Positions 1 through 64,000 of a DNA stretch of 64,000 nt are shown here, piece after piece. The position numbers were made by a program, and so were the translations under genes. The notes beneath the pieces were generated by a model, which saw only the letters and a list, made by a program, of their open reading frames with translations, did not search any database and had not been told where the DNA came from. Each line of letters begins with the position of its first letter. Position 1 is the first letter of the stretch. Source of the stretch: a phage; the sequence record PZ534511.1. The stretch is one strand, 5' to 3'.

Positions 1-632
1 GACCAACACCGTGCATTCAGGCAAACTTCTTGGAGGTGCATCCCAAGGCAGATGTCTTCATAGGTAACCCACCATTTGGCAAGAATTCATCTTTAGCTTG
101 CAAATTCTTCAACCATTGTGCATCATTGCTAGAGCTTGGAGGGGCTATAGCCTTCATCTTGCCACGGACATTTGAAAAAATATTTTTTGCAAACAAACTG
201 GACATGTCGATGCACCTTGTCTACAGCGAAAGGTGCCCTAAGAATTCGTTTTTACTTAATGGCAAACCTTATGACGTGCCATGCGTTTTCCAAATTTGGG
301 AGAAAAAGGAGTGCAATAGGGATCCTGTAGAGATTGGGGAGAATAAGTTATTTTCTTTTAGCACTCCAGATGACTACGACTTCTGTGTAAGACGTGTTGG
401 GTATAATGCTGGAAAAGTATTGGGGGAGGATGACCCAAAATCTGAAGAATCGACATATTTCATAAAATCTTTAGTTGACGGTGTTGACAGAGTGTTTGCT
501 GAATGCTATTCTTCTTTTCAAGAAGAAGCAGGTAAGACTGCTGGAATGAAGAGTATAGGTAAGAAAGAACTACAATATATTTTGGAGACCAGGTATGATC
601 AAAAGCATAGACTTGACCAAAGAACTTACTGA
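1..632 (+). CDS. N6-adenine DNA methyltransferase, C-terminal part (ORF enters window from upstream)
   Basis: FIGNPPFGK = amino-MTase motif IV (NPPF); reading frame open to window start. Confidence 0.6.
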   Translation, partial: PTPCIQANFLEVHPKADVFIGNPPFGKNSSLACKFFNHCASLLELGGAIAFILPRTFEKIFFANKLDMSMHLVYSERCPKNSFLLNGKPYDVPCVFQIWEKKECNRDPVEIGENKLFSFSTPDDYDFCVRRVGYNAGKVLGEDDPKSEESTYFIKSLVDGVDRVFAECYSSFQEEAGKTAGMKSIGKKELQYILETRYDQKHRLDQRTY

Positions 633-1053
633 TGCAAAAGCTTTTGGTGAGACAGCAGTACAAAGGGGGCAGGCGATGGGACTGGCACTACCTTTCGTCT
701 TAAAAGAGCACTTTACAGATTTTCAACTTATCAAGGGTGATAAGGGAATGCTTATCTTGGAGCATAAGTTGAGTAAGAAACGCTATAAAGTCGTTTTTAA
801 TTCTAAAGCTCCAACAAAACTGGGATTTAGAACTTACAATCTTAACCCATCCTACACTAAGGGTGTTGGAAGGGTAGAACAACAGCATTTCAGTGCCAGA
901 GCTTCTTTAGCCCCTTTGATGCTAAATTTCTCAGGGGTGGCTTTAGGATACCTTGATAAGAAAAGAGTTCTTCATGTTCGTTTCACAGACTTTGTAACGC
1001 TTTTAGCTAACAACGAGGTTGATGAAAAGGGACGTGTAAAAACAAACTTCTAA
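595..1053 (+). CDS. hypothetical protein
   Basis: ORF with GGAG RBS; overlaps MTase end by 38 nt; weak D..EHK nuclease-like motif only. Confidence 0.4.
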   Translation: MIKSIDLTKELTDAKAFGETAVQRGQAMGLALPFVLKEHFTDFQLIKGDKGMLILEHKLSKKRYKVVFNSKAPTKLGFRTYNLNPSYTKGVGRVEQQHFSARASLAPLMLNFSGVALGYLDKKRVLHVRFTDFVTLLANNEVDEKGRVKTNF

Positions 1054-1068
1054 TAACGCATAGTATGA

Positions 1069-1272
1069 TTGGAGACCGAAATGACACCAGAGTTAACAAT
1101 TCCAGACAGCTTTTCAGAAAACTTTATCCCAGAAATGATGAGTAAGATGCGATCATTGCTTGATCAGATTGAGGAGGCTGTTTGGGAAGACGATGCTGTA
1201 GTGGCTAACGAGCTGGTAGATAAGTGTAAAAGTATTATTGATGCAGTTGAAGAATACCACGGAGGTTTTTAA
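1069..1272 (+). CDS. hypothetical acidic protein
   Basis: ORF with RBS-like GGAG upstream. Confidence 0.4.
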   Translation: METEMTPELTIPDSFSENFIPEMMSKMRSLLDQIEEAVWEDDAVVANELVDKCKSIIDAVEEYHGGF

Positions 1273-1886
1273 TGGATATTATTGTTCTTAACGCCCCACC
1301 CAGCAGTGGTAAGGATCACATTGCAGGTCTCTTGTTGGAAGCTATTCCTAACTCACACCACCGTGAGGTTAAGGAAATGCTCTTCAGTGTGGCAATTAAG
1401 GCAGCTGGTGTAACTCCTCAACTCTGGAATGCACTTTATGACCGCCACTACAAAGAAGAGCCTTGCCCTTTCTTGATGATAGACGGCAAGCATGTTTCTC
1501 CGCGAGAATGGATGATCCATTGTAGTGAAAATCTGATTAAACCTGTCTTTGGTGAAGATGCTTTCGGTAAAGCCGCAGTCGCATCTTTGAAGAAAGATTT
1601 CCCTGAAGGTAAAGGGGTTATTGTTTACTCCGATGGGGGATTCAAAGAGGAGCTGGCATGCCTTAGCGAGTACGCATACAGCACAGGTGGAGATCTGTTG
1701 TTGTTCCGTATTCACCGTGTAGGATATGACTGGGGAAATGATTCCAGAACCTATCTAAGTCTGGAAAAGAACGGAATAAAAGGGGTTGAGTTTGATGTTG
1801 TAAACCCTGAAGGTGCACCTTGGGAGTGTGCATCTGAGATTGTGTGCAAGTATATTGATGCTAAAGAGGCCCAAGAAGAATGTTAA
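1272..1886 (+). CDS. P-loop nucleotide kinase-like protein (possible dNMP kinase)
   Basis: N-terminal P-loop-like NAPPSSGKD; sits in nucleotide-metabolism cluster. Confidence 0.4.
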   Translation: MDIIVLNAPPSSGKDHIAGLLLEAIPNSHHREVKEMLFSVAIKAAGVTPQLWNALYDRHYKEEPCPFLMIDGKHVSPREWMIHCSENLIKPVFGEDAFGKAAVASLKKDFPEGKGVIVYSDGGFKEELACLSEYAYSTGGDLLLFRIHRVGYDWGNDSRTYLSLEKNGIKGVEFDVVNPEGAPWECASEIVCKYIDAKEAQEEC

Positions 1887-2473
1887 TCGGAATTGATGTA
1901 GATTTGACACTGGTAGATTCAGGAACAGCATGGTGGGAGTGGTTGGAGCGTTTGTATGGTCCAGCCAGTAAGACAGTAGCTAAACCTTCTAATGGGCTAA
2001 TGTATTACGATCTGTCAAAGTATTGGCCTGATCGTCCCAAAGAAAACATCATAGGACCTTTTGATTTCTGGAGTGATCCGTTCCTCTACGACTTCCTTAA
2101 GCCTGAAGAGGGGGCTATTGAGGTTATGAAAGATTTGGTGGCTCGTGGTCACAAGCTTGCATTTATCTCGGTATGCAAGAAAGGTCACCTTGCATCTAAA
2201 TCAAGGTTCTTAAAGCGTTGGACCAGTGATTTTATGGATCTGGACGATCACACCCAGGGCCACGGCTTCTACGCCACACATTTCAAAGGGAATGTGGCTG
2301 TAGATGTTATAATTGACGACAGGCATGAATACCTGAACCAATTCGCTTCACGACCTGAAGTTATTAAAATCCTAAAAGATACGCCTTATGAGCAATTCGA
2401 GGAGTTAAAGGTCAGTGTTGACTATACCGCTAATAGCTGGTATAAAATAGGAAAATTTTTAGAAGGTATTTGA
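1880..2473 (+). CDS. HAD-superfamily phosphatase (putative 5' nucleotidase)
   Basis: HAD motif I GIDVDLTL (DxDxT) at N-terminus. Confidence 0.5.
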   Translation: MLIGIDVDLTLVDSGTAWWEWLERLYGPASKTVAKPSNGLMYYDLSKYWPDRPKENIIGPFDFWSDPFLYDFLKPEEGAIEVMKDLVARGHKLAFISVCKKGHLASKSRFLKRWTSDFMDLDDHTQGHGFYATHFKGNVAVDVIIDDRHEYLNQFASRPEVIKILKDTPYEQFEELKVSVDYTANSWYKIGKFLEGI

Positions 2474-2474
2474 A

Positions 2475-2675
2475 ATGGGCAGATGTTCTAAAGGTGGCGA
2501 TCCTGTAGTCAGATACGGTGACTGGCTAGAGGTGTATGATCTAGGAGGTAAGCTAGTGTATGCCTCTAGGATCACCCAAGATATGTGCTCTGACATGTTC
2601 AACAGATACCTTGCATTTAAGGCCAACATAAACCCAGACGAAATTTCCAAAATTAAAACAAGGAGAGCTAAATAA
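2475..2675 (+). CDS. hypothetical protein
   Basis: ORF packed between neighbours. Confidence 0.35.
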   Translation: MGRCSKGGDPVVRYGDWLEVYDLGGKLVYASRITQDMCSDMFNRYLAFKANINPDEISKIKTRRAK

Positions 2676-3658
2676 TGCTAAAACTGTGCACTGCAAAGAT
2701 TATTGCTGACAGCATTTCCGAGAAAGGTAAGCGTATCACCACTTTTGAACTAGAGTATCCTCGAATTATTCACTCAGAGCTTATGACGCACCGAGTGTTC
2801 AGCCGAAACGCCATGTCTTCCCGTGCAGTACCTGTCGGCAAGATGCTGCAACAGATTGTGGAGAATCCGGCAATGCCAGTTCGCTTCGGTGTAAATAAGC
2901 GAGGAATGGAAGATGGTGGAGAACACGATCAAAAGATCCGTGTAGAGTACACTGACATGGAGCTAACTCCTGAAGAGTTTTGGAAAGAAGCTGCAAAAAA
3001 CGCCGCTTGGCATGCAGAGAAGTTCGCCCTTGCTGGTTACCATAAGCAAGTATGTAACCGCTTAGTGGAGCCGTTCCAGCGCATGAAAACAGTTGTAACA
3101 AGCACCGAGTGGAATAATTTTTTCCACCTCCGTTGCTGGCACGATGCGGATCCTACGATTCAGATGTTAGCTAATTGTATGTGGGAGGCTCTTGAGAATA
3201 GCACTCCTGAAATCCTTAAACCGGGTCAATGGCACACACCATATGTAGAGCACGTTTATTTGGACGGCGAGTTTAACTATGCTGTACGTGACACAGAAGG
3301 AAAGCTTTGCATTCTCGATACTGGAGAAGCTCTGTCTATTAGTGCTAGTTGCTGTGCACAAGTATCTTATCGAAATATTGACAGCACGTTTGAAAAGGCA
3401 GACAGTGTGGCTAAAAAATTGATTGGTGGGGATCGTATTCATGCAAGCCCTTACGAGCACCAGGCAACACCTATGGATCACGATAATGCAATGGAACGTT
3501 TAAACTACTATCTATCTTCATGTGAAATCACACAAGACAGCTGTGTTTGGCAGGAAGGTGTAACCCATCAAGACCGTGATGGTAAATTCTGGTCTGCCAA
3601 CTTTTGTGGGTGGGTTCAGCACAGACAACTGCTTAATAACCACTTCGTGAAAGGTTAA
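2675..3658 (+). CDS. thyX: FAD-dependent thymidylate synthase ThyX-like
   Basis: THRVFSRNAMSSRA aligns to ThyX signature RHRxxSxxxxSxR(Y). Confidence 0.6.
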   Translation: MLKLCTAKIIADSISEKGKRITTFELEYPRIIHSELMTHRVFSRNAMSSRAVPVGKMLQQIVENPAMPVRFGVNKRGMEDGGEHDQKIRVEYTDMELTPEEFWKEAAKNAAWHAEKFALAGYHKQVCNRLVEPFQRMKTVVTSTEWNNFFHLRCWHDADPTIQMLANCMWEALENSTPEILKPGQWHTPYVEHVYLDGEFNYAVRDTEGKLCILDTGEALSISASCCAQVSYRNIDSTFEKADSVAKKLIGGDRIHASPYEHQATPMDHDNAMERLNYYLSSCEITQDSCVWQEGVTHQDRDGKFWSANFCGWVQHRQLLNNHFVKG

Positions 3659-3687
3659 TCCTATCACAGCGATAGGTAACTTTTGTG

Positions 3688-3716
3688 TTGACTAATAGTA
3701 TCAGATAATCTATAAT
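3688..3716 (+). promoter_or_regulatory. sigma70-like promoter (TTGACT-17-TATAAT)
   Basis: near-consensus -35/-10 hexamers with 17 nt spacer. Confidence 0.6.
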
Positions 3717-3756
3717 AATGGCTCACTTTGTTGGTGAGCCAGAAATGGAGACAGAT

Positions 3757-4218
3757 ATGAGTAATGTTATGATTCCTAAAAAGACATTTATTTCAGTTAC
3801 TTTGGATTTCCTATCTACCGTCCCTGGGTTTAACGTTCGCACACGAAACGGTCTCCGAGCTGCACTCTTTGCCGTGGGGTTTGATTTAAAAAATATCGAT
3901 GTTCTTCGTGGAAAAAACGTTCGATGCAAAAATAAGCCAACACATTATCGAAAGGCAGATGTATTTGCTGGTGTCATGCGTGCAGACTTTAGATACCCAC
4001 AAATGTATAACGGTGTAGATATTTTAGATGTAGATAAAGCACCCGGTGAGGCAATGCTTGTTCAAGATCTTCCGTATGATATCCCTGTAGAGGATCGTGT
4101 TAATGTAAGAAAGTATACAAAACAATCTGAAAAGGCTGAAGATATTCATATTGTTGATGAACCTTTCAATTTTGAAGATCTGCATCGCCTGGAAAAATTA
4201 TTCGGTATTGAAAGCTAA
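3757..4218 (+). CDS. hypothetical protein
   Basis: ATG at 3718 lies inside the promoter; first ATG with GGAG RBS is 3757. Confidence 0.45.
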   Translation: MSNVMIPKKTFISVTLDFLSTVPGFNVRTRNGLRAALFAVGFDLKNIDVLRGKNVRCKNKPTHYRKADVFAGVMRADFRYPQMYNGVDILDVDKAPGEAMLVQDLPYDIPVEDRVNVRKYTKQSEKAEDIHIVDEPFNFEDLHRLEKLFGIES

Positions 4219-4228
4219 GGTGGTGAAG

Positions 4229-4459
4229 ATGAGTCATAACTCCAAGTGGAAGGATCTTGGTTTTGCAAGTCGGGCAGAATATGTTGGTTGGCTTTGGTTC
4301 AACGGTCTGACAAACGATATTAAAATGTATGATGATGTTTATTATGACGAGTATACAGGTAAAATTATAAATATCTCTGTAGAAGAGGATACCTTTATCC
4401 AGCAAGATACTGATACCTGCCTTGATAAATACGTTAATGAAGTGGAGGAAGCAAATTGA
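4229..4459 (+). CDS. hypothetical protein
   Basis: ATG with AAGGTGG RBS; upstream part of track ORF overlaps previous gene. Confidence 0.4.
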   Translation: MSHNSKWKDLGFASRAEYVGWLWFNGLTNDIKMYDDVYYDEYTGKIINISVEEDTFIQQDTDTCLDKYVNEVEEAN

Positions 4460-6771
4460 TCACCAAGGTAATTAAAAGTAACGGATGTGAAGTGGCATTC
4501 GATCCAGAACGTTTAAATAAGGCAGCTATTTTCGGTGACGACGGTAACGGCAATTGGTCACATATTGCACTGGATGCATACAAACGACTGTATGATGGAT
4601 GTACAACCAAAGAAGTTAACCAAGCTATTATAGACTCCTGTGTTAGCCGTAAAGACGAAGCACATTCCCGGATGGCTGGTCGTGTTCTTATTGGTCAGAT
4701 TTATAAAGAGGCTTTTGGAGGGTTTACAAAGATCCCTTCCTTACCATCATTTTACAACGACATGGTTGAGAAAGGGTATTGGGAGGATATGGGTTATAGC
4801 TTTACCGAGTTAAACACTTTAGGCACTGTTATTGATCACAGTAAAGATCTCGGTTATGGCTATGCAGTCCTTAAACAGTTTCGCGACAAATACGGGATCA
4901 AGGATACTCTTAAAGACACCTTGTTTGAATCTCCCCAGATGATGTTTATGGGGATAGCAATGGCTGTCATGAAGAATATGCCGAAAGAACGTCGTATCAA
5001 CGATGTTGTAAAATTATACACTTATCTGTCCGACTTAAAGATCAATGCCCCGACACCGTACTTAAACGGGCTGCGCACAGGTAAGACAGGGTATGCATCT
5101 TGTTGTGTAATAAAAGCTGACGATACAGCAAAATCTATTGGTGTGGCACGTGAAGTTGCGTACACAATGACGGTTAACCAGGCAGGTATCGGCTACTACT
5201 TATCCTCAAGATCTGCAGGCGATGGTGTTCGTGGTAACACTATTAAACATATGGGTAAGATTCCGTATTATCGAGGTATTGATGCTGGTGTTAAGGAGAA
5301 CAGACAACAATCACGTGGCGGTTCTGCAACAGTATCATTCCTTGCACTGGACCCGCAGATTGATGAGCTAATCCGTTTGAGAAACCCTATGACTGTTGCT
5401 TCAAAAAGAATCAACACCATGGACTACTCCATCGGTATTAATAGGTCGTTTATCAACCGTGTGGCTAAGAATTTGGATTGGATGCTTGTTTCTTATAAGC
5501 ACGCGCCTCAACTGCATGAGGGTATCTTCACCATGTCTATGGAGGAGTTTGATGCAGAGGTTGATCGTATTGCTAAAGATGACAGTATTCCTAAAACATG
5601 GATCCGGGCCAGAGATCTTGCTGTTGAACTGATCACGCAGCGTACTGAGGTGGGAAGGCTGTATGTATACTGGACAGATGAGATGAATAGACATACACCT
5701 TTTAAAGATGTGATCTATTCAAGTAACCTGTGTGCAGAAATAGCCCTCCCGACAAAAGGCTATTCAGATATGCGTAATATCTTCAAGTACGATGCTGATG
5801 ATGGAGAGGTTGCATTGTGCTTCCTGTCATCTCTTGTAGCTGGGAGGGTTACTCCAGAGGAGTATGAGGATGTTGCATACTATACGGTGCTTATGATTGA
5901 CAATGTTATGGAAATCATGACATATCCGTATGAAAATATGGAAAGCACAGTTAAAAAACGCAGATCCATCGGGGTTGGCCTTACCAATGTTGCACATTTT
6001 ATTGCCAGCCACAAGGTTACTTACGGATCTCCTGAAAGTAAACAGCTCGTTCACGATCTTGCAGAACTTCACAGCTACAGCTTGCATAAGGCAAGTTTAC
6101 GGTTGGCAAAAGAGCGTGGTGTCTGCGAGTGGATGCATAAAACAAAATATCCAGAAGGTTGGTTACCAATCGACACCTATAACAAAGAGGTCGATAGCGT
6201 GGTGAAAGATCCTTCTCTTAAACAGGATTGGGAAGGGTTACGTAAAGAAATCGTTGAAAATGGTGGGCTACGTAATAGCGTTCTTGAAGCATATATGCCT
6301 AATGAAAGCTCTTCGCTGGCAACAAACACCACTAACGGGGTTTATCCTGTCCGTGAGCACATTATCTTTAAAAAGTCGCCACAAGGGCAGGTGCTGTTTA
6401 TCGTTCCTGACTATGATGAGTTGAAAGAGTATTACACTTCGGCTTGGGACGTTGATACTAACGACATGATCGATATGTATGCTGTGATTCAAAAATTCAC
6501 AGGTCAGGCAATCAGCGCGGATTTATACATAGACTACACCAAGTTGAAAGATGGTAAAATTTCAATGAAGGAGCAGCTAGGGTACCTTATCCGTGCCACT
6601 AAATTCGGAATGAAGACATGGTATTATTTAAACTCTAGGGTTGGTGCTGGTGACTCCTTGGCAGAGGAACTTCATGCCAAGAAACAGGCTGAAGATGAAA
6701 CCAGAAAGAACTATCCTTTGATTGCAGATAGTTCAGTTGAAGATCCGTATTGCGAAAGCTGTGCACTATAA
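4456..6771 (+). CDS. nrdA: ribonucleotide reductase class I large subunit
   Basis: 771 aa; ATP-cone-like N-terminus; NLCAEI active-site region; C-terminal CESC cysteine pair; TTG start with GGAGG RBS. Confidence 0.9.
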   Translation: MITKVIKSNGCEVAFDPERLNKAAIFGDDGNGNWSHIALDAYKRLYDGCTTKEVNQAIIDSCVSRKDEAHSRMAGRVLIGQIYKEAFGGFTKIPSLPSFYNDMVEKGYWEDMGYSFTELNTLGTVIDHSKDLGYGYAVLKQFRDKYGIKDTLKDTLFESPQMMFMGIAMAVMKNMPKERRINDVVKLYTYLSDLKINAPTPYLNGLRTGKTGYASCCVIKADDTAKSIGVAREVAYTMTVNQAGIGYYLSSRSAGDGVRGNTIKHMGKIPYYRGIDAGVKENRQQSRGGSATVSFLALDPQIDELIRLRNPMTVASKRINTMDYSIGINRSFINRVAKNLDWMLVSYKHAPQLHEGIFTMSMEEFDAEVDRIAKDDSIPKTWIRARDLAVELITQRTEVGRLYVYWTDEMNRHTPFKDVIYSSNLCAEIALPTKGYSDMRNIFKYDADDGEVALCFLSSLVAGRVTPEEYEDVAYYTVLMIDNVMEIMTYPYENMESTVKKRRSIGVGLTNVAHFIASHKVTYGSPESKQLVHDLAELHSYSLHKASLRLAKERGVCEWMHKTKYPEGWLPIDTYNKEVDSVVKDPSLKQDWEGLRKEIVENGGLRNSVLEAYMPNESSSLATNTTNGVYPVREHIIFKKSPQGQVLFIVPDYDELKEYYTSAWDVDTNDMIDMYAVIQKFTGQAISADLYIDYTKLKDGKISMKEQLGYLIRATKFGMKTWYYLNSRVGAGDSLAEELHAKKQAEDETRKNYPLIADSSVEDPYCESCAL

Positions 6772-6778
6772 TTTTAAA

Positions 6779-6797
6779 GGGGCTTCGGCCCCATTTT
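6779..6797 (+). terminator. hairpin GGGGC-UUCG-GCCCC + AUUUU between nrdA and nrdB (possible attenuator)
   Basis: perfect 5 bp GC stem with UUCG loop followed by T-run. Confidence 0.4.
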
Positions 6798-6809
6798 AGA
6801 GGTAGAATA

Positions 6810-7898
6810 ATGGCTGTATTTAATGCTGAGAACACCGCTCATAAAACTGGTGACTATCCGCTGTTTCTGGGACAGCAAATGGGTATGTACGACTCTATCA
6901 ACAAAAAATATCCGCAACTGTTCGAACTGTACAAAAAACAAAAAGAACAAGACTGGGCAGAGGATGAAGTGGATTTGTCGCAATCTATTTCAGATTTTGT
7001 AACATGCTCCAAGTCAACTTATGATGTAATGGTGCAGACCTTGATGTGGCAATGGGAGGCTGATAGCGTTGCGGCAAGATCGATCATCTGCCTCTTTTCA
7101 CCATTCATCACTAATAGTGAGCTTTTCACTCTATTGATGAAACAGTCAGAGATTGAAGTTCTTCACGCACTAACTTACTCAGAGATTGTTAGACAATGCC
7201 TCCCCAATGCCCGTGAGATTATAGAAGAGATTCAGGAAAACCAAAACGTTCTGAGCAGATCTGGCGTTATTGTCAAATACATGCAAGAGCTTGAGGTTAT
7301 TGGTGCAAAATACCGACTGGATCCTTCTAGTGTTGAAGAAGATATTGTGCGGAAATGCATTCTTAGAGCGCTTTTTGCACTTTTAGCTCTGGAAAGTATT
7401 GAGTTTATTGCAAGTTTTGCATGCACTTTCGCAGTAGCTGAACAGGGTATTTTTGTTCAGGTGGCACAGCTTGTTCAAAAAATCATGCTTGACGAAATGC
7501 TACATTCGAAAGGTGATTTTGCCATCATTGATATCCTGCTTAACGATCCAGCATGGGAGAAAAGCTTCCTGGAGATAAAAGGGGAGTTAAAAGAGATTCT
7601 TGATGAAGTACGAACCAAGGAGTACGGTTGGAGCGACTATATTTTCAGCGAAGGAAGAGCGATTATAGGCCTTAACTCACCGTTGCTTAAAGAATGGGTT
7701 GACTATAACTGCTCACCGATTTATGATTACTACGATATCGACAAAGACTTTGTGCCGCCAACAAAGGACCCGCTACCGTTTATGCAGGTGTGGATGAAAC
7801 CTTCATTGCAACAGACGGCGAACCAAGAAATGTCGAACACTGACTACCGAGTCAACACAACTGTTAACGACGCTGAAGAAGAAATTTGGGAGTTTTAA
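6810..7898 (+). CDS. nrdB: ribonucleotide reductase class I small subunit
   Basis: adjacent to nrdA; ferritin-like helices with E/H-rich motifs; start moved to ATG with GAGG RBS. Confidence 0.85.
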   Translation: MAVFNAENTAHKTGDYPLFLGQQMGMYDSINKKYPQLFELYKKQKEQDWAEDEVDLSQSISDFVTCSKSTYDVMVQTLMWQWEADSVAARSIICLFSPFITNSELFTLLMKQSEIEVLHALTYSEIVRQCLPNAREIIEEIQENQNVLSRSGVIVKYMQELEVIGAKYRLDPSSVEEDIVRKCILRALFALLALESIEFIASFACTFAVAEQGIFVQVAQLVQKIMLDEMLHSKGDFAIIDILLNDPAWEKSFLEIKGELKEILDEVRTKEYGWSDYIFSEGRAIIGLNSPLLKEWVDYNCSPIYDYYDIDKDFVPPTKDPLPFMQVWMKPSLQQTANQEMSNTDYRVNTTVNDAEEEIWEF

Positions 7899-7901
7899 TA
7901 C

Positions 7902-8180
7902 ATGAGCTGTGAAAAATCTTTTTTCTTTATTATTTACGGTAAAGATAACTGCCCACATTGTGTAAGAGCAAAAGAATTTGCAGTCAGTAAAGGTCTGCCT
8001 TTTGTATATAAGACACTTGGCGAGGGTTACACAAAAGAAGAGCTTATTGAGAAGTGCAGTCCAATCGTACCCAGAACGTTGCCGCAGATCTTCTTAGAAA
8101 GTAATCTTGAAAGTGCCCATATAGGCGGTGCCGATGATTTCATCTCTTTTGTTAAGAATGGTTTTGGAGAGAAAAAGTGA
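7902..8180 (+). CDS. glutaredoxin/NrdH-like redoxin
   Basis: 92 aa, CPHC active-site motif, sits between RNR genes. Confidence 0.6.
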   Translation: MSCEKSFFFIIYGKDNCPHCVRAKEFAVSKGLPFVYKTLGEGYTKEELIEKCSPIVPRTLPQIFLESNLESAHIGGADDFISFVKNGFGEKK

Positions 8181-10300
8181 AAGTTGTAAAACGGGACGGT
8201 AGAGAAGAGGTCTATAACGGAATTAAGGTGATCAAGGCGGCAGAGTCCGCCTTACTTGAGTCTGGACATACTGAAGAAGAAGCTTACCGGATCGCCTGCG
8301 CGGTTAATGAAGTTGTTGCTAACAATCTACCAACCGACCAGTGCACGATCTCTGTAAAAAATATCCATATCCTTGTTGAAGACGCTCTTATGGATATGGG
8401 TTTAAAATGTGCAGCCAGAGAATACATCCAGTATAGGCAGACAAGAGATAATAACAGAGAGGCAGGTGGAAAACTGCTTGCAGATATTAGTGGCTTCTTG
8501 GATCGCACTTGTGATGAATTTACAAAAGAAAACGCAAATAAGCCTACCAATCATGTACACACTCATCGTGACCTGCTTGCAGGCATCCTTAGCAAACACC
8601 TTGCATCAACACAGATCCTGCCAGACCGTGTCTCAGAAGAGCACAATAAAGGCTTCATCCATGTGCATGATCTTGACTATTTGATCAGTCCGTTAACAAA
8701 CTGTTGTTTGGTAAATTATCCAGATATGTTGGAAAACGGATTCAACATTGGTAACGCCCATGTCAGTAAGCCGAAGTCAATAGGGGTTGCAACAACAATC
8801 CTTAGCCAAATCTCTAGTGCAGTAGCTAGTGCTCAATATGGAGGTCAGACTATGAGCCATATTGATCATTATCTGGCACAGTATGCTGAAGCGACCTATG
8901 AGAAGAACCTTAAATTTTGCCAGGAACATTGGTTGCCAGATGCTGAGACTGTTGCAATGCAAATGACAGATAAAGACGTATTTGACAGCATGCAGACTTT
9001 ACTCTATCAAATCAATACGTTAACTTCTGTCAACGGGCAAACTCCATTCATCACACTAAGTTTAGGACTGGATACCTCGGTCTTTGGTAGAATGATTACC
9101 AAAAATTACTTGAAAGTCCACAAAATGGGTCTTGGTGAAGAACGGATCACACCTGTGTTCCCTAAAGTGCTGTTCTTCCTAGAAGAGGGTGTCAACATGA
9201 ACCCTGGAGATCCTAACTATGATTTGAAAAGATTGGCCCTGGAATGCTCTGCAGAGCGGATTTATCCTGACTTTGTTTCTGTTCCACTAAATCGTAAAGT
9301 GACAGGCTCGACAGATGGTAAAGTAACAAGCATGGGTTGCCGGAGTTTTCTTAGCAAATACAATGACTTGGAAACAGGCGAGGAGAAATACCTTGGCAGA
9401 TTTAACTTAGGCGTTGTTAGCCTTAACCTGCCAATGATTGCGGCAAAAGCTAAAACGGAAGGTGTTGATTTCTTTGCAGTTCTTGACGAATACCTGGATC
9501 TTGCATACGAGGCTCACCTTGTAAGGGTTAACCGTCTAAAAGGAACAAAGGCAGGGCAGAACCCTATCATGTGGTGTGAAGGCGCTCTTGCTCGCCTGGA
9601 TCCTGAAGAGAGTATTGATAAACTCTTCTATGAAGGGTACGCTTCCATCAGTATTGGGTATATTGGTGTGTATGAAACCTGTCAGATTTTGGGCAGGGAG
9701 GGTGACAAGGCTTTAGCTCTTGGAATACTTCAGCACATGAGAGATGCTTGTGAGCGATACAAGAAGGAAAGTAGACTAGCGTTTAGCTTGTACGGCACCC
9801 CTTCTGAGAGTCTATGCTATAAAGCTGCAACCTGTCTGGATCGTGAATATCCTGAAGTGTTGAAGCACGAGCATGAATATCTCACCAACAGTTTCCATCA
9901 GCCAGTATGGATCAATAGCTCTCCTTTTGATAAGTGGAAGTATGAGGAAGGTTTTGCTATGATCTCCTCTGGTGGAAACATCGGATATGTAGAGACACCA
10001 AATCTGAAAAACAACTTAGATGCTTTAGAAGCTCTTGTTGACTTCGGGTATAAACACATTATGTATTTTGGTATTAACCAACCTGTGGATAAATGTCTTA
10101 AGTGTGGTTTCTCTGGGGAGTTCAGTGCAACAGCTAAAGGCTTTGTATGCCCAGAGTGTGGAAACCATGAAGAGGGAACGATCAGTGTAATTCGACGTGT
10201 GTCCGGATACCTTTCCAGCCCTAACTCCCGTCCTTACAATAAAGGTAAGCAAGCGGAAGTTATCGAGCGAGTTAAGCACTATGGAAGTTGTAGTTGCTGA
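8177..10300 (+). CDS. nrdD: anaerobic ribonucleoside-triphosphate reductase (class III)
   Basis: 707 aa; C-terminal Zn ribbon CLKCG...CPECG and glycyl-radical motif RRVSGYL. Confidence 0.9.
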   Translation: MKVVKRDGREEVYNGIKVIKAAESALLESGHTEEEAYRIACAVNEVVANNLPTDQCTISVKNIHILVEDALMDMGLKCAAREYIQYRQTRDNNREAGGKLLADISGFLDRTCDEFTKENANKPTNHVHTHRDLLAGILSKHLASTQILPDRVSEEHNKGFIHVHDLDYLISPLTNCCLVNYPDMLENGFNIGNAHVSKPKSIGVATTILSQISSAVASAQYGGQTMSHIDHYLAQYAEATYEKNLKFCQEHWLPDAETVAMQMTDKDVFDSMQTLLYQINTLTSVNGQTPFITLSLGLDTSVFGRMITKNYLKVHKMGLGEERITPVFPKVLFFLEEGVNMNPGDPNYDLKRLALECSAERIYPDFVSVPLNRKVTGSTDGKVTSMGCRSFLSKYNDLETGEEKYLGRFNLGVVSLNLPMIAAKAKTEGVDFFAVLDEYLDLAYEAHLVRVNRLKGTKAGQNPIMWCEGALARLDPEESIDKLFYEGYASISIGYIGVYETCQILGREGDKALALGILQHMRDACERYKKESRLAFSLYGTPSESLCYKAATCLDREYPEVLKHEHEYLTNSFHQPVWINSSPFDKWKYEEGFAMISSGGNIGYVETPNLKNNLDALEALVDFGYKHIMYFGINQPVDKCLKCGFSGEFSATAKGFVCPECGNHEEGTISVIRRVSGYLSSPNSRPYNKGKQAEVIERVKHYGSCSC

Positions 10301-10363
10301 TACTTGACAAAAGCCACAAGGATGTGGCATATTATTGACACACAGTGAGCTAGGAGGTACAGT

Positions 10364-10480
10364 ATGTCTACAGGTATTTATAAAATTTGCAAGTGTGGTT
10401 GTCGTTGCAACCTTCGTTGGTGCAAGGCACTGGACGATTTTATTTGGCATTGCCCTAAATGTGATGCGGAGTATCTATGA
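10364..10480 (+). CDS. 38-aa Cys-rich zinc-ribbon micro-protein (below ORF-track size cut-off)
   Basis: AGGAGG RBS 7 nt upstream; CKCGCRC...CPKC; stop overlaps nrdG start (ATGA). Confidence 0.45.
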   Translation: MSTGIYKICKCGCRCNLRWCKALDDFIWHCPKCDAEYL

Positions 10481-10950
10481 ACATTGCCGGATACACAGAA
10501 ATATCTTACACCGAAGGGCCAGGTATTAGAACTGCCTTGTGGGTATCTGGGTGCCCACACGCTTGCCCTGGTTGCTTTAATCAGGCATTTTGGTCAAAAG
10601 ATAAGGGGAGGAAGTTCACTGAAGAAGACTTGCAAAAAATCTTGTCAGATTTAGATAACCCGTCTGTGTGCGGTATCTCTCTACTGGGTGGAGAACCCTT
10701 AGCATACTATAATGAGCCAGATATTATTAGCCTGATGGAGAAAATTAAGGAAAAATTTGGTGACAAGAAAACTATTCTTGTATATACTGGGTTCACATTT
10801 GACCATATCTCTAGTGATGTTCTTAAACTGGCTGATATCATCATTGACGGTAAGTATGTAAAAGATTTACCAACCAAGAAACCGTTCCGAGGCAGTGATA
10901 ACCAAAGAATGTTTAAAAAAGTATCAGACGGTTGGGTTCAGGTAGACTAG
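10477..10950 (+). CDS. nrdG: anaerobic RNR activating protein (radical SAM)
   Basis: CPHACPGC radical-SAM cysteine motif; directly downstream of nrdD. Confidence 0.85.
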   Translation: MNIAGYTEISYTEGPGIRTALWVSGCPHACPGCFNQAFWSKDKGRKFTEEDLQKILSDLDNPSVCGISLLGGEPLAYYNEPDIISLMEKIKEKFGDKKTILVYTGFTFDHISSDVLKLADIIIDGKYVKDLPTKKPFRGSDNQRMFKKVSDGWVQVD

Positions 10951-10953
10951 TTG

Positions 10954-10983
10954 TTGACAAAGCTTTGTTGAGTTGGTTATAAT
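10954..10983 (+). promoter_or_regulatory. sigma70-like promoter (TTGACA-18-TATAAT)
   Basis: consensus -35 and -10 hexamers. Confidence 0.6.
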
Positions 10984-11012
10984 TGCCGTAATGAAAGCAG
11001 AGGAGGTGCCAA

Positions 11013-11126
11013 ATGGCTAAAAAAGCCTTGAAGAAGGCGTACAAGAAAGAGATTGCGCTTGAGCTTAAGAAAAAACACAAGCGTGAAAAGAAACATCATG
11101 AAGATGAAGAGGGGGTGCAACAGTGA
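11013..11126 (+). CDS. 37-aa lysine-rich micro-protein (below ORF-track cut-off)
   Basis: AGGAGGT RBS; MAKKALKKAYKK...; stop overlaps next GTG start. Confidence 0.4.
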   Translation: MAKKALKKAYKKEIALELKKKHKREKKHHEDEEGVQQ

Positions 11127-11473
11127 CACAAGAACGTATCGATTTGGCTAATAAGTTTGTAGATCTCATTTTGCCACGGTTAGTTACTCAACATGCAGAC
11201 GCTATTTCCACTAATCTTGATGGCTTACGCCTAATGCTGAATCGCACAGATGACCCTCGTATTCGGGCTGATTTAGAAGCCTCTGCCAACAAACTGGAAA
11301 AGTTTTTGCAAGTAGACACGCAAGAAGCCTTGCACAAGATTATGGTAGAGGGTCTCTCTAAAGAATTTACCATTAAAGAGCTTAAGGAGCTGATCCACCA
11401 AGAAGAGATGAATATCCGAGTTCAGGCTGTTGCAAGCAGTATGGAAGCGGCTATCGAAAAACTGTTGCAGTAA
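11123..11473 (+). CDS. hypothetical protein
   Basis: ORF, GTG start coupled to upstream micro-ORF. Confidence 0.45.
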   Translation: MTQERIDLANKFVDLILPRLVTQHADAISTNLDGLRLMLNRTDDPRIRADLEASANKLEKFLQVDTQEALHKIMVEGLSKEFTIKELKELIHQEEMNIRVQAVASSMEAAIEKLLQ

Positions 11474-11511
11474 AAGTTCCAGACACATCTCAATCTGAAA
11501 GGAGTCCCAAC

Positions 11512-12306
11512 ATGGGTCGAGCTAAAGAAACAAAACGCATGCGTGATGAAGCTAAAGAGGCTCGCAAATCTGATCGCCTGCGTAAAGCTGCTGAGAAATT
11601 TGCTGACGAAAGAGAGCACACCGCTCCAGCTCTCCGACCGATGAATAAAAAACAAGAGTATTATCTCCACCTTCTTAAAACTAAACAGTTAGTGATCGCA
11701 ACAGGGCTGTTTGGCACAGGCAAGTCGTTTATGGCTGCAGCTTATGCTGCAGACCTGCTTCGTAAGAACGAGATTGATAGAATTATTGTTTGCCGCCCAA
11801 ATGTTGAATGCGGAAGCCATGGCACGGGGTTCAAACCTGGAGGTGTACTACAGAAAAACGAACCTTTCTTAAAATCAATTTTAGAAACTCTCAAAAAACG
11901 ACTCGGACCTGGTGCTTATAGTACGTTATTGGGAGACGGTCAGACTGGGCGCATCGAGGTGCAAGAGGTTGCAACAATCCGAGGTCGAGATTTCTCTGAT
12001 CGTTGCATCCTCCTAGTTGATGAGTTTCAGTTGACAACCTGTGCAGAGGCTTTGGCAATTGCCACACGGCTTGGTGAGCATGCACAAATGATTTGCATGG
12101 GAGACTTACGACAGAACGATCTCAAAGGCACCTCAGGACTTCAGTGGCTGATCGACTTCGTGACGAGGCACGAAATCAACGGTGTTGGTATCGTAGATTT
12201 TGACGAGCCAGGAGATGTGGTTCGCTCAGGTATTGGTAGACTGTTTGCACTAGGCCTTATGACTGACCGTAATAAAGGTGTGTGGACCCCTGAGGCAGGT
12301 TTATAA
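11512..12306 (+). CDS. phoH: PhoH-like ATPase
   Basis: Walker A GLFGTGKS and PhoH-like IVCRPNVECG. Confidence 0.75.
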   Translation: MGRAKETKRMRDEAKEARKSDRLRKAAEKFADEREHTAPALRPMNKKQEYYLHLLKTKQLVIATGLFGTGKSFMAAAYAADLLRKNEIDRIIVCRPNVECGSHGTGFKPGGVLQKNEPFLKSILETLKKRLGPGAYSTLLGDGQTGRIEVQEVATIRGRDFSDRCILLVDEFQLTTCAEALAIATRLGEHAQMICMGDLRQNDLKGTSGLQWLIDFVTRHEINGVGIVDFDEPGDVVRSGIGRLFALGLMTDRNKGVWTPEAGL

Positions 12307-12347
12307 TATATAGGAGAGAGGGTGATATTATTCACCCTCTATTTAAG

Positions 12348-13277
12348 ATGCGTTTAGGAGAACAGTTACCACGAGAAGAAGTGTTTATCAAGAAAGCTAC
12401 TGATAAGCATGGTGACAAGTATAATTACTCCAAAGTTGTATACAAAAACAACACAACACCTGTGAATATAGTGTGCAACAAGTGTGGTACAGTTTTTAGT
12501 AAAACTCCTAAGTCTCACCTTATAGGCGCAGGATGCCCAGATTGTAAGAACAGGGAGTTAAGTGAGAGATTCCGAATGTCCAAGGAGGAGTTTGTAAAAA
12601 GGGCAACAGAACTGCACAAGGGAAAGTATGACTACTCTCTTGTAAAAAGTTTTTCTAACAGGAACGACACTGTTACTATTATTTGCCCCATCCACGGAGA
12701 GTTCAAGCAGACAGTTGCAAATCATTTAGCTGGTGGGTGCTACAAGTGTGGAAAAAGAGCGACAGCTAAAAAGATGAGGAAGTCTAAAGATAGATTCATA
12801 GAGGATGCTACTCAACTACACGGAGACATATATGACTATTCAGAAGTGGAGTATGTGAATACCCACACTCCTGTAACCATTATCTGCAAGTCTTGCGGGT
12901 GTAAGTTTCTTCAACAGCCTGCAAACCACCTGTGCGGTAACGGTTGCCCAGAATGCTCTACTTCAGGATTCAGGCAGAGTACTAAAGAGAGCTGTCTGTA
13001 CCTTCTTGTTGATAATCTTACCATTCCCACGGTTATAAAAGTTGGGGTGACTATCAATCTACAAAGCAGACTATACAACATAAGAAGGAACACAAATTTT
13101 CCTGTTCACGTGCTTAAAGTATTTACTTTCGAACAGGGGTGTGCTACCATGCAGCTTGAAAAATTGGTGCATAAAGTATTTGCAGATCGCAACTGCCACT
13201 TCGAAGGTTTCGACGGGGCAACGGAGTGGTTCTGGTACTCTCATGATATTGTAGAGTTTCTAGAAGACAATTGTTGA
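12348..13277 (+). CDS. protein with three tandem zinc-finger-like repeats and C-terminal T5orf172/GIY-YIG-like domain
   Basis: three ~45 aa repeats (K.GDKY.YS.V.Y...C..CG...H..G.GCP.C) then LYLL..IKVG.T...RL...R......EWF-type domain. Confidence 0.5.
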   Translation: MRLGEQLPREEVFIKKATDKHGDKYNYSKVVYKNNTTPVNIVCNKCGTVFSKTPKSHLIGAGCPDCKNRELSERFRMSKEEFVKRATELHKGKYDYSLVKSFSNRNDTVTIICPIHGEFKQTVANHLAGGCYKCGKRATAKKMRKSKDRFIEDATQLHGDIYDYSEVEYVNTHTPVTIICKSCGCKFLQQPANHLCGNGCPECSTSGFRQSTKESCLYLLVDNLTIPTVIKVGVTINLQSRLYNIRRNTNFPVHVLKVFTFEQGCATMQLEKLVHKVFADRNCHFEGFDGATEWFWYSHDIVEFLEDNC

Positions 13278-13302
13278 CAAACAGATAAGCTTTATGTATT
13301 AT
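13274..13302 (+). promoter_or_regulatory. sigma70-like promoter (TTGACA-17-TATTAT)
   Basis: -35/-10 hexamers; overlaps upstream stop codon. Confidence 0.5.
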
Positions 13303-13332
13303 TACCGGGCAAGACAAGGAGAAGGAGATAGT

Positions 13333-13644
13333 ATGGCTACAATACAAGAGAAACTGAATAAAATATACTGCCTGTTTGTCTATAACGGCGAGACAATTTT
13401 GGCAAATAAAGGATCCAAGAATGTGTGGACCAAGGACAGTGGTGGTAATATAATCAACTTAGCGTTGCTACGTGAGCGCCGACACAGATTCTTTATCGAG
13501 TCTCGAATTATTGAAAGCAGCACCTGCTACAGAACAGGCGATAAAGTAATTGTTGACAATGATACGTGGTATGTGGTAGACTGGCAATCATTGAGCTGTG
13601 ATGCTTCTGACAATCGTAAGTATTCCATAGTGATTGCTAAATAA
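13333..13644 (+). CDS. hypothetical protein
   Basis: ATG with AAGGAG RBS; the 13294 ATG lies inside the promoter. Confidence 0.45.
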   Translation: MATIQEKLNKIYCLFVYNGETILANKGSKNVWTKDSGGNIINLALLRERRHRFFIESRIIESSTCYRTGDKVIVDNDTWYVVDWQSLSCDASDNRKYSIVIAK

Positions 13645-13704
13645 AGGTAAATGTAAATCAGGTTTAAATAAATAGCTTTCAACTTCCAATATTAAGGATT
13701 TCTC

Positions 13705-14754
13705 ATGAATTTAACACCTCGCAGCACCATGGTACACGGCATGAAAGAAAAACAGAACAGTTTCGAACCTATGAGTAATAAAATGTTTGGTATGCCGGGT
13801 GGTATTATGGAAACATACAGCTACCCAACACCTGTTGTTGACCACGTTCTTTATATCGACGATTTGGAAGACCTGCAGGATCATATGTCTCGTCTGCAGA
13901 CGATCCGTATGGCTCAGCCGGAAGAAAGCATTCGGGTGATCATCAATAGCCCTGGGGGGTGCGTGCACATTGCAATGGCTTATCTACAGGCATTCCGCGA
14001 GTCTCAGGCAAGCGTTGTTGCACATGCTGAAGGGATGTGCTGCTCTGCGGGAACAATCTTATGGCTGGGTTGCAAAGAACGCACTGTGGCTCCGGACACA
14101 GAATTTATGTTCCACTACTATCAAGGTGGCACTTATGGTAACGGTGTGAACATGAATACTCAGGTCAGCTACTGGAAAAAACGTTTTGAACGCCTGATTG
14201 AAAAATACTACGGTGGAGTGCTGACAGAAGATGAGATCGCATCCATCACAGCTGGTGGCGAAGTGTGGTTGGACGGAGAAGAGCTGGCAGCACGTACTGG
14301 AGCTATTATTCTGGATGAAGGCAACATACAACGCATCCAGAACGGACAAAAACCTAAAAAGCTTCTGGCAAAAGGTGATGAAGAAGGCGTGTTAGGTGAA
14401 GCAGGTCTTCCGGAGATTCATCAGTGCACATCTTTAGATGAGTTAGTTCATGCTGTTGAATCTGCAAAAGCGGGTGGTTCGAAAGGTGATGTTCACACTG
14501 TGTTCCTGAATCTGCAGATGGAAAGTGGCGAGACCGTCCGAATTGCCCTGGGTGAGATTACTTCAGAAGATCTGCAGAGATTCTCTGTCGTTGAACTTCA
14601 GGATATTCTGTCTCAATTGAAGACTACTCTGAACGGCGGTGAAGAGGTTAAGGTGAAAGATAAGACTCGCAAGCGTCTTGTGGACAATATTATTAAAACA
14701 GCAAAAGAGCTCAATGAAAAAATCCTGGGTGCAGGAATTGTCGAAGAAGCTTAA
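13705..14754 (+). CDS. ClpP-like serine protease (S14 family) with acidic C-terminal extension
   Basis: IINSPGG, GMCCSAGTIL (Ser), FHYYQGG (His) in ClpP-like order. Confidence 0.65.
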   Translation: MNLTPRSTMVHGMKEKQNSFEPMSNKMFGMPGGIMETYSYPTPVVDHVLYIDDLEDLQDHMSRLQTIRMAQPEESIRVIINSPGGCVHIAMAYLQAFRESQASVVAHAEGMCCSAGTILWLGCKERTVAPDTEFMFHYYQGGTYGNGVNMNTQVSYWKKRFERLIEKYYGGVLTEDEIASITAGGEVWLDGEELAARTGAIILDEGNIQRIQNGQKPKKLLAKGDEEGVLGEAGLPEIHQCTSLDELVHAVESAKAGGSKGDVHTVFLNLQMESGETVRIALGEITSEDLQRFSVVELQDILSQLKTTLNGGEEVKVKDKTRKRLVDNIIKTAKELNEKILGAGIVEEA

Positions 14755-14765
14755 ACATTAATTCT

Positions 14766-14790
14766 AAAGCCCTCTTCGGAGGGCTTTTAT
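14766..14790 (+). terminator. rho-independent terminator
   Basis: AAGCCCTC-UUCG-GAGGGCUU hairpin followed by UUUAU. Confidence 0.7.
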
Positions 14791-14805
14791 GATCTGGAGA
14801 TTTGC

Positions 14806-15339
14806 ATGACTTGTGCTAGAAAACCTGATGAACAACGTAACGCCTACGATGAGTATGTGACACCGGAGTGGTGTGCAGAAGGGCTGTATGACCTCATTCC
14901 GTTCCCAGAAGATTGGGCCTATTTGGAGCCTTGCAGAAATAGCGCCTCAGGCGTGTTCTACTCCCGTATGCCGTTAGGATCTGCATGGGGAGAAATCCAA
15001 GAAGGTGTTGACTATCTGAATACAGAATACAACCATGTTGACTGTATTATCACCAACCCACCATACAGCCTGGCTCGTGAGTTTGTAGACAAGGCGTTGA
15101 AAGATGCTGACGTAGTTATTATGCTTTTGCGTCTTAATTTTCTGGAAAGCAAAGCCAGATTTGAATGGTGGCTTGATAATGCACCTACCACTGTGATCAC
15201 AATATCTAAGCGTCCGTCATTCCAATCCAACGGTAGAACGGATGGGCAGGCATATGCCTATTTTGTATGGGACAAGAAAAACCGTCTAGACTTGCCGCCA
15301 TTTATGTGGTTGGCACCACCAGAGGTAGACTTGAAATGA
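14806..15339 (+). CDS. phage Dam-like N6-adenine DNA methyltransferase
   Basis: DEYVTPEW N-terminal motif and ITNPPY catalytic motif. Confidence 0.7.
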   Translation: MTCARKPDEQRNAYDEYVTPEWCAEGLYDLIPFPEDWAYLEPCRNSASGVFYSRMPLGSAWGEIQEGVDYLNTEYNHVDCIITNPPYSLAREFVDKALKDADVVIMLLRLNFLESKARFEWWLDNAPTTVITISKRPSFQSNGRTDGQAYAYFVWDKKNRLDLPPFMWLAPPEVDLK

Positions 15340-15620
15340 AAATGAGTGCTAAGGACAAGTTGCACCAGTTGGCGCTAAAACGTCCTGTAACGCTCCCTGA
15401 CGAGCTTAACTCCATTTATGATGCGATTGTAGGGGAGATACAAAATAAAGCGTTAGCAGGCTTTCTGGGATGCGGATTTTCGATAAATCTACCCTCGCAT
15501 CTCTCAGATTACTTCCCGCATATTGTTGGGGATTTGAGGGCAGGAGGTCTGCAGGTAGATGTTGTTGGCATCTCTCCAGAGAAAAATAACACGGTTGCCT
15601 ACTTGACAGTAACTTGGTAG
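15336..15620 (+). CDS. hypothetical protein
   Basis: start set at ATG overlapping MTase stop. Confidence 0.4.
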   Translation: MKMSAKDKLHQLALKRPVTLPDELNSIYDAIVGEIQNKALAGFLGCGFSINLPSHLSDYFPHIVGDLRAGGLQVDVVGISPEKNNTVAYLTVTW

Positions 15621-15654
15621 TTGTGTATTGTTGTTATCAACAAGGGGGTCATTT

Positions 15655-15894
15655 ATGTACAAGTCATTTTCAATTTACTCAAGACAGGCGAAACACTACA
15701 CAGAGATTCTGATCACTCAGAAAAAATCTGTAGAAGGTGAGTGGGAATATCATCATAAAATGTTGCGTCCAGACTGGGTTTTTGATAGGCTTATTGCTAT
15801 GATCCCTCTTGGAGAAGTATACCCTCTGACAGGTCATAGGGATGCTTGGGATTTAATTGATTACATAGATTCATTTAAGGAGCCTAGTGTATGA
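15655..15894 (+). CDS. hypothetical protein
   Basis: ATG with AAGGGGG RBS. Confidence 0.4.
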   Translation: MYKSFSIYSRQAKHYTEILITQKKSVEGEWEYHHKMLRPDWVFDRLIAMIPLGEVYPLTGHRDAWDLIDYIDSFKEPSV

Positions 15895-16289
15895 AGATTG
15901 AGATCACTAAAGAAGGTAAGAAAGTGTCTGGCGATTATGCAACAGTAATTCGGGATGTAATGTTTGAAGTAACCCAGACTGGTACTTCTAAGGTTGGTCA
16001 AACGGTAAGTGTGCAAGGTAATATTGCCGCAGGTGAAAAGATAATCATCGTGATCAAAGGACAAGACCCTGTGGAAGGAACAGTGGGCCGAGGAGGCTAC
16101 CTGTGCATTTCTGAAGAACCGCGTATGCTGGTTGCTGATAACTTCACAGGTAAAAAGCGGGTATGTAACACGGACGAGGTGATGATTATCTATCCAGTCA
16201 ACCAAGATGATCCGGCAACATGGATTGTGGGAAATGAAATCTTCTCTTTAGAAGAGTTATCCTTCCCAGCTCCGCGCTCTGTTCAGTAA
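15891..16289 (+). CDS. hypothetical protein
   Basis: ORF with AAGGAG RBS. Confidence 0.45.
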   Translation: MKIEITKEGKKVSGDYATVIRDVMFEVTQTGTSKVGQTVSVQGNIAAGEKIIIVIKGQDPVEGTVGRGGYLCISEEPRMLVADNFTGKKRVCNTDEVMIIYPVNQDDPATWIVGNEIFSLEELSFPAPRSVQ

Positions 16290-16328
16290 TAATTTATCTT
16301 ACCAGGGACGGTAGAAGTAGGAGGTAGC

Positions 16329-16562
16329 ATGAAAGTTAAATTTCTTACAGATTTAGGATACCCTTCCTTGGTTGACTGCATCGGTAAAATTGTGGAAGCA
16401 AAACGGCTATCTGCAAACGATAATGTTGTCATGGTTAAGGGAAAAGATTTATTAGCTGCAGGTGCAGAGTCTGGCAGGATCTCTCCTGACTATACGTATT
16501 ACCTGTCTTTAAGCAATCTACCAGAACGAGGCGGCAAAGGCCTTGAAGTTGTGGAGGAGTGA
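16329..16562 (+). CDS. small protein, member of MKVK...VEIVEE paralog family
   Basis: MKVKFL...G.DLLAAGA...GLEVVEE resembles ORFs at 19993-24375. Confidence 0.5.
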   Translation: MKVKFLTDLGYPSLVDCIGKIVEAKRLSANDNVVMVKGKDLLAAGAESGRISPDYTYYLSLSNLPERGGKGLEVVEE

Positions 16563-16567
16563 CAGGT

Positions 16568-17092
16568 ATGCTTCTGATTAACTGGGAAGACCTCTATGGG
16601 GACAAAGACCCTGTTGCGTTTGTTGGTCGTAGGTGGAGGTACACTGAAGAACAACTGGCTGCAAAAAATTTAACTGCAAAACGCAGAAAGATTATCCAAT
16701 GCAAGTACAAATACGCACAGTTTGCTGCAAAAGTGTCTCCACAAATCGAGAGCTTTGTACTTAAATTGTATGACGAGTATCTCAAATTCAAATTGGATTT
16801 TGTGCAGGTATACCGTGCACAGGTACGTCCAGATACCAGCATTTGTAGATGGAAGGTTGTTTGTGACGGTAAAGATTTGCCACTCAGCTTGACAATTGAG
16901 CAGCGTTGGGGGTATCATGAGTGTGGTCTGTATGAGACTTGGGATGTCATTGTAGATCCTGCTAAGTACCTGAACACAGAGGAGCTGGAATATATCAATA
17001 AGGTTATTCTAGATATGTTTTTCAACTACACCCGTGAAAACTCCGAGAAAGAACGAGATAATTTTCTTGACACCATCAGCAACCATCTGTAG
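16568..17092 (+). CDS. hypothetical protein
   Basis: ORF; ATG with GGAGGAG RBS. Confidence 0.45.
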   Translation: MLLINWEDLYGDKDPVAFVGRRWRYTEEQLAAKNLTAKRRKIIQCKYKYAQFAAKVSPQIESFVLKLYDEYLKFKLDFVQVYRAQVRPDTSICRWKVVCDGKDLPLSLTIEQRWGYHECGLYETWDVIVDPAKYLNTEELEYINKVILDMFFNYTRENSEKERDNFLDTISNHL

Positions 17093-17122
17093 TATATAAT
17101 TTAACCTACAAAGGGAGGGCTA

Positions 17123-17359
17123 ATGAGTATAAATGTTGTGCTAATAGGTTACCTGGTAATAGCCGCTATAACAGCGGTATTCTTGACAGGTGTATGCATC
17201 GTGTCCAGACGAAGGGTGAAGTTTGATGATTTTATCACCATCATCACTGCTGCACCTTTTTGGCCTGTTGTTATCTTCATCGTGATAATGTGCCTGGTTG
17301 ATTACTACAAGAATATCCGTAAGGAGAAAAAGGAGGGTAGGGATGGAGACCGCACCTAA
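17123..17359 (+). CDS. small membrane protein (2 predicted TM)
   Basis: two hydrophobic stretches. Confidence 0.45.
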   Translation: MSINVVLIGYLVIAAITAVFLTGVCIVSRRRVKFDDFITIITAAPFWPVVIFIVIMCLVDYYKNIRKEKKEGRDGDRT

Positions 17360-17578
17360 AACTGTTTATACTGTTCTTAAAGAGATTGCGTTCTACGCAG
17401 ATCTTAGCCAGGCACCTTTATGGGAAAAGAGCATGTATTTAAAATGGTGCGTTAATTTAGGGAGACCTTCCAGTGTTTCAAGCCATGTTTATTGAGATGC
17501 TATCTGGGGTATTGTTACTGGTAGCCATCTTAGGTGGTGCAGTTCTGATGTATAACTATCTTGAAAAAGGAGACAGCA

Positions 17579-17764
17579 ATGGCAAAAAATAAATCTTTAG
17601 AGCAGGCTGAAAACCTTCTCCACGAGCTAGTAAAGGAGTGGAAAGTTGAATACTCAGATTTTAATGCACGAGAGGGTGAAGATTATTGGCCTACGGAGCG
17701 CTCAGAGGGCGAATGGTATCAAGATTTTATAGAGTGGTTATATCAGACGTGCGATGAGGGGTGA
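17579..17764 (+). CDS. hypothetical protein
   Basis: ATG with GGAG RBS inside track ORF 17561-17764. Confidence 0.35.
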   Translation: MAKNKSLEQAENLLHELVKEWKVEYSDFNAREGEDYWPTERSEGEWYQDFIEWLYQTCDEG

Positions 17765-18231
17765 CGATGTTTGTTAAATATGTAAAAACGTGCCTCAACA
17801 GTCTTGGCAGAGAGCATTGGTACACTTTGCTTGAAAAAGGGGAAATTTTAACAAAATCTGGAAAGATAACTTTGATACCTCTTGATAGTAAAGGTAAAGA
17901 CCCGTCACGACTTGTTATAGATGATTACGTTACAGGTGTGACGTTCGAGGTCTCTGTGGAGAGGTTAATACGCAGAGCTGGCGGCCCTTATGACCGAAGA
18001 GAGTATGTTTTCGATTCCGTTACAGAGATGGGGGAGCATCCGTCTTTAATGTTCAGGATGGTAATCAGAGATATGAGGTCATCTATAGATAGGATCGTAA
18101 AGGACATTAAGGAACCTTTTAGAGTAAAAGTTAAGAAGTTTTTCGATTCTAAGATTAACATACTTGCCGTTGCACTAGGTGTAGTTCAACTTCTGTTAAT
18201 TTTGCACTATTTTGAACTACTATTTAAGTAG
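17761..18231 (+). CDS. hypothetical protein with C-terminal TM helix
   Basis: ORF; hydrophobic C-terminus. Confidence 0.45.
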   Translation: MTMFVKYVKTCLNSLGREHWYTLLEKGEILTKSGKITLIPLDSKGKDPSRLVIDDYVTGVTFEVSVERLIRRAGGPYDRREYVFDSVTEMGEHPSLMFRMVIRDMRSSIDRIVKDIKEPFRVKVKKFFDSKINILAVALGVVQLLLILHYFELLFK

Positions 18232-18293
18232 TAGTTGAGATATGGCACAAAGGATGTGCCATAGTGAAATAAACTAAGAAAGAGGTAGAGAGA

Positions 18294-18641
18294 ATGCCAA
18301 AGATTAAAACGTTATTACTGTGGGTAGCTGTTTTAGCTTTTATAGGGTACTGGACTTGGGAAACTGAATTAAAAGATATCGGATATACCAGTCTTGAGAG
18401 CAAGGCGTGCATTGGCATAACCGATGCGTTCAGGCAAAATGCTATGGATCACGAATGTGTTGATGCAGATATAGATGAGAAACTGTCTAAGGACAAAGAT
18501 TTTTACCATGGGCATGCTTTACTTGATAGTGGTGACACTGTAGAGTTCTGGTCGTGGTTTCGTGAAGATGGAACAATAAAAACAGCAGTAAAGATCTCTA
18601 ACAAAGAGTTAATGCTGTTGCAGCAAAAGGAGGCTCAATGA
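18294..18641 (+). CDS. hypothetical protein with N-terminal TM/signal segment
   Basis: MPKIKTLLLWVAVLAFIGYW hydrophobic N-terminus. Confidence 0.45.
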   Translation: MPKIKTLLLWVAVLAFIGYWTWETELKDIGYTSLESKACIGITDAFRQNAMDHECVDADIDEKLSKDKDFYHGHALLDSGDTVEFWSWFREDGTIKTAVKISNKELMLLQQKEAQ

Positions 18642-18925
18642 TCTGGATATCCTATGCTGATGGCACCATGCTGTATACTGCAGGTACCAGATATGAAGTT
18701 CAGGAGAACGATAAAAAATTTATCGTAAAAACATTTGACAAGGACGACAACCTTTTGCTAGAATTGACTTACAAAGTTGGAGAGGTATCCAATATCCAGT
18801 TGGATTGTGGTCATAAAGATAATCCACTCAAAAAACCTGGAGTAGGTAAGGCTTCAGAAGAACGTCTGTCTCGTATTGCAGAAAGCGTTTCTCCCCAAAA
18901 ATCTAAGAAGAGGACTAGAAAATGA
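18638..18925 (+). CDS. hypothetical protein
   Basis: ORF overlapping neighbours by 4 nt. Confidence 0.45.
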   Translation: MIWISYADGTMLYTAGTRYEVQENDKKFIVKTFDKDDNLLLELTYKVGEVSNIQLDCGHKDNPLKKPGVGKASEERLSRIAESVSPQKSKKRTRK

Positions 18926-19116
18926 AAAACTTACGTTTTAACACTTATTACTACAACACATTGAATGATTTGTATTATATTGTTCGAAGTAAAAGTCCTG
19001 AAACAGTCCTATTCTGCCGCGAACCTTTCAAAGGGGAGGAAGTAGAGTCTGAGATGAATGTTAGCCAGATCACCTCTTTGTTGCTCTCAGGCGCAATGGA
19101 AGAAGCAATATTCTAA
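18922..19116 (+). CDS. hypothetical protein
   Basis: ORF. Confidence 0.4.
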   Translation: MKNLRFNTYYYNTLNDLYYIVRSKSPETVLFCREPFKGEEVESEMNVSQITSLLLSGAMEEAIF

Positions 19117-19134
19117 ACCAGGCGGGAGGGTTTT

Positions 19135-19320
19135 ATGAAGCACTATTGCCTGTCTGGTAGAATGGGTGCAGATTGTGATTGGGTTTTCTTAAAACTTGTC
19201 AGCATTCGAGAGTTCATCCCAGAGGAAGAGCAAGAAAGCGAGCTGATGTCATGGATCAACCATTACGGTAACACTTTTCGGCATGTTAAGGTAGAAGAGT
19301 TGCCAAGCGAGGCTGATTGA
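19135..19320 (+). CDS. hypothetical protein
   Basis: ORF with GGGAGGG RBS. Confidence 0.4.
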   Translation: MKHYCLSGRMGADCDWVFLKLVSIREFIPEEEQESELMSWINHYGNTFRHVKVEELPSEAD

Positions 19321-19322
19321 CT

Positions 19323-19412
19323 ATGATTGCATCAATATTAACGTTTATGGGTGGCGTGGCATTCGGATTCATTGTTTGCCTGTTTATAGTGATTATGTCT
19401 ATGCGAGGCTGA
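19323..19412 (+). CDS. 29-aa hydrophobic micro-protein (below ORF-track cut-off)
   Basis: single TM-like stretch filling gap between genes. Confidence 0.3.
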   Translation: MIASILTFMGGVAFGFIVCLFIVIMSMRG

Positions 19413-19415
19413 ATT

Positions 19416-19712
19416 ATGAAACTTTTTGAGTGGTTTAAAAAGTTTAAATATAAAGCTGTAGCCATCGTGCCGTGGTCCATTCAGTGGGTTGATGAATGTG
19501 GTCTACCAATACCTGGTGACAAAGATACTGGGTACTGGATTATGATGGAGAACGGGTTTGGAAAGAGAAAGTATACGTGCACAAACTCTACTCGATCTGC
19601 ACTTAATAGAGTGCCTGGTTACAAACTTATGGTTGTGTGGAAAATGTCAGGCGTTCCTCCAGCCAATGCTCAATTTCTTACTGACAATCCAACCACGGTG
19701 GAGGGAGATTGA
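19416..19712 (+). CDS. hypothetical protein
   Basis: ORF. Confidence 0.45.
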   Translation: MKLFEWFKKFKYKAVAIVPWSIQWVDECGLPIPGDKDTGYWIMMENGFGKRKYTCTNSTRSALNRVPGYKLMVVWKMSGVPPANAQFLTDNPTTVEGD

Positions 19713-19714
19713 TA

Positions 19715-19996
19715 ATGAAAAAGGTTAACAGTGGTGAAGTTGAGTTTAAACTTGTCGGGAAAGGCACTTACTGGGAAGTTCGTCAAAAGGTATATTTGTT
19801 CGGTCTTATTCCCTATTGGTCTAAATTCTACTGGGGAGCTAACGAGTTGGGAAGATACGCCACCAAATCAATGGCACTTATTGGTATAGCAGAGTACATT
19901 GCAGCCAGAGATAGGGTTGGAGACACTTATTACTATACTGCGGACGATATTCGTAACAGTGTTTACGTCCCACAACCACCTGATGGAGACCGTTGA
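19715..19996 (+). CDS. hypothetical protein
   Basis: ATG with GGAG RBS. Confidence 0.45.
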   Translation: MKKVNSGEVEFKLVGKGTYWEVRQKVYLFGLIPYWSKFYWGANELGRYATKSMALIGIAEYIAARDRVGDTYYYTADDIRNSVYVPQPPDGDR

Positions 19997-20220
19997 TGAA
20001 AGTTAAAGTTTTAGATTCAAGCTTCTATATTGGTCAAGAGCCTTTGGTTGGAAAAGTGTTTACCGCTGTTCCTAATAAAGATTACCCTGACCTTTTAAAA
20101 ATAAAAGGGTCAGCTCTTATTGCCGCTGGCGCATCTCAGGAATGCTTTGACAGTCAGTGGACCTACAACTTTGCCCTAGGAGAGGATGTGGAGATAGTGG
20201 AGGACGATCATGAAGGTTAA
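19993..20220 (+). CDS. small protein, MKVK...VEIVE paralog family
   Basis: MKVKVLDSSFYIGQ...GSALIAAGA...DVEIVED. Confidence 0.5.
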   Translation: MMKVKVLDSSFYIGQEPLVGKVFTAVPNKDYPDLLKIKGSALIAAGASQECFDSQWTYNFALGEDVEIVEDDHEG

Positions 20221-20464
20221 AATTCTTGACTCTAACGTCTACTTGGGACAATCCTTCCTGAAAGGAAAGGTCGTACCTGCGGCATACTTCGAATGGTTGC
20301 CTGACAACGATCCTGTGCGTCAGAAGCATTCCACTGTATCACACTGTGTGGTATTTATTCGCGGGTCAGATCTGATCAAAGCTGGTGTCCCCAAGTATTA
20401 CTTTGAGGAAGAACATTACTATGCCTTCGGTGTAGGAACAGATGTAGAGATTGTAGAGCGGTAG
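20210..20464 (+). CDS. small protein, MKVK...VEIVE paralog family
   Basis: MKVKILDSNVYLGQ...GSDLIKAG...DVEIVER. Confidence 0.5.
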   Translation: MKVKILDSNVYLGQSFLKGKVVPAAYFEWLPDNDPVRQKHSTVSHCVVFIRGSDLIKAGVPKYYFEEEHYYAFGVGTDVEIVER

Positions 20465-20465
20465 T

Positions 20466-20864
20466 ATGAAGAACAAGCTTTTCAAAGTAACAATGAAAAT
20501 TCGCGGAGCTTGGAGCGTAAAGCAAGGACGTATTCCAGAATTTGAGAAAGACTTCTACGTAGTCTCCACCTCGGAGGAGGCTGCATGCTGGCAGGCTGGC
20601 TATGCCTATGCAAGAACATGGTACGAAGGGTACCAGACTGGTGGCTATGACGGAGAAATTATCAGCAAAGGTGCAGAAGAAATTAATGTGTTGACAAGTG
20701 AAAAAGTTTTTGTTATAGTGCATCCAGATTCCAGAGTGAAGCATTACTGGAATGCCAGAACAAAAACTTGGACACCGTTTGCAGATTCTGCTACACCACT
20801 TTTAAACCAAAAAGCTCTTGACTCTGCCCCGAGCTATGGGGTTGTTGAAGAAAAGCTAAACTGA
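20466..20864 (+). CDS. hypothetical protein (paralog of 22676-23071)
   Basis: shared HP.S...YW......WTP...T.L pattern. Confidence 0.5.
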   Translation: MKNKLFKVTMKIRGAWSVKQGRIPEFEKDFYVVSTSEEAACWQAGYAYARTWYEGYQTGGYDGEIISKGAEEINVLTSEKVFVIVHPDSRVKHYWNARTKTWTPFADSATPLLNQKALDSAPSYGVVEEKLN

Positions 20865-20881
20865 AACAGTGAGGTGCCACT

Positions 20882-21172
20882 ATGATGGATTTAGTTCTGA
20901 ATATTGATAACGCAGGAGAGGTTAAAGACGATGGTGTAACAAGCATGTACCAACCATGCCCTGCCAAGATTGACTCAAAATGGACCTATAAGTTTGACGG
21001 AGAGATCTTTGCAAATGATGAAAAGGTTGTAGATGCTGCAGCCATTTTGAACGCTCTAGGGTACGACCCTGTGAATTCTTTGATCAAGGATCCTGTTGAG
21101 TTTGCAGAGTATGTTCGAAAAATGGCAGATCTTGCTGTAGATATTTTAGATACTATCGACAACAAGCTGTAA
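20882..21172 (+). CDS. hypothetical protein
   Basis: ORF with GAGGTG RBS. Confidence 0.45.
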   Translation: MMDLVLNIDNAGEVKDDGVTSMYQPCPAKIDSKWTYKFDGEIFANDEKVVDAAAILNALGYDPVNSLIKDPVEFAEYVRKMADLAVDILDTIDNKL

Positions 21173-21178
21173 AAACTG

Positions 21179-21207
21179 TTGACACAACGCTTCAGCTATA
21201 GTATTAT
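21179..21207 (+). promoter_or_regulatory. sigma70-like promoter (TTGACA-17-TATTAT) upstream of hpf
   Basis: -35/-10 hexamers. Confidence 0.55.
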
Positions 21208-21259
21208 TGTTTTCAAAGAGAGATGGTTGTTATTCTCCCTTCCTTGAGAGGAGCACGTT

Positions 21260-21577
21260 ATGCAAATTGAGATCACTGGCAACGTAGAAATCACCGAAGG
21301 TATGGTGTCTTTCATTTCCCACAAAATGTCAAAACTGGAGCGTCTACATCCTTCTGTAAATCATGCACGTGTAAGTGTAAAAGTTGAAAATGATCACCAG
21401 GAAGTTATGGCGTTCATTTTTGACACTTCTGGAAAAGAAGTTATTGCCAAAGCTAAAGGCAGTGATGCTTACGAGGCAACTGACCGTATGGTAGATGTTG
21501 CAGCACGTCAGCTGGCTAAATGTGGTGGAAAGAAAGGTAAAGGGAAAGGAAAAGTAAAGATTGACTTTGGAGAATGA
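21260..21577 (+). CDS. hpf: ribosome hibernation promoting factor / RaiA family protein
   Basis: MQIEITGNVEITEG...KLE...VSVKVEN...GSDAYEATDRMVDVAARQLAK closely parallels E. coli HPF (MQLNITGNNVEITEA...DMYAAIDGLIDKLARQLTK), recalled from memory. Confidence 0.8.
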   Translation: MQIEITGNVEITEGMVSFISHKMSKLERLHPSVNHARVSVKVENDHQEVMAFIFDTSGKEVIAKAKGSDAYEATDRMVDVAARQLAKCGGKKGKGKGKVKIDFGE

Positions 21578-21586
21578 GGTGCTACA

Positions 21587-21688
21587 ATGGGCGTGATTAA
21601 GAAATTAGTCCCAAGTGTAGAGATTGCATGCTTTGAAATTATGTTTGCAATCGCAGTTGTAGTTAATGTGTTAGGTTACGGCTATTGA
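21587..21688 (+). CDS. 33-aa hydrophobic micro-protein (below ORF-track cut-off)
   Basis: GAGGTG RBS; single TM-like stretch. Confidence 0.3.
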   Translation: MGVIKKLVPSVEIACFEIMFAIAVVVNVLGYGY

Positions 21689-21714
21689 TATCAAATAATT
21701 GAGGAGACCTCTAA

Positions 21715-21984
21715 ATGAAAATTAAATTATTCAAAACTGAGCTGGCAGACAAAAACTGTGGACTGGTTGAAGGCATGATTGTTGAAGCACAACCAGTGGA
21801 CTACATGAAGGTGGTTCGTGATGCCTTGGGTGAAGGTTTTGATCTGATGGAGCCAGCTCTGCGAGAAGATGTCATCGAGATGGCTAAAAAGCACACACCT
21901 GAAGGTCTGGTGGTGTTTGTTGCACCGGGTAACGGAGAAGAGTTGATTGTAACTCCGGATGTGTATGAGATTGTAGAGGAATAA
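21715..21984 (+). CDS. small protein, MKVK...VEIVE paralog family
   Basis: MKIKLFK...ends VYEIVEE. Confidence 0.5.
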   Translation: MKIKLFKTELADKNCGLVEGMIVEAQPVDYMKVVRDALGEGFDLMEPALREDVIEMAKKHTPEGLVVFVAPGNGEELIVTPDVYEIVEE

Positions 21985-22075
21985 TCCTGCTTGGATTAGC
22001 ATACTTCCTCGATAAGGAAGGTTTGTAATTATTTGTGGGAAAGGAATCCCAATCTCTTACCAGAGGTGATACTAT

Positions 22076-22339
22076 ATGATTGTTTATTTTAAAACTTCAG
22101 GTGGATACCCTGATTCTCAAAGCTTGATCGGAAAAACGTGCACAGCATACTCACCTCTTGATGAGGAGGTAGGCGATATTCTACGGAATATGTATCGGAT
22201 TGATCCTCAAGAAGCTTTTGATCAAAACCTTGTATTTGTCAAGGGCTCAGACATGAAGTCTTTGGGAGCATTCCCTGAAGCAGATGATGATGCCGTTTAT
22301 TCGTTCATGACCCCTTTTGAAGCTATGGTTGTTGGGTGA
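22076..22339 (+). CDS. small protein, probable divergent family member
   Basis: similar size, ...VFVKGSDMKSLGA... core. Confidence 0.45.
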   Translation: MIVYFKTSGGYPDSQSLIGKTCTAYSPLDEEVGDILRNMYRIDPQEAFDQNLVFVKGSDMKSLGAFPEADDDAVYSFMTPFEAMVVG

Positions 22340-22346
22340 TAATATG

Positions 22347-22676
22347 AAAGTACGCTTTATTGGTGAAACAATTCCTGTGCATCTCCGGTCGCCTGAGGAT
22401 TCTGCAGATCTTGCATCTCAAAAGGCGAGAGGTTATGATAAGAAAGTAACCTCAACTGATGTAGTGCTTGAGGCTACTAGTCTACCTGACCCTGCTGCAT
22501 TCTTTAATCATTATGGGTACTATTTCAGCAATCTGATGAATATCGGTGAGCTTGTGTTTATTAGTGGTGGAGAGATTGTTAGCAAGCTTGGCGGCGATCC
22601 GGATGTCTTTCATGAAACCTGTCCTTTTGCATTTGTGGTAGGTTCAGATGTGGAAGTTATTGAGGAGGTGCGGTAA
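22347..22676 (+). CDS. small protein, MKVK...VEIVE paralog family
   Basis: MKVRFIGE...ends DVEVIEEVR. Confidence 0.5.
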   Translation, partial: KVRFIGETIPVHLRSPEDSADLASQKARGYDKKVTSTDVVLEATSLPDPAAFFNHYGYYFSNLMNIGELVFISGGEIVSKLGGDPDVFHETCPFAFVVGSDVEVIEEVR

Positions 22677-23071
22677 TGGTAAGCCTATACCGTGTTGAGT
22701 ATAGCTCAGATACTGTATACAACGTAAGAAGCAAAGATCGCAGCGACAGAGTGCAAGAAATGTATGTTCTTGCCGACAGTCCGTTATCTGCAGCGTTCAA
22801 GGCAGGGGCTCTTGCATCTCGTTGGAAATTTGAAGGCGGATCTTTCTATGAAGAAACCCTTGAAGATTCTGTTGTTATTTCTTCTGTAGAGGTTTCAGAT
22901 GACTACGAAGGGAAAAAGTTCGTAATGCGGCACCCACACAGCAACATTGCGTACTACTGGGATGTTCTGAACAACGAGTGGACCCCAGATCTTCAGAAGG
23001 CTACTGTGCTAACACCGTTTTTGGCAGATAAGTTCCCACCAGAAGGTAATTTATCCGCACTGTTTCAGTAA
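22676..23071 (+). CDS. hypothetical protein (paralog of 20466-20864)
   Basis: shared RHPHS..AYYWD....EWTP...ATVLTPF pattern. Confidence 0.5.
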   Translation: MVSLYRVEYSSDTVYNVRSKDRSDRVQEMYVLADSPLSAAFKAGALASRWKFEGGSFYEETLEDSVVISSVEVSDDYEGKKFVMRHPHSNIAYYWDVLNNEWTPDLQKATVLTPFLADKFPPEGNLSALFQ

Positions 23072-23089
23072 TTTTCTTGCACACAGGTG

Positions 23090-23118
23090 TTGACAACGCC
23101 AACCCTGTGTGAAATAAT
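23090..23118 (+). promoter_or_regulatory. sigma70-like promoter (TTGACA + AATAAT-type -10)
   Basis: consensus -35; A/T-rich -10 at about 17 nt. Confidence 0.45.
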
Positions 23119-23150
23119 ACCTTCATCTTAACAAGACAGGAGACCGATTG

Positions 23151-23408
23151 ATGAAGATTAAATTGAAAAACCTTGAAACGGCAGAGATTCAGGACGGTGT
23201 TGATTTCCGTTCTAAAGATGGTGACATCTTAGAGGTAAATATTCCAACCTACGAGCTGATTAAAGGTTTTGGCAACGTTCCGGAAGAGGATATTACAGAA
23301 ATTCTTATGATGTTGATTCTTGACGGAACTGTGTTTGTAGGTGAAGGTGAGAACGCTATTGCAATCCCAGGCCATTTTTATGAAGTAGTTGACGAAGAGG
23401 TGCTGTAA
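23151..23408 (+). CDS. small protein, MKVK...VEIVE paralog family
   Basis: MKIKLKNL...ends YEVVDEEVL. Confidence 0.5.
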   Translation: MKIKLKNLETAEIQDGVDFRSKDGDILEVNIPTYELIKGFGNVPEEDITEILMMLILDGTVFVGEGENAIAIPGHFYEVVDEEVL

Positions 23409-23759
23409 ATGAAAGTAGAAATTACCGGTTTTGATGTGAATGTGGTTCCGGAAGATATTTTAGCTAAACTTCCAGAAGGTTTTGGTAACGGCGTTGTGGT
23501 GGATGCTGTTCCTCCTACCAAAGACATTCTGCTGCAGTATGGTGTAGCAGAGGAAGATGTCGATAAAGTTCTTACAATGATGGCAATCGATCGTGTTGTC
23601 GTTGTTAAAGGTCTCGATAATTTTGAGAGTGATCCCCTGATTATTCGTGGAGATGACTACAAAATCATCGATAATGAAGGCCAAGAGTTCTATGAACCTT
23701 GTGCAGAAGATATTCTTAACTTATTACTGGAAGCAGGCACCGAAGAGGAGGACGAATAA
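23409..23759 (+). CDS. small acidic protein, family-like
   Basis: MKVEITG... acidic C-terminus. Confidence 0.5.
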   Translation: MKVEITGFDVNVVPEDILAKLPEGFGNGVVVDAVPPTKDILLQYGVAEEDVDKVLTMMAIDRVVVVKGLDNFESDPLIIRGDDYKIIDNEGQEFYEPCAEDILNLLLEAGTEEEDE

Positions 23760-24088
23760 TGAAGATTGACCCGTTACTGAAGGCTCGTGCAGAAAAAGCG
23801 TACACTATTAAGCTGACTAATCTGGTTCCTACTTGTCATCCGGATGTAGGTTGGCCCGAAGGTTTGGTGGAGGGAACTGTAACAGCTGCATACCTTCCTA
23901 ACATCAAATACCTCATGGAGATCTTAGAGATGGATGAGGAAACTGCAGAACAGTTCCAGTTGGATATGAAACAAAGTGGGACTCTGGTTATTCACGGGTG
24001 GTACAATACTAAAGATGCAGAAGACCCTCTGGTAACTTCTAATCTAGCATATGAAATCTTAGGACCTTTGAACCTGGAGAAAGACTAA
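23759..24088 (+). CDS. hypothetical small protein
   Basis: ORF translationally coupled to neighbours. Confidence 0.45.
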   Translation: MKIDPLLKARAEKAYTIKLTNLVPTCHPDVGWPEGLVEGTVTAAYLPNIKYLMEILEMDEETAEQFQLDMKQSGTLVIHGWYNTKDAEDPLVTSNLAYEILGPLNLEKD

Positions 24089-24375
24089 TGAAAGATCTGG
24101 TTAAGATTAAGATTAAAGATACCAATGGAGAACTCAGTCATTTTGGAATTAATGATGGTGACGAGCTGATCGCACACCTGCCTACCAAGGAAGTTGTAAG
24201 CAAAGCAGTTGCCGGAGAAGAAGATGCAATGCAGGCTGCAGGTGTGGATGAAAACTATGTAGCCATGTGCATGTGCCGAGATCAGGTTGTTCTGTATAAA
24301 GCGTATCGACCAAACGGAGCCACGGAGTGGCTTGTATTTCGACCTGAAGGATATGAAATCTTAGAGGCACTATGA
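24088..24375 (+). CDS. hypothetical small protein
   Basis: ORF; ends GYEILEAL. Confidence 0.45.
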   Translation: MKDLVKIKIKDTNGELSHFGINDGDELIAHLPTKEVVSKAVAGEEDAMQAAGVDENYVAMCMCRDQVVLYKAYRPNGATEWLVFRPEGYEILEAL

Positions 24376-24464
24376 TAAATCTTGCCAAGGTTGCAATGGT
24401 CCTGCTAATTATTTGCTGGTCAGTAACCTTAACACTGTGTCTTGTATTTCAGTGAGGTGCTTGT

Positions 24465-24728
24465 ATGAACATCCTGATGTGGGTTATAGCAGTGGCGTTT
24501 GTTGCATGTTTTTGCTGCTGGGTTGCGGTGAGGATTTCTGTAGCTACCCTTCGGAAGTTGGGGTTCTCAGAATGGGATATTAATATCCTTTCTTTTCGCA
24601 ATGAAACAATCTCAGCCGCCCTGCTTTGTAAGAAATTCAAGTGGGAACCTTGTGAGGTCATGAGCTATCTAAGAACAGGCGATATCCCTGAAAGATTTAA
24701 AAAAGTTCTTGACGGCAAGGATAAATGA
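24465..24728 (+). CDS. small membrane protein
   Basis: hydrophobic N-terminus MNILMWVIAVAFVACFCCWVAV. Confidence 0.45.
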   Translation: MNILMWVIAVAFVACFCCWVAVRISVATLRKLGFSEWDINILSFRNETISAALLCKKFKWEPCEVMSYLRTGDIPERFKKVLDGKDK

Positions 24729-24883
24729 CAGTATAGTGACTAACAAGAGGTGAGGAGTGACTGATTTTACTGAAGCTTTAATGATGGCCTTGTCTGTTTT
24801 AGCGCTATCGGTGTGTTTTGGGGCGTTATTCACATCTCTGGTTAAAGTTTTACATACAGTATTATTACCCAAGGAGCGCAGTA

Positions 24884-25135
24884 ATGACGAAGATTGACTT
24901 GAATGCTGGCGACCATGTTGTTGTCAAATGCATCGGAGATTATCTTGGATTCACAATCGGCAATACTTACGAGGCGGTAGTGGCGAAGGTTTATCATGAT
25001 AAAGTCCTCAGTCTTGTATTTGACTGCGATGATGATGGAGATGACCGATACGTCTGTGAGGTGCTGGCACGAGACGACAGTGAAGACCAGAAATTCCTGG
25101 TTATTGAACTAAACGGTATTTTTGTAGAACGTTAA
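24884..25135 (+). CDS. hypothetical protein
   Basis: ATG with AAGGAG RBS. Confidence 0.4.
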   Translation: MTKIDLNAGDHVVVKCIGDYLGFTIGNTYEAVVAKVYHDKVLSLVFDCDDDGDDRYVCEVLARDDSEDQKFLVIELNGIFVER

Positions 25136-25163
25136 TTTAAAACAACATAAGGAGACTCTTACT

Positions 25164-25469
25164 ATGGCTAAATCTAAAGTTGAACTGTTCACCTCTCTTC
25201 CTTCTGACACTGCAGAGCGTGATCGCCTTCGCAAAACAATCGAAGAACTGGTGGAACTCCAACTTCAGATTAAAGATCTGAAAGATGCCATCAAGGATAT
25301 CATTCTCGTTGAGAAGCAGGATCACCTGTATTCTCCTAAATTCATCAAATCTCTGGTGGCTACCGAGTTCGATATTCGCTATGAGGCTGAAAAACGTCGA
25401 GCTAAAATCGAAGAAGAGGTTGAGCACATGTCCGAGGCAGACATTCTGTTCAAACGCTCTGTAGAATAA
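25164..25469 (+). CDS. hypothetical protein
   Basis: ORF with AAGGAG RBS. Confidence 0.45.
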   Translation: MAKSKVELFTSLPSDTAERDRLRKTIEELVELQLQIKDLKDAIKDIILVEKQDHLYSPKFIKSLVATEFDIRYEAEKRRAKIEEEVEHMSEADILFKRSVE

Positions 25470-25478
25470 TGACAAAAA

Positions 25479-25501
25479 GAGGGGCTTGGACCCCTCTTTT
25501 T
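25479..25501 (+). terminator. rho-independent terminator
   Basis: GAGGGGC-uugga-CCCCUC hairpin followed by UUUUU. Confidence 0.7.
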
Positions 25502-25524
25502 ACTATCTATGAAGGAGATTTGAG

Positions 25525-25851
25525 ATGGGTATACCTATCACTGTAAAAGAATTGAATGAACGTGATGCAGGTGGTCTATGGCCTGCACGAAAAATCCGCT
25601 GCGTCTATATGAAAGAGAATCTTGAACATCTTGATCAACAGATAAAGGTCGGCGATATTTTCGAGGTCTTCTATTCCAATCGGCGCAACTGGGAAACCAT
25701 TCAACCCTCCGGTTTTGTTCTTGCTAAGCTCGACACTGGAGAAGTGATTATCCCAGGGTTGGATATTGTCTTCGAAATTATCCAGGAGTGGGATCCGGAT
25801 AAGATTAGATACGAAGAGTTATTCGGTAAAGGTATTATCAAACCTGTGTGA
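25525..25851 (+). CDS. hypothetical protein
   Basis: ORF with AAGGAG RBS. Confidence 0.45.
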   Translation: MGIPITVKELNERDAGGLWPARKIRCVYMKENLEHLDQQIKVGDIFEVFYSNRRNWETIQPSGFVLAKLDTGEVIIPGLDIVFEIIQEWDPDKIRYEELFGKGIIKPV

Positions 25852-26159
25852 GGTGGATTATGTCTACAAAGGCGGCTAAATACTCTTACATGCCATCAAC
25901 CTCTGCAGAGGTAGACTTTAGTTTCGATGTGTTTCCACTGTTTGAGGTGGTTCTGGCATACCCAACAATACTATCTACTCCTGAATCACTTGTGCCTGTT
26001 AAGTTGCAGAACGCTATGCATTCTATGCACTACAACAATAAATGTAGGCACAGATGGTGTCAGGACGAGGAAAAAGATTTGGATAGTTTGAGAGATTTTG
26101 ACAGTCACCTTTTGACACCTTTCAGCTACTCCAACCTTGATAAGCCCTCATGGGTATAG
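25848..26159 (+). CDS. hypothetical protein
   Basis: ORF. Confidence 0.4.
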   Translation: MRWIMSTKAAKYSYMPSTSAEVDFSFDVFPLFEVVLAYPTILSTPESLVPVKLQNAMHSMHYNNKCRHRWCQDEEKDLDSLRDFDSHLLTPFSYSNLDKPSWV

Positions 26160-26183
26160 CAAAATATCAAATTTAAGACACCT

Positions 26184-26210
26184 AGGACGCTCTGTGGCGT
26201 CCTTTTCTTT
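26184..26210 (+). terminator. rho-independent terminator
   Basis: AGGACGC-ucugu-GGCGUCCU hairpin followed by UUUCUUU. Confidence 0.65.
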
Positions 26211-26372
26211 ATCTGGTGCACGATTGCATACCTTGGACAGATAATCTCGTTACAGAGCGTTTAAGAGCTTCCTACAAACAAATCTCTCTTTCGAGCGTAG
26301 CGAGAACGCACGTCCGTTTTGACCCAAATCACCATACGCTCGGATTTTAACCAAACCCTCGCGGCGTTTCTG

Positions 26373-26401
26373 TTGACACATTACCGATCCAGTGATAGTA
26401 T
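26373..26401 (+). promoter_or_regulatory. sigma70-like promoter (TTGACA-17-TAGTAT)
   Basis: -35/-10 hexamers. Confidence 0.5.
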
Positions 26402-26421
26402 CCACACATAGTTTGTAGAAT

Positions 26422-26523
26422 ATGGAGTACACAATGAGAACATTGTCCGAAGTTTTAGTGGTGATCCTGATGATCATTACGTCCATAGCGGCTGTTGCCG
26501 GAATACTCACGGGTGGAACATGA
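26422..26523 (+). CDS. 33-aa hydrophobic micro-protein (below ORF-track cut-off)
   Basis: single TM-like stretch; stop overlaps next ATG. Confidence 0.3.
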   Translation: MEYTMRTLSEVLVVILMIITSIAAVAGILTGGT

Positions 26524-26732
26524 TCAACACACATGCATCTGAAGAGACATCCGAAGGAGTGACCATATGTCCCTTGGATGAGCCAGTTAAAGAGGAAAAC
26601 TTAGATTCTGAGGACTCTTCATCTTCGTCCCAGACAGATCCTGAGGCTGATGACCTGACGTGGGAGGACATCGTAGATATCTGGTTCTCTATTATGCCTG
26701 AGCACGAAGAGTTCAGAGGTGGTAGACTATGA
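26520..26732 (+). CDS. hypothetical acidic protein
   Basis: ORF; Ser/Asp/Glu-rich. Confidence 0.4.
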   Translation: MINTHASEETSEGVTICPLDEPVKEENLDSEDSSSSSQTDPEADDLTWEDIVDIWFSIMPEHEEFRGGRL

Positions 26733-26771
26733 AGCACCGAGCCCACACAGGTTCCTCATGCTAAAGCATGG

Positions 26772-27982
26772 CCTGAAGAGGCAAACGTGTATAATTCTTG
26801 TGCATTGGAACGTATAAAACCCTGTTCACACTCTCATTCCCAGAGGAGATTTTATGAAGATAGAAATATTTGGTGGGGCTGACAACACTCGTGGCCTGAT
26901 TTACCTTGAATTCGATGAATCATACCTGCCAGAGGTGTTAAATATAGACTCTGTTGCTGAGGCTTTGGGAGTAAACCCTAAAGAACTCCACTCTTGTGCT
27001 GAGATCGATGGTTGGGAAGAGACCATGAATATTGATTTCAGTGAAGTAGAGGATGAACCGCTGGACTGACACACAATTAGCTGCCCGGCTAAAGTGCTGG
27101 AAGCACCTATAACACATCTTTCAACTAAATTTCCTACCACCACAATCACTTACCTCCCACACATGACTGTTTGCTTGTTTAGTGAGCAGTCATGCCTTGA
27201 CATTCTTGCCTATCCTGATAAAATTAAGTTCTTCTCTTTTCTTTTACCGAGTAATTCGGGTTTTCTGTTCTCTTCGGTTTGAAGGGGTATGGAGATACAC
27301 CTGAGTGAACAGGGTGAACAACCGAACCATTGGCTATGGCATTAGCATGGCGAAGCGGACGGGTGACGAAAGAGTGGCCGGAGGACACCAGTCACTGCCA
27401 TATGATATATGGGTGATAACCTGAAGAGTCTGAATAAGTGTTTAAGTACCAGTCAGAGGAAAAGGTGAATGGTAGCCGAAGGGGGAGGGGGGTTTCTTGT
27501 ATCTTTAATTTGTATATTATGTATACACTTGTAAACCAATCTCATCTGAATCTGTTTACCACACAAGGCGGATAGAGACAAATATTACCTATTAAACTTG
27601 AATTATTTATAGAAAATACCACAACACCACTTAAGTCTTTGATTTTACACACAAATCTTACAGATATTCAGCCTCCCTATTTAACATACCTGTAACATAT
27701 TCCATACTCTACCTGTCTGATCAATTTACTCCCACCACATCCCCACATTTTCCTTGTCTGTACTACCCCTGCCCCGCCGGGAGTCCCGTCATATCTGGCT
27801 TTCCAGCAAATATCACACCCACAAATATCATTGCCTGAAGAGGGTTTCATCCCATAACACATGCCTTACCTGAAGAGCGCTTCATACACCACGTAAATTT
27901 TTTAATTGACCTCCCCTTCCCCGCCGGAGAGGTTGGCTTTTCCCACACAGACCTGAAGAGTCAGCCAGAAATATCTGAAGAG
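26772..27982. repeat. six dispersed copies of 9-mer CCTGAAGAG (one TCTGAAGAG)
   Basis: copies at 26772, 27420, 27834, 27869, 27952, 27974 on the same strand. Confidence 0.6.
26854..27069 (+). CDS. hypothetical acidic protein
   Basis: ORF with GGAG RBS. Confidence 0.45.
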   Translation: MKIEIFGGADNTRGLIYLEFDESYLPEVLNIDSVAEALGVNPKELHSCAEIDGWEETMNIDFSEVEDEPLD

Positions 27983-28610
27983 GGTCTAGTTCTGCCCTGT
28001 CATGAGCGGTAGCGACTGGAGTGCTGCCAGGCGGACGAAATGGGAATACTTCTCATTCTTATAATAATTCTCAAATATCGAGGCAGTGAGGCAAATTAAT
28101 AGGTGAGGCCGTTCACACAGTGGCACAACATTTGCAACCTATCTTGTGGGGGTGAATGAGAATACCTATCATTGTGAGAATAGTTATCATTACGGGCAAT
28201 TTAACATAATACCCATTATGCGCACCACTGGCGATACATACAGGGATTGATAACATGAGTTACAGTTTACGCATATAACAATCATATTTCTTACTATTTG
28301 TGTGGGATATAGTTAGCAGCCAATAGATTAGATATTGACCTGCAGACTTCCAACCGTCTAGACGTCTAAACGCCCACACAACAAGGATTATACATACATC
28401 GCTGAATGTAAACAGGGCCGCAAAAATGCTACCATACCAGTTTGTAAATTTTTCATGCAGCACTTGACAAAGAGGAGAAAAACTTGTCTGACACACCGGA
28501 CACAATATGGCACAATAACGACTGTTATTATTTCATGTTTCACTGTTCACGTATAGATTGTTCCCGCATAGACTGTTTACACCTTGACAGTTTACACAGA
28601 TATGATAAGC

Positions 28611-28860
28611 CATGACATTCGTTTGCATGAAAACAATTAGCAAGTTAACAATTAACAAGTTAATAATATATGACATAATATAAAAGCAGGGCAACTATTA
28701 GCAGATCTATAGTTGCCTTGCTTGTTATGTCATGATTAACTAAATACAAGGCAACTATGATCTGATTAATAGTTTGCAGACAAACTATCACGGGGGTGAT
28801 GGTTACTGCTTTTATATTATGTCGCGACTCCGTCGCGCCATGCCATTCGTTTGCATAGTT
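28611..28860. repeat. cluster of inverted and direct repeats (candidate origin or regulatory site)
   Basis: 18-mer CATGMCATTCGTTTGCAT x2; 21-bp inverted pair at 28668/28807; AAGGCAACTAT and its complement x4. Confidence 0.55.
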
Positions 28861-29470
28861 GCCTTATTGTTACAGGTAAAACAATTACATTATTAATTAT
28901 TTCTTATCTTTCTGTTAGTCATCTAATGATTCCAGTTAGTATAGTAACGTACAGTAAACATTAGACGACTAAAGATTTCTCTGCTTATGATAACTTGCCG
29001 TGACAATTTCGGACTGTTTACGAAAAATGTTGACACCTGAGCTGATTTATGTTATGCAATTTAAACGAATAATTATTTTATGCAGGTATTGACTATTCCG
29101 TTATTCTATGGTTGGAATAAATACTTAGCAAGCTATAGAATGGTGAGCGTACGTAAATTCTGAAATCTGGCGGCTATAGTTATACTCGATTTTTCGCATA
29201 GGACACGCTTTCGATGTTGTGTAAGTGTATGACTTATAAGAATTTTTATTTGTTGACAAGATATTGAAGATATGCATCAGGTTAAAATTTATGCAATAGC
29301 GGCATTACGTGCAATTTTGGGAGAGAAAACGGGCAAAAATGGCCTTGCTACCACACAATGAAAAATTATGCAATAGTTATTTTCCATGTATATTTGTACA
29401 GTGTGTGGGATTAATAGCTAGTCAATTATTCCACTTGCCAGGTAGGGCCGTTTATGGTAGGAGAAGAGCA

Positions 29471-29498
29471 GACAAAAAGAAAGGGGCCTAAGCCCCTT
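29471..29498 (-). terminator. rho-independent terminator for the minus-strand gene block
   Basis: GGGGC-uuag-GCCCC hairpin followed by U-run on minus strand, just after stop of 29517 gene. Confidence 0.55.
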
Positions 29499-29516
29499 GA
29501 TAATTCAGTTAAAAAA

Positions 29517-29936
29517 TTATAATGATTCGTATATTTCAAAAATCCGATTTGCCAGGTCGTTACGGTAGCGGAATTTTTCCTCACGTTTGATCATAAGATC
29601 TTTATAACCGTACTCTTTAAGCACTTCATTAACTTTATGGCGGCATACTTTCATATTATCCTGCGCGTCACCAATAAATCTGTTGCTATGGTGCATGGCT
29701 TTAATTTCTTCTTCCAGGACCAGGGCAACTATGCGGACCGGATCAAGCTGATAGGCGGTAACATCCATGCGGCATTGTAGACGGCTTTTAACGTCCGCCA
29801 CCGGATATACTGCAACCTCTTCCCCGTCAACATTGACAATAATTAGTTTACCATCGATTTCGAATCCTTTCGCCGCCGGACCGTGACAAAAAGCGTTATC
29901 AAAGCTATATGCCGGATTATCAGATTTAATGTTCAT
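29517..29936 (-). CDS. hypothetical protein
   Basis: ORF with GAGG RBS. Confidence 0.5.
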   Translation of the reverse strand: MNIKSDNPAYSFDNAFCHGPAAKGFEIDGKLIIVNVDGEEVAVYPVADVKSRLQCRMDVTAYQLDPVRIVALVLEEEIKAMHHSNRFIGDAQDNMKVCRHKVNEVLKEYGYKDLMIKREEKFRYRNDLANRIFEIYESL

Positions 29937-30081
29937 GGTGTTTTTTACCTCTCAGTTAATTTTCTTACAACTTCCCTTCAAAAAAGAATATAGCAAAACT
30001 GCCGATCCCTGTCAACCAAGGATAGCATAATTTTTATGTGATCAAGGGGCTTTATTGCCCCTGACCATGTAACTTGTTGTA

Positions 30082-30347
30082 TTATTTGTTGCTCATCCAG
30101 TTTTCCCAAGCTGCCTGATAATCTGCCTCACTACGGCGGATCTCTTCTTGCTCTTCAAGCCGGATCTCTTCTTCCAGGTACCCCAGGATATCGGATTTTT
30201 TGGTCTGGCGTAGCATCCAGTCATCTTTTTTGCGAGTAAAGATCTTATAAGCTTTCTCGCAAACCTCTTTTTTGCTACCTTTTTGGACTTCAAGAATTCT
30301 GTAGGCCATGTACTGAACTAATTTAAGCTGATCCAGACGTTTCATGA
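30082..30347 (-). CDS. hypothetical protein
   Basis: ATG preceded by AAAGAGGAAAACATC cassette. Confidence 0.45.
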
Positions 30348-30423
30348 TGTTTTCCTCTTTATGTGGTTCGTTTTGATTAGTTGATAATACAGCAGTTCGC
30401 AGATCAGTTTTTAGCAATTCATG

Positions 30424-30642
30424 CTATTTACTCACAAGGGTGTCGAAAACAAATTTTTCTTTATTGTCTAAACTCACGTATCCGATTCGACCACGCAAGC
30501 CGCAAGTAGTGCCGTACTCGTAACCATTAAGGCCTTTAACCTTCCAATCCGTACCCATTAAAACCGCATTATATTCCTGACCAACTACAAAAGCGCCCCC
30601 AGTCGATTCAATGCAAACAACTTTAATTTTACGGGTTGTCAT
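30424..30642 (-). CDS. hypothetical protein
   Basis: ORF with GGGAGAAAG RBS and upstream hairpin. Confidence 0.45.
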   Translation of the reverse strand: MTTRKIKVVCIESTGGAFVVGQEYNAVLMGTDWKVKGLNGYEYGTTCGLRGRIGYVSLDNKEKFVFDTLVSK

Positions 30643-30702
30643 TTTCTTTCTCCCTTTGTGTGGTTCTGATTAGTGGGCCTTTTGGCCCGTGTCATTATCT
30701 TA

Positions 30703-30978
30703 TTACTTACGGCGGCAGAATTCAAGCGTTTTTAATTGATAATCTTCCTCAGCCTGGAGTACAACCGCCTCGATCATTTCGTTGGCATTGTTGAAGCCAT
30801 ATCCTTTAGCGAATTCATCCGCACCACCTTCGTGATCATGTTCTGCGTTCATCGCTTCCACGAAATGGAATTCAAGATTATTGAGATAAGGGCTTGATGT
30901 TCCGTCCTCTTTTTCGATGAGATCCCAAATAGCATTAAAACGTGATTCAACTTCTTGGTTAATCCAGCTTAACATGGC
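30703..30978 (-). CDS. hypothetical protein
   Basis: ATG with GGAAGAGAGG RBS. Confidence 0.45.
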   Translation of the reverse strand, partial: AMLSWINQEVESRFNAIWDLIEKEDGTSSPYLNNLEFHFVEAMNAEHDHEGGADEFAKGYGFNNANEMIEAVVLQAEEDYQLKTLEFCRRK

Positions 30979-31187
30979 GTTTTCCTCTCTTCCGGTTGTT
31001 GTGTGGGCGCTTTTGCCCCCTTCGAGATAAATGCTACCCCACCACCTGGCAGATGTCAACGGTTTTTATAGTTTTTATATAGCAGGCACACCCGGTGATT
31101 GTCTCCCCCTGTCGCCAGGTGCCTGCCGTGAAACAAGTATAACAAAAAACAGGACCATTGCAAGCCCTGTTTTGTAGTTTATAAATA

Positions 31188-31379
31188 TTATATTTTTTCG
31201 CCTATGTAGTCCGGTCGGTTTTTCTCTGTCATGCGCTTTAGCAATTCTTGCATGTTGCTTATGGCTTGCAGTGTATCCCCTTCCAGACTTGAATCAACAT
31301 AATCAGGATCGTCTATAACCTTTCTATGATTATGATAACGCAGTACCGCCAATACCTTTCTAACTTGTTCGATATTCAT
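31188..31379 (-). CDS. hypothetical protein
   Basis: ORF. Confidence 0.4.
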   Translation of the reverse strand: MNIEQVRKVLAVLRYHNHRKVIDDPDYVDSSLEGDTLQAISNMQELLKRMTEKNRPDYIGEKI

Positions 31380-31391
31380 TTTTACCGCTCT

Positions 31392-31526
31392 TTAAAACAA
31401 GGTGCCAACCGTTTCCAATAGATCACTGACTACCAGGACAATACCGATCAGCACATACCTAACCATAAGGGGAAAGAGCGCCAATATTGCCACCACAATC
31501 CCCAAGGTGATGATTATCTTTCTCAT
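31392..31526 (-). CDS. 44-aa hydrophobic micro-protein (below ORF-track cut-off)
   Basis: MRKIIITLGIVVAILALFPL... TM-like. Confidence 0.3.
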   Translation of the reverse strand: MRKIIITLGIVVAILALFPLMVRYVLIGIVLVVSDLLETVGTLF

Positions 31527-31528
31527 GG

Positions 31529-31813
31529 TTAACGGTTTACGTAAGCTTTACCGTTTACGGTGATGGGCAGATCTTCCAGGTCTGGATCTTCCTTAAGGTC
31601 GCGAGCAAGCTCACCGCACCGGACACCCTCGAATCCGTAGTACTCTGTTGTGCCGTCCTTAAAAGTTTTAGTGGCAAGGCATAAGCGATAAGTAACCCCG
31701 ATTCGATTGACGGCATGAATATCCGTTAGATTAACCTCTTTTGCCAGCTCTTTGGCCATTACAGGCGCATTAAGTCCAACAACTAGGGCAACCACTGCGA
31801 TCATCTTTTTCAT
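31529..31813 (-). CDS. putative secreted protein (signal peptide)
   Basis: MKKMIAVVALVVGLNAPVMA signal-peptide-like N-terminus. Confidence 0.5.
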   Translation of the reverse strand: MKKMIAVVALVVGLNAPVMAKELAKEVNLTDIHAVNRIGVTYRLCLATKTFKDGTTEYYGFEGVRCGELARDLKEDPDLEDLPITVNGKAYVNR

Positions 31814-31904
31814 TGTGTCTATCCTCTTTCTGCTACGTTTAAGGCGGCGGTAACCGCCTGTTTATGCTTTGTTGGTTAATTTTCGGGTATCGGTATAAAT
31901 TAAA

Positions 31905-32120
31905 CTATGCTGTACGCTCAACTATAACAACGGTTTGGGGGATCTCACCTTCCACCACTAATAAGGCCTTTTTCTGCGTGATGGATATCTTTACCCGTTG
32001 CAGCGTGGCGGTGAAGTCTTTCATTTCGTCACGTGGTGTTTTAGTGCAATACCAGATCTCAGGCTTGCCGATCTGTAAGTTGCGTAAAAATTCTGTTTTG
32101 CCTGTTTTGTTAGTGATCAT
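31905..32120 (-). CDS. hypothetical protein
   Basis: ORF. Confidence 0.4.
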   Translation of the reverse strand: MITNKTGKTEFLRNLQIGKPEIWYCTKTPRDEMKDFTATLQRVKISITQKKALLVVEGEIPQTVVIVERTA

Positions 32121-32129
32121 TTGCCAACC

Positions 32130-32234
32130 TCACCCGATACCGTTGGAAGACAAGATCATATTAGACATGGTTGCAATCAGGCCAATACCCAGGGCAATAG
32201 CTAGGATCACCGCATCAATTAATTTCTGTTTCAT
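32130..32234 (-). CDS. 34-aa hydrophobic micro-protein (below ORF-track cut-off)
   Basis: MKQKLIDAVILAIALGIGLIA... TM-like. Confidence 0.3.
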   Translation of the reverse strand: MKQKLIDAVILAIALGIGLIATMSNMILSSNGIG

Positions 32235-32324
32235 CTTGTTTTCCTCTTCTTGTTCCAGGTGGCGGACCATTCCACCGCCTTATGTATTATGCTTTGTAAG
32301 ATGGTTGTTTGTTTTCAAACTATT

Positions 32325-32504
32325 TTAACGATAATCATCGTACGCTTTATTAACCTGGCGAATATAACATTCAAAAGCCAGATCAATAGATTTATATTCA
32401 CGGATATACTCACCATAGGAAACCACATACATTTCTATAGCTTCCTCATATGCGAGGAGAATAGAATCCAAGCCTACGATCTCAGTCTTTGCAATAATAG
32501 CCAT
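32325..32504 (-). CDS. 59-aa hypothetical protein (below ORF-track cut-off)
   Basis: ATG preceded by promoter-hairpin-RBS cassette. Confidence 0.35.
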   Translation of the reverse strand: MAIIAKTEIVGLDSILLAYEEAIEMYVVSYGEYIREYKSIDLAFECYIRQVNKAYDDYR

Positions 32505-32551
32505 GATTTTTATCCTCTTTGTGGTTGGTGGGGCTTGCCCCTTTGATTTAT

Positions 32552-32579
32552 ATACTACAGTCTTATATGGTCATGTCAA
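32552..32579 (-). promoter_or_regulatory. sigma70-like promoter (minus strand TTGACA-16-TAGTAT)
   Basis: hexamers read on minus strand, followed by GC hairpin and RBS. Confidence 0.5.
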
Positions 32580-32689
32580 CTATTTTCAAAAAATTTTTCT
32601 GCTGTGATATTTTTCCCGGTAGGGTTCGCTACTTTCAAAATTCTATCATGCACCGGACGCCCAAAAGAATAAGCGCCGTACACAGTAAA

Positions 32690-32809
32690 CTAATAATCGC
32701 CGTCAGGTTGTACTATTACCGCCGCATAGGGTACGCCTTTTTCGTTATTGCTGACAAAATAGATCACGTTGCCATTAATAGCCTCGGTGCGTTTAATTTG
32801 TTCCATCAT
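32690..32809 (-). CDS. hypothetical small protein
   Basis: ATG with AAAGAGAGG RBS. Confidence 0.35.
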   Translation of the reverse strand: MMEQIKRTEAINGNVIYFVSNNEKGVPYAAVIVQPDGDY

Positions 32810-32864
32810 GATGATTTGCCTCTCTTTATTTTCATAATTGGGGGCCTTTTCGGCCCCGCCAGGT

Positions 32865-33149
32865 TTATTTGTTGATAGCATGCAGCGGGAAAGGTACGCC
32901 AGGTTGATAGATAACTTTTACAACCTCATCAGGACAAAAGAAGTTGCAGAACTCACCGCAATAGGCCTCATCCTCTTTTAGCTCTTCATCGACATACTCA
33001 AAAAAGTAGTCGATGCTTGGATAATCCTGACCGGGATTATAGTCAACCATTGTCAGGACTAGTTCAAGATCGTTGCGTAGGATATGCATACCCGCTTTTA
33101 AGTATTTTGCTTCCATTTCTACTACATCGCCAACGGTAACAATAGCCAT
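32865..33149 (-). CDS. hypothetical protein
   Basis: ORF with GGAG RBS. Confidence 0.45.
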   Translation of the reverse strand: MAIVTVGDVVEMEAKYLKAGMHILRNDLELVLTMVDYNPGQDYPSIDYFFEYVDEELKEDEAYCGEFCNFFCPDEVVKVIYQPGVPFPLHAINK

Positions 33150-33374
33150 GGTTTTAACTCCTATCTATCCGGTTAATGATTGGGGGCCGCCCCCCTGACA
33201 CGTCCTATTATCCATATTGTAGGGCTTGATGCAAGTACTTCTTTAAAAATTTTTTAAGCGCCTTGGGGGCCGCTGTAGCGCCAAAATAATAAAGGCCATG
33301 CAACCGCATAGCCTTTATGTGATTATATCGCTGCAGGCCCTGCCATGGGCCTTATTTTGCATCATTTGCTGGAA

Positions 33375-33674
33375 TTATTCAGAGAAAACATCGTTCACAA
33401 TAGCGATCACAATGCCGCCCACCTTGTCACGGTCAACAATGCACAAATCACCATAGATCATGTGGTAGTCTGGATGATCTTTCACGGAATAGTCAATGAG
33501 TGTCTTCTTATCGTCCAGCTTTTTGACTTCCATGGTCATTGTAATGAATTGATCGTTAAATGCACTATTGCGGAAGATCATTACCTGGCCGCCTTGACAT
33601 CCAGTGATCTCAACTTCCACGCCGTCTACGATCTGACCATCAAAGAAATAAAGATTATTGGCGGGTATAAACAT
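33375..33674 (-). CDS. hypothetical protein
   Basis: ATG with AGGAG RBS. Confidence 0.45.
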   Translation of the reverse strand: MFIPANNLYFFDGQIVDGVEVEITGCQGGQVMIFRNSAFNDQFITMTMEVKKLDDKKTLIDYSVKDHPDYHMIYGDLCIVDRDKVGGIVIAIVNDVFSE

Positions 33675-33718
33675 GATCATTGCTCCTTTTTGCACTGATT
33701 ATTTTAACAGGGTTTAAA

Positions 33719-33763
33719 TTTACTTTATTGATGGTCCTGGAGTCAAGACCATCTAAAAATAAA
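33719..33763. repeat. 45-bp palindromic element, copy 1 of 3
   Basis: TTTACTTTATTGATGGTCCTGGAGTCAAGACCATCTAAAAATAAA. Confidence 0.7.
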
Positions 33764-33765
33764 TT

Positions 33766-33966
33766 TTACAGGCCTACAATCTCTTTGATTCGTTTAACTG
33801 CTGCCTCAGCGCCTTGGGGGTAGAAATTATGATAACCAATCACGCGGGTAATACTGATCGCCACCTGATGATCTTCATAATACCCCTTGAATATTTCTTG
33901 ACCATCAACCAGCACAGCAATTTTTTCTTCTTTTTTGAAGTTAATAACGCGGATATTGTTGCTCAT
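33766..33966 (-). CDS. hypothetical protein
   Basis: ATG with AAAGGAGAAAC RBS. Confidence 0.4.
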   Translation of the reverse strand: MSNNIRVINFKKEEKIAVLVDGQEIFKGYYEDHQVAISITRVIGYHNFYPQGAEAAVKRIKEIVGL

Positions 33967-34110
33967 TTTGTTTCTCCTTTTGGAACTTTGTCTATGTGGT
34001 GGGGGAGTGTCTCCCCGTTGATTGTTATTATCCATATTCTGGACCGGATTGCAACACCCCGGAAGAAAAATTTTTTGAAAAGTTAGGCCCCCAGGGATCG
34101 GGGGCCGTTA

Positions 34111-34230
34111 TCAGGTGCGTACAGCGATAAAATACATCCCTACGCCTAACAATATTTCAAGGGCGATGATCTCCAGCCATACCATAACACGGCGCGCCTT
34201 ATCGGTGCGGGGCTTATCCTTGGGTGTCAT
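34111..34230 (-). CDS. 39-aa hydrophobic micro-protein (below ORF-track cut-off)
   Basis: AGGAGGAAAGGGGGG RBS; TM-like C-terminus. Confidence 0.35.
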   Translation of the reverse strand: MTPKDKPRTDKARRVMVWLEIIALEILLGVGMYFIAVRT

Positions 34231-34250
34231 CGTCTCCCCCTTTCCTCCTG

Positions 34251-34472
34251 TTAGTAGTGACGTGGTTTGCAATGGCCCCCAGGAGTATTATCACCACGCA
34301 CATTACAAGAAAAATTATCTCTGTCGTTGTTCGATCCATTGTTATAAAATTCCTTAAGATCAGGCCTGAAAATAAAGCTTTCATTATTGAATCCATCCCG
34401 CCAGGCGGCTGGCCTCAAATCTTCACTAAATGGATTAATTAACGTGGTATTATTTAAACGGCTGGCCCACAT
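34251..34472 (-). CDS. hypothetical protein (frame ambiguous with overlapping 34214-34339 TM peptide ORF)
   Basis: two overlapping ORFs in different frames; cannot decide by eye. Confidence 0.25.
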   Translation of the reverse strand: MWASRLNNTTLINPFSEDLRPAAWRDGFNNESFIFRPDLKEFYNNGSNNDRDNFSCNVRGDNTPGGHCKPRHY

Positions 34473-34821
34473 ATTTTCTATTCCTCTCAAATAAGCGATC
34501 CGCCTCAGTTAAACAAATCTCATGGGCGTGATCTCTGGTTTTAGCTTCATCGAAAACCTGTTGTGCAAGGCTGCAACGTAGGGAGACTGGAAGATCACTA
34601 TAATAGGCGTTGACAAACGTTTGAGCGTCGTACAGGTCTGAAAATACTTTACCCTTTCTATTATTCCCCTTGTCAACAATTGCAAGGATAACCAATACAA
34701 TAGTTGCAACCACCCCCAGGAAAATAGATATAATAAACCATAAAAAGGCGGATCTTCCCATCTTGCCAGCGATCCAGGCGTTAAACAAGGCAACCAATAC
34801 AGCCAAAATAATAAATTCCAT
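34450..34821 (-). CDS. membrane protein
   Basis: two hydrophobic helices; ATG with AAGAGG RBS. Confidence 0.45.
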   Translation of the reverse strand: MEFIILAVLVALFNAWIAGKMGRSAFLWFIISIFLGVVATIVLVILAIVDKGNNRKGKVFSDLYDAQTFVNAYYSDLPVSLRCSLAQQVFDEAKTRDHAHEICLTEADRLFERNRKYVGQPFK

Positions 34822-34885
34822 TCTATGTACCTCTTTTACAGTTCTGATTAACAATAAGGCGGCAAATATGCCGCCTGTTACCTGA

Positions 34886-35266
34886 TTAAAAATTATCGCC
34901 GTAAATCTTTCCGCTTTCTACCCATACCACCACGCGAGGCATACTATCCCACACGTCTTGTTTTAGATTGAGCGCGTGCAATTCTTCGGTGGTGCTCATA
35001 CCGGGCACGGGCTGATTGTATACTGCAAAACGACCACCCGCATAATCATAGGCTAGAGTTAAATCACACTGGATCATCTTTTTGATCATGGCATTAAGCA
35101 TGGCGTTAGCCGCATACTGATCACGTTTTAAAGGCAACTCTTTGATTAGTTTGCGATAGTTTTCGATATGGTCGCACACTGTTTCACGCGGAAGATCTTT
35201 CATATCCTCGCGAAAGGTAACCAGGTTAAACATAACGGTGTCAATAGCTTTAGTAGTGTTTTTCAT
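34886..35266 (-). CDS. hypothetical protein
   Basis: ATG preceded by promoter-hairpin-RBS cassette. Confidence 0.45.
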   Translation of the reverse strand: MKNTTKAIDTVMFNLVTFREDMKDLPRETVCDHIENYRKLIKELPLKRDQYAANAMLNAMIKKMIQCDLTLAYDYAGGRFAVYNQPVPGMSTTEELHALNLKQDVWDSMPRVVVWVESGKIYGDNF

Positions 35267-35320
35267 GATGTTTTCCTCTTTGTTTTGTGTGGGGGCAAAC
35301 GTCTTGCCCCCTTGAGTTTT

Positions 35321-35348
35321 AATATAGCAGGTTTTTAGGTTATTGCAA
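35321..35348 (-). promoter_or_regulatory. sigma70-like promoter (minus strand TTGCAA-16-TATATT)
   Basis: hexamers on minus strand followed by GGGGGCAAG...TTGCCCCC hairpin. Confidence 0.5.
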
Positions 35349-35356
35349 CACTTTAT

Positions 35357-35980
35357 TTATGAAAAAGTCATCTCGCCATCTTCATCCACATCAAACCGCC
35401 AATCATTGGCCTCGATAAGGCCGATCAGGTTTTCGGTAGTGAATTGTTCAAGATAGGCCCCCTCCAGGTCTACGTAAACCTTGCGGGATAGCTCCCGTAC
35501 CGTCTCGGTGATCAGCTCTTCCAGGTCTTCCACTTTGTTTTCTTGTTTGGCGGTCAGATCTAGCCAGGTGGTATCAATGTATCCGCTTACAGTGTTTTCA
35601 TGGCTGTAATGGCTGTACTTGTCGCGTTCAACACTGGCTGATAACTCGCCATCGTGCATTGTGCCGAACAAGTGACGAATTGATCGGAACTTGGTCAGGG
35701 CCTTTACTTTACGCAAAAATTTTTCTAAATCCACGTTTTCAGCACTGATTGAAGCGCCGTCACCCTGGCACCAAAAGCCGGACCAATGTACTTCGGTATC
35801 TTCAAGGCCGTACTCTGGAAAGATATATTCTTTGTAGTGTTCAATTACACTTTCTGCAAAAAAGTCATCCCCGCTGTGTTCTTCTCTTTCGCGTACCATT
35901 TCAATGGCTTTTTCTTTTTGTTCGTCGGTCAGCACGTCGAAAGATAAATTGTAACCTGTGGTAATGTTAACGGTGGTCAT
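35357..35980 (-). CDS. hypothetical acidic protein
   Basis: 207-aa ORF; no confidently recognised motif. Confidence 0.5.
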   Translation of the reverse strand: MTTVNITTGYNLSFDVLTDEQKEKAIEMVREREEHSGDDFFAESVIEHYKEYIFPEYGLEDTEVHWSGFWCQGDGASISAENVDLEKFLRKVKALTKFRSIRHLFGTMHDGELSASVERDKYSHYSHENTVSGYIDTTWLDLTAKQENKVEDLEELITETVRELSRKVYVDLEGAYLEQFTTENLIGLIEANDWRFDVDEDGEMTFS

Positions 35981-36037
35981 GATATTTTCTCCTGTTTTCT
36001 TTGTTAGTGGCGGGAAGTTTTCCCGTTTACGTGTTTA

Positions 36038-36065
36038 AGTATACTTATCAAGATTTACTTGTCAA
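36038..36065 (-). promoter_or_regulatory. sigma70-like promoter (minus strand TTGACA-16-TATACT)
   Basis: hexamers on minus strand followed by CGGGAAAACUUCCCG hairpin and RBS. Confidence 0.55.
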
Positions 36066-36315
36066 CACTATTTTTTAAATTATTGTGGCGCAAAATGTTT
36101 AAAATCTCCTCAACGTCATCAACACGGCGGCAATTTTTAAACGCTACCAATTGCCCCATGATTTTAATCACTGGGCGGCCTTGCCAGTGCCCCTGGAGAA
36201 AGCGCGCCTTGACTTTATCGGTGGAACTATCACGCCACCAAATAGCCTTGTTGTTGCAGTAGTAAAAATTATTCAGGACAACATCAACTTTATCAAAATT
36301 TTTTAATTTACGCAT
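36055..36315 (-). CDS. hypothetical protein
   Basis: ORF with AAAGGAG RBS. Confidence 0.4.
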   Translation of the reverse strand: MRKLKNFDKVDVVLNNFYYCNNKAIWWRDSSTDKVKARFLQGHWQGRPVIKIMGQLVAFKNCRRVDDVEEILNILRHNNLKNSVDK

Positions 36316-36496
36316 GGCGTTTACTCCTTTCTCTCTTTGATGTGGTTAGTATAGCTAACCTGTTGACGATGTCAATGATATTTTTAACGCCATAAAACGG
36401 CCTTGGGCGATGTTTTCAGGTTAAAGGGGGCGATTGCATAGGTGGGGGCCTTTTTGGCGCTTACAGGGCCAACCAGGGGCGCTATTCGTAGGATAG

Positions 36497-36525
36497 AAAT
36501 AAAAAGCCCCGCACAATGGCGGGGC
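36497..36525 (-). terminator. rho-independent terminator (minus strand)
   Basis: GCCCCGC-cauugu-GCGGGGC hairpin followed by UUUUUAUUU on minus strand. Confidence 0.55.
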
Positions 36526-36533
36526 GTTGGTTG

Positions 36534-36734
36534 TTATTTGTCTTTATGGCGGTATCGTTCTGCCTGTCGTTCACGTTCCAAAAGTAGGCCGGGCAATTTA
36601 CGATCATAATGATTACGCCAGATCTTCCCAAACCTTTTTGGCTTATTCAGTTTATTGTTACGCTGGCGGCGTTCTGGCAGCTCTTCGGAATCATGAGGGC
36701 GCTTTACAATTTTCTCGAAATTAATTTTCATATA
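36534..36734 (-). CDS. small highly basic protein
   Basis: Arg/Lys-rich; ATG with AAGGGGGG RBS. Confidence 0.4.
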   Translation of the reverse strand, partial: YMKINFEKIVKRPHDSEELPERRQRNNKLNKPKRFGKIWRNHYDRKLPGLLLERERQAERYRHKDK

Positions 36735-37077
36735 TTCCCCCCTTGCTAACTTCAATATTGGCCTGAATAGCCCGGATACGGCGCTTTATAACTTCCTGAT
36801 CTGTGTGATCGTATCCCCAAAAGTCTACAATTTTTGCGCCCCCAGCCTTTAGGCGGTATAGTGTTTCCTGCATTTTGTAAGCCGGGATCGGTCGCGGTGT
36901 TACCTGGTCGCCCTTCTCATTCTTGTACTTGATAATGTAGTCTTCATTGTCGTTGAATACCCAAAATGGGTATTCTGTGAGCGCGTTGCTCTCTTTTTCG
37001 TTTTTAGATTGGATCTTGTTTACAATTAAAGCCGTAGCAATAGCGCCAATAATAAAACTTGCCCCGCTGATCATGTA
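36721..37077 (-). CDS. membrane-anchored protein
   Basis: N-terminal TM helix; AAAGGAGA RBS. Confidence 0.45.
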   Translation of the reverse strand, partial: YMISGASFIIGAIATALIVNKIQSKNEKESNALTEYPFWVFNDNEDYIIKYKNEKGDQVTPRPIPAYKMQETLYRLKAGGAKIVDFWGYDHTDQEVIKRRIRAIQANIEVSKGGIYEN

Positions 37078-37149
37078 CTTTCTCCTTTCATTGTGTTGAT
37101 AAACTGTCTTTATAGATGGCCCTGCTACCAGGACCACCGAAAAAACAGC

Positions 37150-37395
37150 TTATTTGACGATACCGACAAAACAGATCCCGCCTTCCCCTATATAGGCAAT
37201 ATCGGTAATTTTATAATTTGTCAAGATCCGCGTGTTCAGATCATTAATAAAATCGGTCATCGCGTTGGTGTAGTTGTCTTCCGTGTCTAAGGCATAATCC
37301 CAGGTGTAAACCTTTTTACGTCCGAAGCCTTTTACCATGATACGGGCGCTTTTGGTGTTGGTGGGCGCATAATATTTTGTGATTAGTGCTGCCAT
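37150..37395 (-). CDS. hypothetical protein
   Basis: ORF with GAGGAG RBS. Confidence 0.45.
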   Translation of the reverse strand: MAALITKYYAPTNTKSARIMVKGFGRKKVYTWDYALDTEDNYTNAMTDFINDLNTRILTNYKITDIAYIGEGGICFVGIVK

Positions 37396-37435
37396 GGTTT
37401 TAACTCCTCATTAGTTCAGTGTTAACAGTGTAAAG

Positions 37436-37480
37436 TTTACTTTATTGATGGCCCTGGAGTCAAGGCCATCTAAAAATAAA
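37436..37480. repeat. 45-bp palindromic element, copy 2 of 3
   Basis: TTTACTTTATTGATGGCCCTGGAGTCAAGGCCATCTAAAAATAAA. Confidence 0.7.
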
Positions 37481-37482
37481 TT

Positions 37483-37824
37483 TTACTCGTTTTCTTCCAG
37501 CTCTGAAAGCTCTTCTTTCATTTCTTCCAGCTCTGTCTGCAATTCCTGGTATTCTTCATCGTCCTCAATATCCAGGCTGTCGATGTAGTCGCTAAATCCG
37601 CAGCGGTAAGCGATAGGATCTAACTCCTTGAGGATACGCGACGGAAGAAAAGAAATGTTTCCGATCATAATTTCGCCGTAGATCTCGTCTAACCATTCAT
37701 CATAGTTTTCGTCGTACTTGTCCTCGTCGATTTCAAAGTTATCGATCTTATTCTCAAGGTCTGCGATCTGTTTTTTCAGTTCAGCGATCTGCATAGCTTT
37801 TTCTGCGGCGGTCATAGTAGTCAT
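37483..37824 (-). CDS. acidic coiled-coil protein
   Basis: Glu/Asp-rich heptad-like sequence. Confidence 0.45.
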   Translation of the reverse strand: MTTMTAAEKAMQIAELKKQIADLENKIDNFEIDEDKYDENYDEWLDEIYGEIMIGNISFLPSRILKELDPIAYRCGFSDYIDSLDIEDDEEYQELQTELEEMKEELSELEENE

Positions 37825-37875
37825 GGTGTTTTTCTCCTTTTGTGTATTCTGGGAAGTTTTCCCGTTTATGTGCTT

Positions 37876-37903
37876 ATTATATCGATTTAAGTTAGCTTGT
37901 CAA
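37876..37903 (-). promoter_or_regulatory. sigma70-like promoter (minus strand TTGACA-16-TATAAT)
   Basis: consensus hexamers followed by GGGAAAACUUCCC hairpin and AAAAGGAG RBS. Confidence 0.6.
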
Positions 37904-38023
37904 TTAAAAGTTTAAGAAAAATTTTGCGACACCGTTGGCGCTACCCATCAACATTTGCGCCAGGATGTACCCAATGATGCAAACGATAATAGTTACCTTT
38001 GTGTGCTGGCGTGTAGTACTCAT
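37904..38023 (-). CDS. 39-aa hydrophobic micro-protein (below ORF-track cut-off)
   Basis: GAAAGGGGGG RBS; TM-like. Confidence 0.35.
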   Translation of the reverse strand: MSTTRQHTKVTIIVCIIGYILAQMLMGSANGVAKFFLNF

Positions 38024-38057
38024 CTTTAAGCCCCCCTTTCCGCTCAACTGTGGTTAG

Positions 38058-38102
38058 TTTACTTTATTGATGGCCCTGGAGTCAAGGCCATCTAAAAATA
38101 AA
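38058..38102. repeat. 45-bp palindromic element, copy 3 of 3
   Basis: TTTACTTTATTGATGGCCCTGGAGTCAAGGCCATCTAAAAATAAA. Confidence 0.7.
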
Positions 38103-38103
38103 C

Positions 38104-38499
38104 TCAGTAAGTTTTCAGTACTTTCCCGTCCAACCTGTCTAACTGAATCTCAATAGCTGCAGAAAACCTATTGTAAACCACATCGCCCAGGGAGTCCAGC
38201 CAATCTATGACGTTATACACCTGCTCTTTATTCTTGCAAGTCCGGATCCGTTTCATTACGTAAGACGGATCAATATTAGCGCTCTCGTTGTTGTGGTCAT
38301 GCGCCTGGCCTGCTGCGCTAGTTATAGATTTTACAACCACCTGAAAGGGCTTTAAGGTGCCTTTTGCGTTCATCTCACGCGCTTTCGCGGCGCGGTTGTT
38401 GTATGTTACACAACGGTGGCAAATGTTGACCAAATGCATATCAATAATTTTTTCATCGTTTGCCAGTTCGTTCATGATGCGGCGTACGTTCTTATTCAT
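38104..38499 (-). CDS. hypothetical protein
   Basis: ORF preceded by hairpin and AAAGGAAAAAAG RBS. Confidence 0.45.
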   Translation of the reverse strand: MNKNVRRIMNELANDEKIIDMHLVNICHRCVTYNNRAAKAREMNAKGTLKPFQVVVKSITSAAGQAHDHNNESANIDPSYVMKRIRTCKNKEQVYNVIDWLDSLGDVVYNRFSAAIEIQLDRLDGKVLKTY

Positions 38500-38583
38500 G
38501 ATCTTTTTTCCTTTGTGTTGGCGGGAAACATTCCCGCCTTTTGTGTATAGTTTACTTGAATTTTGCAGCGTGTCAATAATTTT

Positions 38584-38982
38584 TTATTCGTGGGCACATG
38601 TTACAATGTGTTTTTTATAGCCCAGGTGGTCAGCAAGTGCCGACAAAAACTCTTCTTCGTAGATCCAGCCGTCGGCAGTGATCCCCATAGCATTTAATGC
38701 GCCCTCAAGTGCTGCGTTAGCTTTATCGTAACCGTGACCGCTCGCCTTGCCGCCAGTATAACCGTACTTATTGTTCTTGTTGTCGTGAATCCAAAACACG
38801 CAGTAGTGAGTGTTCCCGCTGGCGGCGGCATAATACCGGATCTCAGCTACTTCGTGCAAATTATTGTCATCGTCCAGGCCCACCAGATTATAAGCCTTGT
38901 AAAATCCACGATCACGGCGGCAGTTCTTGACATCAGAAAAAGAAAAGTCCGCATTATCAAAATTAAAGGTAGTGGTTTTCAT
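38584..38982 (-). CDS. hypothetical protein
   Basis: ORF with AAGAGGA RBS. Confidence 0.45.
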   Translation of the reverse strand: MKTTTFNFDNADFSFSDVKNCRRDRGFYKAYNLVGLDDDNNLHEVAEIRYYAAASGNTHYCVFWIHDNKNNKYGYTGGKASGHGYDKANAALEGALNAMGITADGWIYEEEFLSALADHLGYKKHIVTCAHE

Positions 38983-39046
38983 GATTTTATCCTCTTAGTG
39001 TCTTTTGTGCTTTTAGTGTATTTGGTGTCGGACTATATGTCAATAC

Positions 39047-39244
39047 TTATTTTTTATTAAACCAGTGGTTGATCTGTCCTTTTGTCAGGGCGCAACGATC
39101 AAGCTGTTGCAGGGTATAGCTATGACCGCGACGAAATTTATAAAGGCCTTGCCCGTTGTTAATGGTTACATCCACCCGGCAAATCACTTGATTGGTGACC
39201 ACCTGGCGAGTGTTGCGACGTACTTTGATCCCGTATGCGTTCAT
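39047..39244 (-). CDS. hypothetical small protein
   Basis: internal ATG with AAAGAGGA RBS. Confidence 0.35.
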   Translation of the reverse strand: MNAYGIKVRRNTRQVVTNQVICRVDVTINNGQGLYKFRRGHSYTLQQLDRCALTKGQINHWFNKK

Positions 39245-39325
39245 AAATTTATCCTCTTTACTGGTTAGTGCGGTGTTGTTCACCTTGTAGGGTAATAATA
39301 CCATGATTAACCTTGTTGTCAACGA

Positions 39326-39502
39326 CTATTTTAAATTATTTTTATGATAGAATCCACCTGCCGCCCCCCGCCAGGTTAACCACCATTTTTTTTCGTACTC
39401 TTCTTTATGTTCCAACGCTCCCGCCATAACCTTTTCAACCAGGGCGATAGCTTCCGTATCATTAATCACTACATTTCCCAGGCGAGTAGCATTACCTTTC
39501 AT
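39326..39502 (-). CDS. hypothetical small protein
   Basis: internal ATG with AGAAGAGG RBS. Confidence 0.35.
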   Translation of the reverse strand: MKGNATRLGNVVINDTEAIALVEKVMAGALEHKEEYEKKWWLTWRGAAGGFYHKNNLK

Positions 39503-39610
39503 TTTTGTACCTCTTCTGTAGCTGTTTACTTTATAGTGCGGACCTGCCAGGCTGGCCCCGCCAGGTTGCAACGGTTAGCGCATCAGGTTAGAAAAATTTT
39601 TTGAAAAGTG

Positions 39611-39639
39611 TTGACAGCGGCCCCGCCAGGCGGCATAAT
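39611..39639 (+). promoter_or_regulatory. plus-strand sigma70-like promoter (TTGACA-17-CATAAT) inside the minus-strand block
   Basis: hexamers preceded by A/T-rich tract; points into noncoding repeat region. Confidence 0.5.
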
Positions 39640-39959
39640 ATACCTATCGAAAGGACGGCAGGCACCGGTGACGGGGGAGACAACCACCGGGGATGGGCGC
39701 TTCATAAAATGAGAACGGTTATCATTATCATTTAAAAATTTATGCAAAAAATCCTTGCCTTCTTTGTCCTGTGTGATACTATAATAACAAGCCGGGGCAG
39801 CAGGGGCCGGGAGACAATCACCGGGCCTGCCCGTTATTCTGCAAACGAGAATAATTATCATTCAAAATTCTAAATAAGAATCCCTCGCATTTAATAAATT
39901 TAATTAGCATGCTAATTACCCTCCGTAACAATTTCCTATAAAACAGTGCCCCATAAAAT

Positions 39960-40440
39960 ATTCCCATATAGAAATTTTAAAAATCCATTTCTGAAAACGA
40001 AAAATAGATTTCGTCCCCAAAAATTTCAGGTCGAGATCCGGAACGATTTCCAGAAAATCCGATTCAGAAAACGAAAAACAGATCGAGTACTGAGAAATTT
40101 ATCGAGAAAAATTTTCAGAAAATCCAAGCCCTGGAATGAAAAGTAGATCGAGTACCTGGAAAGCTGCACCGCAACTTCAAGATAGTGGTTAGATTGTTAC
40201 CATAGAAGGTCAAGGGTAAGTGGAGGAAGTTCTAGTAGAGGGAGGTTAGCATGTGTGGGAAATCTATAATGGTGGTCTGGAATATGGTGCAAACGATAGG
40301 ATGAGCTATTCAGCTTGTCGCGCCTACTCTGAAAAATCCATTTTAGTTTTCGATCCATTTTCTGATTTTCTAAGAATTTTAAAATATCCAGCCCGGTGAA
40401 ATATCAAAAGGAGGAAATCCATTTTAGAAATCCCCCTTAT
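39960..40440. repeat. degenerate tandem and dispersed repeats in noncoding DNA
   Basis: recurring TTTCAGAAAATCC, GAAAACGAAAAA, AGATCGAGTAC and AAATCCATTTT words. Confidence 0.55.
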
Positions 40441-40467
40441 ACTTGATATGCCAGGAATTTTCAAGTA

Positions 40468-40797
40468 TCAGTTGTCTTTGTTTTTAGGTTTGTACATGCG
40501 CAGAGGTATGGTCTTTGTAACATTCCATTTCCTCAACCCTTCCCAGCTCCAGTTGTGGGCGTGGTATCCGGTTATGCATGCACTACTGGAGTGATCGTAA
40601 GCATAAGAGAACGCTAAGCGCACCAGGTGGGGCCAGTCCTTCCATGGTTGTGGACCGTAAGCTTTTCTCCAACACCGACACAAACTAAATGTCTCAAGAA
40701 TAGGAAGGATAACAAATCCATACACCGCCACCAGAATAGCCAGCGCAATGATTGTCAGGAATACATACCCTGCAGTTGAAATGATGATCTCTGTCAT
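40468..40797 (-). CDS. membrane protein
   Basis: N-terminal hydrophobic helices. Confidence 0.45.
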   Translation of the reverse strand: MTEIIISTAGYVFLTIIALAILVAVYGFVILPILETFSLCRCWRKAYGPQPWKDWPHLVRLAFSYAYDHSSSACITGYHAHNWSWEGLRKWNVTKTIPLRMYKPKNKDN

Positions 40798-40991
40798 TTG
40801 TCCTCCCCTTTCTTACGAATATAGATGTGAGAGCCTGCCTGTATATAAATTTCTCGACCATCTTCTGCAAAGATATGAAATACACGATCACCTTCGTACT
40901 CGATACGAGATATTTTCATAATGGTCTTTCCACCTGGGATACGGATCTCGTCCCCCACAGCGATGTTCCATGCAGATTTAAGCTTAAACAT
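40794..40991 (-). CDS. hypothetical small protein
   Basis: internal ATG with AAGGAAGGTG RBS. Confidence 0.4.
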   Translation of the reverse strand: MFKLKSAWNIAVGDEIRIPGGKTIMKISRIEYEGDRVFHIFAEDGREIYIQAGSHIYIRKKGEDK

Positions 40992-41229
40992 CTGCACCTT
41001 CCTTTGGGAGCTCGAACTCTGGCATAGCCATATACGCCACAACAGGGTTGTAATCAAAGTAGAAATGACCGTTAATTATCCCAGTTTTGTGAGCATAGTC
41101 ACCAGATCCTGCAAGAACAACCTCGCAAACTCCGAAATCAACCTTGCCATTCTCATCTGCCATGGCTACAATATACTTTCCTAGAGGCATGTTTTTAACG
41201 CCGTCTACAAATGTCCACCCTTTGTTCAT
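40984..41229 (-). CDS. hypothetical protein
   Basis: ORF. Confidence 0.4.
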   Translation of the reverse strand: MNKGWTFVDGVKNMPLGKYIVAMADENGKVDFGVCEVVLAGSGDYAHKTGIINGHFYFDYNPVVAYMAMPEFELPKEGADV

Positions 41230-41250
41230 AACTTTATCTCCTGGACTTTC

Positions 41251-41583
41251 TTAAGGTAACCAGTAAACAATTTCGCCTTTCAGTTCCATGTCGTTACCGA
41301 CATAGATTTTCCAGCCATCCATTTTAGCCACTGCAGGAGTGAAGTCCGAAGAACCACTAACCTCTTTCCAAGTCCCGTAGTCAGGTTGCCAGATATAGAA
41401 TCCACCTTCCTTGTCCCATGCTCCATATACCACATCGAGCAGGTTGCCCATTGCAACAATAGTAGGCCGTGGGAATAATACATCTACAGATGCGCCACAA
41501 TTTCGGGTATCTTTTAAGTTGCAATCCCAAAAGATGTCTGCCAGTGTGGCGGCGATAGCTTTACGTCTTTCCAATGTTACCAT
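41251..41583 (-). CDS. hypothetical protein
   Basis: ORF. Confidence 0.45.
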   Translation of the reverse strand: MVTLERRKAIAATLADIFWDCNLKDTRNCGASVDVLFPRPTIVAMGNLLDVVYGAWDKEGGFYIWQPDYGTWKEVSGSSDFTPAVAKMDGWKIYVGNDMELKGEIVYWLP

Positions 41584-41593
41584 GGCACGATAC

Positions 41594-41785
41594 TCACTTG
41601 TTGTTAATAAGTTCTAAAACTTTCTGTCTTACTTTGTCAAGGTCTGTGGATTCAAAAACTGCACGATATCCCCAACTTTGCCCATAGGAGTGACTGCAAT
41701 CCCCGTAGCACCATTGCTCAATTTGATAGTATTCAAGGAACGGGTGCTGTCTAACTATGATACCATCCCGGTTAAAAATTACCAT
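41594..41785 (-). CDS. hypothetical protein
   Basis: ORF with GAGGGTG RBS. Confidence 0.4.
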   Translation of the reverse strand: MVIFNRDGIIVRQHPFLEYYQIEQWCYGDCSHSYGQSWGYRAVFESTDLDKVRQKVLELINNK

Positions 41786-41848
41786 AATACATCACCCTCT
41801 GTTAGTTTATGCGTATATTATACACTGCAGTTTTCAGATGTCAACCTC

Positions 41849-42043
41849 TTACAGATTGCTCCAGTACAATCGGCATTTACATTTTGGGCAATGAGGTTCT
41901 TTTATGTAGTAACCGTCAGTCTTTGGAACACTTTTTGGTGCAGTTTTAAGATTGTACCTGGTAAAACATCGGAAGCAGGTTACCTCTCCCACCTGTTGAT
42001 CGTTGATCCACTCACCGGAGTAAAGTTCTTTCTTGTTTCTCAT
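41849..42043 (-). CDS. small Cys-rich (zinc-ribbon-like) protein
   Basis: CFRC...CPKCKC; internal ATG with GGGAGAG RBS. Confidence 0.4.
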   Translation of the reverse strand: MRNKKELYSGEWINDQQVGEVTCFRCFTRYNLKTAPKSVPKTDGYYIKEPHCPKCKCRLYWSNL

Positions 42044-42294
42044 AATTCTCTCCCAAATCCTCTGCAATCTTATACCAAAATCTCCAGCCAGAAAGCACAC
42101 GGGAACACTTTGAGGATTGAATCTTTACTTGGCTCGGAAGTTCTTTTTCCGTATGGTAGGTAGAAATACCCTCCTGCAGATTCGAATATAGCTCCTTCGG
42201 TTGTATCTACCACAGCAAGAATTAAGATTTTAGTCTCCACAGTGCTCTCCTCTCTTAGTTGTCGTGGAAACTATATCACCTCAGAAGATGGTCG

Positions 42295-42753
42295 TCAACA
42301 CTTTTTGTACTCCACCACGACAATATCTATGTCGAAAGTGGCAAGGTTAATAACGTCCTCTACGTGTTCCAACTTCAAACCGCCTATGCCGCACCCGATC
42401 TTAGGGATGTAGAATGGTAAAGTCGATCCGCTGAATACTTCATTGACTAGCTCAAAGCCTTTCAGGATTGAGAAATACTCAGCATTAGGTCCTGGGTAGA
42501 ACTGGGTATATAGATTGATTCCGTAGACAATACCTATCGGAGATAAGTGCTCCCATCGGGAGAACGCACCCAGTTTACTTAGGCAACCGTATCTAGTCTC
42601 TTTGTCGGCTGACAGTGCTTGAGGAAACTCACGGGCAATCTGTTTTGCTATACCCTTGCCCATTGTGTGGAAGCAGTTACAACCGTGGATCAGGTGACCA
42701 GCACCACTCTTAAAAAGGGAGATTAAATCTCCCTCTACAGTATCAATAATCAC
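42295..42753 (-). CDS. macro-domain protein (TARG1/DarG-like ADP-ribose processing fold)
   Basis: EGDLISLFKSGAGHLIHGCNCFHTMGKGIAKQIAREFP parallels TARG1 GDLF...HCIS.D..MGAGIA core; later GCGIGGL; start placed at GTG with AAGAGGAG RBS. Confidence 0.6.
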   Translation of the reverse strand: MIIDTVEGDLISLFKSGAGHLIHGCNCFHTMGKGIAKQIAREFPQALSADKETRYGCLSKLGAFSRWEHLSPIGIVYGINLYTQFYPGPNAEYFSILKGFELVNEVFSGSTLPFYIPKIGCGIGGLKLEHVEDVINLATFDIDIVVVEYKKC

Positions 42754-43168
42754 GGTAAGCCAGCTCCTCTTCCGCAATTTCAAAAAACTCAGTCCAGCAC
42801 TGTGGCATATTGGAGTTACCGAAGTGGCTTTCATAGTAAAGGTTCTTACCGCTAGGAAGGTAGAAATCTGTTACCTCATAAAATCCACAATCGTCGCACT
42901 CACCTTCTTCAAACTTGGCCTTAACCTTAATACCGAGGAAGGTGAAAAGTTTATGGACATCTTCAGTTTCGAACTCCCAGGGAATGTTGTTTTCCGCATC
43001 GGTGTAGAACTGGATCAGCAGACCATTGTCCAGTTTACCAAAATACTCTGTGAAGTAACTTCCTTCCCAGAAATCTTTATGACAAATAATATCCATGCGT
43101 TTGCCCATAATAATGGTGTGAGCGTTTTGGGCATCGTCACGAATCAGTTTTGGCATTTCATAGATCAT
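42743..43168 (-). CDS. hypothetical protein
   Basis: ORF. Confidence 0.45.
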   Translation of the reverse strand: MIYEMPKLIRDDAQNAHTIIMGKRMDIICHKDFWEGSYFTEYFGKLDNGLLIQFYTDAENNIPWEFETEDVHKLFTFLGIKVKAKFEEGECDDCGFYEVTDFYLPSGKNLYYESHFGNSNMPQCWTEFFEIAEEELAYRDY

Positions 43169-43236
43169 CTTAGTTCTCCGGGTTCAACAGGTGGTGGTGC
43201 TACAGGAAGATCATAAAACATGGCTATCACAGTCTC

Positions 43237-43434
43237 TTACACAGGAATTGCTTCAAATAGACCGTTATCTATACCGTCCTTCAGATAGAGATTATATTCT
43301 ATGTCGGTATCTGTATAAAGGGCAGCATCCAGCATTCTATCTGTGAGTCCATCCATCGGGTGGAGAAACCACCACCCACGCCAGTCAAAGTAACAGCCTG
43401 GTGCATCTTCTCTTACACGGATTCGATAAATCAT
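43237..43434 (-). CDS. hypothetical protein
   Basis: ORF with AGGAGG RBS. Confidence 0.4.
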   Translation of the reverse strand: MIYRIRVREDAPGCYFDWRGWWFLHPMDGLTDRMLDAALYTDTDIEYNLYLKDGIDNGLFEAIPV

Positions 43435-43530
43435 GGGCAGTGGCCTCCTGTTAGTTATACATCCCAGTTTTCTTCGTTCATCACGTCCTCCCGTTCTATG
43501 AAGTTATAATTACACACCTTTCAACTTGTG

Positions 43531-43947
43531 TCAACAGAAAACTTCAACAAATTCTTCCACAGTTTTAATGTCGTGGGAAAAAGGTTTACGGCTATAACGG
43601 GCAATAGCACTATCAACCACCGCCCGGTACTCCAAATCTTCAGAATATTTCATGAAGCATTGCAGCGTCTCTGGGCAGATAGCTAAATAGCTCCACCACC
43701 CCTCTTCAGATTGGTAGTCGAATCCCATACTCTCCAACCATGAAGCATATACGCCTGCACCTTCAAGCCAGTGAGTATTTTCATCCAGAAACTTGTTAAT
43801 AGACATGTGAGCTTCTAAGCATTTATCCAGCTCTTTTCCGTTAACCAGCCATGCACTGACTGTGGCGCATCCAAGGTCTACAGATTGAGTTGACAGGTTG
43901 TATTGGTCATAGTTCTCAGGTTTAACAATGATATCTTCTAATGTCAT
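43531..43947 (-). CDS. hypothetical protein
   Basis: ORF with GGAG RBS. Confidence 0.45.
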   Translation of the reverse strand: MTLEDIIVKPENYDQYNLSTQSVDLGCATVSAWLVNGKELDKCLEAHMSINKFLDENTHWLEGAGVYASWLESMGFDYQSEEGWWSYLAICPETLQCFMKYSEDLEYRAVVDSAIARYSRKPFSHDIKTVEEFVEVFC

Positions 43948-44009
43948 TTTTCAGATCTCCTTATACAAAAATGCCCCACCATTTCGGGCAGGGCTATGTT
44001 AACTAGATG

Positions 44010-44588
44010 TTAGAAGTATTCATAGAGGTATCCATCGGGAGCTGGAATTTTTTCATGAATGTAGTAACCAACATATATTCCGGTTTCTCTGCTGCAAGAG
44101 TTGTGGGATACCCACTCTTTAAGAACGTTGCCATTCATGTCCAACCTCCTTACATTTTTGCACCGTCTACCGCTGGTGCTTCTATGTAACAAAATATCCT
44201 CTGTCTGCTTGTCTTTATTTTCTCCCCAGGTCGTTAAACGGATATTATCAAAAGAGTACCCTTTGAAATCATCTATCCTGTCACAAGAAGGCTTTTTCCT
44301 TTTGTCGTATCCGCTGGCTACCCACTGATCATACAACTCTTTGTAACCGTTCAGGTATAGCCACTCCTTAAACTCTTTTTTGGTGTAAGTCGGAGGAGGG
44401 TGACCTCTTTGCTTGCTGTTGCACTTTTGAGTCTTGTACAACACACGTATTACACCTTTTTCTGAAGAGTCTTTAGCAAATTGGTCAGCCTCCCTGCTGG
44501 CCTTCTTACAGCACTCTTTGCACGTTGATTTGTTGCTGGTATAGAAGTCGGAGGCCTCCTTGTCCTCCCCACAACGTTTGCATTTCAT
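44010..44588 (-). CDS. zinc-finger protein with degenerate HNH_3-like segment
   Basis: N-terminal CKRCG...CKECC; RIDDFKGYSFDNIRLTTWGEN resembles HNH_3 core but lacks the first His. Confidence 0.35.
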   Translation of the reverse strand: MKCKRCGEDKEASDFYTSNKSTCKECCKKASREADQFAKDSSEKGVIRVLYKTQKCNSKQRGHPPPTYTKKEFKEWLYLNGYKELYDQWVASGYDKRKKPSCDRIDDFKGYSFDNIRLTTWGENKDKQTEDILLHRSTSGRRCKNVRRLDMNGNVLKEWVSHNSCSRETGIYVGYYIHEKIPAPDGYLYEYF

Positions 44589-44596
44589 AACTGACC

Positions 44597-45823
44597 TTAG
44601 AAAGGGATCGAGTCATCGAACTCATACTGCGCCGGATTCTGATCCATCGGGTCATCTTCCTCATCATTTACAGGAGGAGCGTCTATAGTGTTTTGCTGTG
44701 GAGCAGCTTCCTGCTTGGCAGCTTGAGGTTCTTGATGGTCAGTGGACCCAGCACCGTTCTTGATCCAATCGTACAACGGCTCAGCCAGATTAGTCAAGAC
44801 ATCTTTTGCTTCTGCAGTAATTGCCGCTGCAAAATCCTCAACTTTCGTTTTCTTGTCAATACGGCGACAAGCGTTCAACACCGCATTACCGACACTGGCA
44901 CCTACTTCATCTTCGGTTCGGTTGGTGGCTTGAGCATACTCTTTCTTAAGCTCAATGGTGACTACGTGCAGTGTTTTAGCCACACCTAGTGGGTCGTCTA
45001 CCTTAAACCCGCGATCCAGGATGATTTGCAACGCGTTGATGCTATGTCCCGTCTCCACACCAATAGGGTCGTAAGAGGATTTACGCTTGCCACCAGAGCC
45101 TTGAGTGCCGTTCTCTGCCTTAGGGGGATAGGCTTTGAAACCACTGATAATGTTTCCGGTGTCTTTGTCAACAATGGCTGCAACACGACCACCTACCACC
45201 AGGTCTTTAAGCTGCTCATCAGTTACAACCATAGCACCTTCGCCAATCTTGTGGTCATTAACAGTAACCACGTTGCCAACAATCTGAGTCACATCGCCAT
45301 AGATGCGTAAAACGTCCTGATTGGCATTCTGCTGAGGTTTCTGCTTCTGGCCTTGTGATTGTGCACCTTGTTGCTGTTTTTGCTGCTGAGTCGCTGCTGG
45401 AGCCTCTCCTGCACCCAGCTTGACCATCTTAGCCAGTGAGCCTTTGTAATAGGTCTTACCGTTATGCTCGTTTGCCTTCAAAGGGATATTTACGATCCAT
45501 CCCGGCGTTACGGTTTCCCACTTGTCATCAATTTTAACAGAGACAGAGTCTTGATGACCAGGTTTAAGCAGCTTATCACCCATGCTGATCCAAACTTCTT
45601 CACCACCTTGAAGCAGGTTATCAGAGGAATCCAGTTCAGAAATCAGTAAAGAGATGGTGTGGCTGGATTCAATTTTCTTACCTTGCCACACAGTGGTTTT
45701 AATACCTGTTGTAGGATCAGCACCTTTGATAGGCTTGATGCTGACACGTTTAATCATGCCGTGAGCCAGTAAAACAGTTTCACGCGGATTCATCGGGTTA
45801 GCGAATTGTTGAATAACGCTCAT
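44597..45823 (-). CDS. putative single-stranded DNA-binding protein
   Basis: Gln-rich linker and acidic C-terminal tail ending DDSIPF (bacterial SSB tip DDDIPF); in replication module. Confidence 0.5.
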   Translation of the reverse strand: MSVIQQFANPMNPRETVLLAHGMIKRVSIKPIKGADPTTGIKTTVWQGKKIESSHTISLLISELDSSDNLLQGGEEVWISMGDKLLKPGHQDSVSVKIDDKWETVTPGWIVNIPLKANEHNGKTYYKGSLAKMVKLGAGEAPAATQQQKQQQGAQSQGQKQKPQQNANQDVLRIYGDVTQIVGNVVTVNDHKIGEGAMVVTDEQLKDLVVGGRVAAIVDKDTGNIISGFKAYPPKAENGTQGSGGKRKSSYDPIGVETGHSINALQIILDRGFKVDDPLGVAKTLHVVTIELKKEYAQATNRTEDEVGASVGNAVLNACRRIDKKTKVEDFAAAITAEAKDVLTNLAEPLYDWIKNGAGSTDHQEPQAAKQEAAPQQNTIDAPPVNDEEDDPMDQNPAQYEFDDSIPF

Positions 45824-46188
45824 TATTTGTCTCCTTGTTCTTCGTTAGTGTTTGCCGTATGTGCAAACCCTGCTTGAATTAATTTGTCCTGAACTTGAGC
45901 CAACAGCCCCATTGCAAAACTTGTAGTCCCAGAGAGGGCCATTAGCATATCTCGTTGTTGAGCTACCCAACCTAAGGCATAGTCCAAACGACGATATTTT
46001 TCTTCTTCACGCAGAGCCTGAAATAATTGTTCAGCCTCCGGTTGTTGTGTGAGCTCCTGAAGTCTTCCCATGAAAGAAGAAAGCACTAGCAAAAGAGACA
46101 CTTGATCTTTACTTAACCCTAAGAAAAATTCTTGAGGTTGTTCTTGCTCGTTCATTGCAACCGACGTTTGATCGTTCATTTGTTCCAT
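45823..46188 (-). CDS. hypothetical acidic protein
   Basis: ORF with GGAG RBS. Confidence 0.45.
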   Translation of the reverse strand: MEQMNDQTSVAMNEQEQPQEFFLGLSKDQVSLLLVLSSFMGRLQELTQQPEAEQLFQALREEEKYRRLDYALGWVAQQRDMLMALSGTTSFAMGLLAQVQDKLIQAGFAHTANTNEEQGDK

Positions 46189-46271
46189 TATGGAATCTCC
46201 GATTTTATTTGAACAACATAGAAGGAGACACTATTTTAGCATCCCCTTCTGCAAATTACAATAGGTATTTG

Positions 46272-46517
46272 TTAGCCAATCACTTCAAAAGTTCCCCAAT
46301 TCCCGTCTAGCAGGCAGGTGATCGGATCCCCATCGTCGTCAAAGATTTCAAAGTTTTCAGCATCCAGGATGTGGTCCTCGAACACAATACTCTCGTCGCC
46401 ACCACCAGAAATAACAGCGTATTCCTTACCTTGAGTCAAGTTTTGACACCCTTTGCCACCAAAACCTACTTCCACACAACGTACTTTCTGTCCTGCGCGA
46501 GCAACTGCTTCAGCCAT
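46272..46517 (-). CDS. hypothetical small protein
   Basis: ORF with AGGAG RBS. Confidence 0.45.
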   Translation of the reverse strand: MAEAVARAGQKVRCVEVGFGGKGCQNLTQGKEYAVISGGGDESIVFEDHILDAENFEIFDDDGDPITCLLDGNWGTFEVIG

Positions 46518-46534
46518 CTTAAGGTCTCCTGATA

Positions 46535-46837
46535 TTAATCGTCAAGTTCAAAATAGATTTTAACAGCTTCATCAAAGATTGGAATCCCGATGTTGTTGAT
46601 AAGCTGCCAAACTACCATATCTTTACCTGGGTCTGGGAGAATGTCAACCTTTCTCCATGCGCTGTATATCCAGTTTGGACCACCTTCTGCACTAACTGGC
46701 AGATTTTCACCAGCCTCCTGCAGATACTTATACAGCAAAAGATATTCTGGATACTCTAGAACACTGTCCTCTGTAGTATATAGCAGTTCACGGTATACTT
46801 TTAAAAACCCTGCTGGGGTGATGTTTTCAGTCTTCAT
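46535..46837 (-). CDS. hypothetical protein
   Basis: internal ATG with AGGAG RBS. Confidence 0.4.
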   Translation of the reverse strand: MKTENITPAGFLKVYRELLYTTEDSVLEYPEYLLLYKYLQEAGENLPVSAEGGPNWIYSAWRKVDILPDPGKDMVVWQLINNIGIPIFDEAVKIYFELDD

Positions 46838-47219
46838 TTGCTGCTTCTCCTGCATTCATCAGATCTGCCATAGCGTCACCCACGAAGAGAACAACCACAT
46901 CGTTGACAGCGTCAGCATCATCTTTATTGACGTTGCTGAATTTAGGACACACAGCAATGATCATATAGACACCGTTACCAACCTGAACTGTCCGTGTGGT
47001 GCACATCATGGCGGTATTTGTGCCTTCTTTGAAGGCGAAGCCTTGAAGACGCTCCTCTAAAGTGTTACCGGTAGATTTCAGAAGCGCCAGCTCGTCCAAG
47101 TCATAGATGATATCTCCGGAAGTTAGTGTTGCCTTGCCATCAGACACCATAATAACTCCATCAGCACCGTCAAGCTTAGAGGCTTCAAAGATATCAATAT
47201 CCCAAATATTTTTCATCAC
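46827..47219 (-). CDS. hypothetical protein
   Basis: ORF. Confidence 0.45.
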   Translation of the reverse strand: MMKNIWDIDIFEASKLDGADGVIMVSDGKATLTSGDIIYDLDELALLKSTGNTLEERLQGFAFKEGTNTAMMCTTRTVQVGNGVYMIIAVCPKFSNVNKDDADAVNDVVVLFVGDAMADLMNAGEAANED

Positions 47220-47476
47220 GCTTCCTCGTCGTCTAAGGAGTTGAAGATTTCACCGAAGTATTCTAAGACTTCTAGCTCCCGTGTGGTGCAGAAAACACAG
47301 TCACCGTTGTCATCCTCGATAACGGCCTCTTTACCCAGCACATCTACTTCAAGTTTATCGTTCAACAGGACGGCCCCTGTGTAAACTTTGTCAGCTGTGC
47401 AGTCCCGAAAAGCGGAGTCCTTCTCCAGATAGTCTGGCTTAACCTTGGCTTTAATTCGTTGATATTGTTTGGTCAT
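47216..47476 (-). CDS. hypothetical small protein
   Basis: internal ATG with AAGGAG RBS. Confidence 0.4.
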   Translation of the reverse strand: MTKQYQRIKAKVKPDYLEKDSAFRDCTADKVYTGAVLLNDKLEVDVLGKEAVIEDDNGDCVFCTTRELEVLEYFGEIFNSLDDEEA

Positions 47477-47539
47477 TGCTATGGTCTCCTTTTTCTTAGA
47501 TGGGGCCATTATATCTGGCCCCATCTTTCTTGTCAAGTA

Positions 47540-47794
47540 TTAATGTTCAGGTTTTACAAAAACCACTTCGTTAACGGTGCACCAGACAGAATCTCCTTCA
47601 TCATCTTTAAAGGTAAGGCACTGGGCTGAGTTTTCCAGCTCATCAATCTCTTCTTGTGATAAAGGAGCCCCTTCTTCCAAAAGGGCTTTTACTAAAGGGT
47701 TCTCACAAAACTCTGCTTCATAAATAGCACCAAGCGTGCAATCTTTAAAAGCTCGGTCATTTGCAACGCATGCTGGTTTCAACATGATTTTCAT
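47540..47794 (-). CDS. hypothetical small protein
   Basis: ORF with GAGGAG RBS. Confidence 0.45.
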   Translation of the reverse strand: MKIMLKPACVANDRAFKDCTLGAIYEAEFCENPLVKALLEEGAPLSQEEIDELENSAQCLTFKDDEGDSVWCTVNEVVFVKPEH

Positions 47795-47870
47795 TTTAGC
47801 AGTCTCCTCAATTATTTAAAAATCAACTCTCTGTTTGTGTGAAGCATCTTATATCTAATCTTACTTCTTG

Positions 47871-48242
47871 TCAATGACTATTTTCAATCAGCCACACAGG
47901 GTCGAGGTAAATTTGTTGGCGTGTTGCCCAATGACAAACTTCATTGTACGTCTGAACCTCTTTGTCTGTCAATTCACGAATAGGCTCATCTATACCCTCA
48001 TTTTTGTGGTAATCCCATTCTGCGTCTATCTCCCACAGCCATGACTTGTTGTCACCACGCTTACGCACACAGAAGTCACCAGGGCGGCCTGCCAGTGCAT
48101 TTAAGAACTCGTTCTCCACTCGCTCCTGGAGAATACTGAGGAGCAAAACGTTGGAGCATGATCGTAAAATATGCTTCAGCTCACAGTCATCGATCTCAAC
48201 TTCGATACGTTGTTTGACTGTGTGGGTACCTTTTACTAACAT
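47871..48242 (-). CDS. hypothetical protein
   Basis: ATG with GAGGAGG RBS (track ORF used TTG). Confidence 0.45.
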   Translation of the reverse strand: MLVKGTHTVKQRIEVEIDDCELKHILRSCSNVLLLSILQERVENEFLNALAGRPGDFCVRKRGDNKSWLWEIDAEWDYHKNEGIDEPIRELTDKEVQTYNEVCHWATRQQIYLDPVWLIENSH

Positions 48243-48252
48243 TCTACCTCCT

Positions 48253-48447
48253 CTAAACGAACTCTGCAAGGGTTGTGTTGTTCACTGCACCACAGTAAAT
48301 GGAGTATCCCAGCCCATTAGAGTGCAGAAACCACGGAGTGCCGAAATTATCTTTCACGTAGACATCGCCGTTGCTTGTAAAGGGCCAATATTCTTCACCA
48401 AGGGTGAAATACCTACTCATACCCTCAGCCAGATACTTTACTTTCAT
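48253..48447 (-). CDS. hypothetical small protein
   Basis: ORF with AAGAGGA RBS. Confidence 0.4.
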   Translation of the reverse strand: MKVKYLAEGMSRYFTLGEEYWPFTSNGDVYVKDNFGTPWFLHSNGLGYSIYCGAVNNTTLAEFV

Positions 48448-48671
48448 AGGTCCTCTTCAACAGCTACAAACTTGGCAAGCAGGGTGGTTCCGTAGATATG
48501 ATACTCACCGTTTGCCAGATGGGAGATAAACCAGGCAATCCCTTCCTCGTCTTTAATCATCTTGTTTGCACGATCTTTATCGTAATAAACCTCGTAGGTC
48601 TTTCCTTCTTTAAAGAAGGACAGGTCTGTCATCTTTTCTTCTACAAAAGTAGCTTTAACCAAAGTTGTCAT
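48444..48671 (-). CDS. hypothetical small protein
   Basis: ORF with AAGGAG RBS. Confidence 0.4.
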   Translation of the reverse strand: MTTLVKATFVEEKMTDLSFFKEGKTYEVYYDKDRANKMIKDEEGIAWFISHLANGEYHIYGTTLLAKFVAVEEDL

Positions 48672-48952
48672 TGATCGGTCTCCTTCTTGTTAAGTCTGAA
48701 TACTGCAATAATAGCATTCCCAAGGTGCAGTGTCAAATCATTTCCAAGATACCACAACATTCCACGGTCATCTTTAATGAAAGGGTAACAATCTGGTGCC
48801 TTCCAGACATTGTACACTTTCCCAACCTGAAAGAAATCAGGCCCTGTTGGGATTTTGGTGCCAGGCCACACTTGAGATACCTGAACACACTCCACCTGCA
48901 TAATAACAGGAATAGTCATGGATGTAAATGTTTTTGTTGGTTCTACTACCAT
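48668..48952 (-). CDS. hypothetical protein
   Basis: internal ATG with AAAGAGGAG RBS; avoids overlap with polymerase exon 2. Confidence 0.4.
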   Translation of the reverse strand: MVVEPTKTFTSMTIPVIMQVECVQVSQVWPGTKIPTGPDFFQVGKVYNVWKAPDCYPFIKDDRGMLWYLGNDLTLHLGNAIIAVFRLNKKETDQ

Positions 48953-49001
48953 AAAAGTCTCCTCTTTGCTCAACAACACTTCCATGTGTTGATAGTTTAC
49001 A

Positions 49002-49355
49002 TTAGTGACAATCACCCCAATTACGACCACACAAGTATTCACCTGTGATCTGGAACGGGACTCCCATCATTTTAGAAGCTTGCCAGAAGCAATGCACCAC
49101 CATTTCACCCACAGGGCTCCAGATAAGTTCAAGCTTTCCGTCATCGTTCAGGATAGGATCGTACACCGTGTTTCCGTCTCTGTCAACCACTTCGTTTCCG
49201 TCCTCATCCTTGCGTGCCTTTTTGTACTTATGACCGTCGAACACATGAAGTTTGGCTTCCTGCTCTGCCTTAAATGCTTCCAATTCTTCAATTGTGTCGA
49301 AGGTGTACACAGTCTTATACTTAGGCGTGTCAGGGACCTGAAGTTGGTACTCATC
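49002..49355 (-). CDS. DNA polymerase (family A), C-terminal segment / exon 2
   Basis: begins DEYQLQV (completes motif C HDE) and ends GRNWGDCH-stop, matching family A C-terminus (Pol I ...NWDQAH); preceding ATG has no RBS. Confidence 0.6.
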   Translation of the reverse strand, partial: DEYQLQVPDTPKYKTVYTFDTIEELEAFKAEQEAKLHVFDGHKYKKARKDEDGNEVVDRDGNTVYDPILNDDGKLELIWSPVGEMVVHCFWQASKMMGVPFQITGEYLCGRNWGDCH

Positions 49356-50198
49356 CATCTGTTCAGGTAGGTCGTTAAGCTACCCCGCACCATTACGTGC
49401 ATAGCCATACAGTTTCCTGTATGGATCGGACTACCTCACTGCCTTGGTAACAAGGCACCTCCCATTTCGACCGCACTTGCTGGCCTACTCTACTCGCTTC
49501 TTCACACCAACCTGTGTTGGAGCTATGCTTTCGATAGTCTCTGAACGTTACTACCAGGTGTAGTTTTTAGAGATATGTTTCCACTGTCTTCTTTGCTTTA
49601 TAGCCCTGACGGTCTCATAAGGATATCCAAGATCCCTAATCTCGCATTGTCGTAGACCACTCTGCAACAGTTCGCAAATCTCTATTACCTCATCTTCTGT
49701 CAGCACAGCGTTGGCATTATACTCACCAACTGGCCTTACTCTGAGGTCATTATCATAGGCGTGCTTGATATTTCCACCAGGGGTGGTCCATTCCAGGTTC
49801 CAGTATGCATTGTTGTACTTATTCCCATCCTTATGGTTCACCCATGTGAGCCTTTCAGGATCCGGGTTTGATACAAAGCATTCAGCAACCAGGTGGTGGA
49901 CACCTTTTGTGCACTGCTTCCCCTCGATTAGCATGGTTACGCAAAGGTAACCTCTACCATTATCAAAACAAAACATTGTTGTATGATCACGTTTCGATAA
50001 AGGTATTGTTCCATCATCAAACACGGTATACCCGTGATAATCAGCTGTTCTAGCCATTTTAACTACACCCCTTTAGTCTTCGCTGCGGATTAGCATATTG
50101 AGCTTTTACCATACTCAGGTGTAAAAGTCAACTTAGCTTTCCCGTCAATTAAAGAGGTTATTCGACATAGATCACTCTATGAAGCCACAATGTTATTT
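49356..50198 (-). mobile_element. putative group I intron carrying an HNH homing endonuclease ORF
   Basis: interrupts polymerase exactly within motif C; exon ends in U, insertion ends in G; HNH ORF with own RBS; GC-rich structured 3' segment. Confidence 0.5.
49551..50057 (-). CDS. HNH homing endonuclease (HNH_3 type)
   Basis: LTWVNHKDGNKYNNAYWNLEW HNH_3 core; located inside polymerase insertion. Confidence 0.75.
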   Translation of the reverse strand: MARTADYHGYTVFDDGTIPLSKRDHTTMFCFDNGRGYLCVTMLIEGKQCTKGVHHLVAECFVSNPDPERLTWVNHKDGNKYNNAYWNLEWTTPGGNIKHAYDNDLRVRPVGEYNANAVLTEDEVIEICELLQSGLRQCEIRDLGYPYETVRAIKQRRQWKHISKNYTW

Positions 50199-52622
50199 AT
50201 GGTAATAGATAATACGACGGACACCTTCATCGTACCACCCACGCTTCACCATTTGGTGGTGCATGAGTATCCCAACTAAGTCACACAGCGATGCACCACC
50301 ATTCTGTTGGTATGCATTAAGTAAAGAGTGTTTAGATCGGGTCCAGATAGCATGACCATCAAAAGAGTAGATAAACTTCTTACCCGTTGCTTCCCAGAAT
50401 TTCTCCAGATCCTCTTTACGCCCCTTAAGACCAGGGTTGGCATCCCAAAGTGCATCGATTACCCTTTGTCCCAACTCTGGAGAGATGTCCAGCATATCTG
50501 CAACTTTATCTTTTTGTGCCCCGTACATAACCCCATACGTGATAGGTTTACCGTCGTTACGAGACACCTCTCTGCCTGCTACTTTTGTATATGCCTCAGC
50601 ATTGTTTTGGTGTGCGTCCCCGTTACTTACAACATCATAATACAAGCCGTTGTCGAACTCAAAGGCACCCCAAGCCCCGATAAGCTGCTCTAAGTTGGAC
50701 CCGTCAATACCGATCTGAAAGTATCCAGGAGGAACACCCCACAGACTACGCATCTCTTTACCCATAACCACTTTAGGAGATGGTTTAGGCATGTTTGCAC
50801 AAATACTGTGTTTCTGTCGTGAAGTGTTTGTTAACCCAGAACTTTTAGCAGGAAGCTTATGGTCAATCTTCAAACGTGGGTGATTAAGAAGACCAGTATC
50901 AACCTTATCCTCCTTGATTGGATCAAGGACCGATCTGCGGTTTCGCAATGATAACCACAAGACGATATCTTTAGCCATCTCTCCGTTCAATTTTTCAAGA
51001 TTCGGGCATAGGTGTCCAAACGTATCTTTCAGTTGCGGAGAAGTAATAAGTGCCCTAGCTTTTCTACGTATTTTCCCGAATACTTCCTTTTTAATCCTTT
51101 CGGAGTTAGGAAAGCTTCGGAACTTGTGCACGGTTGTCTGGAACTTAGCATCAGTTTTGTTCCAGAAGTTGATAATCAGGTCACAATACTCTGACTCTAA
51201 AAGCTCGTCCATATATGCATATACTCGTGCATCAACATCTGCATCAGGTAGAGCTTTCTTCTTGCTGTCTTTAGTTACATCCTTAGTTCTCCACATTGTC
51301 GGAAGCCAACCAGCACTGATCAGGTATCGCTTAATGTCGTCCTGGTTGCTGATTTTCATAGGTATCTTGCAGTCCGGCATTCGCTTCTGCTGTAGATCAC
51401 TTATTGCCTGATCCATTAGCTCTTTAGGTAAAGGTTGTGGTGTGGAGGTGCCCTTAATATAGCCTCTCAAGAAATCAGCCATCTTATCGGGGTCTTTGCA
51501 GCCCATCTCTTCACACCATTTTATCCCTATCTTACTGACATCTCCTGTAGAGGTAAATGCTCGCTTAGGTGGGGCTTTGAACTCTAAAGCGCTCATGTCT
51601 ACAGGGTAGCCAAGCTTATCTTTTAACCATTTCCAGCCATTATTGGAAATTGTCCCATCTTGGTTGAACGGCTTTTCAGGGAATTTAGGCCGCTGAGATA
51701 TTGATAACTCTTTTAAAGGAAGTTGAGGTTCAACACGATCAGCGATCTCTTTCATCCACGCATCACAGCGGTCACGTAAAGCAATAGCCCCGTCTATGTC
51801 GAAATACACACCCTGACGGGCCTGCAGCTCCATCAGGAAGTGCTGCAGCATGCCTCGGCGTAATGCGTTCTTCCAGGTGATCTTCTTGAACCCTTTCGGC
51901 TTCTCTTTGGCAGGATCGTACATAAAGTTCTGCATGTCAGATTTGCCGTAGAATACACCTTTTGATTCCGCTACCAGCTCTTTCCAGAGCAGCTCCTGGA
52001 TGATAACGTCCTCGAATACACGATCCACATACTTCCACAACGGAAGATCGCGCCAGTCATCAATTTGAACTTTCTGGTTACCAAGGGCGTAGCCCCATGC
52101 CATAAGGCCGTGAGGACCAACAGGCTGCATTTTCTTAGTAACCGGGTTGAATACAGAGTCCGGACAACCTTTTGGTAAAGGGCGATCAGGCCACAAAATT
52201 CGACTCATCGCCAACGTATCAAACAGGTTAACCTGGTGGTCGTTGATAGTCCCCATGCATTTAGGATCACGGAACATATCAAAATGAATACCGGATAATC
52301 TTTCCATCAGCATAAAGTCATAACTGTAGCAGTTATGGCAGTTCAAAGCTGTTGGTGACCAGTCGGAATTGCCTGTAAGCCAACCTTCCAACTCCGAAAA
52401 ATCTGCTATGCGAACTTCAAAATCTTTATAAAGAGTTTTCTTTGCCAGAATGAAGTTCTTGGCCTTTTCTATATCCTCCTCGGAGTAGTGTGTGCGGTCA
52501 TTTAGAGGAAGGAACAGCATAAAACGGTTCTTATTCAGCTCTTTAAACAGACCGCAGTGATAATAAAGATCTGGGTCTTCCAAAAGCCCAGAGGCCTCCA
52601 GATCGAAGCACCAATTACTCAT
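50199..52622 (-). CDS. DNA polymerase (family A), N-terminal segment / exon 1
   Basis: Exo I FDLEASGL; motif A-like GIDGSNLEQL; motif B-like RNDGKPITYGVMYG; ends ...RRIIYYH just before expected HDE. Confidence 0.8.
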
Positions 52623-53353
52623 ACTGTCCCCTCCTGTTTCTTCTCAGCATTCTTTCTTGCAGCTATTGCATCGTCCCTATTCTTGAAATACCCAAGGCAT
52701 TTCCTTTTACCATCTACATAAATTCTGGCTACCCATCTTTCATGGGTTTTATCCCAATTCACCCCTGAGCAACCGCTGGTATTATTATACTGCACGGCTC
52801 TTCCACTCTTGTGCGAAAAACCATTATCTTCGAAGAACTTTCTTGCCCACTCTGCCTCTTCAAAAGTTCTGTACTGGCCTAGCCAGACCCTTTCCCCTAC
52901 AGAGTCTGTGCCTTGAGCTATCCATGCATCTCTTTCTTCAGAATAGTGCACCCCGACCCTGCCAGATTTGTTGTTGCTACGAGGTATCTTGCAACTTTTC
53001 TTTTTGTTATCTGTGGGCTCGAGTAGTTGCAAATTTTGAATACTGTTATCAGCCACACCACCTGTTTCCCTTATCTCCTTGATGTGGTCAACCTCATACC
53101 CTTCCGGTACAGGGCCGTTAAACATTTCCCAGATTATGACGTGGGCACCTTTAGTGCAATGCTTTCCTAGACTAACTACAGGCCTGCCATCAGCATCTTG
53201 CCCCTTGTCAGCTCTGGAGCCTGCTGAAGTTTTAACATATCCTACACCGCTACCTGCCAGAATGTCTATCTTCCAAAAAAGATTTTGACCGTCATACTCC
53301 AGTATCTCTGACCACAGGTGGTTGGCTACACAGTGGTCTCTGAACTCGTTCAT
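52619..53353 (-). CDS. free-standing HNH endonuclease with two AP2-like DNA-binding domains
   Basis: EVDHIKE...NSIQNLQLL HNH core; two RVGVHY/SGVNWD...W.A.I...G AP2-like repeats. Confidence 0.7.
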   Translation of the reverse strand: MNEFRDHCVANHLWSEILEYDGQNLFWKIDILAGSGVGYVKTSAGSRADKGQDADGRPVVSLGKHCTKGAHVIIWEMFNGPVPEGYEVDHIKEIRETGGVADNSIQNLQLLEPTDNKKKSCKIPRSNNKSGRVGVHYSEERDAWIAQGTDSVGERVWLGQYRTFEEAEWARKFFEDNGFSHKSGRAVQYNNTSGCSGVNWDKTHERWVARIYVDGKRKCLGYFKNRDDAIAARKNAEKKQEGTV

Positions 53354-53411
53354 AAAGTGTTCTCCTTAAAGGGGAGGCGGTTGTACTACCCCTCCCACTC
53401 TTTGTTAAACA

Positions 53412-55490
53412 TTAAAAAGGTGTTTCATCATCTTCAAAACCGGGGACCGGATCAGAAGATGGATCATCGTACTGGAGGTCTTCCTGCGTGTCAACAGGCT
53501 TAATAGTAGGAGTTACAACCTTATCAGCTACAACCTTGCCCATAGGTGTTTCTACAACTGCATGCTCTTGGTCCTCAAACATGGCCTGAGGTCTCCAAAC
53601 AACCTCCCCACCTTCTCCGTCTGTAAACATCTGCATTTCTTTGTCCCAGTACCAATTACTGGCATCATGGAACTTACCTGTATGTGGGTCCATAACCAAA
53701 GTATCCGCAATACCCAATGTTTTTGCTGGACGGTTTTTAAGACCTACTAAACGGACACGACCACGAGAACGATCTACCATTTCTTCAGCCTCAACACCTA
53801 TGACTACCCAACTCAACTGTTCAAGCCCAGCCGATCCTCGCAAATTCTCTTTTCGCACAGGATACCAGAAAGGTAACGGGTTACCATCCTTGTCCTTAGG
53901 AGGCACAATCTCTGTACGTTTGAGGTGAGCGATCACTAGGATAAACACGTTAAACTGCTTACAAAACGCAGCCAGTTGGGTCATAGCCATGTCCAGCTCT
54001 TTTCGCTCATCCTTAACATTAAGCCCTGAAATTACCATGGACAGGTGATCCAGCACAATATAACGGCAATGGTACAGGCAAACCATTTGCTTAAGCTTGG
54101 TAATCAACTCGTCCACCGGAATAGATCCGAAATGTTTGAACACTTTGATTTTTCCAGCTTTTGCCCATGATTGGTGAATCTCTGCGTGTTCTTGATCAGT
54201 TAAAAACTGGCTAGGATCTTCAACAAACTCTTTAACATCAAACCCTAACTGGTTTGCATACAAGGAGTTAATTGCTTCCTCTGGGTCCTCCTCAAGATGA
54301 ATCATGCATAGACGATCATCCTCTTCGTAATCATCAGCCTTTGGACATGTCGGGTCCATTAGGTATCTTGCAATACAGTGTTCCAGTTTTTTAGCTACAG
54401 TTGTTTTACCGCCTCCTGATGGACCTGTAAGCATTACAAGTGTCCCTTTGTGCAAGCCTTTCAGCATTTTTTGCAGTTTTGGGAACTCTGCGCTGATATC
54501 TACCCCGTTGGAAGTCTTTTTCCGCAAAGATTCGATAGAGAAGTCTTCTAAATCCGACACAGCATCCGGCACATACTTAACAGGATGCCGGAACATGTTT
54601 ACAATATCTTCCAGCTTTTTAGCCTTCAGCATGTCACGGATATCTTTTACACCATCAGGGTCGTTTACCTCGCCAGGATATTCCACGTGGTAAACGTTAT
54701 CAGCCATCAAAAATGCTGCGATATTATGTGTGGCTTCAACACCTTTGATAACGTGTTTTTGCTTCTCTATCTCGTTAGCTGCATCGTTGTCCATTGCAAG
54801 GACCACTGTTCCGTAGCTACGGATAAATTTCTCATTGTTTGCAAAAGTATCTACTGCGTTTGCACATCCACAGTTAATTCCAACAAAAGGTAGGCAGGGT
54901 TTTCCTGCCAGATCACCACCGTTGATAACTGCGTCGATCCCGTCCTGGACCTCTTTAGCCCACTGCTTCACTTTTGCCGGGGCTTTAGCGTTGGTGAGAA
55001 TCCCTTTTACTTGTATCTGATATGCAGCCTGCCATGCTGCAATAACATCACCTTCTCCCTCACAAACGTTAATCTGCTTACGGTTGTTGGAAGATGCACA
55101 CAGCTTTTGACCAAACATCTGGGAGTTAGCCTTCACTATGCCTACTACAGACCAGTGCCCTTTCTGCTCTTTCGGCTTAGTCCAGTCACGCTTTTTGAAA
55201 CCGGACAGATTTCCGTAGCGGTCGTAATATGGGAAATATGTTGCAGTGACTGTCACACCATCTTCTTGGGACAATGCTGATCGCACACCAAAATATTGTG
55301 CAGCCATCAGACCGATATTTTGTTGTGGGACAGGGACAATTTTAGTATTTTCTAAAACAGTCTCTACAGTTTCAACCTCTTTTTCATCACGATAGTCTCG
55401 TTTCATACTACCCCCACTTTTGTATCTTGTTGCAACCGGGTTTGGCTCACCGAAACGGTTGTATGCAGATGCCATAAATTTACTTCCCAT
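53412..55490 (-). CDS. primase-helicase (T7 gp4-like: TOPRIM primase + DnaB-family helicase)
   Basis: TOPRIM VCEGEGD and MDNDAANE; Walker A GPSGGGKTT; acidic C-terminal tail ending ETPF. Confidence 0.8.
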   Translation of the reverse strand: MGSKFMASAYNRFGEPNPVATRYKSGGSMKRDYRDEKEVETVETVLENTKIVPVPQQNIGLMAAQYFGVRSALSQEDGVTVTATYFPYYDRYGNLSGFKKRDWTKPKEQKGHWSVVGIVKANSQMFGQKLCASSNNRKQINVCEGEGDVIAAWQAAYQIQVKGILTNAKAPAKVKQWAKEVQDGIDAVINGGDLAGKPCLPFVGINCGCANAVDTFANNEKFIRSYGTVVLAMDNDAANEIEKQKHVIKGVEATHNIAAFLMADNVYHVEYPGEVNDPDGVKDIRDMLKAKKLEDIVNMFRHPVKYVPDAVSDLEDFSIESLRKKTSNGVDISAEFPKLQKMLKGLHKGTLVMLTGPSGGGKTTVAKKLEHCIARYLMDPTCPKADDYEEDDRLCMIHLEEDPEEAINSLYANQLGFDVKEFVEDPSQFLTDQEHAEIHQSWAKAGKIKVFKHFGSIPVDELITKLKQMVCLYHCRYIVLDHLSMVISGLNVKDERKELDMAMTQLAAFCKQFNVFILVIAHLKRTEIVPPKDKDGNPLPFWYPVRKENLRGSAGLEQLSWVVIGVEAEEMVDRSRGRVRLVGLKNRPAKTLGIADTLVMDPHTGKFHDASNWYWDKEMQMFTDGEGGEVVWRPQAMFEDQEHAVVETPMGKVVADKVVTPTIKPVDTQEDLQYDDPSSDPVPGFEDDETPF

Positions 55491-56274
55491 TAATTCTGCT
55501 CCTTACTACAGGCTCGTTTGCTAAGAATACGGCTTTTGCCCAGCCACGTGGTGTGAGGCTTCGAATCATCTTCGTTCTTGCACTCTTTCCACCCAGCTTG
55601 GCGTGTTGCATGGAATACCCGCTAACCACGTCAACTATTTGCGGGACAGGTTTTGTGGCTGGGATTATAAATCCATTACCTATCCAGCCGCAAGTTATTT
55701 TTGGATAGGCATCACGTGGAGCTATAAATTCAGGAAACCATGGATTTACATCATCTTCCGGTAAATACCCGCCATAATCCGAAGGGTGAAAACGGTAATC
55801 AGGTTTGCGCCACAGTGTGGACATAACACCTACAGGATTCTCTACATGCCACGGGCAATCGTAAATCTCTCCCAACTCTTCCGCAACCCGAGCATCCTTT
55901 ACAGCATTAATTTGGATCAGTGGGTCCTTAGCCAGCTTTTTCTTAAAGTGTGCAGCTCCTGATACCGCTAAATGCGTGCACGGAGGAAATGCAAGAATAA
56001 AGTCTGGAGCTGGATACATGCAAAAAGTTTCTTGAGGGAACCATGGGTCAATCCAATAATCCACATAGTGAATGTTAGGATGATCGGTTATCACCTCTGC
56101 ATAACTGCCGTGGTCAGCACCTTCTGCATTAAAGCACAGGCACAGGTACCCAGCTTTTGCCCAGTCAATAACTGCACCACCAGACCCGTCAAATAGACTC
56201 CACACAACACCTTTGTGGTAGTGTTCTTTGTAGATGAATTTCAATTTGCTGTCTCCTAATGCAAAAAGCCCCAC
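55480..56274 (-). CDS. putative DNA cytosine-5 methyltransferase
   Basis: motif I-like FDGSGG, PC-like FPPCTHL, ENV motif HVENPVG. Confidence 0.5.
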   Translation of the reverse strand: MGLFALGDSKLKFIYKEHYHKGVVWSLFDGSGGAVIDWAKAGYLCLCFNAEGADHGSYAEVITDHPNIHYVDYWIDPWFPQETFCMYPAPDFILAFPPCTHLAVSGAAHFKKKLAKDPLIQINAVKDARVAEELGEIYDCPWHVENPVGVMSTLWRKPDYRFHPSDYGGYLPEDDVNPWFPEFIAPRDAYPKITCGWIGNGFIIPATKPVPQIVDVVSGYSMQHAKLGGKSARTKMIRSLTPRGWAKAVFLANEPVVRSRINGK

Positions 56275-56295
56275 CCTTTCGGGCAGGGCCTAGTG

Positions 56296-56778
56296 TTAAA
56301 CCCGGATACCTATTGTATACTCGGTGGATACCAATGTCAAATCTAAATTTAAAATTTCTTGCATCTCATAGTATGCGTCCAGGGTGAGATACATTTCCCC
56401 ATCCTTTTCTACATACTTGTCCAAGTGCTTGAGGCATTTCGGATAACTATCGAGTGCAGCTTTCAGACACTCAAATTCTGTGCTGTTGATGAATCCTTCC
56501 ATCTTGGCTACCCGTTCTGGAGTAACGATAGCACTGTAGTGAGATTTAGCTTCCTGGATGCAATGGGTCCAAGCATCAACTTTCTCTTCGAAAAGTCCGA
56601 AGAACTTCTTTTTAGTGAGCTTCAGATTCTTTAAGTGCTTAAGCACTCGGTTGCCGATCACAGCCACATCACGAAACTTAAGGATCACTTTGTCGATATC
56701 CTCGCGGCCTATTTTCACAAAGCAAGCCTCACACATTTCAGGAGCTGCGTAACCTACTTTCCACATAAAATCTGACAT
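56296..56778 (-). CDS. hypothetical protein
   Basis: ORF with AAGGAG RBS. Confidence 0.45.
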   Translation of the reverse strand: MSDFMWKVGYAAPEMCEACFVKIGREDIDKVILKFRDVAVIGNRVLKHLKNLKLTKKKFFGLFEEKVDAWTHCIQEAKSHYSAIVTPERVAKMEGFINSTEFECLKAALDSYPKCLKHLDKYVEKDGEMYLTLDAYYEMQEILNLDLTLVSTEYTIGIRV

Positions 56779-56790
56779 AACACTATCTCC

Positions 56791-57189
56791 TTATTCTTCC
56801 TGAAAAGCTATGATATCATATGAACTTGCAGATGATCCTGGTGAAGAATGACTCCAATCCAGGTCATCAGAGTAGTCAGCGTACTGTGCACCGCTACGTA
56901 GTTTGTATTTTACCCACTTACCTGGTGCAGGGTTTTCACCACCTTCCCATACTTCCCAGCCTTCTGGCAGGCCGTCCTGAGCATAGTCATCCACCTCACT
57001 AATGATCTTAGGGTTTGGCACCAAGATCCCCGCAGGCTCTTCCTTCCGGATAAGTGTCCACACAGCGTAGGTATCTGAGCAGGCGCATGATAGCAAAGTA
57101 TATCCACTATTCAGAACTTCTGCAAGCTCTTTTTCAGCATCTTCCAATTTAGTTAAGTGGTATTGGATAATCTTCACACCTGTAATCAT
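56791..57189 (-). CDS. hypothetical protein
   Basis: ORF. Confidence 0.45.
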   Translation of the reverse strand: MITGVKIIQYHLTKLEDAEKELAEVLNSGYTLLSCACSDTYAVWTLIRKEEPAGILVPNPKIISEVDDYAQDGLPEGWEVWEGGENPAPGKWVKYKLRSGAQYADYSDDLDWSHSSPGSSASSYDIIAFQEE

Positions 57190-57533
57190 CAGAAACCTCC
57201 CACTTCTTCAGCAAATGCAGCTGCTGTCGTCGCTGCATCCAGATAGGACTCTAGTTCACGGGCTGCACGTTTGTAAATTGAGTGTCGCAAATCGTTTGGC
57301 AGTTGGTGGAAGTCCACCTCTTCACCGTTGTGGTAAACATGCACATCGGTAATTTGTCTAAATCCGTAATAGTCAACATCAGAATCACGGCACTCCGGGT
57401 CTGGCAACTGGACAACTGCCTGAGCTTCTACAGTAAACATATCGTCAAGTTCGAAATCGATTTCAAAAGTGTATGGTTTATAACGTTTCATCATTTGATT
57501 GTACTCTTTATTGATCAGACATATCTTTCGCAA
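57189..57533 (-). CDS. hypothetical protein
   Basis: ORF. Confidence 0.45.
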   Translation of the reverse strand: MRKICLINKEYNQMMKRYKPYTFEIDFELDDMFTVEAQAVVQLPDPECRDSDVDYYGFRQITDVHVYHNGEEVDFHQLPNDLRHSIYKRAARELESYLDAATTAAAFAEEVGGF

Positions 57534-58833
57534 TTAAGGCCGGGGTAAGTTTGTAATAACGGAAGCCACCACCACCTTGCCAGTTTACAGACTTAGAAAT
57601 ACCACCTTGATCTTCGCCATCGATCACTTTTTCCAAGCGCGGAATAATATGGGTATGACAATGATCACCCAGTTCGATCAAGATCCAACGTCTTTTCATT
57701 TTGTGAGCTACAGCAGCAGTAGTTCCCGAACCACCGAATGAATCCAATACCAAATCGCCTTCTCGCGTACACATCTCGAAAATCCGCTTCAAAAGCGCTT
57801 CTGGTTTTTTACCATTTTTGAAACTAACGCCACCTTCATTTGCTATTCCATTCCAACTAATATCTGTCCAAACATCAGTTATTAGTTCCGCAGGCTGCAT
57901 CTCACCGTCAATTTCCAAAAGCCTGTTGGAGTAAAAGACCATTTGCCTACCATTTGCGATATAAAATCCTTCAACATCCTCATTTGGATGTACATAAACC
58001 TTATCCCTGTCTTTCTTTGACTTCTCGATAGTTTCTTTTCTCTTTATTTTAGCACCACCACCAATTGCAACAGATTGAAATACACGTTCTGCATTATCAA
58101 TTGCGAATTGTGCTAATTCATCATCGAATGTGTCAGGCAGTTTTTTCTTGGCTTCTTTTGCATCTTTATAGCCATTGGCCTTTGCAAACGCATCGGCAAT
58201 ACCACACCACGTCCAATTTTTATAATGGTCATCCGGGTTTAATAGGTATTTGTTATATCCTGTATCATACCCTTTAGGTATATAGATTTTGTTAAGCGGT
58301 TTCTGGTTGCGATCTTTTGCATATACAAGCAAAAAGTTTGCTGTGGAGAAAACTGTGGCTCCTGTTGCCTTAAATCCTGAAGGGGAATTTGTGGTCATCG
58401 AGATGGTATTTAACTGATTTGCACGACCAAAAATCTCGTCCATCAAAACTTTTAAATACGCCATTTCGCAACCATCTAAGTGAACGAATATTACCCCATC
58501 ATCACTCAGAAGATTACGAATTATTTCTAACCTATCCCTCATTAAGCCCAGCCAAATGGAATGCTCCAGGCTATCATCGTAGTGCTCAAAAGCCCTCCCG
58601 GTATTGAATGGTGGGTCTATGTAAACACACTTCACTTTGCATGCATACTCTTGCTCTAGCGCCTTCAATGCTAATAAGTTATCTCCAAAAATCAGTTTAT
58701 TATCAAAAATATCGTTTTCGGTCACCTTCTGGCTGTGGTAAGATTTGCTAGAATCTTCTAACAAAATGTGCGGCTCTAACTTTTTGCGCTCGTTTTTACC
58801 TATCCAGGTAAGTTCTAATTTGGTTTTACTCAT
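57508..58833 (-). CDS. DNA methyltransferase (beta-class N6-adenine or N4-cytosine)
   Basis: motif IV IDPPF before motif I FGGSGTT (beta-class order). Confidence 0.7.
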   Translation of the reverse strand: MSKTKLELTWIGKNERKKLEPHILLEDSSKSYHSQKVTENDIFDNKLIFGDNLLALKALEQEYACKVKCVYIDPPFNTGRAFEHYDDSLEHSIWLGLMRDRLEIIRNLLSDDGVIFVHLDGCEMAYLKVLMDEIFGRANQLNTISMTTNSPSGFKATGATVFSTANFLLVYAKDRNQKPLNKIYIPKGYDTGYNKYLLNPDDHYKNWTWCGIADAFAKANGYKDAKEAKKKLPDTFDDELAQFAIDNAERVFQSVAIGGGAKIKRKETIEKSKKDRDKVYVHPNEDVEGFYIANGRQMVFYSNRLLEIDGEMQPAELITDVWTDISWNGIANEGGVSFKNGKKPEALLKRIFEMCTREGDLVLDSFGGSGTTAAVAHKMKRRWILIELGDHCHTHIIPRLEKVIDGEDQGGISKSVNWQGGGGFRYYKLTPALIAKDMSDQ

Positions 58834-58894
58834 CGTTTGGTGCTCTCCTTAGTTTTTGTGGGGAGGAGTGCCTCCCCTTTATACTCACACCTTA

Positions 58895-59236
58895 CTACTC
58901 AAGGTCTTCAGAGTCAAGCTCAAAAAGAATCAAACTGTGCATGCCTGCAGAGAGATTAACACACCCTGCAACAATAAGGGTTTGATAGTAAGGTCCAGCA
59001 CCCTCAATGTCTTCGTTAAAATCTACAACAAGGTAGTCACCTTTGTTAAAGGTGTATTTGTCCGATGTAAACGCAAAACCTGCCCAGTCTCCTACTGCAG
59101 GATCTTTATCAGTCACCTTTGTTAGCAGTAGATCTTTTTCACGAGATCTTTTAGTAAAATCGTGAATCACAACATTCTTCTCTTCAGGAGTCGGATTGCC
59201 ACACACGTAGTTAACGATATTTCTCCACAAACTCAT
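58895..59236 (-). CDS. hypothetical protein
   Basis: ORF with AGAGGGG RBS. Confidence 0.45.
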   Translation of the reverse strand: MSLWRNIVNYVCGNPTPEEKNVVIHDFTKRSREKDLLLTKVTDKDPAVGDWAGFAFTSDKYTFNKGDYLVVDFNEDIEGAGPYYQTLIVAGCVNLSAGMHSLILFELDSEDLE

Positions 59237-60603
59237 ACGTCCCCCTCTTCTGCTCTGGTTTCAAAATCTTTCCTGACAATTTTGTCTAAGTCAGGGAATG
59301 TTGTATTGTAAAACTCTACGACTCGCGGGTCAACAATAATGTCAACTTCTCTTAGTGGACGCAACAAGTTTATTCCTTGTATTGTCTTAACCCGACTCAA
59401 AGCAACATACGTCATCCCAGGAGAGAAAGCTCCGTTCTTTCCAAGGTCCAGGTTGTAACAATCTAGCGTAAGTCCTTGACTTTTATGAGATGTTACGGCG
59501 TACCCAGATTTCAGAGGAAGTTGCTTGTATGACCCAATCACTACCCTCTCTATAAACTTCTCCATCTTCCTTTCTGCAATGTTGTATCTCTGAGAGGGCT
59601 TATACTCGTTATTCTCCCACAACCTCTGCTCTATGTCAACCTGTGTTCCATCTTCAAGCTCTACCACCACCGCCTTGTTCTTAAATTTAACAATTGTGGC
59701 ACGTGTTCCGTTAACATAATAAGGTACCTTGTGCGTCGGGTCAACATCGTTGGCGGTTATCATAACTTTCATGCCAATTTTCAACTTCATCTCCTGCTCA
59801 ACTGGCAGGGTGGAGGGAAACTTACCCTTCATTTCACCAGTGTATACCTTCTCTGGGGCGTTGATGGCATCATAGAACCTTCTGTTCACTTCCTCTGCTT
59901 GTTTGTTGGTGGCGCAAATTGTGAGAGCGTCTGTTGGTACACCGCCTTTGTAACAGCGAGCATTAAGTTCTGCTACAACCTCTTTTATGCGACGACCCTC
60001 ACGAACACAGTTGAGCATTGTGGCAAATCGAATAGACTCCTGTCGGAACTGATCTACTAAGGCTATGTTGTGGAGGTCAAGCTCTTTCCAAGATTCGGTA
60101 TAGCAACACAGGTCCGTATGGTAGAAGTTGAAGTAGGCTTCCTTCTCCATAGAAGAGACAACAGGAGGTGCCTGGTAAAAATCGCCAAACAATATGACCT
60201 GTATGCCTCCGAAAGGTTTGTCATTTTTTCGAAGGAAGCGGAGTTTCCTATCCATCTCTATAAACTTATCAGCACGGATCATAGAGATTTCATCGATAAT
60301 CAGGATGGTAAATGCCTTGCTTTTCAAAGGCTTTGCTGTTTTTGCCCTTATTGCGGTCCAGTCTGACTCCATGCTCACACCTGCTGCAAGATCGAAGGTT
60401 CGGTGTGCTGTTGCTCCATTAACGTTTAAAGCGGCTACCCCTGTCGGGGCAACCGTTATGCAAGAGTCTCCATACATTGACTGGATCATGTTGATGAGAT
60501 ACGTCTTCCCACAACCTGCAGGTCCTGAAACGAAGACATTCTCACCACTCATGATTGCAACGAGGGCAGCATCTGTGCCTACATCATACTGCCCTTTTTC
60601 CAT
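59233..60603 (-). CDS. Dda/Pif1/RecD-like SF1 DNA helicase
   Basis: Walker A VSGPAGCGKT followed by VAPTGVAA. Confidence 0.75.
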   Translation of the reverse strand: MEKGQYDVGTDAALVAIMSGENVFVSGPAGCGKTYLINMIQSMYGDSCITVAPTGVAALNVNGATAHRTFDLAAGVSMESDWTAIRAKTAKPLKSKAFTILIIDEISMIRADKFIEMDRKLRFLRKNDKPFGGIQVILFGDFYQAPPVVSSMEKEAYFNFYHTDLCCYTESWKELDLHNIALVDQFRQESIRFATMLNCVREGRRIKEVVAELNARCYKGGVPTDALTICATNKQAEEVNRRFYDAINAPEKVYTGEMKGKFPSTLPVEQEMKLKIGMKVMITANDVDPTHKVPYYVNGTRATIVKFKNKAVVVELEDGTQVDIEQRLWENNEYKPSQRYNIAERKMEKFIERVVIGSYKQLPLKSGYAVTSHKSQGLTLDCYNLDLGKNGAFSPGMTYVALSRVKTIQGINLLRPLREVDIIVDPRVVEFYNTTFPDLDKIVRKDFETRAEEGDV

Positions 60604-61808
60604 TACGCCTCCTCGTAAAGAATGTCGATAGTGTTACCGTCACGATCAACTACATATTCAATAGGGTCTCCATCTTTGCGTGCTTCCGGAGCTACCACAA
60701 TCTCATAGCGGCATGCACGGCACTTAGCGCTATTGTGTTGGTATGGCACACTAACCACATCTGCAGGGTCAACCATAACAGTCATTACAGTGCCGTAGCT
60801 CTTTGCATACTCTTTGCTGGCGCAGTGTAAGCCATAAGAGCACGCAGCTTCCGGATCATCCTCTACAAAGTTACGAGGCATGGATACAAAAGCCCCCTGG
60901 TATTGTGGAACTTTACCACTGTGCCAATCCACCCACTTGCTGCCGTTAAACTGAACCCCTTTGTAGCAAATGATTCGACCATCTTCTGCAATCTGGATAT
61001 CGTTGGCCTGCATAAAATCGTAGAGCATGTTTACAGATTTTGCAGAAGGATTGCGCAGCAGGCGAACGAGGAATTTCACATAGCGGTCATCCAGTGTTCC
61101 GTCTGCATAATCTTTCTCAATTTTCTTTGCAATGGTGGATCGCATCTCTACACCGTAGTAGTAGAGCTTACCATCTTTCATGACCAGGTTGTCTGCAAGT
61201 GTGGTGAACTCATTCTTGCGTTCCAGCCAGACAAGGATTTCACCAATTGCCTCATCATATTCCTGAACAGAGATATGGTCGAAGACTTTCTGGTAAACTT
61301 CCTCACTTTCGCTGCGGCGAATTTCAAAAATGCCTTCGTTGCAGGTGATCTGGAGGAGTTCCCCACAAATAACTACCAAAGGCTCAATACTTCGAGTCTG
61401 TTGCTGAGATACGCTGCTCACCACCTCCAGCACCGGATCTTTGACTTCTACTAAAGGTTCTTCTGACTTGATTGCTACCCCAGTGAACCCCACACCATGA
61501 ACAACACACAGTGGGTATACCACGCCCCAACGTTTAACGGACCCTTCGCCTAAATCTAAGATCATGGCGTACTTACCGTTATCTTCCAGACCGTATCGAA
61601 ATAAACGGGCCTCTTCGCGGGTTTCAAAATCCTCACGGGTGTAGCAGACGCTGTCACGGTCAGGATCGAACAACTCTGGGGCACCAACTGCCAGTGTCCA
61701 GGTTGTGTCGCCTTTCTCAATGGCACATGTGAAACCCTTCTTCTCAAGTTCTGCACGGCGGTCTCGTGCTTCTTTACGGGTTTTGAAATGTTCGTAGATG
61801 AAAATCAT
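60603..61808 (-). CDS. rIIB: rIIB-like protein
   Basis: C-terminal CSYGLHCASKEY...VDPADVVSVPYQHNSAKCRACRYEIV resembles recalled T4 rIIB C-terminus; immediately downstream of rIIA-like gene. Confidence 0.55.
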   Translation of the reverse strand: MIFIYEHFKTRKEARDRRAELEKKGFTCAIEKGDTTWTLAVGAPELFDPDRDSVCYTREDFETREEARLFRYGLEDNGKYAMILDLGEGSVKRWGVVYPLCVVHGVGFTGVAIKSEEPLVEVKDPVLEVVSSVSQQQTRSIEPLVVICGELLQITCNEGIFEIRRSESEEVYQKVFDHISVQEYDEAIGEILVWLERKNEFTTLADNLVMKDGKLYYYGVEMRSTIAKKIEKDYADGTLDDRYVKFLVRLLRNPSAKSVNMLYDFMQANDIQIAEDGRIICYKGVQFNGSKWVDWHSGKVPQYQGAFVSMPRNFVEDDPEAACSYGLHCASKEYAKSYGTVMTVMVDPADVVSVPYQHNSAKCRACRYEIVVAPEARKDGDPIEYVVDRDGNTIDILYEEA

Positions 61809-61818
61809 CTTGGTCTCC

Positions 61819-63801
61819 TTATTTGATGTTATTCTTTGTATCGATCAGTTCACGGTATTCAATCATAGCAGGAGTGTCCCAATATTTCAAGCCTACATGC
61901 TTCAAAAGTGGGTATTTCTTTTCCAATCTTGCAATATAGGCCTTCCCGCATTTAACTCGGTTGGCGATTAAGATTTTGGCACGATGATTTAGCTCACTGT
62001 GCTTCCACGCGGTGTTACCTTCCCACTTGTGGAAATGTGGCCGATAATTTCCAAAATCTTGCATGGGAATAATTTTCCCTAATTGTCTATACAGGCTGTC
62101 ATATGAAGTTTCATTTGCTGCGCGAGTCAGTAAGAATTTCCAAGCATCCTCTTTCAACAAATGTTCCACATTTTTCTCTGTAACATACTGGCAATCAGGA
62201 TCAGTCCAAAGCAGACGGGATTCTGATACCAGGTACAGGTCTTCCCCTTCAGGAATCTGGAGTGCCGCACGCACACGGTCATAATTTTGCTGGTAGATGT
62301 TACTCAGCTGTCCCAGCCAACAACTTCCACGTTGGATATCACCTTCATAAGGAATGCAGTGCTTAATCTTCTTGAACTCTGCCTTAGTAATACGTTCACG
62401 ACGGAAGTAACCATCCTTCTCAAGCTTTTTAACCCAATAACCTGGCTCGTAATGAGTTTTTGTTTCACCTTTCTTCGCAGGTCGGCGAGGGAGCTCTGAT
62501 AACAATTTGACAGTATCTGCAAAGAACGGATGGTGTGCCGCCTCTTTAAACTCTTTCACTAGATCCGTATTCCGGCAATAGAAAACGTTGCGTCCGGTGA
62601 TTTCGCTTAAATAGTTACACTTATTTCGGTTATATTTGCCATCTCCGTCGTTAAATACAAGGTATACACCTCGTAAGAACTCCGACTTTCCGTAACGAGC
62701 ATAGCCTATGCGGCCTTTATTTAAGCCTCCAGCGAAAATTTCACAATCGCCTAAGTCGCCAAGCCCTGTTTCTTCCCATCTGTCCCACATAAAATTCTTA
62801 CCGAAGATGTGCCCGAACACTCCACTGTTCTTCATCATCTCACGTGCTTCTGAGGATGTTTTTGCTGTCTCCAATTCCGCAACAACTTCTGCCCCACGAA
62901 GACGGATACCCTCTTTGACAAAAGCCTCCAGACGCTCTTGGAATCCACCATCGTCGTGCCCCTCTATGGTCCATTCGCGCCCAGGGTTAATATTGCAATC
63001 CCCGATAGGGATCTCTACACAGATTGCAGGGTAGTCTGTCAATGTTTCCAGAAACTTAGAGCGGTAAGGTTGGTGTCCCATCACCACACGGCTCTCATCA
63101 GAGCTGGTATAACCTTTCAGGATGGTCATTTTCCAACCATCCTTCTCGTAGTGATACTGCGCCTCAACCTTATCACCTTCCAGCATCTTACTGGTCATAG
63201 GGTCGGTAACGGTAAACGGAAACTTTGCATAGCGTAGGCATGACGCAATAGCAGTGCGATATTTCAGGACATGCTCTTTCTTAACATGGAACTGAACTTT
63301 TACCCCGTTGTGCTCTTCAGTCTTCCGCTCACGGATCTTGGTAACGTTTGGGATACCCTGATCCAAGAACAATAGATATGTGCTTTCAACACCATTGTGC
63401 ACACTGATAACATCGAAAGTGTCCACCATACTGAACGGAGCCTTTGAACCAACACCTTTATTACCTACCAGAGCGTTGCTGTTGCGCTTGGTTGACTCCC
63501 CGAGATTCATGAAAGTGTTGCGGACCATCTCTTCTGACATGCCCAATCCAACGTCCTGCACAAAGAAGTATGGTTCAAGGTCTGTAGGAGAGTGAATAAT
63601 GATCGGTACATCACCCCGTCCAGACTCAACATGGGAGTCCACGGCATTGAAGATTGGTTCACGGCAGCTTGCCAGCACCTTATCTTCGTAAATCCCTTTA
63701 ATGATTAGCCCAAAAGTCTCTTTGTTCAGAGAAATTGAGCCCCTGGTGACCTCCATATTCCCGGTTAGTACCGCTTTAGTTTCATTACTGTTTACAATCA
63801 T
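61819..63801 (-). CDS. rIIA: rIIA-like protein (GHKL-type ATPase fold)
   Basis: N-box-like EPIFNAVDSH, G1 VQDVGLGMS, G2 GNKGVGSKAPFSMVDTF, matching recalled T4 rIIA GLGSKSPFSYTDTF. Confidence 0.8.
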   Translation of the reverse strand: MIVNSNETKAVLTGNMEVTRGSISLNKETFGLIIKGIYEDKVLASCREPIFNAVDSHVESGRGDVPIIIHSPTDLEPYFFVQDVGLGMSEEMVRNTFMNLGESTKRNSNALVGNKGVGSKAPFSMVDTFDVISVHNGVESTYLLFLDQGIPNVTKIRERKTEEHNGVKVQFHVKKEHVLKYRTAIASCLRYAKFPFTVTDPMTSKMLEGDKVEAQYHYEKDGWKMTILKGYTSSDESRVVMGHQPYRSKFLETLTDYPAICVEIPIGDCNINPGREWTIEGHDDGGFQERLEAFVKEGIRLRGAEVVAELETAKTSSEAREMMKNSGVFGHIFGKNFMWDRWEETGLGDLGDCEIFAGGLNKGRIGYARYGKSEFLRGVYLVFNDGDGKYNRNKCNYLSEITGRNVFYCRNTDLVKEFKEAAHHPFFADTVKLLSELPRRPAKKGETKTHYEPGYWVKKLEKDGYFRRERITKAEFKKIKHCIPYEGDIQRGSCWLGQLSNIYQQNYDRVRAALQIPEGEDLYLVSESRLLWTDPDCQYVTEKNVEHLLKEDAWKFLLTRAANETSYDSLYRQLGKIIPMQDFGNYRPHFHKWEGNTAWKHSELNHRAKILIANRVKCGKAYIARLEKKYPLLKHVGLKYWDTPAMIEYRELIDTKNNIK

Positions 63802-64000
63802 TTATTGCGCTCCTTGTAGTAGATATGGCTCCCGAATTGAGCTGTCCTCTGCATCTTTTTTGCCCATTTCGGTCGTACTTTGGTTGTATGGTAGTGTGTT
63901 GCTCCACCTGTTATGTCCATAGCCATGTATGCAACATGGTTGTTATTATAGACCTTTAGAAGCATCTTTGCAAGACTTTTAGCGTGATCCCATGAATCTT
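63798..64000 (-). CDS. hypothetical protein, C-terminal part (ORF enters from beyond window end)
   Basis: minus-strand frame open from window end to TGA overlapping rIIA ATG. Confidence 0.4.
   Translation of the reverse strand, partial: DSWDHAKSLAKMLLKVYNNNHVAYMAMDITGGATHYHTTKVRPKWAKKMQRTAQFGSHIYYKERNK

What the first reader, a model, noticed from the sequence alone, without database searches (positions are those of the whole stretch)
21179..21577. Phage-encoded ribosome hibernation factor (HPF/RaiA) with its own consensus promoter
Seen: the 105-aa ORF aligns along its length with E. coli HPF as I recall it (MQIEITGNVEITEG vs MQLNITGNNVEITEA; KVEN; GSDAYEATDRMVDVAARQLAK vs GQDMYAAIDGLIDKLARQLTK) and ends in a Lys/Gly-rich tail. 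A TTGACA-17-TATTAT promoter lies 50 nt upstream. Established: HPF/RaiA bind the 30S subunit and inactivate or dimerise ribosomes. Inference: the phage may modulate host translation or preserve ribosomes during infection; an HPF homolog in a virulent phage is unusual to my knowledge.
Basis: partly seen in the sequence, partly recalled or inferred. Interest (0 to 1): 0.65.

Follow-up and report, generated by a model that had tools for sequence, protein, structure and literature searches.

The report
Known rV5-type phage HPF homolog
The window carries the well-conserved ribosome-hibernation-factor (HPF) homolog of rV5-like E. coli phages behind a host-type promoter; the gene is real, but it is already annotated, published and once tested, so only its function remains open.

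Summary
ORF 21260-21577 (+, 105 aa) matches Pfam Ribosomal_S30AE (E 4e-13) and TIGR00741 above their cut-offs. It is 42% identical to E. coli HPF, and its AlphaFold model superposes on ribosome-bound HPF at 1.0-1.1 A. TTGACA-17-TATTAT sits at 21179-21207.

It is not new. The window is an rV5-like Vequintavirus, and the rV5 record annotates both this gene (gp139) and this promoter (P144). Mizuno et al. 2019 described the rV5 HPF and expressed it in E. coli. They found it in lysate but not in ribosomes washed with 500 mM NH4Cl, and saw no effect on 100S.

What I add:
- The gene is present in 118 phage records and sits at the same position in two uncultured sister lineages (64% and 57% identity).
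- It is under strong purifying selection (dN/dS 0.03-0.18) and is not close to any cellular HPF.
- It keeps R83, K87, K91, K25 and D75. It loses K80, T53, Y30 and R33, and gains K64, K66 and R28.
- It carries a disordered basic tail, longer than the host HPF tail.
- The promoter is one of about 20 near-consensus sigma-70 promoters in the window.

The most likely function is reversible binding in the 30S decoding channel, giving a RaiA-like protective or anti-dimerisation effect. This is inferred, not shown.

The parts
21179..21207 (+). Sigma-70-type promoter: -35 TTGACA at 21179-21184, 17-nt spacer, -10 TATTAT at 21202-21207. Equivalent to promoter P144 of phage rV5.
   Evidence: Sequence. Consensus scan gives 11/12. 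Conserved as TTGACA-17-TAT(T/C)AT in six other Vequintavirus loci. Annotated in rV5 and Gotham. About 13-fold excess of such sites over shuffles.
21214..21259 (+). Predicted 5' UTR (the transcription start is inferred, not mapped). It has a 7-bp hairpin (21217-21223 / 21234-21240) and a 4-bp helix (21241-21244 / 21249-21252) that pairs UCCU with the AGGA of the Shine-Dalgarno AGGAG (21249-21253, 6 nt before the ATG).
   Evidence: RNAalifold on 6 loci finds 11 pairs, one compensatory (A-U to G-C), some broken, and a covariation term of about 0. The single-sequence fold is no better than shuffles (z = +1.3). This is weak evidence only.
21260..21526 (+). HPF/S30AE core domain, residues 1-89: beta1 2-7, alpha1 13-29, beta2 33-43, beta3 46-55, beta4 60-67, alpha2 70-89.
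   Evidence: Pfam PF02482 covers residues 3-88. AF2 pLDDT is 89-96 for each 10-residue block of residues 1-80 and 78 for residues 81-90; the whole-model mean is 84.4. Foldseek gives 1.0-1.1 A rmsd to V. cholerae HPF 4hei and E. coli HPF 6h4n_x.
21527..21577 (+). Disordered basic C-terminal tail, residues 90-105 (GKKGKGKGKVKIDFGE), plus the stop codon. It is encoded by a purine-rich, slippage-prone stretch.
   Evidence: pLDDT below 50. Net charge of residues 88-105 is +4, against +2 for the host HPF tail and -4 for the RaiA tail. The tail is truncated or frameshifted in Murica and P0003. It differs in sequence but stays basic (+3) in the two sister lineages.
21561..21588 (+). Second promoter-like site (TTGACT-16-TACAAT with an extended -10 TG) overlapping the 3' end of the HPF gene. 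It would drive the downstream genes.
   Evidence: Scan gives 10/12. The Gotham record annotates a promoter at the same place. TTTACA-17-TATAAT or TACACT lies at the equivalent position in L006 and L002.
21587..21688 (+). 33-aa hydrophobic ORF immediately downstream (the rv5_gp140 equivalent). It is a neighbour and is not shown to be functionally linked.
   Evidence: Sequence. Annotated in rV5, nomo, YP-6 and Murica. No Pfam hit. Absent from the L002 and L006 lineages.

Best explanation
This is the HPF-family gene of an rV5-like Vequintavirus, the equivalent of rV5 gp139. An ancestor of these phages captured it long ago from a gammaproteobacterial short HPF, and it has been kept under purifying selection since.

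Shown:
- Family membership by sequence profile.
- The beta-alpha-beta-beta-beta-alpha HPF fold (predicted).
- Conservation and synteny across three phage lineages.
- A conserved near-consensus sigma-70 promoter directly upstream.

Inferred:
1. Host RNA polymerase transcribes the gene from the onset of infection, as part of the block of small genes that all carry such promoters.
2. The protein binds non-translating host ribosomes in the 30S channel between head and body (the A/P-site region), as short HPF and RaiA do. It would use the retained contact residues R83, K87, K91, K25 and D75, plus the phage-specific basic residues K64, K66 and R28 on the RNA-facing sheet and helix alpha1.
3. The long flexible Lys/Gly tail, 18 residues beyond K87 against 8 in host HPF, adds non-specific rRNA affinity. 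It probably runs toward the platform and anti-SD region where RMF binds.

The net effect would then be RaiA-like. Idle ribosomes are held as protected, quickly reusable 70S/30S particles. They are kept out of host RMF/HPF-driven 100S dimers and away from RNases while host mRNA disappears.

I put about 0.95 on 'genuine, functional HPF-family protein', about 0.65 on 'still acts on the ribosome', and about 0.4-0.5 on the specific protective or anti-dimerisation outcome.
For: - Profile matches are above curated cut-offs. The best PDB sequence hits are all HPF.
- The AF2 core is confident and superposes on ribosome-bound E. coli HPF at 1.1 A.
- Identity is 42% to HPF against 24% to RaiA.
- dN/dS is 0.03-0.18 among Vequintavirus alleles with dS up to 0.58.
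- The gene is present in 118 phage records. It sits at the same syntenic position in two uncultured sister lineages at 64% and 57% identity.
- Of the residues listed as ribosome contacts in HPF/YfiA cryo-EM structures (bioRxiv 10.1101/2025.10.07.680626), R83 (m4C1402), K87, K91, K26 (phage K25) and D75 are retained.
- All three phage lineages add K64 and K66 on beta4 and R28 on alpha1.
- The tail is disordered and basic in all three lineages.
- The promoter is conserved and co-oriented with about 20 similar ones.
- Independent HPF-fold genes in the jumbo phages GAP32 and PBECO4 suggest a recurrent benefit for large virulent enterobacterial phages.
- Mizuno et al. proposed the anti-dimerisation idea.
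Against: - The only experiment on record failed to find rV5 HPF in 70S or 100S fractions and saw no change in 100S.
- Four contact positions are replaced in all three phage lineages: K80 to V/T/I, T53 to F/R, Y30 to L/I and R33 to S/T.
- The score against the enterobacterial HPF equivalog model is less than half its cut-off (57.5 against 125).
- At least one isolate record (YP-6) has a stop at codon 4, and Murica and APECc02 have truncated tails. The gene, or at least the tail, may therefore be dispensable in the laboratory.
- The timing of expression and the transcription start are not measured. No transcriptome covering this gene was found.
- The path of the tail and any clash with RMF are pure inference.
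Confidence: 0.5

Rival explanations
1. Host-translation shut-off factor. The protein is made early in quantity, occupies the A/P sites of free 30S/70S and blocks initiation on host mRNAs, acting as a true hibernation inducer or inhibitor. Phage mRNAs escape through abundance or timing.
For: The HPF fold and the retained decoding-centre contacts R83 and K87. A strong sigma-70 promoter. The extra basic residues and tail would raise rRNA affinity.
Against: The window shows no mechanism that would spare phage mRNAs. Expression in E. coli from pBAD to OD 1 gave normal ribosome profiles, and no toxicity was reported. No RMF homolog is present in the window to drive 100S formation.
Confidence: 0.15
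2. Repurposed HPF fold. The protein no longer binds the ribosome stably and acts on another target. That target could be another structured RNA, since the fold resembles dsRNA-binding domains. Alternatively the protein could act as a decoy or inhibitor for a host factor or defence system that recognises HPF-like proteins or idle ribosomes.
For: The published pull-down was negative. Four canonical contact residues are replaced consistently in all phage lineages. The clade is isolated: only one 50%-identity representative cluster scores below E 1e-10 among 1.84 billion representatives. Weaker Foldseek hits include dsRBD proteins.
Against: The RNA-facing surface became more basic rather than less, and R83, K87 and K91 are kept. 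The negative experiment used a 500 mM NH4Cl wash and late-exponential cells, and the authors themselves flag both as confounders. No alternative partner is suggested by the gene's context, because all neighbours lack any family match.
Confidence: 0.2
3. Functionless passenger: a captured host gene that is drifting.
For: A nonsense codon at position 4 in the YP-6 record, and truncated tails in Murica, APECc02 and P0003.
Against: dN/dS is 0.03-0.18. The gene is retained at the same locus in three lineages whose synonymous sites are saturated. It is intact in nearly all of the 118 records. Its promoter and Shine-Dalgarno sequence are conserved.
Confidence: 0.03

Closest known systems
rV5 gp139 / ORF144 (YP_002003641, ABI79209), the 'HPF' of Mizuno et al. 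2019
   Same: This is the same gene. It is 97% identical over all 105 aa and lies at the same position after the same promoter P144.
   Different: Three substitutions only: V33A, H35Y and T56N relative to rV5. The window protein is 100% identical to those of phages DrSchubert and Mangalyan.
E. coli / Enterobacterales short HPF (YhbH, 95 aa; PDB 2rql, 4v8h, 6h4n)
   Same: 42% identity over residues 1-87. Identical secondary-structure order, with 1.1 A rmsd to the ribosome-bound form. R83, K87, K91, K26, K23, K42, E44, D69, Y71, D75 and D79 are conserved.
   Different: - It falls below the equivalog cut-off (57.5 against 125 bits).
- One-residue deletion in the beta1-alpha1 loop, restored in nomo and Murica, and a one-residue insertion before beta4.
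- K80, T53, Y30 and R33 are replaced.
- K64, K66 and R28 are gained.
- The tail is 18 residues rather than 8 and more basic.
- It is not in the rpoN operon.
- It is driven by a phage sigma-70 promoter rather than by stationary-phase control.
- No RMF partner is encoded in the window.
RaiA / YfiA / protein Y (113 aa)
   Same: Same Pfam family and fold. Both have a C-terminal extension beyond helix alpha2. From established knowledge, the RaiA extension blocks RMF binding and so blocks 100S formation. The behaviour I propose for the phage protein is RaiA-like.
   Different: Only 24% identity, and the NCBIfam RaiA model scores 20.3 against a cut-off of 158. The RaiA tail is acidic at its end (net -4) and the phage tail is basic (+4) (the RaiA sequence was recalled from memory). 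The RefSeq product name 'RaiA' for the phage protein is therefore imprecise.
HPF-fold proteins of the jumbo phages GAP32 and PBECO4 (K4F6Q6, L7TII8)
   Same: HPF fold in large virulent enterobacterial myoviruses (Foldseek E 1e-6 to 5e-6, rmsd 1.6-2.2 A). GAP32 is listed next to rV5 by Mizuno et al..
   Different: Only 22-24% identity. They belong to a separate PHROG (phrog_8990, against phrog_12469 for this protein) and probably represent an independent acquisition.
Long HPF (Gram-positive and Thermus type, about 180-190 aa)
   Same: The N-terminal S30AE domain.
   Different: No linker and no C-terminal dimerisation domain. The protein ends 18 residues after alpha2 with a disordered tail.

Membership tests
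HPF/YfiA (Ribosomal_S30AE, PF02482 / TIGR00741) | Profile match above the curated threshold across the whole domain | tested here: met
   PF02482 scores 50.2 bits against 23.7, covering residues 3-88 on model positions 1-83 of 88. TIGR00741 scores 50 bits against 40.9.
HPF/YfiA (Ribosomal_S30AE, PF02482 / TIGR00741) | beta-alpha-beta-beta-beta-alpha fold | tested here: met
   The AF2 model (mean pLDDT 84.4; 89-96 per 10-residue block over residues 1-80) has elements in the order E-H-E-E-E-H. The top 36 Foldseek PDB hits are all HPF, RaiA or pY chains, the best at rmsd 1.0-1.1 A and TM 0.87-0.94. This is a prediction, not an experimental structure.
HPF/YfiA (Ribosomal_S30AE, PF02482 / TIGR00741) | Conserved basic track on helix alpha2 (K80, R83, K87, K91) and sheet residues that contact 16S rRNA (m2G966, m4C1402, m3U1498) | tested here: inconclusive
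   R83, K87 and K91 are kept. K80 becomes V (T or I in the sister lineages), T53 becomes F (or R) and position 86 is A. New lysines appear at 64 and 66. The surface is partly conserved and partly remodelled.
HPF/YfiA (Ribosomal_S30AE, PF02482 / TIGR00741) | Binds the 30S subunit or 70S ribosome | not testable with these tools
   The published test on the rV5 ortholog was negative after a 500 mM NH4Cl wash of late-exponential cells, and the authors consider the result non-decisive (PMC6375957).
Enterobacterial short HPF (NCBIfam equivalog NF007780 / PRK10470) | Score at or above the equivalog cut-off, meaning the same function can be assumed | tested here: not met
   57.5 bits against a cut-off of 125. 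Identity to Enterobacterales HPFs is 37-44%.
Enterobacterial short HPF (NCBIfam equivalog NF007780 / PRK10470) | Acts with RMF to convert 90S into 100S dimers | not testable with these tools
   No RMF-like ORF in the 64-kb window (tblastn E 4.2 or worse, RMF query recalled from memory). Expression of rV5 HPF did not change 100S.
RaiA / YfiA (NCBIfam equivalog NF007654 / PRK10324) | Score at or above the equivalog cut-off, and a long C-terminal tail with an acidic end | tested here: not met
   20.3 bits against a cut-off of 158. 24% identity. The tail is basic rather than acidic.
Long HPF | C-terminal dimerisation domain after a linker | tested here: not met
   The protein is 105 aa, has a single Pfam domain, and residues 90-105 are disordered.

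The most novel reading that the evidence does not exclude
The phage protein is not a hibernation factor but an anti-hibernation or anti-dormancy factor. It would combine an HPF-type core, which occupies the HPF/RaiA site only weakly and reversibly (hence lost in salt washes), with a long basic tail that occludes the RMF site. Infected cells, including stationary-phase or defence-arrested cells that induce RMF, could then not dimerise or degrade their ribosomes. This would make ribosome hibernation a host antiviral response that phages actively counter.
Probability: 0.25. Interest if true: 0.6.

Novelty: already known. Interest (0 to 1): 0.2.

Why it matters
As a discovery it adds little. The gene and its promoter have been in the rV5 GenBank record for years, and the protein was described and expressed by Mizuno et al. 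in 2019. What stays open is why a whole genus of virulent coliphages, plus two uncultured sister lineages and, independently, some jumbo phages, keeps a diverged hibernation-factor homolog under strong purifying selection. The one binding test was negative under conditions that may strip such factors. If the protein is shown to hold ribosomes out of host-induced hibernation or to shield them from nucleases, it would link ribosome hibernation to phage-host conflict. It would also bear on how well therapeutic rV5-like phages work against slow-growing E. coli.

Tried and rejected
- **5' UTR regulatory structure.** The single-sequence fold is no better than shuffles (z = +1.3). The alignment fold gives one compensatory pair and a covariation term of about 0. 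I kept it only as a weak note.
- **Rfam and tRNA scans of the whole window.** Nothing found.
- **Second HPF copy.** The '(x2) sigma 54 modulation factor' label in the nomo, naswa and magaca records suggested one. In nomo it is a mis-transferred product name on the downstream 89-aa ORF, whose window equivalent (21715-21984) has no Pfam hit.
- **RMF or a second S30AE gene in the window.** None.
- **Recent transfer from the host.** Rejected. Identity to Enterobacterales HPF is only 37-44%, and only one close representative cluster exists among 1.84 billion. This differs from the 'relatively recent' wording in Mizuno et al.
- **IMG/VR pattern scan.** It returned only 2 loci, both rV5-like, so it says nothing about wider distribution.
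- **Literature on Vequintavirus transcriptomics or any later functional study of this protein.** Nothing found.
- **Polikanov 2012.** The paper on HPF, YfiA and RMF on the 70S was not retrievable. Contact residues were taken from bioRxiv 10.1101/2025.10.07.680626 instead.

Full report
**1. The observation**

The + strand ORF at 21260-21577 encodes the 105-aa protein MQIEITGNVEITEG...KCGGKKGKGKGKVKIDFGE. It matches Pfam Ribosomal_S30AE (PF02482) at E 4.4e-13. The score is 50.2 bits against a gathering cut-off of 23.7, covering residues 3-88.

It also passes the NCBIfam HPF/YfiA family model TIGR00741, with 50 bits against a cut-off of 40.9. It stays far below the two enterobacterial equivalog models: HPF 57.5 against 125, and RaiA 20.3 against 158.

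The best matches among solved structures are E. coli HPF chains 2rql, 4v8h and 6h4n (E about 1e-12, residues 1-89 on 1-89).

The promoter is exactly as described: TTGACA at 21179-21184, 17 nt, then TATTAT at 21202-21207. An AGGAG Shine-Dalgarno lies 6 nt before the ATG.

**2. Where the window comes from, and what is already recorded**

A 3-kb stretch around the gene is 94-96% identical to more than 100 Vequintavirus (rV5-like) genomes. The protein is 100% identical to those of phages DrSchubert and Mangalyan and 97% identical to that of rV5.

The rV5 record (NC_011041) annotates the orthologous CDS as rv5_gp139 / ORF144. Its product name is 'ribosome-associated translation inhibitor RaiA', with a note of similarity to the Klebsiella sigma-54 modulation protein. 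The record also annotates the orthologous promoter as 'Sigma70-type promoter; P144'. Other records call the gene 'ribosome hibernation factor', 'hpf' or 'sigma 54 modulation factor'.

Mizuno et al. 2019 (PMC6375957) list the rV5 protein (ABI79209, 105 aa) among virus-encoded ribosome-associated proteins. They place it among gammaproteobacterial HPFs and speculate that viral HPF might compete with the host factor and prevent dimer formation.

They also tested it. With pBAD expression in E. coli NM522, peptides were found in crude extract. None were found in 70S or 100S fractions, and the 100S level did not change. Cells were harvested at OD600 = 1, and ribosomes were pelleted through a 500 mM NH4Cl cushion. 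The authors name growth phase, true loss of binding, and salt stripping as alternative explanations.

Mathieu et al. 2020 (PMC6969025) note hpf in five new rV5-like phages 'as already described'. Searches for any later functional or transcriptomic work on this gene found nothing.

The finding is therefore real but already known.

**3. What I could add: distribution and evolution**

tblastn finds the gene in 118 phage records, all at least 90% identical and all rV5-like.

An exhaustive phmmer pass over 1.84 billion 50%-identity representatives finds only one representative cluster at E below 1e-10. The next hits are cellular HPFs at E 8e-8 or worse.

That close cluster (P0004, 64-65% identity, 103 aa) and a further protein found with a profile (P0008, 57% identity, 104 aa) lie on phage contigs of up to 137 kb (P0004) and up to about 74 kb (P0008). 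Both sit at the same syntenic position, among the same run of small ORFs. The P0004 lineage has no close cultured relative: only 28% of 5 kb aligns, at 77-83% identity.

Enterobacterales HPFs are only 37-44% identical. The capture therefore predates the split of these three phage lineages and is not recent.

Within Vequintavirus, Nei-Gojobori dN/dS is 0.03-0.18 with dS up to 0.58. Between lineages, synonymous sites are saturated while dN is 0.26-0.38. This is strong purifying selection, and it excludes a decaying passenger gene.

Exceptions seen:
- The YP-6 record has TAG at codon 4, and its annotated CDS starts at Met15.
- Murica and APECc02 have a truncated tail.
- One metagenomic variant has a frameshifted tail.

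**4. Structure and surface**

AlphaFold2, run with a 35-sequence alignment, gives a mean pLDDT of 84.4. Block means are 89-96 over residues 1-80, 78 for residues 81-90, and about 42-44 from residue 91 on. Residues 90-95 and 97-105 score below 50. The secondary-structure order is beta1-alpha1-beta2-beta3-beta4-alpha2.

Foldseek against the PDB returns only hibernation factors among the 36 significant hits. The top ones are V. cholerae HPF (rmsd 1.0 A) and E. coli HPF inside the 100S ribosome (6h4n_x, rmsd 1.1 A).

I compared the protein with the contact residues tabulated for HPF and YfiA cryo-EM structures (bioRxiv 10.1101/2025.10.07.680626).

| Status in the phage protein | Residues (E. coli numbering unless stated) |
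|---|---|
| Retained | R83 (contacts m4C1402), K87, K91, K26 (phage K25), D75 |
| Replaced in all three phage lineages | K80 to V/T/I, T53 to F/R, Y30 to L/I, R33 to S/T |
| Gained in all three phage lineages | K64 and K66 on the alternating, RNA-facing side of beta4; R28 on alpha1 |

(Alignment.) The RNA-binding face is thus remodelled but not de-charged. I read this as continued RNA binding, most simply to rRNA, with altered detail. This is inference.

The tail beyond K87 is 18 residues with net charge +4. Host HPF has 8 residues (+2) and RaiA has 26 (-4). In the sister lineages the tail sequence differs but the charge stays at +3.

**5. Expression signals**

Near-consensus sigma-70 promoters (at least 11/12) occur 10 times on each strand of the window, against 0.77 +/- 0.93 expected. 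Nine of the ten + strand sites lie in 1-27.2 kb, where genes run on the + strand. All ten - strand sites lie in 30-56 kb, where genes run on the - strand.

The HPF promoter is therefore one of many. This agrees with the rV5 paper's view that the phage uses unmodified host RNA polymerase widely, and that the gene lies in a block of 88 small ORFs (PMC3606486).

The promoter is conserved as TTGACA-17-TAT(T/C)AT in all Vequintavirus loci I compared. A TTGACA is retained in the P0004 lineage but not in the P0008 lineage. No terminator separates the gene from its upstream neighbours, so read-through transcription is also likely.

A second promoter-like site (21561-21588) overlaps the 3' end of the gene.

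The 46-nt leader can form a 7-bp hairpin and a 4-bp helix touching the Shine-Dalgarno sequence. Statistical support for these is weak.

**6. Mechanism**

I commit to the following, with the steps marked.

- *Shown:* a functional, selected HPF-family protein with an HPF-like predicted fold and a host-type promoter.
- *Inferred, about 0.65:* it still acts on the ribosome, in the 30S decoding channel.
- *Inferred, about 0.4-0.5:* the outcome is RaiA-like. Idle ribosomes would be held as protected, reusable monomers, with the long basic tail interfering with RMF and so with 100S formation. The outcome would not be host-type hibernation.

Rivals:
- An early translation shut-off factor (0.15).
- A repurposed fold with a non-ribosomal target (0.2). 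This is supported by the negative pull-down and the four replaced contact residues.
- A functionless passenger (0.03). This is close to excluded by dN/dS.

**7. Comparison and verdict**

The protein works like, and belongs to, the HPF/YfiA (S30AE) family. It is closer to short HPF than to RaiA, so the RefSeq name 'RaiA' is imprecise. It is not an equivalog of either and has no long-HPF dimerisation domain.

HPF-fold proteins also exist in the jumbo phages GAP32 and PBECO4 at 22-24% identity, probably through independent capture.

- **Novelty:** already known.
- **Interest:** low (0.2), because a specialist would find nothing surprising in the observation itself. The unresolved function is a modestly interesting open question. 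The most novel reading still allowed is an anti-hibernation factor (probability about 0.25).

Noticed in passing
window 26200-29500: A stretch of about 3.3 kb has no ORF of 100 aa or more on either strand. It lies between convergent transcription units (+ terminator 26184-26203, - terminator 29498-29481) and corresponds to the unexplained 'non-coding' 2.6 kb of rV5. It holds a cluster of inverted and direct repeats with core GGCAACTAT at 28672-28872, including perfect 18-nt arms at 28672-28689 / 28806-28823. There is no Rfam hit and no tRNA.
   Followed up: partly
window 20210-20864 and 22344-23071 (also 16329-16562, 19996-20220): The HPF gene lies between two copies of a duplicated two-gene module. 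ORF 20210 is paralogous to ORF 22344, and ORF 20466 to ORF 22676, with two further paralogs of the first family upstream. None has a Pfam match.
   Followed up: partly
whole window: There are twenty near-consensus sigma-70 promoters (at least 11/12), ten per strand, against about 0.8 expected. Their strand follows gene orientation, which switches near 29.5 kb.
   Followed up: yes
window 21561-21688: A TG-extended promoter-like site overlaps the HPF stop region. It is followed by a 33-aa hydrophobic ORF (the rv5_gp140 equivalent). That ORF is present in Vequintavirus but missing from the two sister lineages L002 and L006.
   Followed up: partly
L009 (phage YP-6, OQ376695) 401-715; L012 (Murica) 401-700: The YP-6 record has a TAG stop at codon 4 of the HPF gene, and its CDS is annotated from Met15. 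Murica and APECc02 have a truncated Lys/Gly tail. These are natural or sequencing-derived variants that could serve as knock-out or tail-less alleles.
   Followed up: partly
GenBank MG0656xx records (e.g. L010): Eighteen 'UNVERIFIED: Campylobacter phage' records are about 94% identical to rV5-like E. coli phages, and the one record opened (L010, MG065647) is classified under Vequintavirus in its taxonomy line. The host label looks wrong.
   Followed up: no
L008 (phage nomo) 859-1118; window 21715-21984: The 89-aa ORF downstream of HPF is labelled 'sigma 54 modulation factor' in nomo; naswa and magaca carry the same doubled label but were not opened. It has no S30AE match, so this is a propagated mis-annotation.
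   Followed up: yes
protein P0122 (not in the window): A 1160-aa protein in the representative library matches the phage HPF in nine separate stretches (E 3e-9). This suggests an unusual multi-repeat S30AE-domain protein.
   Followed up: no
window 21217-21252: The leader of the HPF mRNA can form a 7-bp hairpin close to the predicted 5' end and a 4-bp UCCU/AGGA helix that masks part of the Shine-Dalgarno sequence. Both are retained across six loci despite loop indels, but with only one compensatory change.
   Followed up: partly

Follow-up and report, generated by a model that had tools for sequence, protein, structure and literature searches.

Short words repeated on one strand beside the genome ends are a feature of T7 and its relatives. 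In T7, CCTAAAG occurs 22 times on the top strand, and 16 of these copies are no more than 340 nt from the ends, both within the terminal repeat and beside it, whereas the other strand has three copies in the whole genome and none near the ends. One copy of this type reads CCTAAAGAGGGTCT, and the promoter phiOR points at the junction. Dunn and Studier (1983) reportedly named the T7 short repeats SRL and SRR, and same-strand arrays occur at the same place in T3, gh-1 and SP6, each with its own word. To our knowledge the function of the T7 array itself has not been established, and an analogy with it transfers location and not mechanism. Binding has been demonstrated experimentally at two other packaging sites. 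At P1 pac, in a headful phage, TGATCA/G hexamers to the left and right of the cut are bound by the packaging proteins, and at lambda cosB, in a phage with cohesive ends, the R sites are bound by the small terminase subunit.

The window analysed here, a 64,000-nucleotide stretch of the record PZ534511.1, comes from an rV5-like coliphage (Vequintavirus), a 137-kb myovirus unrelated to T7. A nine-base word, CCTGAAGAG, is clustered in the 2.45-kb "non-coding" gap of rV5. As in the T7 group, a word of 7-9 bp is repeated on one strand at an irregular spacing of 12-80 bp and the array abuts a short direct terminal repeat, and as in T7 itself an upstream promoter is directed into the junction. The words are also similar, being CCTAAAG (with the one copy CCTAAAGAGGGTCT) in T7 and CCTGAAGAG(GGTCT) in the window. 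There are fewer copies, 3-5 compared with about 16 in T7, a second word, CAAATATC, is interleaved with the first, and two outlying copies are located up to 1.26 kb away. Unlike the T7 word, CCTGAAGAG is found neither in the terminal repeat nor on its far flank (no copy with at most one mismatch in 28030-29520), where a different 10-bp repeat is found instead, and this difference weighs against a packaging signal. Of the properties of SRL/SRR-type repeats, the locus has a word repeated above chance, on a single strand, in an array abutting the terminal repeat, and it lacks the word inside the repeat and on the other flank.

The array resembles P1 pac and lambda cosB in that a short word recurs several times at a distance of at most a few hundred bp from a terminase cut, although binding has been shown at those two sites and the words of the array are putative binding sites. 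The rV5-like phages differ from both in having a direct terminal repeat, and the P1 elements are found to either side of the cut, whereas the exact copies in the window are on one side only and those of a distant relative, KPP-1, are on both sides in opposite orientation. We regard the array as a known kind of feature, the functionally unexplained short repeats of T7 type, in a new occurrence in rV5-like phages.

Genome ends and the position of the array

A direct terminal repeat of virion DNA, 459 bp long, is represented in the collapsed assembly by one copy, at 28030-28488. In the EdH4 record the first 459 nt are exactly the same as the last 459 nt, and both map to 28030-28488. Besides EdH4, five records have their cut at the left or the right boundary of the repeat, giving six GenBank records in all; bov10K2 is cut between 28029 and 28030 and the records of Pr121LW, EcoIv14a_Aya and ECP2303 are cut between 28488 and 28489. 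Terminal repeats of 458 bp (PMC6563267) and 459 bp (PMC7471380) have been reported. Judged from the record ends of these relatives and the published repeats, the left edge of the terminal repeat at 28030 is a fixed genome end. The core copies of CCTGAAGAG are located 78-196 nt to the left of this boundary and point toward it, and the last copy (27974-27982) ends 48 nt before it.

The sequence-only reading had suggested binding sites for a phage protein, naming as examples first a small terminase subunit at a pac site and then a replication initiator or a transcription factor. The link to packaging gained real support from the fixed end near the array, placed by means of database records and published repeats, and from the analogous T7-group arrays beside terminal repeats, although the ends of these phages are fixed and carry a terminal repeat, unlike a classical headful pac site. 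No small terminase gene is present near the site. Some papers have deduced circular permutation or headful packaging for rV5-like phages with PhageTerm, which speaks against a signal at a fixed end; the records from one such study are nonetheless cut exactly at the repeat boundary.

A further comparison was provided by Klebsiella phage KPP-1, a distant member of the subfamily with a coverage-mapped terminal repeat whose boundaries are homologous to 28030 and 28488. To the left of its own terminal repeat KPP-1 has ACCTGAAGTGTCAGCC, the counterpart of the copy at 27952, the ACCTGAAGnGTCAGCC element on this side being homologous, and AAAATATCA repeats occupy the place that matches the CAAATATC boxes. 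Two inverted copies, one exact and one with one mismatch, are found on the other strand inside the terminal repeat. For type B, a divergent lineage found only in metagenomes, with flanks that barely align with the window, a terminal repeat is predicted by homology, and none of the metagenomic contigs of this type end at the predicted boundaries.

Copies of the nine-base word and their conservation

Exact copies of CCTGAAGAG are present on the plus strand at 26772, 27420, 27834, 27869 and 27952, and a degenerate copy, TCTGAAGAG, at 27974. These are the six positions and the strand given by the sequence-only reading for the region 26772-27982, and the longer matches that it described for the third and fourth copies were likewise found (CCTGAAGAGGGTTTCAT and CCTGAAGAGCGCTTCAT). 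The excess held against shuffled-sequence controls, in that the 64-kb window contains nine exact copies compared with 0.46 expected and none of 100 shuffles reached nine. On one strand of the 2.45-kb gap, four copies were observed compared with 0.007 expected from base composition (Poisson P ~1e-10), three of them within 127 nt (27834, 27869 and 27952), and no minus-strand copy with at most one mismatch was found in 26700-29520.

The sequence-only reading, which was not exhaustive, had noticed no copies elsewhere in the window; four more exact copies exist, at 2102, 2969 and 9602 on the plus strand and at 59180 on the minus strand. All four are within long sense ORFs, in the frame CCT-GAA-GAG (Pro-Glu-Glu), and a further TCTGAAGAG at 26538 encodes Ser-Glu-Glu within a 70-aa ORF (26520-26732). 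In a complete relative of 136,204 bp, five of the ten exact copies are within ORFs and the other five form a 1.2-kb non-coding cluster, so that every non-coding copy of that genome falls inside one stretch; this and the enrichment in the window are in favour of a packaging signal.

The core copy at 27834-27842 (CCTGAAGAGGGTTTCAT), 196 nt left of the terminal-repeat boundary, is unchanged across all type-A relatives and is found at the homologous place in type-B contigs. The next, at 27869-27877 (CCTGAAGAGCGCTTCAT), begins 35 nt past it and is kept in type A (as TCTGAAGAG in L078), with CCTGAAGAGGCATCCATACA as its type-B counterpart. The core copy at 27952-27960 (ACCTGAAGAGTCAGCC), 78 nt left of the boundary, is kept in all type-A sequences. 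The degenerate copy at 27974-27982 is specific to the window and stands at the edge of a hypervariable stretch, the relatives having CTGAT/CGAG or CTGAAGGG at this site. The successive core and degenerate copies are irregularly spaced, by 35, 83 and 22 nt.

Other plus-strand elements accompany the core. Two CAAATATC boxes, 15 nt apart at 27807-27829, precede the copy at 27834 by 12 nt; this word occurs only three times in the 64-kb window, the third time at 28072 and always on the plus strand. Type B retains both spacings (15 nt and 12-13 nt), which is in favour of a packaging signal. A C-rich hairpin (27908-27934, stem ACCUCC...GGAGGU), followed by GGCUUUUCC and CACACA, comes just before the copy at 27952, and type B has CCCUCCC-AGA-GGGAGG at the hairpin position. 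On the far side, an array of about 10-bp repeats (TGACACACCG GACACAATAT GGCACAATAA, plus strand, 28489-28520) starts precisely where the terminal repeat ends on the right, with three units in the window and six in Pr121LW and CM1.

The type-B contigs (L008, L012, L014, L020 and L025) have only short blocks in common with the window. Given that they keep 4-6 copies of CCTGAAGAG in the same orientation although little else aligns, selection on the word itself is indicated, and CCTGAAGAG is the sole 9-mer repeated at least three times in both lineages. L008 contains one copy of the T7 word CCTAAAGAG; a minus-strand copy in this contig was treated as due to chance because the other type-B contigs do not conserve it. 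The variation of copy number and spacing between the lineages counts against a packaging signal. A metagenome scan with a 17-base pattern returned at least four true relatives among the matches listed, a scan for ACCTGAAGnGTCAGCC revealed no new lineage, and IMG/VR scans for paired CCTGAAGAG copies were swamped by Pro-Glu-Glu repeat proteins. A literature search on the sequence itself yielded only primers. An origin from the host was rejected, as the array region showed no similarity to complete E. coli genomes.

Possible roles in transcription and replication

A strong predicted sigma-70 promoter at 27197-27224 on the plus strand (TTGACA-16-TAAAAT with TG) fires toward the array and the terminal repeat, and its location and its extended -10 recur in type B (TTGCAA-17-TATAAT) with a different spacer. 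It is followed on the same strand by a candidate structured non-coding RNA of about 265 nt (27231-27495) that is nearly invariant among type-A relatives; its start is approximate, being set from the -10 hexamer, and its end is the last position before conservation drops. A homologue is present in type B, and two hairpins show compensatory changes.

The copies could therefore be read as RNA elements, acting in the transcript from this promoter or in read-through from the plus-strand operon, either as recurring targets of an RNA-binding protein or nuclease (a decoy or sponge) or by pairing with their complement, CUCUUCGG, which is found in the 5' part of the RNA candidate. Every conserved copy in types A and B is on the strand transcribed from upstream, which an RNA role would explain too, and an exact nine-base word is typical of base pairing. 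One copy (27420-27428, plus strand) is inside the promoter-driven conserved RNA and another (26772) is in the 5' untranslated spacer of a gene, the CUCUUCGG at 27270 is kept in both lineages and can pair with CC-U-GAAGAG, and one type-B copy folds into a hairpin, with GAAGA in the loop and U9 after the stem, that resembles an intrinsic terminator. The copy at 27420, conserved but away from the boundary, is also awkward for a packaging signal. It is dispensable, having been lost along with its hairpin from L014, L020 and L025 and changed to CCTGAAAAG in L078, and this argues against the RNA reading as well. Moreover, the stretch 27500-27800 is C-rich and G-poor, so that untranslated transcripts may end before reaching the cluster, and neither an Rfam match for the RNA candidate nor similarity to E. 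coli DNA was found. Local folds of the type-A cluster were no better than those of shuffled sequences (z from -0.6 to +0.7, not significant) and no structure was common to the copies. This result, together with the inverted copies on the other strand inside the KPP-1 repeat, led us to favour a DNA-level reading, and a role in RNA is considered unlikely.

Resemblance to the hammerhead core (CUGAnGA) had also been pointed out. CUGAAGA does fit the CUGANGA core box, and the copy at 27420 has a UCUGA...UCAGA stem and GGAAA after it. The other copies have by inspection no GAAA box or helices, the 10.1-11.1 (stem II closing) pair at 27420 would be G-G, and searches of both strands gave no ribozyme or relevant Rfam family at gathering scores or, with permissive filters, at E up to 10. 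The chance that the copies belong to hammerhead or other small self-cleaving ribozymes is thus close to nil.

Mimicry of an anticodon loop, of boxB or of the 16S 5' end was considered from partial likeness by eye and rejected, the flanks supporting no common fold. The lambda nutL boxB RNA hairpin is GCCCUGAAGAAGGGC, which shares CCUGAAGA with CCTGAAGAG, and the type-B copy GGCCUGAAGAGGGCU folds into the hairpin with the GAAGA loop. Unlike boxB, most copies lack complementary flanks, which means that hairpin formation does not characterise the motif, and there is no boxA partner; the resemblance is probably accidental. A mimic of a type III antitoxin (ToxI, with a pseudo-ToxI in the rV5-like phage phiTE) was rejected for want of a constant head-to-tail unit of about 34-45 nt: only the third and fourth copies are 35 nt apart and the corresponding type-B copies are 62-112 nt apart. 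The phiTE locus, beside tRNA genes and the terminase, is not syntenic with the array, no Rfam match was obtained, and tRNA genes are absent here.

The outlying copy at 26772-26780 (plus strand) is in the 121-nt spacer upstream of the last plus-strand gene (26854-27069), which encodes a 71-aa acidic protein, and it is retained in every type-A and type-B contig despite differing flanks. Its position ahead of a gene and 1.26 kb from the boundary counts against a packaging signal. Alternatively, the copies would be operators through which a phage transcription factor controls this gene and transcription into the junction, the proximity to the genome end being incidental. The copy at 26772 has a TATAAT 9 nt downstream and the start codon of the 71-aa gene some 75 nt away, the copy itself is retained in both lineages, and a gene called a transcriptional regulator is found 1.3 kb upstream. 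Most copies however adjoin no gene, and in neither lineage is there a -10 element at a fixed distance from the copies; a sigma-70 or MotA-like promoter element was rejected similarly, the TATAAT 9 nt downstream being found at 26772 and not at the other copies or their type-B counterparts. The neighbouring small proteins have no DNA-binding domain matches, and operator function is very unlikely.

Strong acidity and a lack of family or structure matches make the adjacent 71-aa protein itself an unlikely binder, and the neighbouring proteins gave no informative family matches. A neighbour annotated as 'DNA translocase FtsK' has 87 aa and lacks an FtsK-gamma-like Pfam domain, and an FtsK-gamma-like reader was dismissed; the sequence GGGnAGGG at the end of the RNA candidate had prompted this idea. 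Minus-strand coding was also rejected, since the frame of the two small ORFs annotated in APCEc02 (one as "structural protein") is broken in type B.

The position of the repeats in a non-coding hub of converging gene blocks would also suit sites for a replication initiator, or a barrier to forks or transcription. One-way arrays are typical of iterons and Ter sites, the GC skew turns in the gap, and the gap holds origin-like features, namely the repeats at 28489-28520, inverted repeats nested at 28672-28872 and a number of AT-rich stretches, with three perfect tandem DnaA boxes in type B. These origin-like repeats however consist of other words and are at a distance of 500-900 nt, beyond the terminal repeat, and the irregular spacing of CCTGAAGAG differs between lineages; the other repeat families of the gap agree better with the definition of iterons as regular direct repeats by an AT-rich element. 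DnaA boxes are not enriched in the window, and the skew turn tracks the direction of transcription, as the rV5 authors noted likewise. A role of CCTGAAGAG in replication control is considered quite unlikely.

A candidate signal for end formation and packaging

The reading that we tentatively favour, at somewhat less than even chance, is that the one-strand array at the concatemer junction is part of the signal for end-cutting and packaging. The copies at 27834, 27869 and 27952 and the CAAATATC boxes would form a one-strand array abutting the left boundary of the terminal repeat, and in replicating concatemers this site would be the junction of two genome units. Within the signal, the array would serve for recognition. 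Its repeated words would be bound, as duplex DNA, by a maturation protein of the phage, for which the small subunit of the terminase or a partner of this subunit is the most plausible candidate; the common orientation of the words would give the complex its polarity, and a nuclease would then cut 50-200 bp downstream, between 28029 and 28030. Transcription running toward the junction from the strong, conserved promoter at 27197 may help in this, a role reported in T7 for transcription that enters the concatemer junction. That a protein binds the repeats, which protein it would be and that its binding would direct cutting or packaging are proposals on our part.

The T7/T3 podoviruses and the rV5-like myoviruses are unrelated coliphages with one-way arrays of nearly the same word (CCTAAAGAG and CCTGAAGAG) against their terminal repeats. 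One shared factor, whether a host protein or a convergent terminase specificity, might read both words and mark concatemer junctions, an idea that we consider quite unlikely. If true, the rV5-like array would be the first comparative handle on the role of the T7 short repeats.

rV5-like phages are widely isolated and are used as candidates for therapy and biocontrol, and their 2.5-kb "non-coding" gap has been without assigned content since 2013, while papers disagree on whether the genome is permuted or its ends are fixed. With the terminal repeat located in the gap, beside a conserved, oriented array, there is a concrete candidate for a packaging and maturation signal. The placement also allows correct linearisation and annotation of rV5-like genomes, and the array and the boundary are defined sequences to keep intact in genome engineering. 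Finally, a feature of T7-type podoviruses is extended to a group of large myoviruses with a nearly identical word, which should make it easier to study by comparison and mutation.

Copies of the nine-base word in the convergent gap

The nine-base word CCTGAAGAG occurred nine times in the window compared with 0.46 times expected from dinucleotide-preserving shuffles of the 64 kb, and CTGAAGAG occurred 15 times compared with 2.3 expected. The non-coding copies were located at 26772, 27420, 27834, 27869 and 27952, with an additional one-mismatch copy at 27974; the sequence-only reading had placed all six correctly on the plus strand and had also recognised the longer CCTGAAGAGnGnTTCAT common to copies 3 and 4. 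It had noticed no copies elsewhere, but four more exact ones were present at 2102, 2969, 9602 and 59180, each on the sense strand of a long ORF and in the frame CCT-GAA-GAG (Pro-Glu-Glu). These, and TCTGAAGAG at 26538 (Ser-Glu-Glu codons of a 70-aa ORF at 26520-26732), are ordinary coding occurrences. The clustering itself was borne out by a genome-wide count in the complete relative OR992645.1 (136,204 bp), where 5 of 10 exact copies were found in the 1.2-kb cluster stretch and the other 5 within ORFs. On one strand of the 2.45-kb gap four copies were seen and 0.007 expected from base composition (P ~1e-10).

Identity of the window to 121 phage records was 92-97%; nearly all of these are from Escherichia phages of the genus Vequintavirus (rV5-like). 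The cluster sits in the gap flanked by rV5 gp158, the last plus-strand gene (26854-27069), and rV5 gp159, the last minus-strand gene (29517-29936). This gap is left empty in careful annotations and was drawn as a grey box marked non-coding in the rV5 genome paper, whose authors expected bidirectional terminators between genes 163 and 164 and found none (PMC3606486). The product of the last plus-strand gene, which is always preceded by a copy of CCTGAAGAG, is a protein of 71 aa, of which about 19 are acidic and 4 basic. This protein was found only in Vequintavirus and in contigs of a divergent metagenomic lineage (type B, as opposed to type A, the window and its close relatives). It gave no family or structure matches and could be a DNA mimic or inhibitor. 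None of the neighbouring proteins contained an informative domain; the 87-aa protein (30082-30345, minus strand) is labelled 'DNA translocase FtsK' in phages naswa and APCEc02, a label that appears unsupported given that no FtsK or other Pfam domain was found. The plus strand is C-rich and G-poor at 27500-27800 and across the whole gap, with many CACACA/CCACACA words; in the complete relative 6 of the 30 genome-wide plus-strand CCACACA copies fall within 2 kb, and at other places in the window CACACA is often found after -10 hexamers or intercistronic hairpins and right before ribosome-binding sites. The 27500-27800 stretch could be a Rho loading region serving the end of the plus-strand operon.

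Several other readings of the copies were examined and rejected. The hammerhead resemblance raised in the sequence-only reading found no backing, since neither this nor any other Rfam family matched on either strand with E up to 10, and no tRNA genes were found. A promoter element was set aside because no -10 hexamer lies at a constant distance from the copies, and a coding role because the small ORFs that the annotation of one relative places on the minus strand are interrupted in type B. An antitoxin mimic was rejected on the grounds that type B does not preserve the 35-nt period linking copies 3 and 4 and that such an RNA of the rV5-like phage phiTE sits elsewhere in the phiTE genome. The type-A cluster folded no better than shuffled sequence, and host origin was rejected given the lack of similarity to E. 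coli genomes.

A putative terminal repeat beside the array

The records of several relatives start or stop inside the gap. Those of Pr121LW (USA), EcoIv14a_Aya (country not given) and ECP2303 (China) are cut between 28488 and 28489, that of bov10K2 (Hungary) between 28029 and 28030, and that of EdH4 (Germany) starts at 28030 and ends at 28488, its first and last 459 nt being identical; the EdH4 authors reported 458 bp 'short terminal redundancies' (PMC6563267). For Klebsiella phage KPP-1, a distant member of the subfamily, a 514-bp repeat with T7-like packaging was described based on twofold coverage and PhageTerm (PMC9862379). The KPP-1 repeat occupies the same convergent non-coding gap and its boundaries are homologous to those predicted here, both on the left (GTGCTA/GACGGAC compared with GTGCTGCCA/GGCGGAC) and on the right (ending in TTGACAAGGAGAGAGAATTGTGTT compared with TTGACAAAGAGGAGAAAAACTTGTC). 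Given that the record ends, the EdH4 duplication, the published repeats and the KPP-1 boundaries agree, we conclude from sequence comparison that 28030-28488, present once in the window, is the predicted 459-bp direct terminal repeat of rV5-like virion DNA. This conflicts with two papers in which PhageTerm indicated circular permutation or headful packaging, yet the records of one of these studies have their cut precisely at the repeat boundary. In several papers and many records, rV5-like genomes are taken to be circularly permuted or are linearised elsewhere.

The core copies (27834, 27869 and 27952) point toward the left boundary from start positions 196, 161 and 78 nt to its left, and the window-specific fourth copy (27974) ends 48 nt short of it. 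The array would thereby form the right end of the unique sequence in the virion, just ahead of the right repeat copy, and one side of the genome-genome junction in a concatemer. The last conserved copy is separated from the repeat by hypervariable sequence (27975-28010), in which relatives carry insertions of up to ~50 nt (e.g. CCTGACCTACAGGGAGGCCCGAAGGGTCTAGCTTTCAGCTAGAG) and the short variant of the window creates the extra TCTGAAGAG. Exactly at the right boundary starts an array of a different word, with a period of ~10 bp (TGACAyAnnn, 28489-28520), which has three units in the window and six in Pr121LW and Shigella phage CM1, type B having AGGCATAC repeats in this position; the most variable part of the gap is 28475-28675. 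In CM1 (MK962749.1, locus ~3600-4290) the terminal-repeat segment is present twice, the second copy beginning exactly at GGCGGACGG after 63 nt of TGACAyA repeats, and this doubling either arose as a true duplication at a physical DNA end or is an artefact of assembling the repeat. Three TGAGAATAnnTATCATT copies within the repeat (28041-28057, 28157-28173 and 28175-28191) resemble a Fur box (~13/19 positions, by eye); similar elements are found within the KPP-1 repeat (AATGAGAATAATTATT and AATGAGAATCATT), and GAGAATAATTATCATTATC of a 153-kb phage (L010) matches 16/19 Fur-box positions.

Conservation of words and spacing in a divergent lineage

The copies are kept in the close relatives, which are too similar for this to carry much weight, and the informative set consisted of five type-B contigs, L008, L012 and L014 from IMG/VR and L020 and L025 from metagenomes. 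Their gp159 homologue has 91% protein identity, and their non-coding region, which was not found in the phage collection, has only short blocks in common with the window. It contains 4-6 copies of CCTGAAGAG, all on the same strand as in the window and with different flanks. In an unbiased count CCTGAAGAG was the only 9-mer, and CAAATATC the only other 8-mer, with at least three copies in both lineages. Copy number turns over between the lineages: a decayed CGGATAGAG in the window is the counterpart of one type-B site, another site reads CCTAAAGAG in L008, and the copy within an RNA candidate (27231-27495, plus strand) has been lost from three contigs by deletion and carries a mutation in one type-A contig. 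Both lineages have retained four places, namely the spacer before the last plus-strand gene, a copy with two CAAATATC boxes ahead, a copy followed by TyCATACA and a copy after a C-rich hairpin and CACA. The 153-kb phage, which has a gp159 homologue, contains neither CCTGAAGAG nor the RNA candidate.

The window as a whole contains only three copies of the second word, CAAATATC (27807, 27822 and 28072, all plus strand), and 4 of its 8 copies in the complete relative fall within the cluster. The order CAAATATC, 15 nt, CAAATATC, 12-13 nt, CCTGAAGAG is kept in type B and the bases between differ. That two different words have kept their spacing suggests that they serve a nucleoprotein assembly and are not independent sites.

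A strong sigma-70 promoter starts at 27197 on the plus strand (TTGACA-16-TAAAAT, extended -10), and the ~265 nt that follow (to 27495, plus strand) hardly vary among relatives and look like an undescribed structured non-coding RNA. Type B has kept the promoter position (TTGCAA-17-TATAAT) and a recognisable homologue of the candidate, with compensatory changes in two hairpins (CCGAG/TTCGG compared with CCAGAA/TTCTGG, and GTAT/ATAC compared with GATA/TATC). The pyrimidine-rich 5' end of the candidate is able to pair with its G-rich 3' end (GGGGGAGGGGGG, which in type B reads GGGGGGTAGGGGG). The candidate had no Rfam match and its fold z-scores were only -1.5 and -2.0. It carries CUCUUCGG, complementary to the word, and in the E. 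coli lineages all conserved copies are on the strand that transcription from upstream reads, so it is possible that the copies act at the RNA level; arguments against such a role are, however, the lack of a structure shared by the copies, the C-rich sequence upstream and the presence of inverted copies in KPP-1. Some type-B contigs (L008 8716-9486, plus strand of the locus; also L014) carry an inserted gene between the RNA candidate and the array, oriented the other way and similar to HNH endonucleases from Klebsiella and Salmonella phages; L012 and type A lack this gene.

Farther right, 28609-28872 is a repeat nest conserved among relatives, with a perfect inverted repeat of 18 nt (arms at 28672 and 28806, 116 nt apart), five occurrences of CAGGGCAACTAT and its complement, two of GCCATGnCATTCGTTTGCAT and a tandem of AACAATTAnCAAGTTA, which looks like an origin or binding platform. 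In L008 three perfect DnaA boxes (TTATCCACA) lie in tandem and in the same orientation (7840-7885, reverse strand of the locus), within the type-B stretch corresponding to the terminal repeat; no such boxes were found in the terminal repeat stretch of the window, and DnaA boxes were not enriched window-wide. Since these origin-like repeats, inverted repeats and type-B DnaA boxes share the gap with the array, a role of the array in replication control is also possible.

Likeness to T7 and a possible packaging signal

Dunn and Studier reportedly described in 1983 that heptamer arrays adjoin the T7 terminal repeat. On the T7 top strand we counted 22 CCTAAAG copies, 16 of them within 340 nt of an end (three per repeat copy, eight just inside the left repeat, and two that directly precede the right repeat), with degenerate copies alongside; the other strand has only three, none near the ends. 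The T7 copy ahead of the right repeat reads CCTAAAGAGGGTCT, compared with CTGAAGAGGGTCT at 27975 and CCTGAAGAGGGTTT at 27834 in the window, and the T7 promoter phiOR points into the junction, as does the 27197 promoter. KPP-1 has ACCTGAAGTGTCAGCC to the left of its repeat, matching ACCTGAAGAGTCAGCC at 27952, together with AAAATATCA repeats, and the opposite strand within the repeat carries an exact CCTGAAGAG as well as CCTGAAGCG. Given that T7, T3 (CCTAAAG and CTTAAAG arrays), Pseudomonas phage gh-1 (a CCATAGG array) and Salmonella phage SP6 (CTTAGTG in the first 650 nt) use words of their own, arrays of short, one-way repeats next to terminal repeats are a general feature, the word itself depending on the lineage. 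To our knowledge the role of the T7 heptamer arrays themselves is not established.

From the observed anatomy of the array we infer its binding and function, and tentatively, with slightly less than even confidence, read it as the recognition module of an end-formation and packaging signal. In this model the repeated words would be bound at the DNA level by a maturation protein, for which the small terminase subunit is the most plausible candidate; polarity would come from the orientation that the words have in common, the cut would fall at the repeat boundary downstream of the array, and transcription from the conserved 27197 promoter may help. In T3 and T7, sequences recognised for packaging lie within 5% of the termini, and gp18 and gp19 are engaged when RNA polymerase pauses at the concatemer junction (PMC3276506). 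The packaging reading is poorly fitted by the conserved 26772 copy, which lies 1.26 kb away and ahead of a gene, by the dispensable copy within the RNA candidate, by the absence of CCTGAAGAG from the terminal repeat itself and the far flank, and by the change of copy number between lineages.

The array is new for rV5-like phages, whose gap was published as empty, and its kind is already known from the T7 group. It is mildly surprising that the word of an rV5-like myovirus is one base away from that of T7, the phages being unrelated, and this near-match may be a coincidence given that the words differ among T7 relatives. If it is true that the near-match reflects a common reader, an old question on the T7 repeats would open to experiment.

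Follow-up and report, generated by a model that had tools for sequence, protein, structure and literature searches.

The rV5-like phages of the genus Vequintavirus are widely isolated; they are used for biocontrol of E. coli O157 and as components of phage therapy cocktails, and belong to the BASEL reference collection. To our knowledge, no replication origin has been mapped in any member. In other systems, the T7 phiOR/phiOL promoters and T4 oriF/oriG are promoter-plus-unwinding-element origins, and in ColE1 RNA II a G-run anchors or ends an RNA-DNA hybrid, a role played in mitochondrial DNA by CSB II. At the rV5-like genome end, a 2.4-kb region free of ORFs has so far been labelled just 'non-coding', and we found no Vequintavirus transcriptome (RNA-seq, Northern, or 5′/3′ ends) in the searchable literature. 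In the rV5 genome map (Kropinski et al. 2013, PMC3606486) this locus is a 'non-coding' box, a gap without ORFs that separates gene 163 from gene 164. Neither a promoter nor an RNA or conserved element is described there, the promoter table passes directly from P162 to P164, and a change of skew is reported at 104425–105475 (PMC3606486).

The window analysed here is a stretch of 64,000 nt (PZ534511.1), which sequence comparison identifies as a Vequintavirus (rV5-like) genome. Near one genome end it contains a module (27163–27497) consisting of an inverted repeat, a sigma-70 promoter, and a 267-nt noncoding block (27231–27497, + strand) that is the candidate RNA. The block lies in the 2.4-kb ORF-free gap adjoining the terminal repeat, a 459 bp direct repeat at 28030–28488, and its end is 533 bp from the left boundary of the repeat. 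The published rV5 skew switch at nt 104425 maps to ~27481 of the window. An initial annotation had drawn attention to 27290–27490 as a noncoding, apparently structured segment; it fell within the right region, but its limits were too narrow for either the module or the putative transcribed block.

The sigma-70 promoter (27197–27224, + strand) is the best promoter match in the region (TTGACA—16 nt—TGaTAAAAT; 11/12 plus the TG of an extended -10) and has no ORF behind it. Its -10 sequence, TGnTAAAAT, is the same as that of the published rV5 promoters, although this orphan promoter is missing from the rV5 table (PMC3606486). The -35 and -10 hexamers are invariant in 27 related sequences. In IMGVR_3300010279, a relative of ~80% identity, the promoter spacer is rewritten and extended from 16 to 18 nt and positions 27225–27230 are changed, with identity resuming exactly at 27231, the start site predicted from the promoter. 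The block is thus preceded by its own promoter with conserved -35 and -10 elements, as is expected of a bacterial-type sRNA or noncoding RNA gene. Just 5′ of the -35 hexamer is the inverted repeat (27163–27193; ATGACTG-N17-CAGTCAT by direct reading), which is invariant in the 27 sequences, including the IMG/VR relative, except for a single A in ECP26, and the positions directly 5′ of it (27150–27162) vary among the related sequences. The repeat may serve to bind a regulator, or as an upstream element of the promoter.

Nucleotide diversity among 13 genomes is 0.013 in the block, compared with 0.045–0.095 in the neighbouring genes and 0.061 in the terminal repeat, and 5.6% of block columns are variable versus 16–29% in the adjacent genes, making it the least variable stretch in the 7 kb examined and a feature beyond chance. 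Identity of the block is 97–99.7% across 119 records, compared with values down to 87% for the 71-aa protein next to it. The conserved stretch opens at the predicted start site (27231) and stops at a G-run, and five of the 16 variable sites are clustered at 27403–27407, the apical loop and closing pair of a predicted hairpin (27392–27418) with invariant stem arms. Low diversity could also arise with no function of the block itself, if a recombinational sweep had occurred recently or gene conversion were frequent near the genome end. The region is indeed a mosaic, flanked on either side by allelic replacements and indel hot spots, and when it is compared pairwise with the divergent IMG/VR relative, the ORF-free gap as a whole is better conserved than its coding flanks. 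However, recombination cannot generate the promoter-scale pattern, with retention of the hexamers and the transcribed part but not of the spacer and discriminator, which are rewritten; low diversity extends to all 119 records, including lineages with flanks differing by 15–20%, and substitutions fall in two small hot spots rather than being evenly spread. We consider this explanation quite unlikely.

ORFs of 39, 45, and 54 aa are present here, and hypothetical proteins are annotated in NHEP1, MiataMamis, and Mangalyan, raising the question of whether one or more small proteins are encoded, e.g. by the 39-aa ORF at 27305–27424 that is a CDS in some automatic annotations. This is very unlikely. 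The 39-aa ORF has a GTG start without a convincing ribosome-binding site, and occurs as 12 protein variants, one of which contains a stop. The 16 variable sites are distributed 6/4/6 among codon positions, with neither codon periodicity nor enrichment at third positions, and there are ~11 non-synonymous or nonsense changes against 3 synonymous ones. VB-EcoM-WM has a premature stop, an ATG at 27289 is missing in two genomes, and ORFs across the G-run are frame-shifted by variation in tract length. No ORF is kept in the relatives with an excess of synonymous changes, and the initial view that the segment contains no ORF is correct in substance, the mechanical ORFs of 39–54 aa not being conserved as coding. 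Because the block is far better conserved than the neighbouring genes and no protein is encoded, the promoter and its ~267 noncoding bases most likely specify a new phage noncoding RNA.

Known relatives are confined to one genus. Among 50,697 phage records, a blastn search (word size 11) with the element returns Vequintavirus matches only, there are no matches in 5,426 E. coli genomes or, using a 23-mer search, in GTDB genomes, and no homologue of the block is found by sequence similarity outside Vequintavirus. Pattern scans of IMG/VR and metagenomes add just a few more close relatives; three IMG/VR matches to an 18-mer are unrelated chance matches. Rfam 15 (4227 models, including tRNA, tmRNA, 6S, RNase P, pRNA, hammerhead, group I/II, and riboswitches) yields no matches in the whole window at gathering thresholds, and none on either strand of 27000–28200 at E ≤ 10, and ARAGORN predicts no tRNA or tmRNA in the window, in agreement with the earlier failure to recognize a tRNA or any RNA family by eye. 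In Seunavirus and Certrevirus the DsbA-like 101-aa neighbour lies away from the terminus, and the gaps at the termini of Septuagintavirus A73 and Phapecoctavirus SKA64 have no sequence in common with the gap upstream of ~29470, the lone exception being a marginal 35-nt match between the A73 terminus gap and the terminal repeat. A73, the only genome scanned for layout, has no analogous architecture at its terminus. Searches for antisense targets of the block within the 64-kb window reveal only chance-level matches of ≤12 nt. A role as a CsrA sponge was considered and rejected, the six GGA triplets not exceeding the expectation from composition.

The composition of the flagged segment (27290–27490) is as it was first described, with GACGAAAG at 27365–27372, CCGAAGGGGGAGGGGGG at 27476–27492, and a terminal GGGGGAGGGGGG. 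It is GC-rich (0.507, or 50.7%, against a window mean of 0.431, sd 0.037), and 2.0% of 201-nt windows are as high. Its purine content of 65.7% is the stronger anomaly, reached by 0.13% of 201-nt windows, and is accompanied by a GC skew of +0.35 and an AT skew of +0.27. The 5′ leader of the block (27231–27289) is by contrast pyrimidine-rich (34% purine), and is followed by the purine-rich body that contains the flagged segment. The last conserved bases of the module (27478–27492) include a G5AG6 tract (27481–27492) whose length is polymorphic between phages (G4AG6, G5AG5, G7AG6, G6AG8, and G5AGAG5). Beyond the G-run is an AT-rich segment (27498–27580; GC 20–34%), which in Mangalyan, MiataMamis, and metagenome contig CYGL01000294 is replaced by a different AT-rich sequence lacking the T-tract 3′ of the G-run, with homology rejoined near 27580. 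Since it occurs as two unrelated alleles, the segment is outside the conserved unit. DNA downstream of the G-run is 20–38% GC in all alleles, and the spacer downstream of the block has a GC skew of -0.39 to -0.52. There is no terminator-like site on the + strand from 27260 to 28783, and an intrinsic terminator such as would be expected of a noncoding RNA gene is lacking.

These features bear on the main rival explanation, that the locus is a transcription-primed (R-loop) replication origin or end-replication element, i.e. a cis-acting RNA-DNA site. The purine- and G-rich transcript would stay on the C-rich template, G5AG6 would anchor or end the hybrid, and from the transcript 3′ end DNA synthesis would be primed into the AT-rich DNA alongside, which melts easily. 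A strong promoter without an ORF is directed into an AT-rich segment, the non-template strand is purine- and G-rich to a degree that is extreme for the window, and G5AG6 coincides exactly with the 3′ limit of conservation. The low GC content beyond it persists even where the sequence has been replaced, and the switch in strand composition (rV5 nt 104425) is located here, in an ORF-free gap adjoining the 459-bp terminal repeat. However, the rV5 authors ascribe the skew switch to convergent transcription (PMC3606486), the predicted fold ties up the G-rich body with the 5′ leader in competition with a hybrid, and past the G-run the non-template strand is C-rich, a disadvantage for R-loop extension. 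No DnaA-box cluster was found, nor were iterons within the block. Furthermore, we know of no origin of this type with 267 contiguous near-invariant bases. An R-loop origin is a real possibility, yet distinctly less than probable.

Folding offers modest support for a structured RNA. The + strand of the block (27231–27497) has a minimum free energy of -85.2 kcal/mol and a fold z-score of -2.09, compared with -1.21 for 27290–27490 and -0.36 for the - strand. A terminal helix between CUUCUCUUUUC (27231–27241), which is invariant, and 27478–27488 is present in the MFE, centroid, and RNAalifold consensus structures. A long imperfect hairpin (27243–27318) is predicted to pair the pyrimidine-rich leader with a purine-rich arm, and its sole substitution (27291, G to A) converts a G-U pair to A-U; it overlaps a weak terminator-like hairpin (27247–27259) followed by GTTTTCTGTT. 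Folding and RNAalifold also predict the hairpin at 27392–27418 (GUCAC-UG-CCAUAU[GAU]AUAUGG-GUGAU), and these two hairpins, the longer of which requires the 5′ leader, are examples of the complementary segments noted initially. Variable sites in the block favour unpaired positions (P(unpaired) 0.56 vs 0.36 overall; permutation P about 0.03), and of the six in predicted pairs four keep the pair and two (27347 and 27403) break it. A C-G to U-A double change is possible at 27327/27358 under the single-sequence fold. RNAalifold covariation is absent (covariation term -0.06, with no doubly compensated pair in the consensus) because 245 of the 267 block positions are invariant in the alignment. The block is thus only weakly predicted to be a structured RNA, as it was initially described. 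The 'GNRA-like loop' at GACGAAAG forms a stable tetraloop hairpin in no prediction, and its short stem depends on a T at 27375 that is found only in the window, with a G in all 26 other sequences.

The suggestion that the element is ribozyme-like is not supported. The block contains a CUGANGA...GAAA core like that of a hammerhead (27421–27466), with CUGAAGA at 27421–27427, a 5-bp stem (UCUGA/UCAGA), GAAA at 27462–27465, and a GUC upstream at 27392–27394. Against self-cleavage, helices I and III cannot be drawn from the flanks to give a three-helix structure with an NUH site, the 10.1–11.1 pair would be G-G, the Rfam 15 ribozyme models have no match even at E ≤ 10 with lax filters, and the same 8-mer is present six more times outside the block without such a context. 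A hammerhead-like ribozyme is the most improbable of the explanations we considered. What does stand from the initial annotation is a functional noncoding element, most probably a transcribed RNA, for which the promoter, the conservation limits, and the noncoding substitutions all argue.

The 8-mer is itself a repeated motif, (C)CTGAAGAG, with 15 copies in the 64-kb window against 2.3 expected. One copy is inside the block (27421–27428, + strand), and six further + strand copies are at 26539–27982, between the last genes and the terminal repeat. Copies at 27421, 27835, 27870, and 27953 are invariant or nearly so, and their flanks vary. This CCTGAAGAG array, which extends from 26539 to 48 bp short of the terminal repeat, could belong to a DNA-level packaging or end-processing signal, in which terminase or an accessory protein reads the block plus the array to find and cut the terminal repeat. 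The promoter would then be incidental, or would help to open the DNA, like transcription into the T7 concatemer junction. The seven same-strand copies, the distance of 533 bp from block to repeat, and the uniform conservation of every base, which fits protein-DNA recognition, are consistent with such a signal. Recognition sites are usually short, however, and here 267 contiguous bases are fixed, with a terminal repeat that is five times more variable. The conservation limits coincide with transcription landmarks (the start site, and hexamers without their spacer), which is unexpected for a pure DNA site, and folding differs between the strands. A packaging signal acting as DNA is unlikely.

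We favour, at somewhat short of an even chance, the explanation that the module is a noncoding RNA gene, so far unannotated and restricted to the genus Vequintavirus, as judged from sequence comparisons. Host RNA polymerase would transcribe 27231–27497 early in infection, and the pyrimidine-rich 5′ leader would fold onto the purine-rich body, with the extreme 5′ end pairing with the start of the G-tract to form a terminal helix closing the molecule, as seen in many stable RNAs. With no intrinsic terminator, transcription probably continues into the untranslated C-rich, G-poor spacer (27500–27950), where a Rho-dependent stop and 3′ trimming back to the terminal helix would generate a stable RNA of ~260 nt. 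Because nearly all bases are fixed, paired or not, the RNA would be expected to function by making dense contacts with a partner, either protein or nucleic acid, and not to be a simple antisense regulator; a DNA-level function would account equally well for the like conservation of bases in and out of pairs.

A more specific proposal, which is doubtful, is that the RNA acts at the genome end, either as a primer or R-loop RNA that starts replication or regenerates the repeat (with G5AG6 resembling mitochondrial CSB II), or as a packaging-associated RNA. It draws on the orphan promoter aimed at the terminal repeat, the near-invariance, the G-run at the 3′ limit, and the AT-rich DNA beyond. If true, either version would be mechanistically new, in a large group of coliphages with therapeutic use. 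More generally, the promoter-driven 267-base unit provides a testable handle on a regulatory or structural RNA, a replication origin, or end processing. The unit is relevant to annotation too, where several pipelines call spurious small proteins at the block, and to engineering, because the 'empty' region is an obvious yet probably unsafe place for cargo insertion.

The candidate RNA shares features with several known systems. T4 species 1 and 2 RNAs and the enterobacterial sigma-70 sRNAs are likewise discrete intergenic noncoding transcripts from host-polymerase promoters, but they have intrinsic terminators or are processed from tRNA clusters, whereas the candidate has neither a terminator nor tRNA neighbours, and is longer (about 265 nt) and unusually purine-rich. 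With ColE1 RNA II, T4 oriF/oriG, T7 phiOR/phiOL, and mitochondrial LSP-CSB II, compared here from general knowledge, it shares a strong promoter without an ORF and a predicted G/purine-rich transcript. As at transcription-primed origins, AT-rich DNA directly follows the G-run, the location is noncoding and near a genome end as for T7 phiOR, and the G5AG6 at the 3′ limit resembles mitochondrial CSB II in being a G-run broken by one A. Unlike ColE1 RNA II, no antisense regulator similar to RNA I is evident, and in contrast to primer-RNA origins neither an RNase H site nor iterons or DnaA boxes were found, and the contiguous near-invariance is atypical. The phi29 pRNA (RF00044) is similarly a promoter-driven noncoding RNA of the same order of size, encoded by a genome end and transcribed towards it, with 5′ and 3′ ends that pair (a prediction for the candidate), and confined to a narrow group of phages. 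The candidate does not match the pRNA model, however. The genomes packaged by phi29-like phages are protein-primed and lack a terminal repeat; those of rV5-like phages carry a direct terminal repeat of 459 bp, and a terminase is present. The resemblance to phi29 pRNA is one of placement only, although the packaging version of the genome-end proposal, if true, would give a terminase-type myovirus its own functional counterpart of pRNA.

The window covers part of a Vequintavirus genome of ~137 kb, that of an rV5-like myovirus infecting E. coli, and 121 phage records, nearly all Escherichia phages of this genus, match a 1.4-kb query around a conserved block (27231–27497; 267 nt) at 90–97% identity. 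The block sits in an ORF-poor gap of 2.4 kb (27070–29500), with + strand genes to the left (the last at 26854–27069) and − strand genes to the right, beginning with a gene for a 139-aa hypothetical protein (29517–29936). On the rV5 map the gap appears simply as a box labeled ‘non-coding’ (Kropinski et al. 2013, PMC3606486). A direct terminal repeat of 459 bp was determined for phage LL12 (PMC6658697), and mapping from LL12 and the Gotham annotation places the repeat, and with it the physical genome ends, at 28030–28488. The right and left genome ends are thus joined within the window, and the block ends 533 bp inside the right end, towards which its promoter is directed. Homologues of the 139-aa protein (85–89% identical) occur in Phapecoctavirus (subfamily Stephanstirmvirinae), near the record end in several records, a pattern suggesting that the subfamilies have exchanged a module located next to the terminus.

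Across 13 genomes the block has 5.6% variable columns and a nucleotide diversity of 0.013, compared with 16–28% and 0.045–0.095 for four neighboring genes, 29% and 0.083 for the 3-kb coding flank overall, 21% and 0.061 for the terminal repeat, and 26% and 0.080 between the G-run (G5AG6; 27481–27492) and the repeat. Identity is 97.3–99.7% across 119 GenBank records, and that of the adjoining 71-aa protein falls to 87% at the amino-acid level. This unit is wider than the segment singled out in the initial annotation (27290–27490) and has sharp limits. The best promoter match in the region is a near-consensus sigma-70 promoter on the + strand (TTGACA—16 nt—TGaTAAAAT; 27197–27224), with 11 of 12 positions plus an extended −10 TG; its −10 is of the TGnTAAAAT type seen in published rV5 promoters, a list that covered only sequence upstream of genes and does not include this one (PMC3606486). 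In the most divergent relative available (IMG/VR IMGVR_UViG_3300010279_000001; ~80% identity in the flanking genes) the two hexamers are preserved, the spacer differs in sequence and is longer, at 18 nt, 27225–27230 are altered, and identity returns from 27231 onward, 7 nt past the −10 hexamer, where transcription is predicted to start. Such patterning of conservation, at the level of individual promoter sub-elements, cannot be accounted for by a recombinational sweep. At the 3′ side conservation stops at the G-run; the AT-rich segment beyond it (27498–27580) has two unrelated alleles among Vequintavirus genomes, with Mangalyan, MiataMamis and one metagenome contig carrying an unrelated, equally AT-rich sequence in place of these ~85 nt, and homology resumes near 27580. 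A conserved inverted repeat (ATGACTG-N17-CAGTCAT; 27163–27193) lies upstream of the promoter.

The substitutions do not resemble those of a coding sequence. Among 27 sequences the 16 variable positions between 27231 and 27478 split 6/4/6 by codon position when read in frame 0, and third positions are over-represented in none of the frames. A 39-aa ORF annotated by some pipelines has 12 protein variants, including one with a premature stop, and ~11 non-synonymous or nonsense changes compared to three synonymous ones; the ATG at 27289 is absent in two genomes, and length polymorphism of the G-run frame-shifts ORFs that cross it. A protein-coding reading was therefore rejected.

The sequence of 27290–27490 is as initially described, GC-rich (50.7%, among the highest 2% of 201-nt windows; 43.1% on average for the whole window) and ending in G5AG6, without a tRNA or a match to any Rfam family at gathering thresholds or at E ≤ 10. 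Its purine content is more unusual than its GC content (65.7%; top 0.13%), with a GC skew of +0.35 and an AT skew of +0.27. The proposal that it is structured holds weakly for the whole block on the + strand and less so for the narrower coordinates (z = −1.21): the + strand between the predicted start and the G-run folds with −85.2 kcal/mol (z = −2.09; 7 of 200 shuffles fold as well), and the − strand gives z = −0.36. The GNRA-like loop GACGAAAG did not survive, as it forms a stable hairpin in no prediction and its short stem depends on a T at 27375 found in this window only. The string GCGGACG...GACGAAAG (27355–27372) is similar to the start of the terminal repeat (GGCGGACGAAATGGG; 28030–28044), a likeness that may be due to chance.

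In the predicted + strand structure, CUUCUCUUUUC at the extreme 5′ end and the 3′-terminal GAAGGGGGAGG form a terminal helix, a pyrimidine-rich leader and a purine-rich arm make up a long hairpin (27243–27318), and two smaller hairpins follow (27333–27351 and 27392–27418). Substitutions concentrate in bulges at 27327–27332 and at 27403–27407, where the last hairpin has its apical loop and closing pair. In the thermodynamic ensemble of the majority sequence, mean P(unpaired) is 0.56 at variable sites and 0.36 overall (permutation P = 0.03), which is only suggestive because the sites are clustered. Pairing is kept at four of six variable sites within consensus pairs, and under the single-sequence fold the divergent relative shows one possible C-G to U-A double change (27327/27358). 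The RNAalifold covariation term is essentially nil (−0.06), a test without power with 245 of 267 columns invariant.

The promoter, the conservation limits at the transcription start and the 3′ tract, the non-coding substitutions and the strand-specific folding together indicate that the block is most likely an RNA gene, from which the host polymerase would make a functional RNA of ~260 nt. No intrinsic terminator was found downstream; the 450 nt that follow are untranslated and contain far more C than G (GC skew −0.39 to −0.52), the composition that Rho uses, and we infer Rho-dependent termination followed by 3′ trimming back to the terminal helix. Loops are fixed as well as stems, suggesting a partner bound through dense contacts rather than a simple antisense mechanism; neither extended complementarity to the remainder of the 64-kb window nor similarity to E. 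coli genomes was found. We infer function from conservation and anatomy alone, and class the element as a putative phage-encoded noncoding RNA outside every Rfam family.

Essentially all Vequintavirus records carry one copy of the element (119 records, compared with 118 containing a near-identical DsbA-like neighbor); in GenBank it has either no annotation or only spurious small CDSs over it. Phages outside Vequintavirus, E. coli genomes and GTDB genomes gave no match to it, nor did the terminus gaps of one Septuagintavirus and one Phapecoctavirus. A 101-aa protein (25164–25469, +), named a DsbA-like dsDNA-binding transcriptional regulator in some records, is conserved across Vequintavirinae genera; its gene position varies between genera, so synteny is of no use for locating the element elsewhere. 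About 18 GenBank ‘Campylobacter phage’ records (MG0656xx, e.g. L035; one fetched is marked UNVERIFIED) match the region at ≥90% and the element at about 98–99.7%; they therefore carry Vequintavirus coliphage sequence, and their host labels look wrong.

Several other repeats and conserved elements are situated near the terminus. The window contains 15 copies of the motif (C)CTGAAGAG, compared with 2.3 expected, and seven of them, all on the + strand (at 26539, 26773, 27421, 27835, 27870, 27953 and 27975), crowd the stretch separating the last genes from the terminal repeat. Four of these seven change little or not at all across genomes amid variable flanks, those at 26773 and 27975 border sites of frequent insertion and deletion, and the motif might be a protein binding or terminase recognition site. 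The block could possibly be purely a DNA packaging signal: one of the seven + strand copies (CCTGAAGAG; between 26539 and 27982) lies within it, and several are conserved in variable surroundings, although the block is far more conserved than the terminal repeat itself. A second conserved noncoding element (28672–28823; diversity 0.019), 184 bp right of the repeat, has an 18-bp perfect inverted repeat (GACATAATATAAAAGCAG / CTGCTTTTATATTATGTC) around a long hairpin (RNA fold of 28684–28818: −54.2 kcal/mol, z = −8.09) and a terminator-like hairpin at 28783–28804 also within the inverted repeat; rV5 and phita32 have a 33-nt insertion near the apex, and the sequence just upstream comes in at least three unrelated alleles. 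This second element may be either an sRNA or a cruciform in the DNA. In the left-end region (28464–29290, +), several promoter-like sites of the TTGACA type all face rightwards, towards opposite-strand genes.

The main rival to an RNA gene is a transcription-primed origin, in which the RNA stays hybridized to its template and primes synthesis. The same promoter and conservation features also fit such an origin, as do the extreme purine bias, G5AG6 at the exact end of conservation, the AT-rich DNA past it in every allele and the adjoining terminal repeat. A strand-composition switch also coincides with the 3′ end of the block, being reported at rV5 nt 104425–105475 (PMC3606486), where nt 104425 corresponds to approximately 27481 by the offset of the block's match in rV5. 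However, the predicted fold has the leader sequestering the G-rich body, the non-template strand downstream is C-rich, neither DnaA boxes nor iterons were found, and such origins are not normally invariant across 267 bp. While an RNA gene is the preferred reading, the element could instead be an end-acting RNA or a variant of the R-loop origins in which an RNA hybridized to its template primes synthesis, such as those of ColE1, T4 oriF and oriG, T7 phiOR and mitochondrial CSB II.
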